Below are positions 1 to 32,600 of a DNA stretch of 32,600 bases, one piece after another. Below the pieces are notes generated by a model that was not told where the DNA came from, made no database searches, and worked only from the letters and a program-made list of their open reading frames with translations. Position 1 is the stretch's first letter, and every line of letters begins with the position of its first letter. The translations under genes were made by a program, and so were the position numbers. Source of the stretch: Bacillota bacterium (GTDB lineage Bacteria; Bacillota; Clostridia; Christensenellales; UBA1242); contig WQZR01000003.1 of the NCBI GenBank assembly GCA_009780625.1, forward strand, positions 1 to 32,600. The letters run 5' to 3'.

Positions 1-1
1 C

Positions 2-160
2 TCAGATGAACTTATAAAACTGATTGACGAATGGACGGAAGCAAAAAAAGAAGAGAACTATAAGCTTGCCGATGAAATTAGAAACAAAATAGGCGAGATG
101 GGTTTTGACATGCAATATACAAAAGATGGAAAGGTTCAACTTAAGGAAAGAAAGAAATAA
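2..160 (+). CDS. cysS: Cysteinyl-tRNA synthetase, C-terminal end (partial, begins before the window)
   Basis: Not in the ORF track. Frame 2 reads SDELIKLIDEWTEAKKEENYKLADEIRNKIGEMGFDMQYTKDGKV..., matching the CysRS anticodon-binding tail pattern 'AK..KNY..ADEIR..L...G....T.DG'. Stop TAA at 158-160. Confidence 0.8.
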   Translation, partial: SDELIKLIDEWTEAKKEENYKLADEIRNKIGEMGFDMQYTKDGKVQLKERKK

Positions 161-184
161 AAAAAGCACCGTGAGGTGCTTTTT
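160..184. terminator. Bidirectional intrinsic terminator between cysS and divIC
   Basis: AAAAAAGCACC-GTGA-GGTGCTTTTT hairpin flanked by A and T tracts between convergent genes. Confidence 0.85.
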
Positions 185-186
185 GT

Positions 187-444
187 TTAACGTGGTCTTA
201 CAATAATTTCTCCAGGTTTGCCCCAACCTTGTTGACGAGCATGTTGTTCTGCAAGTGTTGAAAGGTTGTTTTGTGCGTCATATATAACAGAGTTTAGATA
301 TGCGTTTCTATCTTGTTTGTCTGAAAGTTCTTTTGAAGCAGTTGCAATTCTCACAAGTTGGAACGTGATTACAACAATCAAAATAGATAGCAACACTGCA
401 ACCCCAACAGCAATTGTGTTTAGAAGCGTTTTAGAATTTTTCAT
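187..444 (-). CDS. divIC: Septum formation initiator, DivIC/FtsB family
   Basis: N-terminal TM helix, coiled coil, and C-terminal 'AR..GW.KPGE' motif; lies directly after yabQ as in Bacillus/Clostridium. Start set at ATG 444 (GGAGG RBS, ATGA overlap with the yabQ stop) rather than TTG 456. Confidence 0.75.
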   Translation of the reverse strand: MKNSKTLLNTIAVGVAVLLSILIVVITFQLVRIATASKELSDKQDRNAYLNSVIYDAQNNLSTLAEQHARQQGWGKPGEIIVRPR

Positions 445-770
445 CTGTTCCTCCAAGTGGTTAGAAATACTTTGATTTTATTATAACAAAAACCAATGAT
501 TTTTCCAAACAATCTGCCGAGCGTGCAAAAACTTGCAGCAAAGCCGATTACTGTTCCAAACAACATATAGAATCTAAACACGCCATGGTTAAGCTCTAGA
601 ACAAACACAAAAAAAGAAAGAGAAACAAGAAAGGCGGAGATTATGGAAACGGAAATAAGCAGCCATTTCTTTTTTTGTTGTATAACAAAATAGTGAGTTA
701 TCCCAAAAACCATTCCAAGCCAAAGAAAAGAAAGAAAGATGATAAATTCGTTTAGCCCAAAAAAATGCAT
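441..770 (-). CDS. yabQ: Spore cortex biosynthesis protein YabQ
   Basis: Three hydrophobic segments with 'NHGVFRFYMLFGTVIG', matching the YabQ 'G..R.Y...G...G' motif; adjacent to yabP and divIC. Confidence 0.75.
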   Translation of the reverse strand: MHFFGLNEFIIFLSFLWLGMVFGITHYFVIQQKKKWLLISVSIISAFLVSLSFFVFVLELNHGVFRFYMLFGTVIGFAASFCTLGRLFGKIIGFCYNKIKVFLTTWRNR

Positions 771-777
771 TAAACAA

Positions 778-806
778 TTATATTAGGAAAACATCAGACA
801 TATACT
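778..806 (+). promoter_or_regulatory. Putative sigmaE promoter for yabP
   Basis: TTATATT-14 nt-CATATACT matches the sigmaE consensus (ATA...cATAcanT); yabP is sigmaE-dependent in B. subtilis. Confidence 0.6.
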
Positions 807-811
807 TTGCT

Positions 812-1087
812 ATGACAACAAACCAAATAAAAAACACAACACATCGTGTGACTTTAACAAATCAAAACAAACTGAGCATAACTGGAGTTAAGAAAGTTAA
901 CCTAACAAGTGAAACGGCAATCAACTGCGAAGTTGAAAACGGTGAGTTTAGCTGTTTTGGTGAAGGACTTCATGTTACGAAAATCGACACCGATGAGGGA
1001 GTGATTGAGGCAGAGGGCTTGGTTTTTGAGTGCAAATATAGTCACAAACGCGAAAAGGTGGGTTTTTTGAAGCGTGTTTTTAAATAA
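812..1087 (+). CDS. yabP: Sporulation protein YabP (YabP/YqfC family)
   Basis: 'HRVTLTNQNKLSITGVKKV...GEGLHVTKIDTDEG.IEAEG....KY...GFLKRVFK' is the typical YabP pattern. Confidence 0.85.
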   Translation: MTTNQIKNTTHRVTLTNQNKLSITGVKKVNLTSETAINCEVENGEFSCFGEGLHVTKIDTDEGVIEAEGLVFECKYSHKREKVGFLKRVFK

Positions 1088-1147
1088 CATTCTTCAAAGT
1101 CTTTACAAAAGATTTAATCTGTATTAAAATTAAAAGAATAAGTTTTT

Positions 1148-1816
1148 ATGGGAACAAAGGATGTGAATATGAGAACAAGAAGATTAGAATTAAAATTTAA
1201 AGTGAAAAAGCTTCCAAGTGTTAAAGGACTAGATTTGGAAGAAGTGGTTTCTCCTTTCAAAAAAGAAATTGAAAGAGACTTCTACTACGACACTCAAGGC
1301 TACGACCTTCTTAAACACGGAAACGTTTTAAGAAACAGAGACAATAGAAGAATTGAGTTTAAACTGCACCTAAGCCCAGTTGAAAAAGTTAGAACACCGA
1401 TTGTTGGTTTTGTGTTCCATACATTCAACAAAAAGAACGCAGAGGTTGCAAAAATTTTCAAAACTCTAAACCTGCCATTCAACGACAAATATAGAGACTT
1501 TAATGATTTCCTTAGAGTAAACAACCTGCGAATTCTTGTTGCGGTAAGCAAAAAGAGAAGACGCTTTAAAGTGAAAGAAGGAATGTTTTTAAACCTAGAT
1601 GAAGTTATTGGACTTGGTTGCTTTGTAGAACTTGAAATTCATAACGCAAATGCTGATGTTCCGGTTTCTGTGTTTAAAGACGAAGCTTTCAAAATTCTGT
1701 CTGAATATGGTTTGGTTGATTCATCTGCTGAATTCATACCGTCAGGTGGGGGTTATGTTGAGCTTTACCTTAAAGCACAAAACCCAGCGGTTTATATGCT
1801 TTCTAAATACAAATAA
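1148..1816 (+). CDS. CYTH domain protein (class IV adenylate cyclase/triphosphate tunnel family)
   Basis: ExK ('LELKFKV'), 'DFYYD', 'LRNR', 'V.KKR..F' and 'LDEV.GLG.FVELE' motifs. Alternative start ATG 1169 follows AAGGA. Confidence 0.8.
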   Translation: MGTKDVNMRTRRLELKFKVKKLPSVKGLDLEEVVSPFKKEIERDFYYDTQGYDLLKHGNVLRNRDNRRIEFKLHLSPVEKVRTPIVGFVFHTFNKKNAEVAKIFKTLNLPFNDKYRDFNDFLRVNNLRILVAVSKKRRRFKVKEGMFLNLDEVIGLGCFVELEIHNANADVPVSVFKDEAFKILSEYGLVDSSAEFIPSGGGYVELYLKAQNPAVYMLSKYK

Positions 1817-1885
1817 ACAAAATGAGGGGTTGCTATTGAAGTGCCCCTTTTTTAGTGGTATACTTTAGCCATTTAAGGAGTGTTT

Positions 1886-3760
1886 ATGACAAGACTAAAG
1901 AAACTTCTATCTATACCTGCAATGCTAATAATTTTTGCGATGGTGATTGTTGCCTGCGGAAACGACAACAACCAGCCATCATCATTCACGGTGACACTGA
2001 CGCAAGGCACAGGCTATTCGATTGTTGCAAAGAACAATGCTTCAACCACAATATCTCGTGGGGGAAGTTTTACGTTTGTTGTTGTGCTTGATGCTGCATA
2101 CACTCAAAGCACGCCATCTGTGAGAGTGAACAACATTCCTGTAAGTCTGACAAATCTCGAGTTTACAATTTCAAACATAACTTCAAACCAAAACGTGACG
2201 GTTGTTGGTGGGTTGGCATTAAACAACTATGTTGTTTCGCTTCCTCAAACGCAAACAGGTTTTAGCTTAACGGCAAAAGACGGAATGTCGACAACTGTGG
2301 AGCACGGTGGTGATTTCACTTTTGTTTTTGAACTAGACTCTGCATATAGTCAAGCAAGCACACCATCTGTGAAAGTGAATAACGTTGAGGTTCTTGATGC
2401 CGACGGTGAATATACAATCGAAAACATCACTGGCGCGAGAAGTGTGACGGTGAGTGGAATTGGTGGTTTAAACAACTATTCTCTAAATCTTACATTTGTT
2501 AACCTAACAAATGGCACAACACATGATGCAATTGAAGTGACTGGAAACAACATTGGTGGCTTTGAAAGTGGTGACACTGCAAATCTAAGCATAACTGAAA
2601 ACCCAGGATTTGAATTTGTTAGATGGACAGGCGACATTGAAAGCACAAACAGAACAATTCAATTTACAGTGACTGGCGATATGGCTCTTGAAATTGAATA
2701 TGAAATGATTCCGTACGATGTTGTATTCATGGACGGAGTTGCTGAAGTTGAAAGACTTCAAGGTGTTATATTTGGTGAAGTTATCACGGTTCCAGGAATG
2801 AATGAAATTCATGACACGCTTCCAGCAATTTTTGTTGGTTTTAGAGATGCTAACAACGAAGAAGCAGGTGCAAATTTAAATGCTTCGATGATTGAGCTTG
2901 AAATTGCTGGCGAGATTATTTACGACGCTAGCTATGCAGAAGTTATTCTAAACTTCGAAGGTGAAGGTTTTAATTTTGATGCAGGAACACTATTGACAAG
3001 AATATTTGTTGAGAGGCTTGGCGATGAAATTGGAACATTCTTTGATGCAATTTTACCTGACGGAGAAAACACAAACCCAGGTTACAAATTTGTTGGCTGG
3101 GAATTTAATGGCACAAAAATAGCAAATGACAATATTTTTGAAATCAGCGACTTTGCGATAAGACTTAACGACGCTGCAGTCATGTTTAGTGGTGTAGACT
3201 GGATTGCGGAAATTTCGTTCCAAGCAATTTGGGAAGCAAATGAAGCACGCGCGTTCTTCTGGTTTAACTTTGAAGACAAAGACGGCAACTATACAGAAGT
3301 TTTCTTAAACGGTCTTGAAGAAAATATTTCAAACGATGATAAGTTTATAAACGGCACACTGCTTGGTGAGGCTCTTAGAATGGCACATGTTGACACAGTT
3401 GGTCCGCTGCCAAGTGAGAAACTTCAGGTTGCTGCAGATGAGGTGGCGTTTGAAAACATAAACAACAGATTTAATGTTCAGGGCTGGGTTGCTGCGATTG
3501 ATGGAGAACTTCACATCTTTGCTGCTGGAAACAACCAAGTTGCAACAGAAACAAACAAAAAGCTCCTTCTTCAATGGGCACACGTTCATCATGAAGTTTT
3601 GCACATGATAACTGGAGACATTGATAAGTTTGCCGAGTTTACAATCAAAGCAGAATTTGAAAACAATTTCCATAGAGTTGATGATTTTGAAATGGTTATT
3701 CTAAACAACATTACAGGTGGGGTGGACGATATTCATTTCTTTGCAATATACTCATTGTAA
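1886..3760 (+). CDS. Surface lipoprotein with tandem beta-rich repeats and InlB B-repeat-like domains
   Basis: Lipobox 'VIVAC' after a basic/hydrophobic signal peptide; two ~82-aa repeats; 'NPGFEFVRW' and 'NPGYKFVGW' B-repeat-like motifs. AAGGAG RBS precedes ATG 1886. Confidence 0.75.
   Translation: MTRLKKLLSIPAMLIIFAMVIVACGNDNNQPSSFTVTLTQGTGYSIVAKNNASTTISRGGSFTFVVVLDAAYTQSTPSVRVNNIPVSLTNLEFTISNITSNQNVTVVGGLALNNYVVSLPQTQTGFSLTAKDGMSTTVEHGGDFTFVFELDSAYSQASTPSVKVNNVEVLDADGEYTIENITGARSVTVSGIGGLNNYSLNLTFVNLTNGTTHDAIEVTGNNIGGFESGDTANLSITENPGFEFVRWTGDIESTNRTIQFTVTGDMALEIEYEMIPYDVVFMDGVAEVERLQGVIFGEVITVPGMNEIHDTLPAIFVGFRDANNEEAGANLNASMIELEIAGEIIYDASYAEVILNFEGEGFNFDAGTLLTRIFVERLGDEIGTFFDAILPDGENTNPGYKFVGWEFNGTKIANDNIFEISDFAIRLNDAAVMFSGVDWIAEISFQAIWEANEARAFFWFNFEDKDGNYTEVFLNGLEENISNDDKFINGTLLGEALRMAHVDTVGPLPSEKLQVAADEVAFENINNRFNVQGWVAAIDGELHIFAAGNNQVATETNKKLLLQWAHVHHEVLHMITGDIDKFAEFTIKAEFENNFHRVDDFEMVILNNITGGVDDIHFFAIYSL
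1982..2480 (+). repeat. Two diverged ~82-aa tandem repeats inside the lipoprotein
   Basis: 'STTISRGGSFTFVVVLDAAYTQSTPSVRVNN...FTISNIT...VTV.G..LNNY' versus 'STTVEHGGDFTFVFELDSAYSQASTPSVKVNN...YTIENIT...VTV.G...LNNY'. Confidence 0.8.
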
Positions 3761-3777
3761 GTGATATAATGGACCTT

Positions 3778-4587
3778 ATGAGAGTTGTTAGTCTTGCAAG
3801 TGGAAGCAAAGGGAACTGCTATTTGGTTTCGCACAATCGTGCTCTTGTTTTGCTTGATGTTGGAATTTCTTATAGCACTCTTGAAATTAAGCTTAGAGAT
3901 TTGGGCGAATCTGTTTCTCAAGTGAATGCAATCTTTCTGACACACTGTCACCACGACCATATTAAAGGACTGGAAGTCCTGCTTAAAAAAATGCCACATA
4001 TTGAGGTTTGGGGAAGTGTTGAATGCATTGCAAGTGTAAAAAGAAAACTTCTTGGAAAGATTAGAACTGAAGCTGTTGATTTTAGAATCATTGAAAAAAG
4101 CAGTTTTTATTATAAAGACTTTTTGGTGTCGGCTTTTTTGGTTCCGCATGATGCGAAGGGAACGCTGGGCTTTTCGTTTTGGCTTGATGGAGAAAATAAG
4201 TTTACGTTAATCACAGATGCGGGCTGTATCACAGAAGAAATGAGAACTGCAGCAATGAGTGCAAAACTTTTGTTTATTGAAAGTAACCACTGTAAAACGC
4301 TTATCAAAGAAACAACAAAATATCCAAAGGTGCTTAAGGATAGAATTCTGAGCGATAAGGGGCATCTTTCAAACTGCACATGTGCTGCGTTTTTGGTTGA
4401 GGTTTTAAAAAAGAGAGAAGATAGAGTGACGTTCTGCCTTTGCCATCTTTCAGAAAACACAAACACAAAGAGTGCAGCAATAGATTGCATTATGTTTGAA
4501 CTGGAATCTAGACAGTTTGTGCTGGGTGTTCATTTTATGCTTGAAGTTCTTTGCCAATATGACACCAGCGAAGTTTTTGAAATATAA
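3778..4587 (+). CDS. yycJ: MBL-fold metallo-hydrolase, YycJ/WalJ family
   Basis: 'LASGSKGNC', 'LTHCHHDHIKG' (HxHxDH), 'PHDA', 'ESNH', 'RI....GHLSN' and 'LCHLSENTN'. Start set at ATG 3778 (the ORF track uses 3769). Confidence 0.85.
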   Translation: MRVVSLASGSKGNCYLVSHNRALVLLDVGISYSTLEIKLRDLGESVSQVNAIFLTHCHHDHIKGLEVLLKKMPHIEVWGSVECIASVKRKLLGKIRTEAVDFRIIEKSSFYYKDFLVSAFLVPHDAKGTLGFSFWLDGENKFTLITDAGCITEEMRTAAMSAKLLFIESNHCKTLIKETTKYPKVLKDRILSDKGHLSNCTCAAFLVEVLKKREDRVTFCLCHLSENTNTKSAAIDCIMFELESRQFVLGVHFMLEVLCQYDTSEVFEI

Positions 4588-4609
4588 ATAGATATGTTAT
4601 ACTAACCTT

Positions 4610-5284
4610 ATGGAAAAGAAAGAAGAAGAAAAAAAAGTTGGCTATCTTATAGCCATTGAATGTATTGATAACAGATTTAGCAAAAGAGTTGGCGAAATGC
4701 TTAACGAGTTTTTTAGAAAGAATAAGCAAAAGTCATCGGTTGCGTTTTTGGCAGGAAAGACTGAATTTGAAGAGCAGCCAAAACAAAAAGACAAAAATAA
4801 AAAAGGTGGCAACAATCAACAAAAGCCACAAGCGGTTGAAAAGCCACTGGGTGAGTTTAATGACAAGCTGAGCCCAATTGCGGTGTATTTAGACTATGGT
4901 GCAAAAGTGGCTGAACTTATTAAAGAAAAAATCAATCCTAAGTTAGACGAAGGTGAAATTGTAATCACACACAACTTTGCAGTTGGCGCAGAAGCGTTTT
5001 TCACATATGGGCTTGGACTTGACTCGAAGAAAGTTAAGAACATAAACAAATGTATATACTCTAAACTTAGACCGGACTATACAATTTTCCTAGACATCTT
5101 TGCAGAACACATTGTTAAAGATGCAAGGCTTAAAGAAAAAATGGAGCTTACATATCTAGGCTATAAGAGGCTTTTAAGAAAAGACAGAAAGCTTTTAATT
5201 GTAAATGCTGAAAACAAAGAAGACGTCATCCTTCTGCACATTGTTGAAAGCCTGACAAAGCGTGGAATTATTGCTAGTGAATAG
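4610..5284 (+). CDS. tmk: Thymidylate kinase-like protein with degenerate P-loop
   Basis: 'GYLIAIECID', 'I.P.LDEGEIVI' and 'RPDYTIFLDI' follow the Tmk fold, and the gene sits directly before holB as tmk normally does. The GxGKT and DR motifs are missing. Confidence 0.65.
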   Translation: MEKKEEEKKVGYLIAIECIDNRFSKRVGEMLNEFFRKNKQKSSVAFLAGKTEFEEQPKQKDKNKKGGNNQQKPQAVEKPLGEFNDKLSPIAVYLDYGAKVAELIKEKINPKLDEGEIVITHNFAVGAEAFFTYGLGLDSKKVKNINKCIYSKLRPDYTIFLDIFAEHIVKDARLKEKMELTYLGYKRLLRKDRKLLIVNAENKEDVILLHIVESLTKRGIIASE

Positions 5285-6086
5285 TCTTCCTTCACAAACA
5301 GAAGAATATAAAAATGCAAAGAAACAGATTGAATCGCTGAAGTTTAGCCATGCCCATTTGATTGAAAGCGATGTTGAAACAGCAAGGGCATATCTTGGAA
5401 TGGTTCTTAAACTTATAATCGAAAACAGCGAGCGTGTTTCGAACCTCGAACACCCAGATATTCAAATATATGCGGGGGAGAGTTTTCTTACAAAAGATTT
5501 AGAACAAATGCTAGACCTTGTTCCGCTTAAGCCAATCGAAGCACCGGCTAAGGCTTTTATTATTTTTGCAAATGGGCTTAGTGCGGTTGTTCAGAACAAA
5601 CTTCTAAAAACTTTGGAAGAGCCACCACAGAACACATATATCTTTATTGTTGCAAAAAACAAGGAGGGGTTCTTGCCAACTGTTCTTTCTAGAACCAACA
5701 AAATCAGTCTTGGAAGAACATATAGTTCTAGCGCAGAAACTGAAATGTTTACTTATGTTATAAGCACGCTTTCAAACATGCAAAAGAGCAGCCAAGTTTT
5801 GAAGTATTCTAGAAACTTTGGAAAACTTAACAAAGACAAACTTGGTGAGATTTTAGATATGTTTGAACAAGTTTTTGAAAGGCTTATTTCTCTACGAGGG
5901 GCAAATGCAACAGACAAGCAATATGCTGCTGTTTTAAAAGACGAAGGGTTTTCGCTTAATGCATTGGCTAAGTGTGTGGTTAGCCTAAAGAAAGCAAAAG
6001 ACCAAAATATGTATAACGTAAACCCAAATGGGGTTTATGATTTATTCTTACTTTCTATACTTGAAAACAAATTTTTAGCACGTTAA
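5262..6086 (+). CDS. holB: DNA polymerase III delta-prime subunit (short form)
   Basis: 'SHAHLI', 'HPDI', 'QNKLLKTLEEPP.NT.IF' and 'LPTVLSR' motifs; tmk-holB-yaaT synteny. Exact start is uncertain. Confidence 0.85.
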   Translation: MELLLVNSLPSQTEEYKNAKKQIESLKFSHAHLIESDVETARAYLGMVLKLIIENSERVSNLEHPDIQIYAGESFLTKDLEQMLDLVPLKPIEAPAKAFIIFANGLSAVVQNKLLKTLEEPPQNTYIFIVAKNKEGFLPTVLSRTNKISLGRTYSSSAETEMFTYVISTLSNMQKSSQVLKYSRNFGKLNKDKLGEILDMFEQVFERLISLRGANATDKQYAAVLKDEGFSLNALAKCVVSLKKAKDQNMYNVNPNGVYDLFLLSILENKFLAR

Positions 6087-6102
6087 ATGGTATACTAGTT
6101 TT

Positions 6103-7128
6103 ATGAATTATTTAGTTAAAACAAAATCATATATAGATGGCGAATTGTTTATGGGAGACAACTTTGAAGTTGGAAACAAAGTTGTTGTTGATTTAAACTC
6201 GGCACAATTTTTGGGCGAGGTTGCTTCAAAAGCAAAAGGCAGAGCAGACAAAACAAACTTTGTTGTGAGAGTTGCAACAAAGGACGATATTGCAATAGAT
6301 AGCGAAAACCAAGAAAGAGCAAAAGAAAGTCTTAAACGTGCAAAAACAATTGCGCTAAACTTCAAGTTGGATTTAAAGCTTCTAGATGCAGAATATTCTT
6401 TGGACCAGTCTAAACTGATTATCACTTTCATAAGTGAAGAGAGGGTGGATTTTAGGGCATACGTAAAAGACCTTGCACAAAAACTTAAAACAAGAATTGA
6501 GTTAAAACAAATTGGTGCAAGAGACGAAGTTTCGCTTGTTGGAGCACTTGGTGCATGCGGACAGATTTGTTGCTGCGTTAGAAAGTTTGGAAAAATGGGT
6601 GCATGCAACAATGGTTGCAGAGCAGGTGAGTGTGGGGCAACATGCGGCAAGTTTCCAGCAGTTTCTGTCAAAATGGCAAAAACGCAAGGGCTTAGCCTTG
6701 CGCCAAATAAAATCAACGGAATGTGTGGAAGGCTTCTTTGCTGCCTTGCGTATGAACAAGAAGACTATGACATCACACTTGCCAAAATGCCAAAACTAAA
6801 CACACAAATAAAAACACCAGATGGCGTTGGGACAGTTGCGTCTGTAAACGCTGTTAAGGAAACGGTTTCTGTAAAATTTTGGAACGAAGATTCGAAGTTG
6901 ACCCGTTTTGAAGAATATACTCTAGAAGATTTGGGAGCCCCAATGCCTGCACCTCAGGCGTCTGAAGCCCCAAAAAAACCAGAGGAAAATTCTCAAAATA
7001 AAAAGCATAACTTCTTTAATAAAAACAAGGATAGAAAAAACCAGCAACCTCAGAAACAAAATAATAACAAAGAGAACAAGAAACCGAAAATATTTAATAT
7101 TCGAATTGGACCTAAAAAAGAGGGATAA
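6103..7128 (+). CDS. yaaT: PSP1 domain protein, RicT/YaaT
   Basis: 'E.RVDFR..VKDLA...KTRIEL.QIG.RDE', 'G.CG..CC' and 'KMAK.QGLSL.P.KING.CGRL.CCL.YE'. Confidence 0.92.
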   Translation: MNYLVKTKSYIDGELFMGDNFEVGNKVVVDLNSAQFLGEVASKAKGRADKTNFVVRVATKDDIAIDSENQERAKESLKRAKTIALNFKLDLKLLDAEYSLDQSKLIITFISEERVDFRAYVKDLAQKLKTRIELKQIGARDEVSLVGALGACGQICCCVRKFGKMGACNNGCRAGECGATCGKFPAVSVKMAKTQGLSLAPNKINGMCGRLLCCLAYEQEDYDITLAKMPKLNTQIKTPDGVGTVASVNAVKETVSVKFWNEDSKLTRFEEYTLEDLGAPMPAPQASEAPKKPEENSQNKKHNFFNKNKDRKNQQPQKQNNNKENKKPKIFNIRIGPKKEG

Positions 7129-7138
7129 AACAATAATT

Positions 7139-7168
7139 AAAAAAACGCCTAATACTAGGCGTTTTTTT
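7139..7168. terminator. Bidirectional intrinsic terminator between yaaT and greA
   Basis: AAAAAAACGCCTA-ATAC-TAGGCGTTTTTTT. Confidence 0.9.
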
Positions 7169-7185
7169 TAGATATTTTATATCTT

Positions 7186-7641
7186 TTATTTAACGTCTAA
7201 TATTTTAACCTGATATTTGCCATTTGCTGTTGCAACAAAAGCGTCTTCGCCTTTTCTCTTGCCCCAAATAGCAGCACCGATTGGGCTTTCGTTAGAAATA
7301 ATTGTTTCGCCATTAGCTTCCAGAATTCCTCTAACTTCATATGTCATCTTTTCGTTTTCTTCAATATCGAGAATAGTAAAAATAGAGCCATAGCCGATTG
7401 TGCCGTCTGTTGCCTTTTTATATACTTTTGCCGTTCTGAGTAGTGCTTCTAGTTCAGCGATGTCTTTATCAAGGTTGTTGATGCTTTCTCTAGCTTCTTG
7501 ATATTCGCTGTTCTCAGATAAATCACCATGCTCTCTAGCTGTTCCCAGTTTTTTAGAGAGGTCTTCTCTGATTGGTCCTTTCATTTCTTTTAGTTTCTCT
7601 TGTTGCAGGTTGAAACCTTCCTGGCTTAGGTAAACTGTCAT
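7186..7641 (-). CDS. greA: Transcription elongation factor GreA
   Basis: 'AREHGDLSENSEY.EA' and 'ISNESPIG.A..GK..G'. AAGGAG RBS lies 6 nt before ATG 7641. Confidence 0.95.
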   Translation of the reverse strand: MTVYLSQEGFNLQQEKLKEMKGPIREDLSKKLGTAREHGDLSENSEYQEARESINNLDKDIAELEALLRTAKVYKKATDGTIGYGSIFTILDIEENEKMTYEVRGILEANGETIISNESPIGAAIWGKRKGEDAFVATANGKYQVKILDVK

Positions 7642-7720
7642 GTATAACTCCTTTTCTGCCACTCAGTTTATATTTGTCGTCAAATAATAAAAAAAGTCCT
7701 TATTACTTGCTGACCCCATT

Positions 7721-7748
7721 ATTATAGTCTATATTTAAAATAAGTCAA
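7721..7748 (-). promoter_or_regulatory. Putative sigmaA promoter for greA
   Basis: TTGACT-16 nt-TATAAT on the minus strand. Confidence 0.65.
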
Positions 7749-7822
7749 CTTATTTCGGGGCTGTCGTAATTTAGACTTTTTTTCTGAAACGAGACACAAG
7801 ATGTTGTGGTATTATTATATAT

Positions 7823-8098
7823 ATGATTAAGCTATGGGTAAAGTTGCATAAAGGTGAAAGACTTGTGAAGAATATCATTCACAAATTTGAGTTGGAAGAC
7901 GGAACAGATTATATCAATGCCGACGATTTTTATAAACAAATTCAAAAGATTTGCGAGGGGCTAGACATTGCAACGCCTGTTGTTCTCTCTGCACATTTTA
8001 ACAACTTTCAACTTTTCAACTTCTGCGAGTTTAAAAAGACAGACTTTGTTGATGAATTTAAGTTCACCAAGATGGTTGTTAGTATAGCCAGGGAGTGA
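7823..8098 (+). CDS. Hypothetical protein
   Basis: 91-aa ORF with host-like composition, preceded by an extended -10 box; no family recognised. Confidence 0.75.
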   Translation: MIKLWVKLHKGERLVKNIIHKFELEDGTDYINADDFYKQIQKICEGLDIATPVVLSAHFNNFQLFNFCEFKKTDFVDEFKFTKMVVSIARE

Positions 8099-8110
8099 TA
8101 GAATAGACTT

Positions 8111-8992
8111 ATGTATATAGACACGCACACACACATTAGAGACCACAACTATACAGTGGAAGAACAAGAAGCAATTATTAAGTCGCTTAAAGACAGCGGC
8201 GTGAGTTTTATTATTGACATTGGAACGGCAATTGAAACAAGTCTAGAATCGATTGAACTGGCTAAAGCACATAAAACAGTTTATGCAACTGTTGGAATTC
8301 ACCCATATGAAATTGTTGAGGGAAGAAGAGAAACTTATGATATAGACGAGAATATTGCAAAGTTAGACGATATTATTAAAAAAGAAAAGAAACATATTGT
8401 TGCAATGGGTGAGATTGGGCTGGATTATCACTATCAAGACTATTCGAGAACAACGCAAATCGAACTTTTTATCAAGCAGTTGGAACTTGCAAAAAAGCAT
8501 GCACTGCCTTTGGTTATTCATCTGAGAAGCGTTGAAGACAACAGAAAGGAATCGAACATTGCAGTAAACCCAAATGAAAACAACGAAGATAATGCTTTCG
8601 CTGACTTTCTAGAAATTGTTAGAACCAGAAGAGAACTGTTTGACACAAAAATTCTTATGCACTGCTATGCAGGAAGTTTGGAATACACAAAAGAAGTTGT
8701 TAAAGAATTAAACCCATACTTCAGTTTTGGGGGAATAATCACGTTTAAAAAAGCAAGAGACAGCAAGGCAGAGATTATAAAAGAAATTGGCTTAAATCGC
8801 ATTATGGCTGAAACAGATTGCCCATATCTAACACCAGAGCCGATGCGTGGGAAATTTAAGAACGAGCCTAAATATGTTTCTTATGTATATAAACGAATTG
8901 CAGAAATATTTGAGTTAGACGAAGAAGTTGTGAAAACAAAAATTTTAGAAAACATAAACGATATGTTTAAATTGGACGGTAAACATGAGTAG
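8111..8992 (+). CDS. tatD: TatD family hydrolase/DNase
   Basis: 'IDTHTH', 'GIHP', 'GEIGLDY', 'IHLR', 'MHCY', 'ETDCPYL.P.P.RGK' and 'NEP'. Confidence 0.95.
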   Translation: MYIDTHTHIRDHNYTVEEQEAIIKSLKDSGVSFIIDIGTAIETSLESIELAKAHKTVYATVGIHPYEIVEGRRETYDIDENIAKLDDIIKKEKKHIVAMGEIGLDYHYQDYSRTTQIELFIKQLELAKKHALPLVIHLRSVEDNRKESNIAVNPNENNEDNAFADFLEIVRTRRELFDTKILMHCYAGSLEYTKEVVKELNPYFSFGGIITFKKARDSKAEIIKEIGLNRIMAETDCPYLTPEPMRGKFKNEPKYVSYVYKRIAEIFELDEEVVKTKILENINDMFKLDGKHE

Positions 8993-9833
8993 AGTATATG
9001 AAGAGTTGAAAGAAGCAGGGTTTAGCTTCAAAAAGAAGTTTGGTCAAAACTTCATCACAGACAGAAATCTGCTTGAGGCAATTGCATCTGACGCAAACAT
9101 TTCAAGAGAAGACACTGTTTTGGAAATTGGCGTGGGGGCAGGAACTCTCACAGAAGTTCTTGCGGCGACTGCAAAGCATATTCTTGCGGTTGAAATTGAT
9201 GTTTTGCTTAATGGGTTTCTTTATAAAAAGTTTGAAGATGCTGAAAACGTTTTGCTTCTTTTCAGCGACATATTGGAAATAAAGAAAGAAGACTTACTTA
9301 CAATGCTAGCCCTAGAAAAGGGTGGGAAGTTTAAGGTTGTTGCAAATTTGCCATACTACATCACCACACCGATTATTTTTAAACTGATTGACGATTTTAT
9401 GGAAGAACTTGAAAGCATCACGGTGATGGTTCAAAAAGAAGTTGCAGAGCGAATTGTGGCTAAACCTGGCACAAAGGAATATGGAATCATTTCGGTTAAA
9501 CTAAACGCAGTTGCAAACACAAGAATTTCAAGAACGGTTTCAAGAAAGATGTTTAGGCCAGAGCCAAATGTGGACAGTGCGATGCTTGTTATTGAATTTG
9601 ACGAAGCAAAGAAAAAAGAGTTTGGAGATGTAACATTCGAACAGTTTAAAAAAGTTGTTAGCGGATGTTTTGGAATGAGAAGAAAAACACTTCACAACAA
9701 CTTGGTTTCTGCGCTTAAACTAGATAAGGTGAAGGCAAAAGAGATTATAACTAAATTAGGTTTTAGCGAAGACATTAGAGCAGAAAGGCTTACATATGAA
9801 GATTTCATTCGTCTAACCCGCGAAATATTTTAA
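8985..9833 (+). CDS. rsmA: 16S rRNA m6(2)A1518/1519 dimethyltransferase
   Basis: 'KKKFGQNF', 'LEIGVGAG.LT', 'VEID', 'VANLPYYITTPI', 'MVQKEVAER', 'F.P.P.VDSA' and 'RRKTL.NNL'. Confidence 0.97.
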   Translation: MSRVYEELKEAGFSFKKKFGQNFITDRNLLEAIASDANISREDTVLEIGVGAGTLTEVLAATAKHILAVEIDVLLNGFLYKKFEDAENVLLLFSDILEIKKEDLLTMLALEKGGKFKVVANLPYYITTPIIFKLIDDFMEELESITVMVQKEVAERIVAKPGTKEYGIISVKLNAVANTRISRTVSRKMFRPEPNVDSAMLVIEFDEAKKKEFGDVTFEQFKKVVSGCFGMRRKTLHNNLVSALKLDKVKAKEIITKLGFSEDIRAERLTYEDFIRLTREIF

Positions 9834-9886
9834 TATATAACAAAGTAATATAAAAATTGGCAAACTCTTTGTTTTAGAATGGCAGC

Positions 9887-10681
9887 ATGGGCTATTCTAA
9901 GAAGATTGTTATTCTGAGTGATGTTTCTAATATCAAGAGTGAAAGAAAATGCTATCTGACTCTTGAGTCTATAGGAAGCGAACTTTTTGGGAGCGTTAAG
10001 TTTTTTAATTTTATTCAAGAAAAAGATTTAACACTTGGAATTATGGTGGACGGAGTTATGCTTTCAACCATTCTGCTTAGAAAAGAAACGAACATCTTTA
10101 CCCTAAATATTGAACTTGAAGTGAACAAAGATGTTTTTGCATTGCTTGCGTATGTGGAGAATGGCAAGGCAGAGCCTTGTTTTTTTGGAGGTGGCGGGAC
10201 TCATCAACCACCCTACAAAAAACTGACAAGCAAGGCGTTGGAGTTTAATGGAATTGGTGTTAGACCAAAAATTGATTCAGCTCTGTTTGAATATACAGAA
10301 AAAGAAATTGAAGAAACTGTTGACAAAGAAATGCAGAATGTAGGGGTCGCTGTCCTCAGCGACCCGCAACCTTTTTTCAACTTGGTAGAAGAAGAGATTG
10401 AAGAAATGTTTTTGACATATCCAAAAGAAACAATGCTTGAGAACTCTATTCCAAACAGTCGGTTTTGCAGAGTTAGTTATGGACGGGAAAATATGTTTTA
10501 TGCTCTTGGAATAATTTATGAAGACTTGGTTCCAGAATATATTTGTTATGCAGTTCCAGCAAAAAGCGAAGGAGAAAAACCAAAGGAGTTTGCAAAGTTT
10601 TGCCAATGGTTGCCAACAAAAGTTGGGGGCTTCTTTATGATGTTTCAGGATGCAAAAAGCGGAAAAAGCATCGTTTTTTAG
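9887..10681 (+). CDS. Hypothetical protein
   Basis: 264-aa ORF with host-like codon use; no function recognised. Confidence 0.75.
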   Translation: MGYSKKIVILSDVSNIKSERKCYLTLESIGSELFGSVKFFNFIQEKDLTLGIMVDGVMLSTILLRKETNIFTLNIELEVNKDVFALLAYVENGKAEPCFFGGGGTHQPPYKKLTSKALEFNGIGVRPKIDSALFEYTEKEIEETVDKEMQNVGVAVLSDPQPFFNLVEEEIEEMFLTYPKETMLENSIPNSRFCRVSYGRENMFYALGIIYEDLVPEYICYAVPAKSEGEKPKEFAKFCQWLPTKVGGFFMMFQDAKSGKSIVF

Positions 10682-10716
10682 TTGTTTAAATAAAGCTGGA
10701 AATGTGCTAAAATTAG

Positions 10717-10774
10717 TAGACAAAAAGGTTAAAAATCATTATACTTTGACATAACTCTTTTGTGTAGCTAAAAT
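10717..10774 (+). promoter_or_regulatory. Tandem sigmaA-like promoters
   Basis: TAGACA-17-TATACT (10717-10745) immediately followed by TTGACA-17-TAAAAT (10746-10774). Confidence 0.7.
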
Positions 10775-10808
10775 TGAAAAAATGCATAAATTAAATAGCG
10801 GAGGACAA

Positions 10809-11318
10809 ATGAAGTATATTCGTTGCCCAAGATGTGAACTTAACTATATTCAAAAGAAAGACAAGCTTTGCGGTGTTTGCAAAGGTGAACTTAAAATTTC
10901 AGGTGGAGAAGAATTCAACGAACTGGAGGCGGATTATGAAATCTGTCCTTTGTGTAAAATAAACTATATCACAACAGATGAGGACATGTGCGCAAGTTGT
11001 GCTAAGGAAAGAAGCATAGAACTTGAAAGTGACGACTTTATTGACAGAGAATGGAAAAAATATATCAACGACGAAGATGAAGACGAAGTTGTTAAAGAAA
11101 CAGAAAATCTGAGAGTTGCAGACTATCACGATGAAGAGGAAGAAGAGGAAGAAGACGAAGACGGAATCGACATCGGAGAACTTGCTCTTGATGATGAAGA
11201 CTTCGACGATGAAGCCGAAGGTGAACTAGACATTGAAGGTCTAGCTGATGACTTTGAAGATGAAGAATTTGAAGACGAAGAAGATGAGGACGAAGAAGAG
11301 GAAGAAGACGAAGAATAA
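10809..11318 (+). CDS. Double CxxC zinc-ribbon-like protein with long acidic tail
   Basis: CPRC..NY..CGVC and CPLC..NY..CASC, followed by ~80 aa dominated by D/E. GGAGG RBS precedes ATG 10809. Confidence 0.8.
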   Translation: MKYIRCPRCELNYIQKKDKLCGVCKGELKISGGEEFNELEADYEICPLCKINYITTDEDMCASCAKERSIELESDDFIDREWKKYINDEDEDEVVKETENLRVADYHDEEEEEEEDEDGIDIGELALDDEDFDDEAEGELDIEGLADDFEDEEFEDEEDEDEEEEEDEE

Positions 11319-11348
11319 AAAAATGCCCTAGCAATAGGGCGTTTTTTT
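11317..11348. terminator. Bidirectional intrinsic terminator overlapping the veg 3' end
   Basis: AAAAAAATGCCCTA-GCAA-TAGGGCGTTTTTTT. Confidence 0.85.
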
Positions 11349-11585
11349 GTTTATAACAACATTGCCACACAAAACATCTGTATAAGTTGCTGAGATGTTT
11401 TTTGGCTGTTCTTGCCCAGCGGTTTCCACGCTTAGAGTAAAGACCTGTGGGTAGGTTTCCTTTATTTGCCCAAAATAGGTTTCAATCTTTTTTCTGCCTT
11501 TGTTGATTTTGATTTTTATATCTTGCCCAACAAGTTCTTTAATCTTTTCGCGGACAACTTCGATGCTAGGTGGTTTTTGTTTCAT
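11328..11585 (-). CDS. veg: Veg family protein
   Basis: 'G..I.IK.NKGRKK....G.I.ETYP.VF' and 'TYTDVL.G.V'; located near rsmA as in other Firmicutes. Confidence 0.9.
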   Translation of the reverse strand: MKQKPPSIEVVREKIKELVGQDIKIKINKGRKKIETYFGQIKETYPQVFTLSVETAGQEQPKNISATYTDVLCGNVVINKKTPYC

Positions 11586-11625
11586 ATATATATAGTATGC
11601 ACAAGAAGTTGTTTTTAAAACCTAG

Positions 11626-11654
11626 TTCTAAAATATGGGGAGTGTTAATAGAAT
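11626..11654 (+). promoter_or_regulatory. Putative sigmaE promoter for sipL
   Basis: TTCTAAA-14 nt-AATAGAAT upstream of the AGGAGG RBS. Confidence 0.5.
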
Positions 11655-11681
11655 AGAGCATAAAAAACTCTAGGAGGCACA

Positions 11682-13211
11682 ATGTTTAACATGTCGGGAG
11701 AAACGGTTCACAACATAAACAAGGTTATAAGACTGGCGTCTTCGCAAACCAAGGTTCTGGCTAGGCTTAGCGCAGAAGGGGTGGAAATAAAGCGAGTTCT
11801 TAAAGCAGGCGCAGTTTCGAAGGTTTTAACCCATGAAGTTTTGGAAGGCAGCATTATGGTTGGCGGACTGATTGAAAACTCGGTTATGTTTTTAGACAAA
11901 GACGGCATGGTTAGGCAAATGGAAGGGACTAGCGAATTTAATTTGAAAATTGACGATAGAGCGATTGATATTGAATGTGCTGTTGTTTTTTCTAAGGCTG
12001 TTGTTGTGAGCAGCGAATTTAGGCTGGAGAGTGATTCTGTTGTGTCTATTGAAATTGTTGTTGAAACAGAAATGTTTATAAACAAAAAGCACCAAATCAA
12101 AACAAATATTGTTTCAGACGACAAATGTTTTGTCAAAAGCGAAAAAACAGAAATTCCAACTGTAAGGGCGGTTTCTAGAAAAGAATCTAATTTAGAACTT
12201 ATTATAAAAACAAAGGAAGAGGCAAAACAAATTCTTGAGGTTTCAACAAAGGCCTTTATTAAGGACGTTGTGTTTAAAGGTGGAAACTTGTTTGCAATTG
12301 GGGAGATATATTCTAAAGTAAGCTTTTTGACAAACGATGAAACATCGGAACTTAAAACTGTGTATGACGAAGCAGAGTTTGAAGAAGAACTTATGAATCT
12401 AGAATCGGCACAGTTTGCTTCAGGAGACGCACAAGTTGAGGTTGTTTCAACTTCGGGAAGTGTTAGTGCTAGGGAGATTTCGATTAGAACAAATATAAGA
12501 ATTGATTATGTTGTTTTTGAAAACAAAGAACTTAACCTTGCGCTTGACGCATATTCGACTGCTGCAAATTTAAATTTAGGACTAGACACAACAGTTTTGG
12601 AGGTTCTAAGGTTTAGCCAAAACTTTAAAGATGAAATAAATTCCACAGTTACACTCAAAGTGAAGCCAGACCATAAGGCAAAAGTGAACTCTGTTATTGA
12701 AAAAAACATCACGGCAATCAATGCGTGGACAAAAGACAGGGAATGTTTTGTTGAGGGGTTGGCTAGCTTTTCGGTTATATACGACGAAATAACTCCAGAC
12801 ATGGAGCACAAAGAACTGACAAGTGTTGAAGTGGAGTTGCCTTTTTCGCTAAGTTTTAGGGAACCACAAGCAATTGAAGGCGACAAACTTAGAGTGAGTG
12901 TGAGTTTTAAAAGTACAGACATAAAACAACTTCGAGGAGAAGAGGCAGAAATCAGCAGTTATTTAAACTTCTTTGTTGGAGTGTATAGAACTGAAGAGCA
13001 TGTGCATCTTTCATCTGTAACTGTTGATGAAGCAGTTGAGCAGGAGCATATGGCATTGACTCTATATATTGCAACAGGCGGAGATGATTTGTGGGCAATT
13101 GCAAAAAAACTTAGAGTGGACCCGGCGATTGTTGTTTCGCAGAATCCAGAATGTGAGAGCGAAATAAAGACAGGACAACAGTTGACCATCTTTCGACAAA
13201 GAAACGTCTAG
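11682..13211 (+). CDS. sipL: SPOCS (DUF3794) repeats plus C-terminal LysM spore coat morphogenetic protein, SipL-like
   Basis: ~510 aa with three beta-rich domains ('VEG.....VIY', 'LPFS') and C-terminal LysM 'YIA..GDDLWAIAKKL.V....V..NP.....I..GQ.L.I'; adjacent to veg and spoIIR as in Clostridia. Confidence 0.8.
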   Translation: MFNMSGETVHNINKVIRLASSQTKVLARLSAEGVEIKRVLKAGAVSKVLTHEVLEGSIMVGGLIENSVMFLDKDGMVRQMEGTSEFNLKIDDRAIDIECAVVFSKAVVVSSEFRLESDSVVSIEIVVETEMFINKKHQIKTNIVSDDKCFVKSEKTEIPTVRAVSRKESNLELIIKTKEEAKQILEVSTKAFIKDVVFKGGNLFAIGEIYSKVSFLTNDETSELKTVYDEAEFEEELMNLESAQFASGDAQVEVVSTSGSVSAREISIRTNIRIDYVVFENKELNLALDAYSTAANLNLGLDTTVLEVLRFSQNFKDEINSTVTLKVKPDHKAKVNSVIEKNITAINAWTKDRECFVEGLASFSVIYDEITPDMEHKELTSVEVELPFSLSFREPQAIEGDKLRVSVSFKSTDIKQLRGEEAEISSYLNFFVGVYRTEEHVHLSSVTVDEAVEQEHMALTLYIATGGDDLWAIAKKLRVDPAIVVSQNPECESEIKTGQQLTIFRQRNV

Positions 13212-13224
13212 GCGTTTCTTTTTA
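13198..13224. terminator. Probable terminator hairpin overlapping the sipL and spoIIR stop codons
   Basis: AAAGAAACGT-CTAG-GCGTTTCTTT followed by T residues. Confidence 0.55.
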
Positions 13225-13738
13225 TTAAATCCCACAAGATGCTTCTATACTCAACATTATCGCCAGTTCCGCCGGAGATGAAGCAAAGGGGCGGATAAAT
13301 CACGCACCACCAATTTTGGCCGTTTCCATTGCCGAGCGTGATGATTAGGGCATCATAAAACCCGTTTTCCAAAACTGTGCCGTTATAGCTTCTTGTTGGA
13401 AAATGCTCTTGAGATAGCCTTGCTGAAGCTCCATAACCAAAACCGTTTGCTCTAAGCACGGCTATTGAAATTTGCTCAATCATTTTGATGTTATTGTTTA
13501 TTATTTCTATTGCTTCTTTGGCTGAAGACGTGGCTTTGACTCTTGGCTCGATATAGGCAACAACTTCTTCCATGACAAGAAGTTTAACCACTTGGTCTTG
13601 TTGGCTGTCGGAATTTGCTCGAATATGAAACCTCAAAAAGCCTTCTGCCGTTTTTGGGTTTTGGTTGAAAAAACTTACTCCAAAGAACACCAAAGCAAGG
13701 CTGCAAATGACTGATGAAACTATTATCATTTTCTTCAT
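13208..13738 (-). CDS. spoIIR: Stage II sporulation protein R
   Basis: 'LRFHIRANSDS..DQ.VKL.V', 'FPTR.Y....L..G.YDAL.I.LG.G.GQNWWCV.YPPLCF'. Signal peptide begins at ATG 13738. Confidence 0.95.
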   Translation of the reverse strand: MKKMIIVSSVICSLALVFFGVSFFNQNPKTAEGFLRFHIRANSDSQQDQVVKLLVMEEVVAYIEPRVKATSSAKEAIEIINNNIKMIEQISIAVLRANGFGYGASARLSQEHFPTRSYNGTVLENGFYDALIITLGNGNGQNWWCVIYPPLCFISGGTGDNVEYRSILWDLIKRNA

Positions 13739-13785
13739 ATAAAGAGTATTGACGCCAGAGAAAAGAGACAAAAAAGAATTATGTA

Positions 13786-13815
13786 GAATAATAAAAAACA
13801 ATGTTGGTTATATTT
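13786..13815 (+). promoter_or_regulatory. Putative forespore (sigmaF/sigmaG) promoter for the ypeB-like gene
   Basis: GAATA-15 nt-GGTTATATT matches the sigmaF-type consensus GYATA-15-GGnnAnAnT. Confidence 0.5.
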
Positions 13816-13819
13816 ATTT

Positions 13820-14851
13820 ATGGTTAGAATTGCCCTAGTTAGACGCGTTGGTTTTCTTTTTGGAATGCTTATTTTAAGTGTGGCAATGTTCACGTTTTTG
13901 GGGCTGTATGTTGCACAAAAAACGGCACTAGCAGCCAAAGAAAAAGAGTTTGAAAGGATTAGAACACAAAGCCTTATAGAAACACACAAAGTGACAAAAG
14001 ACATCGAAATAGGGCTTATTTCAGCCCTGGCTGCAAGCAATCAGGCAAATCAACACAATGCACTAACCAATGTGCATTACAATTCTAGGTATGGTTTAGG
14101 GCTTGTTGAAACGTTGCCTTTAAACACAGAAAGCAAAGAACAAATGGCACATTTTTTTGGTGTTTTGGTGGAATATTCTCTTGCGGTTTCTGGCAGTGTT
14201 TTGTCTTCTTTAAATAGGGAATCTTTGAATGAAATTTTGGGAGCAACCACCATTGTTTTGGCAGGTTTAGACTCACTTGTGGAAAGAAATGAGAGAGGTG
14301 AAAAACTGGCCAATGAATCTATTTTTAGAAGTGAAGTGAGGGATGTTCTGAATAAAGATGCTTTTAGAAATAGTGCAGTTCTTGCTAGTGCAAAAGTTTT
14401 AAACACAAGGCCGCTGACAGTTGAAGAGGCTGAAGTTAGGGTTTTAACACAGTTTAATAACAAGGGAATAAGAAGCCATAGGCTTATTGGGAGAAACAGC
14501 GGAACATATGAATTTGAGTTGACGCTTAGACACAATGAACGTGTTAGAGTCTTTGTTTGTGAGACTATAGGAGTTGTTGTTCGAATGGAGAGAAATGAAG
14601 TCCCGAGGGCTATGAACATAACCAATGAGATTGCAACAACCAATGCCAAAAGATTTGTTTTGGAACAAGGCATAACAACTCTTGAGGTTTTTAATATTGC
14701 ACCAGCTGGAAGAACTGTTGTTGTTTATATGGCGCCAAGGAAAGACGGGAAGTTTCTTATAGAAAACCGCGTGAAACTTGTTGTGAGTCTTGATAGTGGC
14801 AATGTTATATTTATGGACGCAAGTGTGTTTTATTTGTCGAAATTTGTATAA
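13820..14851 (+). CDS. ypeB: Germination protein YpeB-like (PepSY domains), divergent
   Basis: N-terminal TM helix, 'LP' helical region ('LVETLPL....QMAHFF....EYS'), and C-terminal PepSY-like 'VKL.VSLD.G.V...DA..F'; near spoIIR. Confidence 0.65.
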   Translation: MVRIALVRRVGFLFGMLILSVAMFTFLGLYVAQKTALAAKEKEFERIRTQSLIETHKVTKDIEIGLISALAASNQANQHNALTNVHYNSRYGLGLVETLPLNTESKEQMAHFFGVLVEYSLAVSGSVLSSLNRESLNEILGATTIVLAGLDSLVERNERGEKLANESIFRSEVRDVLNKDAFRNSAVLASAKVLNTRPLTVEEAEVRVLTQFNNKGIRSHRLIGRNSGTYEFELTLRHNERVRVFVCETIGVVVRMERNEVPRAMNITNEIATTNAKRFVLEQGITTLEVFNIAPAGRTVVVYMAPRKDGKFLIENRVKLVVSLDSGNVIFMDASVFYLSKFV

Positions 14852-14883
14852 TTTTGAACAAAAGTATTGTATAATGAATCTAT

Positions 14884-16155
14884 ATGATTTTCACCAAAGA
14901 ACAACTTATTGATTTAGGTATACACGAGCTTAGAGTGATAGGGCGTGAAGTTGGCGTTAAGAGCCCTTCTTCTTTGACTAAAGATGTTCTTGTGAGAGAG
15001 ATTTATCAAATATCGAACAAACAAAAACTTCCAAACATGAAGCATACAAGAGGCAGACCAGCAAAGGTTGGAACAGGTTTGATTTTTGACAGAACAAGGC
15101 TTTCTAAAGACGAAGGCTTTTTGAATCCAGAGTTTGTGGAGCTTGGAAGCAGCACAATTGACGAAAGCGAATTATATGAAACAGTTGAAACAATTGGCTA
15201 TATAGACATTCTAAGTTCTGGACACGGAGCGATTAGAGAACAGTTTATTCCAAATGTGGAGCAAGATGCAATCATCACAGATGCGCTTATAACCAAGCAC
15301 GAACTTAAGTCTGGAATGAGGGTTAAGGCAATATGCAAAAAGTTTAAAAACAGAAACCTAAGTGTTGCAACAGAAATTTTGGAGAATTATTCAAAAGAAA
15401 GCAGAGTTGATTTTTCAACACTTAAAAAAGCCCCTGCAAACAAAAGGCTTGTATTTGTTGACGATTTGAAACTATATAACAAAATTGCAGTTGTTGGTGC
15501 GGGAGAGAGTGCTCTTATCAGTGCACCGAGCCAAGATTTGGCTGACAGATTGATTTTGAAATTGTTTAATGGGTTGAACGCAAAAAATAAGTGCATGGTG
15601 TATTTCAACCCTAGTCTTGTTATGGAAGAAGGCTTTTCAAAAAAGAAAGATGAAAAAACAATTCTTGTTCCAAAAACAGCAACAACAAGAGTTCAACTTA
15701 AAATGCTGGAACTTATTGTCCAACACAAAAAGAGAATGGTGGAAGCGGGCGAAGATATTGTTTTGTTTGTGAACAACCTAAATATTGTTCTAGATTTGAT
15801 TTCGGACATAAACACAGTGAATGCAAACGTTTCGGCAGAGCAACTTCAGATTTTGAAAGAATTTGTTTTCAGCAGTGGAGACTATGGCAAAGGAAGTTTT
15901 ACGCTGGTTTTGGGTGCTGGAGTTGAAAATCTTAGAGAACAGGTTGTTTATAACTATCTAAAAACTGTTGCTGATGTGAATATTGTGGTTAGTGAAGCGA
16001 ACAGCTTTTTGGTTGGAGATGTTGCGATTGATTTGTTTAAAACAAACTTAGACAGAAACAATGCACTGATTGGTGAGGCAGAGGCAAAGAGACTTAAAAA
16101 ACTTATATATGACACGCGAGATGATTATCTAAAACTGTTGGAAGAAATAAAATAA
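14884..16155 (+). CDS. rho: Transcription termination factor Rho homolog with degenerate ATPase motifs
   Basis: Rho N-terminal helix bundle ('ELR.IGRE.GV...SSL.K..LV..I'), RNA-binding OB fold ('GYIDIL..GHG.IR', 'L.SG..V'), then 'KRMVE.G.DIVL', 'GSFTLV', 'VVY..LK' and 'AID..K'. Walker A and Walker B are lost. Confidence 0.8.
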   Translation: MIFTKEQLIDLGIHELRVIGREVGVKSPSSLTKDVLVREIYQISNKQKLPNMKHTRGRPAKVGTGLIFDRTRLSKDEGFLNPEFVELGSSTIDESELYETVETIGYIDILSSGHGAIREQFIPNVEQDAIITDALITKHELKSGMRVKAICKKFKNRNLSVATEILENYSKESRVDFSTLKKAPANKRLVFVDDLKLYNKIAVVGAGESALISAPSQDLADRLILKLFNGLNAKNKCMVYFNPSLVMEEGFSKKKDEKTILVPKTATTRVQLKMLELIVQHKKRMVEAGEDIVLFVNNLNIVLDLISDINTVNANVSAEQLQILKEFVFSSGDYGKGSFTLVLGAGVENLREQVVYNYLKTVADVNIVVSEANSFLVGDVAIDLFKTNLDRNNALIGEAEAKRLKKLIYDTRDDYLKLLEEIK

Positions 16156-16182
16156 AAGAGGGGTTTGTAGCCCCTCTTTTTT
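16154..16182. terminator. Bidirectional intrinsic terminator after rho
   Basis: AAAAGAGGGG-TTTGTAG-CCCCTCTTTTTT. Confidence 0.9.
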
Positions 16183-16333
16183 GTGGTAAGCAGTTTCGTC
16201 CTTCATCAATTAGATATTCAACTATTCGCAAAATACCACTTTCCTTTAGGTTTCGGGCTTACGCCGGCACTTCCTAAAGCCTTATCGATTGCCTGTTTTG
16301 GCGTTCTGTTTGGTCTAAAGCTTAACTGCTTAG
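16183..16333 (-). ncRNA. Candidate ~150-nt structured non-coding RNA, family unassigned
   Basis: 9-bp closing stem (16187-16195 with 16324-16332), inner 7-bp helix (16244-16250 with 16273-16279) and a GGC-GUAA-GCC GNRA hairpin on the minus strand. Lies between two terminators and has its own promoter-like sequence. Confidence 0.55.
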
Positions 16334-16336
16334 AAC

Positions 16337-16365
16337 TATTATGTGTACGTTATAAAATAATATTC
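16337..16365 (-). promoter_or_regulatory. Putative sigmaG promoter for the candidate ncRNA
   Basis: GAATA-17 nt-CATAATA matches the sigmaG consensus (GnATA...CATAnTA); the predicted +1 falls at the start of the closing stem. Confidence 0.5.
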
Positions 16366-16389
16366 GGGAGAGTGAAGGAAAATTTTTAC

Positions 16390-16419
16390 AAAAAAAGTTG
16401 GGCGAACCCAACTTTTTTT
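16390..16419. terminator. Intrinsic terminator of the giant surface protein gene
   Basis: AAAAAAAGTTGGG-CGAA-CCCAACTTTTTTT directly after the stop codon. Confidence 0.9.
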
Positions 16420-19400
16420 TATCGAACTTTCATCTTGTATCGTAGTCTAACGAAGAAGAATATTCCGGCAACAAGAAGAATCGACGCAACAACAATCAGC
16501 ACAACTGCAACGGTGTTGAGCGGTTCTCCAATGAACACCATGTTTCTCATAAGAATGAAACCTTCTGGAGTTACAACTTGAACGATGTATATGCTGTTGA
16601 ATGCCCCCAGATTTTCGATGTGTTCTGTTCGGTCTGGACTTTCTGAGTTAACTTCAACACGTTCAATAAGCACTCTTTCACCGCCTTGGTCAGGTTGTCT
16701 GAAAACTTCGATGAAAACTGTTCCATTTCTGTGGTATATGAAACTTGGGTTGAAGCTTATAGTGAACGGGTCGTTTGTTTTTGTTGCCCACGGTTGACTT
16801 GTTTGAATTAGAGGGTTTTCGTTTGAAATGAACACTCTGAATGTATATTCTGTGTTTGTTCTAAGGCTTGGCTCAGACGCTGTTCCGAACGATGCTCTAA
16901 CTGTGAAACTATATCTTCCGTCACTCAACATTCCGTTTCTATCTGGAGTTCTGTCGAAACTTGAAAGTTGAATTTGATTTCTGTTGTGTGTGACTGCAAA
17001 CAACTCGTCTAGAATTGGTCTTCCAATTTCGTTAGGGTTTAGAGTTGCAAATCTTAGACCGCTTACAATTTCAACATTTGCTCTGCTTTGCATAAATGCA
17101 TAGTCAATTCCAAGTCTTGCAATTGATGGGTCTATGATGAAGAATGTATATCTTGTTTCTCTGTTTTGAACTGGAGGTGAAGCGTTTGGAACAGAGTAGG
17201 TTACTGTCAATTCATAGAACCCTGGTCTTGTTAGGTTTAGAATGTGAGGCTGAAGTTCTGATGACTCGAACGCTTCTTCGCCGTTTAGCATTGCTTTCAT
17301 AGAAATTGCACTAAATCTATGAGCATGAGTTGCTGTCAGACGAACAGAGTTTTCATACACCATGTTGCGAAGAGCTGCACCGTGTTCTGCGTTTGCAGAG
17401 TTGAAGTTTGTGCTTTCAGCTGAAAGCATTGCTTCTGTCAGAACATAGAATGCAATTTGAGTTGTTGTCACTCCGCCTGATGCAATTCTGTGAGTGTTTC
17501 CGGCAAGGTCTCTAAACACAAGTGTATACCTTCCTGGTTCAGACAGTCTAACTCTTGCAGAACCTGCAGAGTTAAGTTGAGAAACATCGCTTCTTCCAAC
17601 TGTTTGAACAAGTCTTCCTTCATAGTATATGTCATCAAAGTTCAGGTTTCCATAGAACGAAGATGTTGAGGCATCTGTGCTTCTTGAAGTGAAAGTGATA
17701 AGTGAGTGTGCTTGCGCTGGGTCTGTGTTTGTTATATCGTTTGTCGCTTGAATTGTTCTTCCAACACCAAAGTGGAATTCGTTAGGGTTTTCTCTGTTTA
17801 GACCGCTTAGAGTTGTTGTTGGTCTGATTACATAGATATCTGCAAACTGTCTAACTGTGCTGTCGCCAGTTGCAGTGATTTCGAAACGAAGACGTCTTAG
17901 GGCATCTGTTGGAAGCCCTTGCCCTGATGTTAGTGTGTGGAACAGTGAGAATGTGACGTTGTTTTGGTGAATTGGGTTTATTTGTATTGTTGGGTTTGTG
18001 TCGATTGTGAAGAACCTTGTGATGATTCTTGGGTTTTCATTCATGATAACCACTTCATCTCCAAATATTGGAGATGTTTCGATTCTGTTTCCTCGGCTAT
18101 CAATTGCCCAGAAAAGTCTTGCATCTTGTTCTTCGATGATGATTGTGTAGTTTCTTGTGAACCCAAGGTTTGAAGTGAAGGTTAGGTGATAGATGCTGTG
18201 AAGCCTTTCAAAAGGAGTTCCACTGCTGATTTGACCCATGTTTTGGTGAACACTTAGACCAGTGATTGGGTTTACTTGTTCTTCAACTGCGGTAAGTATG
18301 AAACCAAATGGGTTTCCAGGAGCTGTTTCATATGTAAGCCTTGCAAAGTGCGTAATCAACTCACCATCTGCTGTGAAACTTTGTTTTGCAACTGTTGTGT
18401 TTTCGCCACCGGCTGTCCAAGCTTCAAGCTCTGGGAATGTTGAGTCGTAAATCACTGGACCGATTGTTGTTGAGTTTTCAAGTATGGTTGAATTTAGAAG
18501 AATTCTGATTTCAATTCTCACATTCACTCTTTCGTTAAATGATATAACTCTAAGCCCTGTTCCAGCAGGGTCTACACTTGTTGTGAAGTTTGCTGGATTC
18601 ATTGTCACCCAACTTCCGCCAGTGATTAGGTTTCTTTCTTGAATTGTTACAGTGTGAAGTTGAGGGTTATATCTATATCTTAGGTTTTGAGTTGCATACA
18701 ACGGACCAGTAGGGTGAGGAACGTTGATTGCACCATCGAAGTGTTGGCGACTTGCTGTTAGGTTTGTGATTGCTTTTGTGTCGGTTCTGCCGAAGTTGTC
18801 TACATACCACAATCTATACACACCAGCAGTCAGTGTAAACCTTGCAACTTGACCTTGCTCGAATGCAATTGTTTGAGCAGGTGTTGAGTTGTCTGTCAAT
18901 ATAGGGTTAGGTTGACGGACGTTGTTTACATACCTATGAAGGGTGTGAGTGATTGTTGTGCTTGCATTGAATGCACTGCCAAGAATTCCAATAACAATTG
19001 GCTGACCCTCTGGGTTTACGTTGTCTATGTCTACAAATGCACCAGCAAAGTGGAAAATCACTCTTAGGTTTTGTTCTGGGTTGTTTCTGTTATGAATTGT
19101 AAGCGAATAACTTGAACCCGCAATTGTGTCAACTCTTCCAGTGCCTGTGAGTTGTTCTTGAATATATTCTTCTGCGTGTTTCATAACATCGTTTTTGTTC
19201 AGGTAGCCATGCGAGAAGAATGTTCTTGAATTTGTTGCTGTTGGAGTTGGATAGAATGGGTCTGTTCTGTCCATAACGGTAACCATAAACCATTTGTCTG
19301 GAGAACTTACGTTATTTACAACAAAGTTTCTGGTTGCATCTCCTGGTCTATAGATTGCGTTTACAACTCTTGGGGCAGGAGAGTGGGTTAGGTTTAAGGT

Positions 19401-22400
19401 TTGTTGTCTAGCTGCTGCACTTGTTGGAATTTCGTTATAGAACGAAACACTCATGCTTGGTCCGATTGTCGCTTCTTCTGGGTTTGGAACATAGATGAAG
19501 AACCCTCTAAAGTTTCCTGCCATATCTCTTTCTATAATTTCGAAGTTTGTTTCATCTGTCCAGTTATAGAATGTGAGAATTGACTGAAGTGTGTGTTGAG
19601 GACCGTATTGAATAAGTTTATAGTCTAGGTTGTTTGGGTCGAATATTGGGTGTCTGTCTAGATTGATTCCGTCAACCGCTGCAAGTGCTTCGAGGTCGTC
19701 GTCTGGAAGAATTGAGAATAGAGATAAATCGCGGTTTCCTGCGTTTGATTCTCTAACTTCTCTAATCCAGATTTGATAGCTGTCTAGACGTGGGCTATAT
19801 CTTTCTTCTAGTCTTTCAAGAGGACTGTTGTTTAGAATTACGTTGTTTGTTCTTGTATGCTCGAAGAAATGGCTTCTGTTTGCAACAAAGCTGTATGAAC
19901 GAAGCATAACTGCATCGTCTGTTTCTGAGTTTAGAACGCCTATAACATCTCTTGCAAAATGTTGTTCGTCTTCTCTAACAACAAGATGGTGCGTTGCATC
20001 TGCTCTGTTTAAGAACTCAAACAAGAATCTGTCTGTTTGCAGAAGTTTTGTAAGGTTGCCTTCTGGTCTTAGGTTGTCGATGATAAGAACATATCTTTCT
20101 TCACCGAAGCCTTCGCCCGTGCTTCTAACATAGTTATCTAGGTCGCCAGTGAAGCGAACAGTGATTGCAAAAACATCACCCTCTCTTGAGGCGTCTAGTT
20201 TAATGAAATAACGTCTTCTGTGATTGTCTCCGCCATGTGTTCCAAGTCCTTCTGAGTTTTCAATTTTTCTGAATTCAACAAGTGGGGTTACTGAAACTCC
20301 ATTGTGAAGAACTGTCACGTTATTCCAGTCTATTTGTGCTGAATATCTGTCTGCTGGGTCGTCAAAAGCAAACGAAACATATCTTTCTTCTGGTGTGTTT
20401 GGTGTTGGTCTGATTGCAACAACGCCATCTTCAACTTGACCGGTTGGAATTAGTTGATTGTTTAACACTTGATATAGAATTGGACCTTGGTCGTTAAGCC
20501 TTGGAGCTTCTGTTGTTGGGGTTCCATATTCTGAACCTTCGAAATATCTAGCTTGCGGACCAACTGGGTCTATTTCAAAAGCATATCTCATGCGGTTTGA
20601 AAGGAATGGTTCTCTTGCTATTGCGTGGTCGTCGTGGAAGGTTACGAAGTTTACGTCGACTCTGTCTCTAAGCAGAACCGCATACTCTGCAGCGATAAAC
20701 AGTCCACCATTTGTTGTGGATGTTGATTCTCTATATGAACCGTCTTCTTCGCCTATGATGCTGAAGATATCAACAACTTGATTGTTGCTTGAAAGTGGGG
20801 CAGAGGAGCTGTGAATCAAGGCTTCTCTTTCTCTTGGGTGCATGTTGTATGTGTTGAAACTTGTTATTCCAGAAGATAGTTGGATATTCAGGTCCAATTC
20901 TCCACCAATAACAATAAGTGAAAGAAGTTGTTTGATTCTTCTATCAATGCTTGTCAGTCTTTCAAGTTCAACTTGGTTTGAAGTTCTTGTTGCACCTTCG
21001 ATGTCTAGTTTAAGAACTTCAATAAAGTCTGCAATTGCTCTCATTGGATTGTTTAGGTAGTTTGGAGGGAGAACATAGTCTGTGTCTTCTTCAATTATGT
21101 GGAATACTGACGCAAAATATGAAGCAGTAACAACACCATATTTATTTGCAAGAACTTGCATTGCAACTGGAACGAAGTTTGTGTTAAGTTCGATGTTTGC
21201 TGCTTCCCACATATCTAGGTGAGAATATACGACTGCGTCTTGAAGAATCAGAACGTTGTCTTGTCCGATGCTTTGCGAAACATCAATAATTCTGCCTCTG
21301 TCGATTCCAAAAATCCAAATTCTTTCGATTTCATCTGTTTCGAAACCATCTATGTCTATAGGGCTTTCGAACTCTGGAGTGTATCTTCTTGAAACTGTGT
21401 AGCGACCTTCAAGGGTTTTTTCATCACTGCCTGGGTTTAGCATTGTGTCTGGAGTGGTCCATCTGCCTGCTCCAAGATAGTTTATGTGAAGTGTGTTTGA
21501 AACGCCAAATTCTGGTGTTCCGATGCTGTATAGAGCTGCTGGCTCTCCAAGTTCAGCAAAGATTTGGTTGAATGTATAAGTTACAGTTTCAACTTCAAAT
21601 GGCTGCGGAACATCGTTAACTATGCCGCCTCCAAAATCTCTAACCCCAACGTGAGCTCTGTCTCTTGAAGTTGTTACGGTTGGACCTGCAAGGTCTGGGA
21701 ATCTTCCGCCTTGATACCATGCTGCGTTGTCTGTTTCCATTTGGCTTTCGATTCTAACGCCCGCAAGGTCGAAGTTGACATTGATTTGTCCTGCTGTTCC
21801 GTTGTGCCCGAAAACGTCTCTTGCACCAAATAGGAATGTTCCTTCGTTTTGTTTAACTTCAACAAGCCAGAAACCAGCATCACTTACTGACCTTCTGTGT
21901 GTGAAGCCTTGTCTATATACGATTGCCCAAACTGTTTCGCATTCTGGAGCGCACACTGAACCGATGCAGTTTACTGTGCAATCCTTTTCTGGGTTTAGGT
22001 TTTCTGCAAGAAGATTATCTCTTGTGCTTGGAACAGTTCTTGCTGTTCCTGTTGCTCCACCAATACCAAAACCATATGCAAGACGAGTAGGGAGGTCTAG
22101 TGAGTTGAATTGGTTTGGCGAGTGCATGATTCTATATTCTTCTGCATCGTCGTCAAATCCAACTCCGATGTTTTTTGTGAGTAGATATGTCATGTCTGTT
22201 TCGTCGCTTATGTCTATGAAGGCTTCGAAATATCTAACTCCTTGAGTTTCTTCAACTGGCATAAAACTGCCGAGAGCGTTTCTTTTTAGAAGTGGGTTGT
22301 TTACCGCTGGGTCTTGATAGCCAACTGGTTTAACTCCGATGTTTGTTGTTATAAAATCATCGTCTCCAAGTTCTAGAGCTTTGTGTGTTCCCCAAATAAC

Positions 22401-25400
22401 GTTGTGAGTTGCAGGGGCATCTCCGCCTCTAAGGTTGACGCTTAGTGGGTTAGAAGGGTTGTCTGCGTCATGTTCGTCTAGAATGTCTTCTAGAATGATT
22501 GTGTTTGGTCTGATGTCTCTATCCAAAATGATGTAGTAATACGTCACGTTGCCTGCAGTGTCTGTGATTCTGAAAACATATATTCCAGATGTTGCAAGAA
22601 TGCTTTGTGTTGTGTATGGAATAAAGTTTTGGCTTAGTTGTCTGTTCTCGAGCATAAAACGAGCCTGAACCCAAATTTCTTGATTTGCTTCTCTTGCCCA
22701 GTGTCCGTATCTTAGACTGTTGTTTGTTTCAAGACCTTGGCGTCCAAAAACAACGGCATTTAGCGCATCTTCGTGGTCTCCTGAAACAATTGAAAGGTCT
22801 TGGTTGATTGGCGTGAATGCAAATTCAACACCAACTGTTGCACCACTTGCTTTCACATCTTCGAAGTCGAACCAAACCATGTTGTTTGTCACGAATGTTT
22901 TGTCGTCGATTGCAGAAAAACGTCTTAGGAATTCTGTCCAACTTTGCTCTCTCCATCTATTTAGAGCCGTTTCGAATTCTGCATCAGATGCAAAAGATTC
23001 TCTCACTGGAGGTGTTGGAACTGTGTCTCCTCTGGTGTTTTGTTTTGGAGCGATAATAATTGGTTGGGTGTCAATATAGAAGTCAAAAGGAACAGTTGAA
23101 CCTTGAGTTCCAAACCTTGCGGTCAGAACATAGTGCCCGTTGTGTTGTGTGAACTGTCCGTTTTGAGGGAAGTTCTCCCGTGCTTGGCCAAGTGCTTCTT
23201 GGTCTGTCAGCCATGTTCTGCCCATAAGCGCTGCGTCTGGTGCAAAGAACATGCGTGTGAAGCGTCCATCAAACCAGCCATATTTTTCAAACATAGCTAG
23301 CCCTAGAGAGTTTCCAAATGTTGATTGATACCAAGCTTGAGTTCCTTCAACGTTCTGGAACATGTTGTGTGTTGGAACGTTTGTGTTGTTTGAGCCAAGT
23401 GCAATTTGTTGGAATGTGAAGTTTGGCGGAATGTCAAACACGCTGTGTTCCATGATGTCTATTCTTACAGTTTTGTTTGTGTGTGTTCCACTTGTGATTG
23501 GTCTCCAAGTAGCCGTTCCTTCAGATGGGTCTGTTTCTGCAGCATGGCGAACAGACACAGTCGGGTTCGTTGTGTTGATTTCGAAAGCAAACCATTGAGT
23601 TGATGCTTTTCTTCCCATCTCAACTCTGAAGTTGTTTAGGGTTAGGTTATAGATATGGCTGAATTCAATTCGAACAAGATATCTTCCAGTTTGTTCAAAC
23701 AGTCTGTCTCTTGTGAAACTTGATGTAAGAACTTCGGTTCTTCCAAATGGCATGAAATATATCTGGCTGTTTCTTGTGATTGTGCCAGCGTTTGCAAGGC
23801 TACCAACAAAATTGAAGTCAACTGGAGGTTGGTTTGTTGAAACAAGTCCTCCTGGAATTTCTCCACCAGTTGCGCCTGGTGTGTTTCCTGTTGTAAGTCT
23901 TGACATGATTGCATTGAATGTTGCAGGTGTGATGTTTCTTGGGTCAGGAATAGAAGGGAAGCCCCATTCGTTTGCTTGGTTGCCCCAGGTGTTTGGAAAA
24001 CTTGTGCCGTTGTTGTTTGGGTTTGGCATATACTCTGTTATGTTTGCGCCCTGTGTTTGTTGTTGTGTTCCAGCGTGAAGTCCGCTAGATGGGCTGTTTA
24101 GAAGGTTTGTAAGCGTAAATTGACCATTGACATGGTATAGAGGCAAATCTCTTGCAGTTGTTCTGTCGGTATACATCATTTCAAAACCAAAACTGCTAAG
24201 GTGAAGGAAACGCATATCTGCACCAGCAATCACTTGTGGGCGATATTCCATGCTTCCAGTTGATTGGTCGATAATAACTGTCTGATATTCGATTAGATAT
24301 GTTCCAACGTTTTCAAGACAGATTTCAAGTCTTTCACCGGTGTAGGTTGTTCGTGTTTCAACACGTTGCCCTGTAAGGTTTCCAAAACTGTCTCTTCTTT
24401 CACGAGTCACCAAAAGGTTGTTTGCAAATGGGGCAGGGGAAATTAGTTTGATTTCCCATCTAAAAATTTGCTCGAAACCTCTAAGGTCTATATGCGAAGT
24501 ATCGATTGTAACCCAGAAACGATTAGGGTCGAAACTTATTGTTGGTTTTTCTAGAGTTTGTCCATAGAACTGGTATGCAGAAAGTGCAAGCATTGGAGGG
24601 TCGTTTGCTTCAACGCCTGGAATGTCCATAACTCCAATTTTGTCTCCGCTGATATCTCTAGCTAGAGAAGCGCCGTTGATTGTTGGAGCTTTTCCATCTC
24701 CAAAGAAACTGCTTTCTAGAACAAGGTTAAAGTGGATTTGGAAACCATCGTTGTCGAAATTGTTTCCGTCGTGGTCTGCCATGATGTGCGCACCAATGGC
24801 AATTGTGTAGGCACCTTCTGGAAGGGTTGTGTGAGCAAGTGTTTCTCTTCTTATTCCAAGTTGTTGAATTGTTCCATCTCCGTTATAGACAATGTTGTCG
24901 TTAAGCATAATTCTGTTGTCGTTTAGAATCCATGTTGAGTCTGAACATGGCCCTGTTGCAATGTCTGTAAGAACAATGTCGTCATCAAGAGGATTTCCAA
25001 ATAGAAGAGATGTGACTGCAATAGCATTGTTTGCAAGTGAGAAACTGCTGACCTGTGTTGGTCTTTCTGCTGGGTTGAATACAATAACTGCGTCCCATGC
25101 ACCTCCAGCGATGTCTGAGTTCCAGAAAACCAGTTCGCCTTGATTGTTTATTGCAAAACGGTCTTGAACGCCACCAGTTGCAAATGAACCTTCTCCAACA
25201 CTGTGAACCGTGTTTGCTAGGTGTAGTTGGTCTGGCATAAGAACTGTTCTTCTTTCAGCACCAGAGAAAGGGTTTGCCATTGCAAGACCTTGTGGGTTTG
25301 TTGCTGGAATTGCATATGGAAGCATAAGGGAAATCATGAAGCCTTCTGCCTCTGTGTCGTCTTGAGCGTAGCTATAGTGAAGTAGGGGAGAGATTAGAGG

Positions 25401-26132
25401 AAAATCGTATCTGCCAGTTTGAATGCTTGGAGAAACAACCGAAACAGCAATTGGTGTTGTTCCTTCTTCATCTGAAAAACCAACAAGTCGTTGGCCAAAT
25501 TCACCAAAAGAAATATAAACTGCGTCTTTAACTTCGTGCCCCAAAACTCTTGGTGCTCTTGGGTTTGGAAGAAGATTTCTATTCGCATCTCTATCTAAGT
25601 TTGAAATCATAAAGAAGTTGTCTGCACCTGTTTCGAATTGAGCAGGTCTAGAACCAAATGTTGGTGCTCCACCAGGTGTTGCTGAAGGAATTTCGTATGA
25701 TACTCTGATGATTTCGTATTGCTCTCTGTAGGCATCTCTTTCTAGGTTTCTGTATTGAGTGTTTGGAACAACTGGACCGCCAGGAACGCGAATGATTGGG
25801 TTATCTCCACCGCTTGAAATTCTGAACCAGTTTAGATAATGCGGTTGTGGAAGCCCCATTGGTGTTCCGTCTGTTGGGTCGTAGTATTGCTTCATACCAA
25901 AACGTGCAAGGTTTGTGTTTGCACCAGTTGTTTCGGTGTTCATTCTAACCATTTGCGCCAAAAAAGTTCCAGTTGTTTGGTCTGTGCTTGGCGTGGTTGC
26001 AATTGCATCTCTTTTCATTGTTGGAACAAACGCAAAAACAGTACCTAAAGTGGCTGCTAGAACGATGACCATTAAACTAAAAACCCTTGAAATTCTTTTG
26101 CTTCTAAGGGTGGCTTTTTCTACGAAATTCAT
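16419..26132 (-). CDS. Giant (~3,240 aa) cell-surface protein with degenerate Ig-like domains, N-terminal signal/TM segment and C-terminal TM anchor
   Basis: Uninterrupted 9.7-kb ORF; N-terminal 'VFSLMVIVLAATLGTVFAFV'; repeated 'G.Y.....D.AGN'-type motifs; C-terminal TM followed by 'RLRYKMKVR'; no LPxTG. Start set at ATG 26132 (the track uses 26228). Confidence 0.85.
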   Translation of the reverse strand: MNFVEKATLRSKRISRVFSLMVIVLAATLGTVFAFVPTMKRDAIATTPSTDQTTGTFLAQMVRMNTETTGANTNLARFGMKQYYDPTDGTPMGLPQPHYLNWFRISSGGDNPIIRVPGGPVVPNTQYRNLERDAYREQYEIIRVSYEIPSATPGGAPTFGSRPAQFETGADNFFMISNLDRDANRNLLPNPRAPRVLGHEVKDAVYISFGEFGQRLVGFSDEEGTTPIAVSVVSPSIQTGRYDFPLISPLLHYSYAQDDTEAEGFMISLMLPYAIPATNPQGLAMANPFSGAERRTVLMPDQLHLANTVHSVGEGSFATGGVQDRFAINNQGELVFWNSDIAGGAWDAVIVFNPAERPTQVSSFSLANNAIAVTSLLFGNPLDDDIVLTDIATGPCSDSTWILNDNRIMLNDNIVYNGDGTIQQLGIRRETLAHTTLPEGAYTIAIGAHIMADHDGNNFDNDGFQIHFNLVLESSFFGDGKAPTINGASLARDISGDKIGVMDIPGVEANDPPMLALSAYQFYGQTLEKPTISFDPNRFWVTIDTSHIDLRGFEQIFRWEIKLISPAPFANNLLVTRERRDSFGNLTGQRVETRTTYTGERLEICLENVGTYLIEYQTVIIDQSTGSMEYRPQVIAGADMRFLHLSSFGFEMMYTDRTTARDLPLYHVNGQFTLTNLLNSPSSGLHAGTQQQTQGANITEYMPNPNNNGTSFPNTWGNQANEWGFPSIPDPRNITPATFNAIMSRLTTGNTPGATGGEIPGGLVSTNQPPVDFNFVGSLANAGTITRNSQIYFMPFGRTEVLTSSFTRDRLFEQTGRYLVRIEFSHIYNLTLNNFRVEMGRKASTQWFAFEINTTNPTVSVRHAAETDPSEGTATWRPITSGTHTNKTVRIDIMEHSVFDIPPNFTFQQIALGSNNTNVPTHNMFQNVEGTQAWYQSTFGNSLGLAMFEKYGWFDGRFTRMFFAPDAALMGRTWLTDQEALGQARENFPQNGQFTQHNGHYVLTARFGTQGSTVPFDFYIDTQPIIIAPKQNTRGDTVPTPPVRESFASDAEFETALNRWREQSWTEFLRRFSAIDDKTFVTNNMVWFDFEDVKASGATVGVEFAFTPINQDLSIVSGDHEDALNAVVFGRQGLETNNSLRYGHWAREANQEIWVQARFMLENRQLSQNFIPYTTQSILATSGIYVFRITDTAGNVTYYYIILDRDIRPNTIILEDILDEHDADNPSNPLSVNLRGGDAPATHNVIWGTHKALELGDDDFITTNIGVKPVGYQDPAVNNPLLKRNALGSFMPVEETQGVRYFEAFIDISDETDMTYLLTKNIGVGFDDDAEEYRIMHSPNQFNSLDLPTRLAYGFGIGGATGTARTVPSTRDNLLAENLNPEKDCTVNCIGSVCAPECETVWAIVYRQGFTHRRSVSDAGFWLVEVKQNEGTFLFGARDVFGHNGTAGQINVNFDLAGVRIESQMETDNAAWYQGGRFPDLAGPTVTTSRDRAHVGVRDFGGGIVNDVPQPFEVETVTYTFNQIFAELGEPAALYSIGTPEFGVSNTLHINYLGAGRWTTPDTMLNPGSDEKTLEGRYTVSRRYTPEFESPIDIDGFETDEIERIWIFGIDRGRIIDVSQSIGQDNVLILQDAVVYSHLDMWEAANIELNTNFVPVAMQVLANKYGVVTASYFASVFHIIEEDTDYVLPPNYLNNPMRAIADFIEVLKLDIEGATRTSNQVELERLTSIDRRIKQLLSLIVIGGELDLNIQLSSGITSFNTYNMHPREREALIHSSSAPLSSNNQVVDIFSIIGEEDGSYRESTSTTNGGLFIAAEYAVLLRDRVDVNFVTFHDDHAIAREPFLSNRMRYAFEIDPVGPQARYFEGSEYGTPTTEAPRLNDQGPILYQVLNNQLIPTGQVEDGVVAIRPTPNTPEERYVSFAFDDPADRYSAQIDWNNVTVLHNGVSVTPLVEFRKIENSEGLGTHGGDNHRRRYFIKLDASREGDVFAITVRFTGDLDNYVRSTGEGFGEERYVLIIDNLRPEGNLTKLLQTDRFLFEFLNRADATHHLVVREDEQHFARDVIGVLNSETDDAVMLRSYSFVANRSHFFEHTRTNNVILNNSPLERLEERYSPRLDSYQIWIREVRESNAGNRDLSLFSILPDDDLEALAAVDGINLDRHPIFDPNNLDYKLIQYGPQHTLQSILTFYNWTDETNFEIIERDMAGNFRGFFIYVPNPEEATIGPSMSVSFYNEIPTSAAARQQTLNLTHSPAPRVVNAIYRPGDATRNFVVNNVSSPDKWFMVTVMDRTDPFYPTPTATNSRTFFSHGYLNKNDVMKHAEEYIQEQLTGTGRVDTIAGSSYSLTIHNRNNPEQNLRVIFHFAGAFVDIDNVNPEGQPIVIGILGSAFNASTTITHTLHRYVNNVRQPNPILTDNSTPAQTIAFEQGQVARFTLTAGVYRLWYVDNFGRTDTKAITNLTASRQHFDGAINVPHPTGPLYATQNLRYRYNPQLHTVTIQERNLITGGSWVTMNPANFTTSVDPAGTGLRVISFNERVNVRIEIRILLNSTILENSTTIGPVIYDSTFPELEAWTAGGENTTVAKQSFTADGELITHFARLTYETAPGNPFGFILTAVEEQVNPITGLSVHQNMGQISSGTPFERLHSIYHLTFTSNLGFTRNYTIIIEEQDARLFWAIDSRGNRIETSPIFGDEVVIMNENPRIITRFFTIDTNPTIQINPIHQNNVTFSLFHTLTSGQGLPTDALRRLRFEITATGDSTVRQFADIYVIRPTTTLSGLNRENPNEFHFGVGRTIQATNDITNTDPAQAHSLITFTSRSTDASTSSFYGNLNFDDIYYEGRLVQTVGRSDVSQLNSAGSARVRLSEPGRYTLVFRDLAGNTHRIASGGVTTTQIAFYVLTEAMLSAESTNFNSANAEHGAALRNMVYENSVRLTATHAHRFSAISMKAMLNGEEAFESSELQPHILNLTRPGFYELTVTYSVPNASPPVQNRETRYTFFIIDPSIARLGIDYAFMQSRANVEIVSGLRFATLNPNEIGRPILDELFAVTHNRNQIQLSSFDRTPDRNGMLSDGRYSFTVRASFGTASEPSLRTNTEYTFRVFISNENPLIQTSQPWATKTNDPFTISFNPSFIYHRNGTVFIEVFRQPDQGGERVLIERVEVNSESPDRTEHIENLGAFNSIYIVQVVTPEGFILMRNMVFIGEPLNTVAVVLIVVASILLVAGIFFFVRLRYKMKVR

Positions 26133-26308
26133 CTCTTTTTTTACCTTATTATATATCATTTTAATTGCTGTTGAAATTTTACCAATTTTACCCTTTTTAT
26201 TAAAATAAAAACTCCCGTTTTTCGACACTATTTTTCGTTCTTTTTGCTTATTTTAGTTTGAGGAAATGGAGTGGTTTATATGCAAAAAATATGTGTTATA
26301 ATCAAACC

Positions 26309-26863
26309 ATGAAAGAACAAAAAATTGATTTAGAAAAAGCACTATATTTTGCAAAAATAAAACACGAAGGTCAGACCAGACAAGGGGGAGAACCATATGT
26401 AACTCACCCTATTCGAGTGGCTGAAATAATCAAAGAAAACAAGGTTGGAGCGAAGTATCACGACGAACTTATTGCCGCAGCTCTTCTTCATGACACTATG
26501 GAAGACACCGAAACATCGTATCAAGAATTAAAGAGAAATTTTGGAGAAATGGTTGCTTCACTTGTTCTAGAACTGACAGACCCAAAGTATACACAGAGAT
26601 ATCTTGGCAAAAAAGAATATATGACCAAAAAGATGGGGCAGATGACGTCTTATGTTTTGACGCTTAAACTTGCTGACAGGCTTGATAATCTTAGAGACAT
26701 GAAGAATGCAACAGAAGAGTTTAGACAAAGACAACTTACAGACACGAGATATATTCTTGAAAACCTTGATGTTGAATATACAAACAGCCAACAAAAACTT
26801 GTTGCATTGGTTAGGGAAGAACTTGCAAAATATGAAGTGGGTGGCAAAGGCATTCACGCTTAA
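26309..26863 (+). CDS. HD domain small alarmone hydrolase, (p)ppGpp hydrolase/Mesh1-like
   Basis: 'H.GQ.R..GEPY..HP..VA', 'AALLHDT.EDT' and 'KLADRLDN.RD'; no synthetase domain. Confidence 0.88.
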   Translation: MKEQKIDLEKALYFAKIKHEGQTRQGGEPYVTHPIRVAEIIKENKVGAKYHDELIAAALLHDTMEDTETSYQELKRNFGEMVASLVLELTDPKYTQRYLGKKEYMTKKMGQMTSYVLTLKLADRLDNLRDMKNATEEFRQRQLTDTRYILENLDVEYTNSQQKLVALVREELAKYEVGGKGIHA

Positions 26864-26870
26864 TAGAATA

Positions 26871-26894
26871 AAAAAGACGCGGTTGCGTCTTTTT
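26871..26894. terminator. Bidirectional intrinsic terminator
   Basis: AAAAAGACGC-GGTT-GCGTCTTTTT between convergent genes. Confidence 0.88.
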
Positions 26895-26900
26895 GTTTTT

Positions 26901-32600: not shown

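Follow-up and report, generated by a model that had tools for sequence, protein, structure and literature searches.

A candidate lineage-specific small RNA gene behind a forespore-type promoter-like site in an uncultured gut bacterium

Does a 263-nt intergenic gap in the genome of an uncultured gut bacterium hold a small RNA gene that is read in the forespore? The gap lies between two converging genes, a giant gene encoding 3269 amino acids and a Rho-like gene, in the 32,600-nt stretch of DNA analysed here (the window). The host carries spore genes, with SpoIIR, SipL and a YpeB-like gene inside the window, and none of SASP, Hfq, CsrA and 6S RNA was found in its genome (0.97 Mb, 84% complete). 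To our knowledge, the known small RNAs (sRNAs) specific to a sporulation compartment all come from cultured Bacilli and Clostridia. Such RNAs are few, and hardly any has been assigned a function (PMC4152353, PMC3574147). The initial annotation had proposed a standalone, structured sporulation RNA in this gap, next to a gene that it called rho. That gene is only a degenerate relative of Rho, scoring 40 bits where the cut-off is 509.

Promoter-like site, terminators and sigma factors

Two terminators, one per flanking gene, flank the candidate unit, and the second follows directly on the putative RNA body, as had been claimed. The features, all on the minus strand and given in the direction of predicted transcription, are as follows.

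16390..16419, minus strand: intrinsic terminator that ends the 3269-aa gene upstream, a 13-bp stem with a T run (arms 16390-16402 and 16407-16419, 100% complementary)
16337..16365, minus strand: forespore-type (sigmaG/sigmaF-like) promoter-like site, from sequence and shuffles
16187..16332, minus strand: candidate RNA body closed by a 9-bp stem, from inverted repeats and the predicted minimum free energy (MFE) fold
16291..16302, minus strand: small hairpin GCC-AAAACA-GGC, from fold prediction
16244..16279, minus strand: hairpin with a 7-bp base, an internal loop and a GNRA tip, from inverted repeats and fold prediction
16213..16237, minus strand: third hairpin, A/U-rich, predicted in the MFE and centroid folds
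16145..16180, minus strand: intrinsic terminator, a 10-bp stem (16180-16154) with a 7-nt loop and a U run, from inverted-repeat and terminator calls

Both terminators are bidirectional. The first forms the upstream border of the candidate unit, and the second also terminates the Rho-like gene on the plus strand. When the element was compared with phage records by blastn, the only similarity was a 33-nt look-alike of this second terminator (94% identical), which the phage record itself annotates as a terminator.

The promoter-like site is the sole statistically strong part of the candidate. On the minus strand, GAATA (16365-16361) and CATAATA (16343-16337) are separated by a 17-nt spacer, exactly as first read, and they fit the SigG/SigF-type consensus of GHATR, 17-18 nt and CATNHTA, the pattern used for the scan. 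The motif exceeds chance in the gap, arising in 35 of 20,000 dinucleotide shuffles of the 263 nt; an estimate from these shuffles gives about one chance match across all intergenic DNA. Over the whole genome and both strands it occurs at 9 sites, against 36-38 in each of five mononucleotide shuffles. None of these 9 strict sites lies ahead of a recognisable forespore gene, and the other clearly intergenic ones precede only genes for a DUF975 membrane protein and a TauE-like protein. The genome yielded no SASP gene with which to calibrate the motif, and neither sigG nor spoIIR has a clear motif that could be placed ahead of it. For clostridia, the sigmaF/sigmaG consensus is described as closely resembling that of B. 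subtilis (PMC3789822).

The site lies about 20 nt beyond the terminator of the giant gene and is oriented across the entire gap toward the second terminator, with a predicted transcription start at about 16331-16329. No sigma-70-type promoter was found in the gap on either strand, and no promoter-like site on the plus strand within or ahead of it. Candidate sigma factors are encoded elsewhere in the genome: the best NCBIfam match of the gene at C37:4529-5281 is SigG (318 bits, under the 372 cut-off), and the best matches of that at C2:5461-6177 are SigF/SigG and SigF, under the equivalog cut-offs. The host thus encodes the SigG-like and SigF-like factors that a SigG/SigF-dependent promoter requires. 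A promoter-like site of its own, an intrinsic terminator, an intergenic position and the lack of an ORF are the generic marks of a standalone sRNA gene, and the candidate bears them all.

Fold and conservation of the element

The helices described initially are all present at their places on the minus strand. The closing stem pairs UAAGCAGUU (16332-16324) with AACUGCUUA (16195-16187) in nine perfect pairs spanning 146 nt, alongside the GCC-AAAACA-GGC hairpin and a 7-bp helix of CUUUAGG (16279-16273) with CCUAAAG (16250-16244) that encloses GGC-GUAA-GCC (16265-16256). Between this helix and its GNRA tip lies a purine-rich, asymmetric internal loop, AAGUG / AAA, which is loop-E-like. In both the MFE and the centroid prediction the core is multibranched, leaving the purine-rich single strands AAAGGAAAG and GAAGGACGAAA.

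Neither the closing stem nor the core fold stands out statistically. Perfect inverted repeats of at least 9 bp arise in 32 of 300 shuffles, which puts the closing stem at chance level, and the core without the terminator folds to -36.1 kcal/mol (z = -1.51), a value that 17 of 200 shuffles equal. Including the terminator gives z = -3.58, mostly because of the terminator itself. The two copies of GCUUUAG (16321-16315 and 16280-16274) do occur as noted; the alternative pairing built on them rests on a repeat at chance level, since simple arithmetic predicts a 7-mer to appear twice within about 150 nt. The RNA is therefore only putatively structured: the core fold is no better than that of shuffles, and no homologues were found to provide covariation.

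Homologues were sought widely. A blastn search of 61 genomes (60 relatives and the host) returned only the element itself, as did a single-sequence covariance model across 151 genomes of the order (150 and the host). The same model gave three non-self matches in 151 genomes of the family (150 and the host), each in coding sequence or 16S rRNA. Downstream of rho-type genes, where the initial annotation had suggested collecting homologues, none of 43 syntenic Rho-like loci carries the element: with filters off, the best match among 25 of them (E = 0.033) lies inside a SpoIIR gene, and the further 18 gave one match, at E = 0.22. A hairpin pattern matched twice in 401 family genomes, once in the element and once in 16S rRNA. 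In two large public collections the pattern found chance matches only: 42 stretches in genome contigs, none with all 5 tip pairs, and 33 in metagenome contigs, none with all 4. No close relatives of the Rho-like protein were found in either collection, which left no nearby genome for covariation.

The surroundings are better conserved than the element. The giant gene and its partners belong to the family's conserved chromosomal genes and turned up in 30 of 41 genomes, unlike the gap element. In 12 loci of relatives the same converging pair is kept, 33-211 nt apart and often sharing a single hairpin, and the 263 nt seen here is the largest gap. Since the same gene pair stands closer together in the relatives, the element is taken as a lineage-specific insertion. 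The sequencing runs listed for this DNA included no RNA run. Within the lineage, variation was sampled in four DNA runs, all with the label termite gut metagenome, from three studies, one of them possibly the source. Where covered, the element shows no differences in any of the four, including contigs from two further studies (coverage is missing at 16189-16254 in run X2 and at 16183-16191 in run X4). As the copies are identical where covered, they hold no covariation signal to examine.

Taken with the promoter-like site, these results suggest two readings. To a small RNA gene that is specific to the lineage and transcribed independently from the minus strand, predicted to extend from about 16330 to 16146 (about 185 nt including the terminator), we give an even chance. 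Alternatively, and this is possible but rather doubtful, the gap may be non-functional spacer, a recent insertion or relic of about 200 nt caught between two terminators, in which the promoter-like site and hairpins are fortuitous or transcribed without consequence. The empty homology searches and the chance-level core fold and closing stem would be expected of such a spacer, and the region past the giant gene is variable among relatives, several genera having unrelated extras of 150-240 nt there. Its length is also unexceptional: a crude ORF map of the genome holds 138 convergent gaps, of which 25 are at least 263 nt long. Against this, the promoter motif is rare in shuffles and is placed and oriented exactly as needed to transcribe the gap into its terminator, in a genome of just 0.97 Mb whose median convergent gap measures 29.5 nt. 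The proposal of a standalone sporulation RNA thus keeps the backing of its promoter-like site, terminator, lack of an ORF and the SigG/SigF-like genes, and finds none in conservation.

Strand, named families and coding potential

The initial annotation had doubted the strand. The folding energies of the two strands do not discriminate: the plus strand reaches -52.0 kcal/mol (z = -2.84), as good a fold as that of the minus strand. If the plus strand is the functional one, or if the gap is an antisense unit or a long untranslated tail that belongs to a flanking gene, the bidirectional terminators would fit as well, and read-through on the minus strand would run antisense to the Rho-like gene's 3' end. 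We nevertheless consider these options very improbable. The plus strand has no promoter-like site within or ahead of the gap, and strong terminators end both flanking genes before it. The GNRA and loop-E-like loops, moreover, exist in the predicted folds of the minus strand only and vanish on the other. The promoter and these two loops favour the minus strand.

No named family claims the element. The Rfam covariance search gave no match for the candidate at gathering thresholds across the whole window and no family match to it at E up to 10 within 16000-16550, where the matches were terminator-like only, to enterobacterial and streptococcal sRNA models and far under their cut-offs. The three identities that had been suggested fail alike. 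The models for the raiA motif (RF03072, gathering threshold 101.3 bits), 6S RNA (RF00013, 46.4 bits) and CsfG/ylbH (RF00516, 50 bits, either strand) found nothing in the window, nothing at E ≤ 10 in 16000-16550 and nothing at E ≤ 1 in the genome. Neither tRNA nor tmRNA was found in the window. SRP RNA was ruled out separately, the genome's copy sitting on contig C32.

It is nonetheless conceivable, at a very low probability, that the element is a divergent member of one of these families that the models miss. The 6S model matched 0 of 31 family genomes and not the host, so any 6S RNA of this lineage escapes detection; its sensitivity is limited, with 5 of 14 well-known control genomes positive. 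6S RNA is stable, its 5' and 3' ends are paired in a closing stem, and it acts by being bound and not as an antisense. The candidate's predicted closing stem pairs its ends likewise. Unlike 6S, which is a rod with a large central bubble, the candidate has a multibranched MFE fold, and a housekeeping 6S would be expected throughout the family, whereas neither 150 family genomes nor the syntenic gaps yielded a counterpart of this element. The raiA motif, a Firmicute non-coding RNA linked to sporulation, offers another likeness, with several stems and no known biochemical function; its model covers 209 positions, compared with about 146 nt between the ends of the candidate's closing stem. CsfG, which lies on the strand opposite to the Rfam 'ylbH leader', is the third, and Marchais et al. 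are said to have placed it under forespore sigma control in 2011. It is described as sporulation-specific in B. subtilis (PMC4152353, PMC3574147), as the candidate is proposed to be, and as highly conserved among endospore formers, with conserved stretches rich in C and U both within loops and in the linkers of helices (PMC3574147). The candidate's loops and linkers are instead rich in A and G, and it has no detected relatives. We accordingly regard an orphan sporulation sRNA gene, a member of no named family, as a plausible reading with roughly equal weight for and against it.

The gap is without a credible ORF, its reading frames encoding just 26-42 amino acids and running through the terminator. 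A small protein gene is most improbable. The best case is a 42-aa frame with a TTG start (16231-16103), which has AAAGGAAAG, a Shine-Dalgarno-like purine run, about 10 nt ahead of it. The TTG is buried beyond the main hairpin, however, and the frame crosses the terminator stem and continues antisense to the Rho-like gene; a transcript that stops at the terminator would thus not include the stop codon. A DNA-level site, such as a transfer origin or recombination site, is no likelier: inverted repeats in the gap and a VirD4/TraG-like coupling protein (26901-28973) with two type IV secretion pilin genes on the same contig, 10-14 kb off, invite the idea, against which stand the lack of a relaxase in the window and of blastn similarity to plasmid records, the conserved chromosomal neighbours of an element that is itself not conserved, and the 9-bp repeats 128 nt apart, an unusual shape for such sites.

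Proposed mode of action

For the orphan sRNA gene, we infer transcription, fold and function as follows. RNA polymerase carrying a forespore sigma factor (SigG, possibly SigF) would start a few bases past CATAATA and stop at the intrinsic terminator. The 5' and 3' ends would then pair through the 9-bp stem, giving protection from exonucleases, and the interior would expose the GNRA-capped hairpin with its loop-E-like loop and the two purine-rich single strands. The product might be a trans-acting forespore or spore RNA bound by a partner, as a protein or ribosome-factor ligand or a decoy.

Action by being bound is weakly favoured. An antisense role at ribosome-binding sites is held less likely: none of the RNA's loops is C-rich, and no complementary target in the genome is outstanding. 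The best duplex predicted against 970 start regions, at -46.1 kcal/mol, falls within the range of 15 shuffles (-39.1 to -47.0), and the 33 antisense 12-mers in the genome within that of five (11-39). The longest antisense matches are of 14 nt, none at a start site.

Among described RNAs, SurC of B. subtilis is a small, intergenic, sigmaK-dependent gene with no known targets (PMC4152353). Such sRNAs resemble the candidate in size, in intergenic position and in control by a sporulation sigma factor, which is predicted in the candidate; they differ in compartment or sigma factor and in having been found experimentally (sequences were compared through Rfam only). Were it transcribed, the candidate would place a forespore RNA in an uncultured lineage whose genome is reduced (about 1 Mb), and would show that a syntenic hot spot in such genomes still takes up new RNA genes. 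For now it is known from a single genome and lacks conservation, which makes it useful chiefly as a lead to be checked in metatranscriptomes.

The main hairpin has one further likeness, to helix 27 of 16S rRNA, which is presumably the 885-912 hairpin in E. coli numbering. In both, a 3-bp base is followed by an AAGU(A/G)/AAA internal loop and a short stem, which a GNRA loop caps; AAAGGAA comes next. In the 16S rRNA of a relative from another genus (G106; the host's own 16S is unassembled), 26 of 34 positions are identical, and the differences in the stem preserve most pairs. Against a 3-kb target, 9 of 300 shuffles score equally; the covariance model matched the 16S of a relative at E = 0.32. 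An rRNA pseudogene was rejected, as the likeness ends after 34 nt. It is a long shot that the candidate could be made in the forespore as a mimic of helix 27 plus the adjoining 3' flank. Such a mimic would, in a closed and nuclease-resistant fold, titrate a factor that binds the small ribosomal subunit or takes part in its assembly, and would help the spore to close down its translation apparatus or to store it.

Gene neighbourhood and elements of the candidate RNA

The G000 genome assembly (0.97 Mb, 84% complete, 37.8% G+C) holds the window as the entire 32.6-kb contig C3, and the sequencing runs that contain the stretch are labelled termite gut metagenome. The candidate element fills a 263-nt gap on which two flanking genes converge. 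The neighbouring genes, with sporulation genes as the first three and close upstream of the candidate, are:

11682–13211: SipL, upstream of the candidate element
13208–13801, minus strand: SpoIIR, upstream of the candidate element
13820–14851: YpeB-like gene, upstream of the candidate element
14884–16155, plus strand: Rho-like gene (423 aa) with a weak Rho_RNA_bind match
16419–26228, minus strand: giant gene (3269 aa) with a hydrophobic tail or membrane anchor at the C-terminus
26901–28973, minus strand: VirD4/TraG-like coupling protein, beyond the giant gene
29085–29531 (minus strand) and 29734–30129 (plus strand): two T4SS pilin genes, beyond the giant gene

The neighbour called ‘rho’ in the initial annotation is a Rho relative but a degenerate one, scoring 40 bits against TIGR00767 (cut-off 509), with no ATPase domain match reported. 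Together, the giant gene, coupling protein and pilins may encode a surface or secretion apparatus conserved among these ~1-Mb genomes.

All of the RNA elements named in that annotation are seen on the minus strand:

16365–16361 and 16343–16337, minus strand: promoter-like site, GAATA and CATAATA separated by 17 nt
16332–16324 with 16195–16187, minus strand: closing stem, UAAGCAGUU with AACUGCUUA, pairing perfectly and spanning 146 nt
16302–16291, minus strand: hairpin GCC-AAAACA-GGC, within the closing stem
16279–16273 with 16250–16244, minus strand: helix CUUUAGG/CCUAAAG, within the closing stem
16265–16256, minus strand: GGC-GUAA-GCC, inside the CUUUAGG/CCUAAAG helix
16180–16154, minus strand: terminator stem of the candidate unit, followed by a U run
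16390–16419: the giant gene's own terminator

UAAGCAGUU begins four bases past CATAATA, and GCUUUAG occurs twice in the candidate RNA. With one terminator belonging to the giant gene and another at the end of the unit, the candidate lies bracketed between the two.

A forespore-type promoter-like site and the reading it suggests

The promoter-like site was scanned for as GHATR-N17/18-CATNHTA, which we take to be the sigmaG/sigmaF-type consensus. The site is more than chance: with this consensus, it appeared in 35 of 20,000 dinucleotide shuffles of the gap, either strand being counted. Genome-wide there are nine such sites, most of them within coding sequence, against 36–38 in mononucleotide shuffles, and the extrapolated chance expectation is about one across all intergenic DNA of the genome. 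Placement adds weight, since the site lies ~20 nt past the upstream terminator and is oriented to transcribe the gap into the terminator; no sigma-70-type promoter was found in the gap. The genome also has two matching sigma factor genes:

C37:4529–5281: SigG-like, best match SigG NF006071 (318 bits, cut-off 372)
C2:5461–6177: SigF-like, best matches SigF/SigG and SigF

From these best matches it follows that forespore-type sigma factors are encoded. No clear promoter-like site could be placed upstream of sigG or spoIIR in G000, and no SASP gene was found in the assembly on which to calibrate the motif. Searches of the 84%-complete assembly for alpha/beta SASP (PF00269), Hfq and CsrA found none, despite the presence of SigF/SigG, SpoIIR, SipL and the YpeB-like gene.

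Transcription of the gap in the forespore would yield an RNA ended at the terminator, with its 5′ and 3′ ends paired; such a small RNA gene is the most likely reading of the gap, at about even chances. The standalone sporulation ncRNA proposed in the initial annotation is plausible, short of proof; it would be an orphan, plausibly of a known kind, the sporulation-controlled small RNA. A target search returned nothing that stands out. As the candidate RNA has no C-rich loops and no evident target, and neither Hfq nor CsrA was found in this incomplete genome, we lean towards an RNA to which a protein or ribosome-related factor would bind, and away from classical antisense regulation.

Fold statistics, homologues and synteny

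The structural part of the candidate is not more than chance. A perfect inverted repeat of at least 9 bp arose in 32 of 300 shuffles, and the 154-nt core (−36.1 kcal/mol, z = −1.51) was equalled by 17 of 200; the z of −3.58 obtained with the terminator included is reached because the terminator is counted in. Of the 138 convergent gaps on a crude ORF map, 25 equal or exceed the candidate gap in length, though the median is 29.5 nt.

Among 61 genomes, blastn of the element returned only itself. A covariance model was built from this one sequence with its MFE structure. Searches with it of 151 family genomes, 151 order genomes and 43 syntenic loci, the last scored without filters, gave no credible match; its best matches fall in coding sequence or 16S rRNA. 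Hairpin pattern scans of 401 family genomes and two large collections (genome_contigs, metagenome_contigs) gave chance matches only, with unpaired tips. No close relative of the Rho-like protein turned up in these two collections, and its identity to family relatives is 23–30% over long matches, so that every relative available is a distant one. Over the covered parts, the element is identical in contigs of four runs, leaving no variation for testing the pairing.

Within the family, conservation does extend to the converging pair itself: the Rho-like gene occurs in 49 of 61 family genomes and the giant protein's C-terminus in 30 of 41 (frames of 2400–2900 aa), and at least six of the genomes searched for both have the two side by side. 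The Rho-like gene of relatives usually converges on the giant gene. Twelve loci have a long open frame running towards the Rho-like gene, with gaps of 33, 39, 43, 46, 48, 53, 65, 73, 81, 125, 192 and 211 nt, several with one shared terminator hairpin. At 263 nt, the G000 gap is longer than any of these; the element was thus inserted in this lineage and does not represent an ancestral RNA. A functionless insertion is the main rival to a small RNA gene; the fold statistics sit comfortably with it, the promoter-like site and its placement do not, and we regard it as possible though rather unlikely.

In two other genera the larger syntenic gaps contain small, sRNA-like units of their own, unrelated to the candidate: a TTGACT-17-TATAAT promoter, ~90 nt and a terminator in the giant/Rho-like gap of L028 (genome G034), and, downstream of the giant gene at L127 (G028), a unit in which a AAAAAAGTACTTACG motif is repeated. 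Of the two, L028 was among six loci searched against Rfam and gave no match. Small transcription units seem to be gained and lost over time at this syntenic site.

Known families, other kinds of element and further sites

The remaining explanations are improbable even when taken jointly: a diverged member of a known family, transcription of the plus strand or of a tail, a gene for a small protein, and a site that acts as DNA. The plus strand folds as well as the minus strand, and the reading frames in the gap are of 26–42 aa only, all running through the terminator. Rfam gave no match in the window at gathering scores and, at E up to 10, only terminator-like matches in the region of the candidate. 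The family identities floated initially are not supported: raiA (RF03072), 6S (RF00013) and the ylbH model (RF00516) for CsfG have no match in the G000 genome. 6S was detected in none of 31 genomes (G000 and 30 of the family); one would expect a 6S with a housekeeping role to be common to the family, which the element is not. CsfG, the opposite strand of ylbH, is described in PMC3574147 as highly conserved with CU-rich loops, whereas the candidate RNA is unconserved and purine-rich. No tRNA or tmRNA is present, and the genome's SRP RNA sits on a different contig.

A local covariance-model match in the 16S rRNA of genome G106 (L035/L036) pointed to the main hairpin (16244–16279, minus strand). 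Compared with this 16S, G000's own being unassembled, the hairpin resembles helix 27 and its 3′ flank in layout (3-bp base, loop-E-like AAGU(G/A) over AAA internal loop, short stem, GNRA loop, then AAAGGAA). Identity extends to 26 of 34 positions, with stem differences that mostly keep pairing, and the likeness ends with this stretch; 9 of 300 shuffles reached the score. With this borderline significance, the sequence likeness may serve as a lead, not a finding.

At L124 (G062), a promoter and long leader downstream of the giant gene precede a frame with an apparent unusual start codon after GGAGG; judged by its sequence, the leader looks like an infC-type one.

Two other intergenic motif sites in G000 lie upstream of a DUF975 membrane protein and of a TauE-like protein. 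The former (C23, ~7637–7608, minus strand), the one further perfect sigmaG-type match that is clearly intergenic, is separated by 66 nt from the DUF975 gene downstream of it. That gene codes for 271 aa, has a ribosome-binding site and is a candidate for forespore expression.
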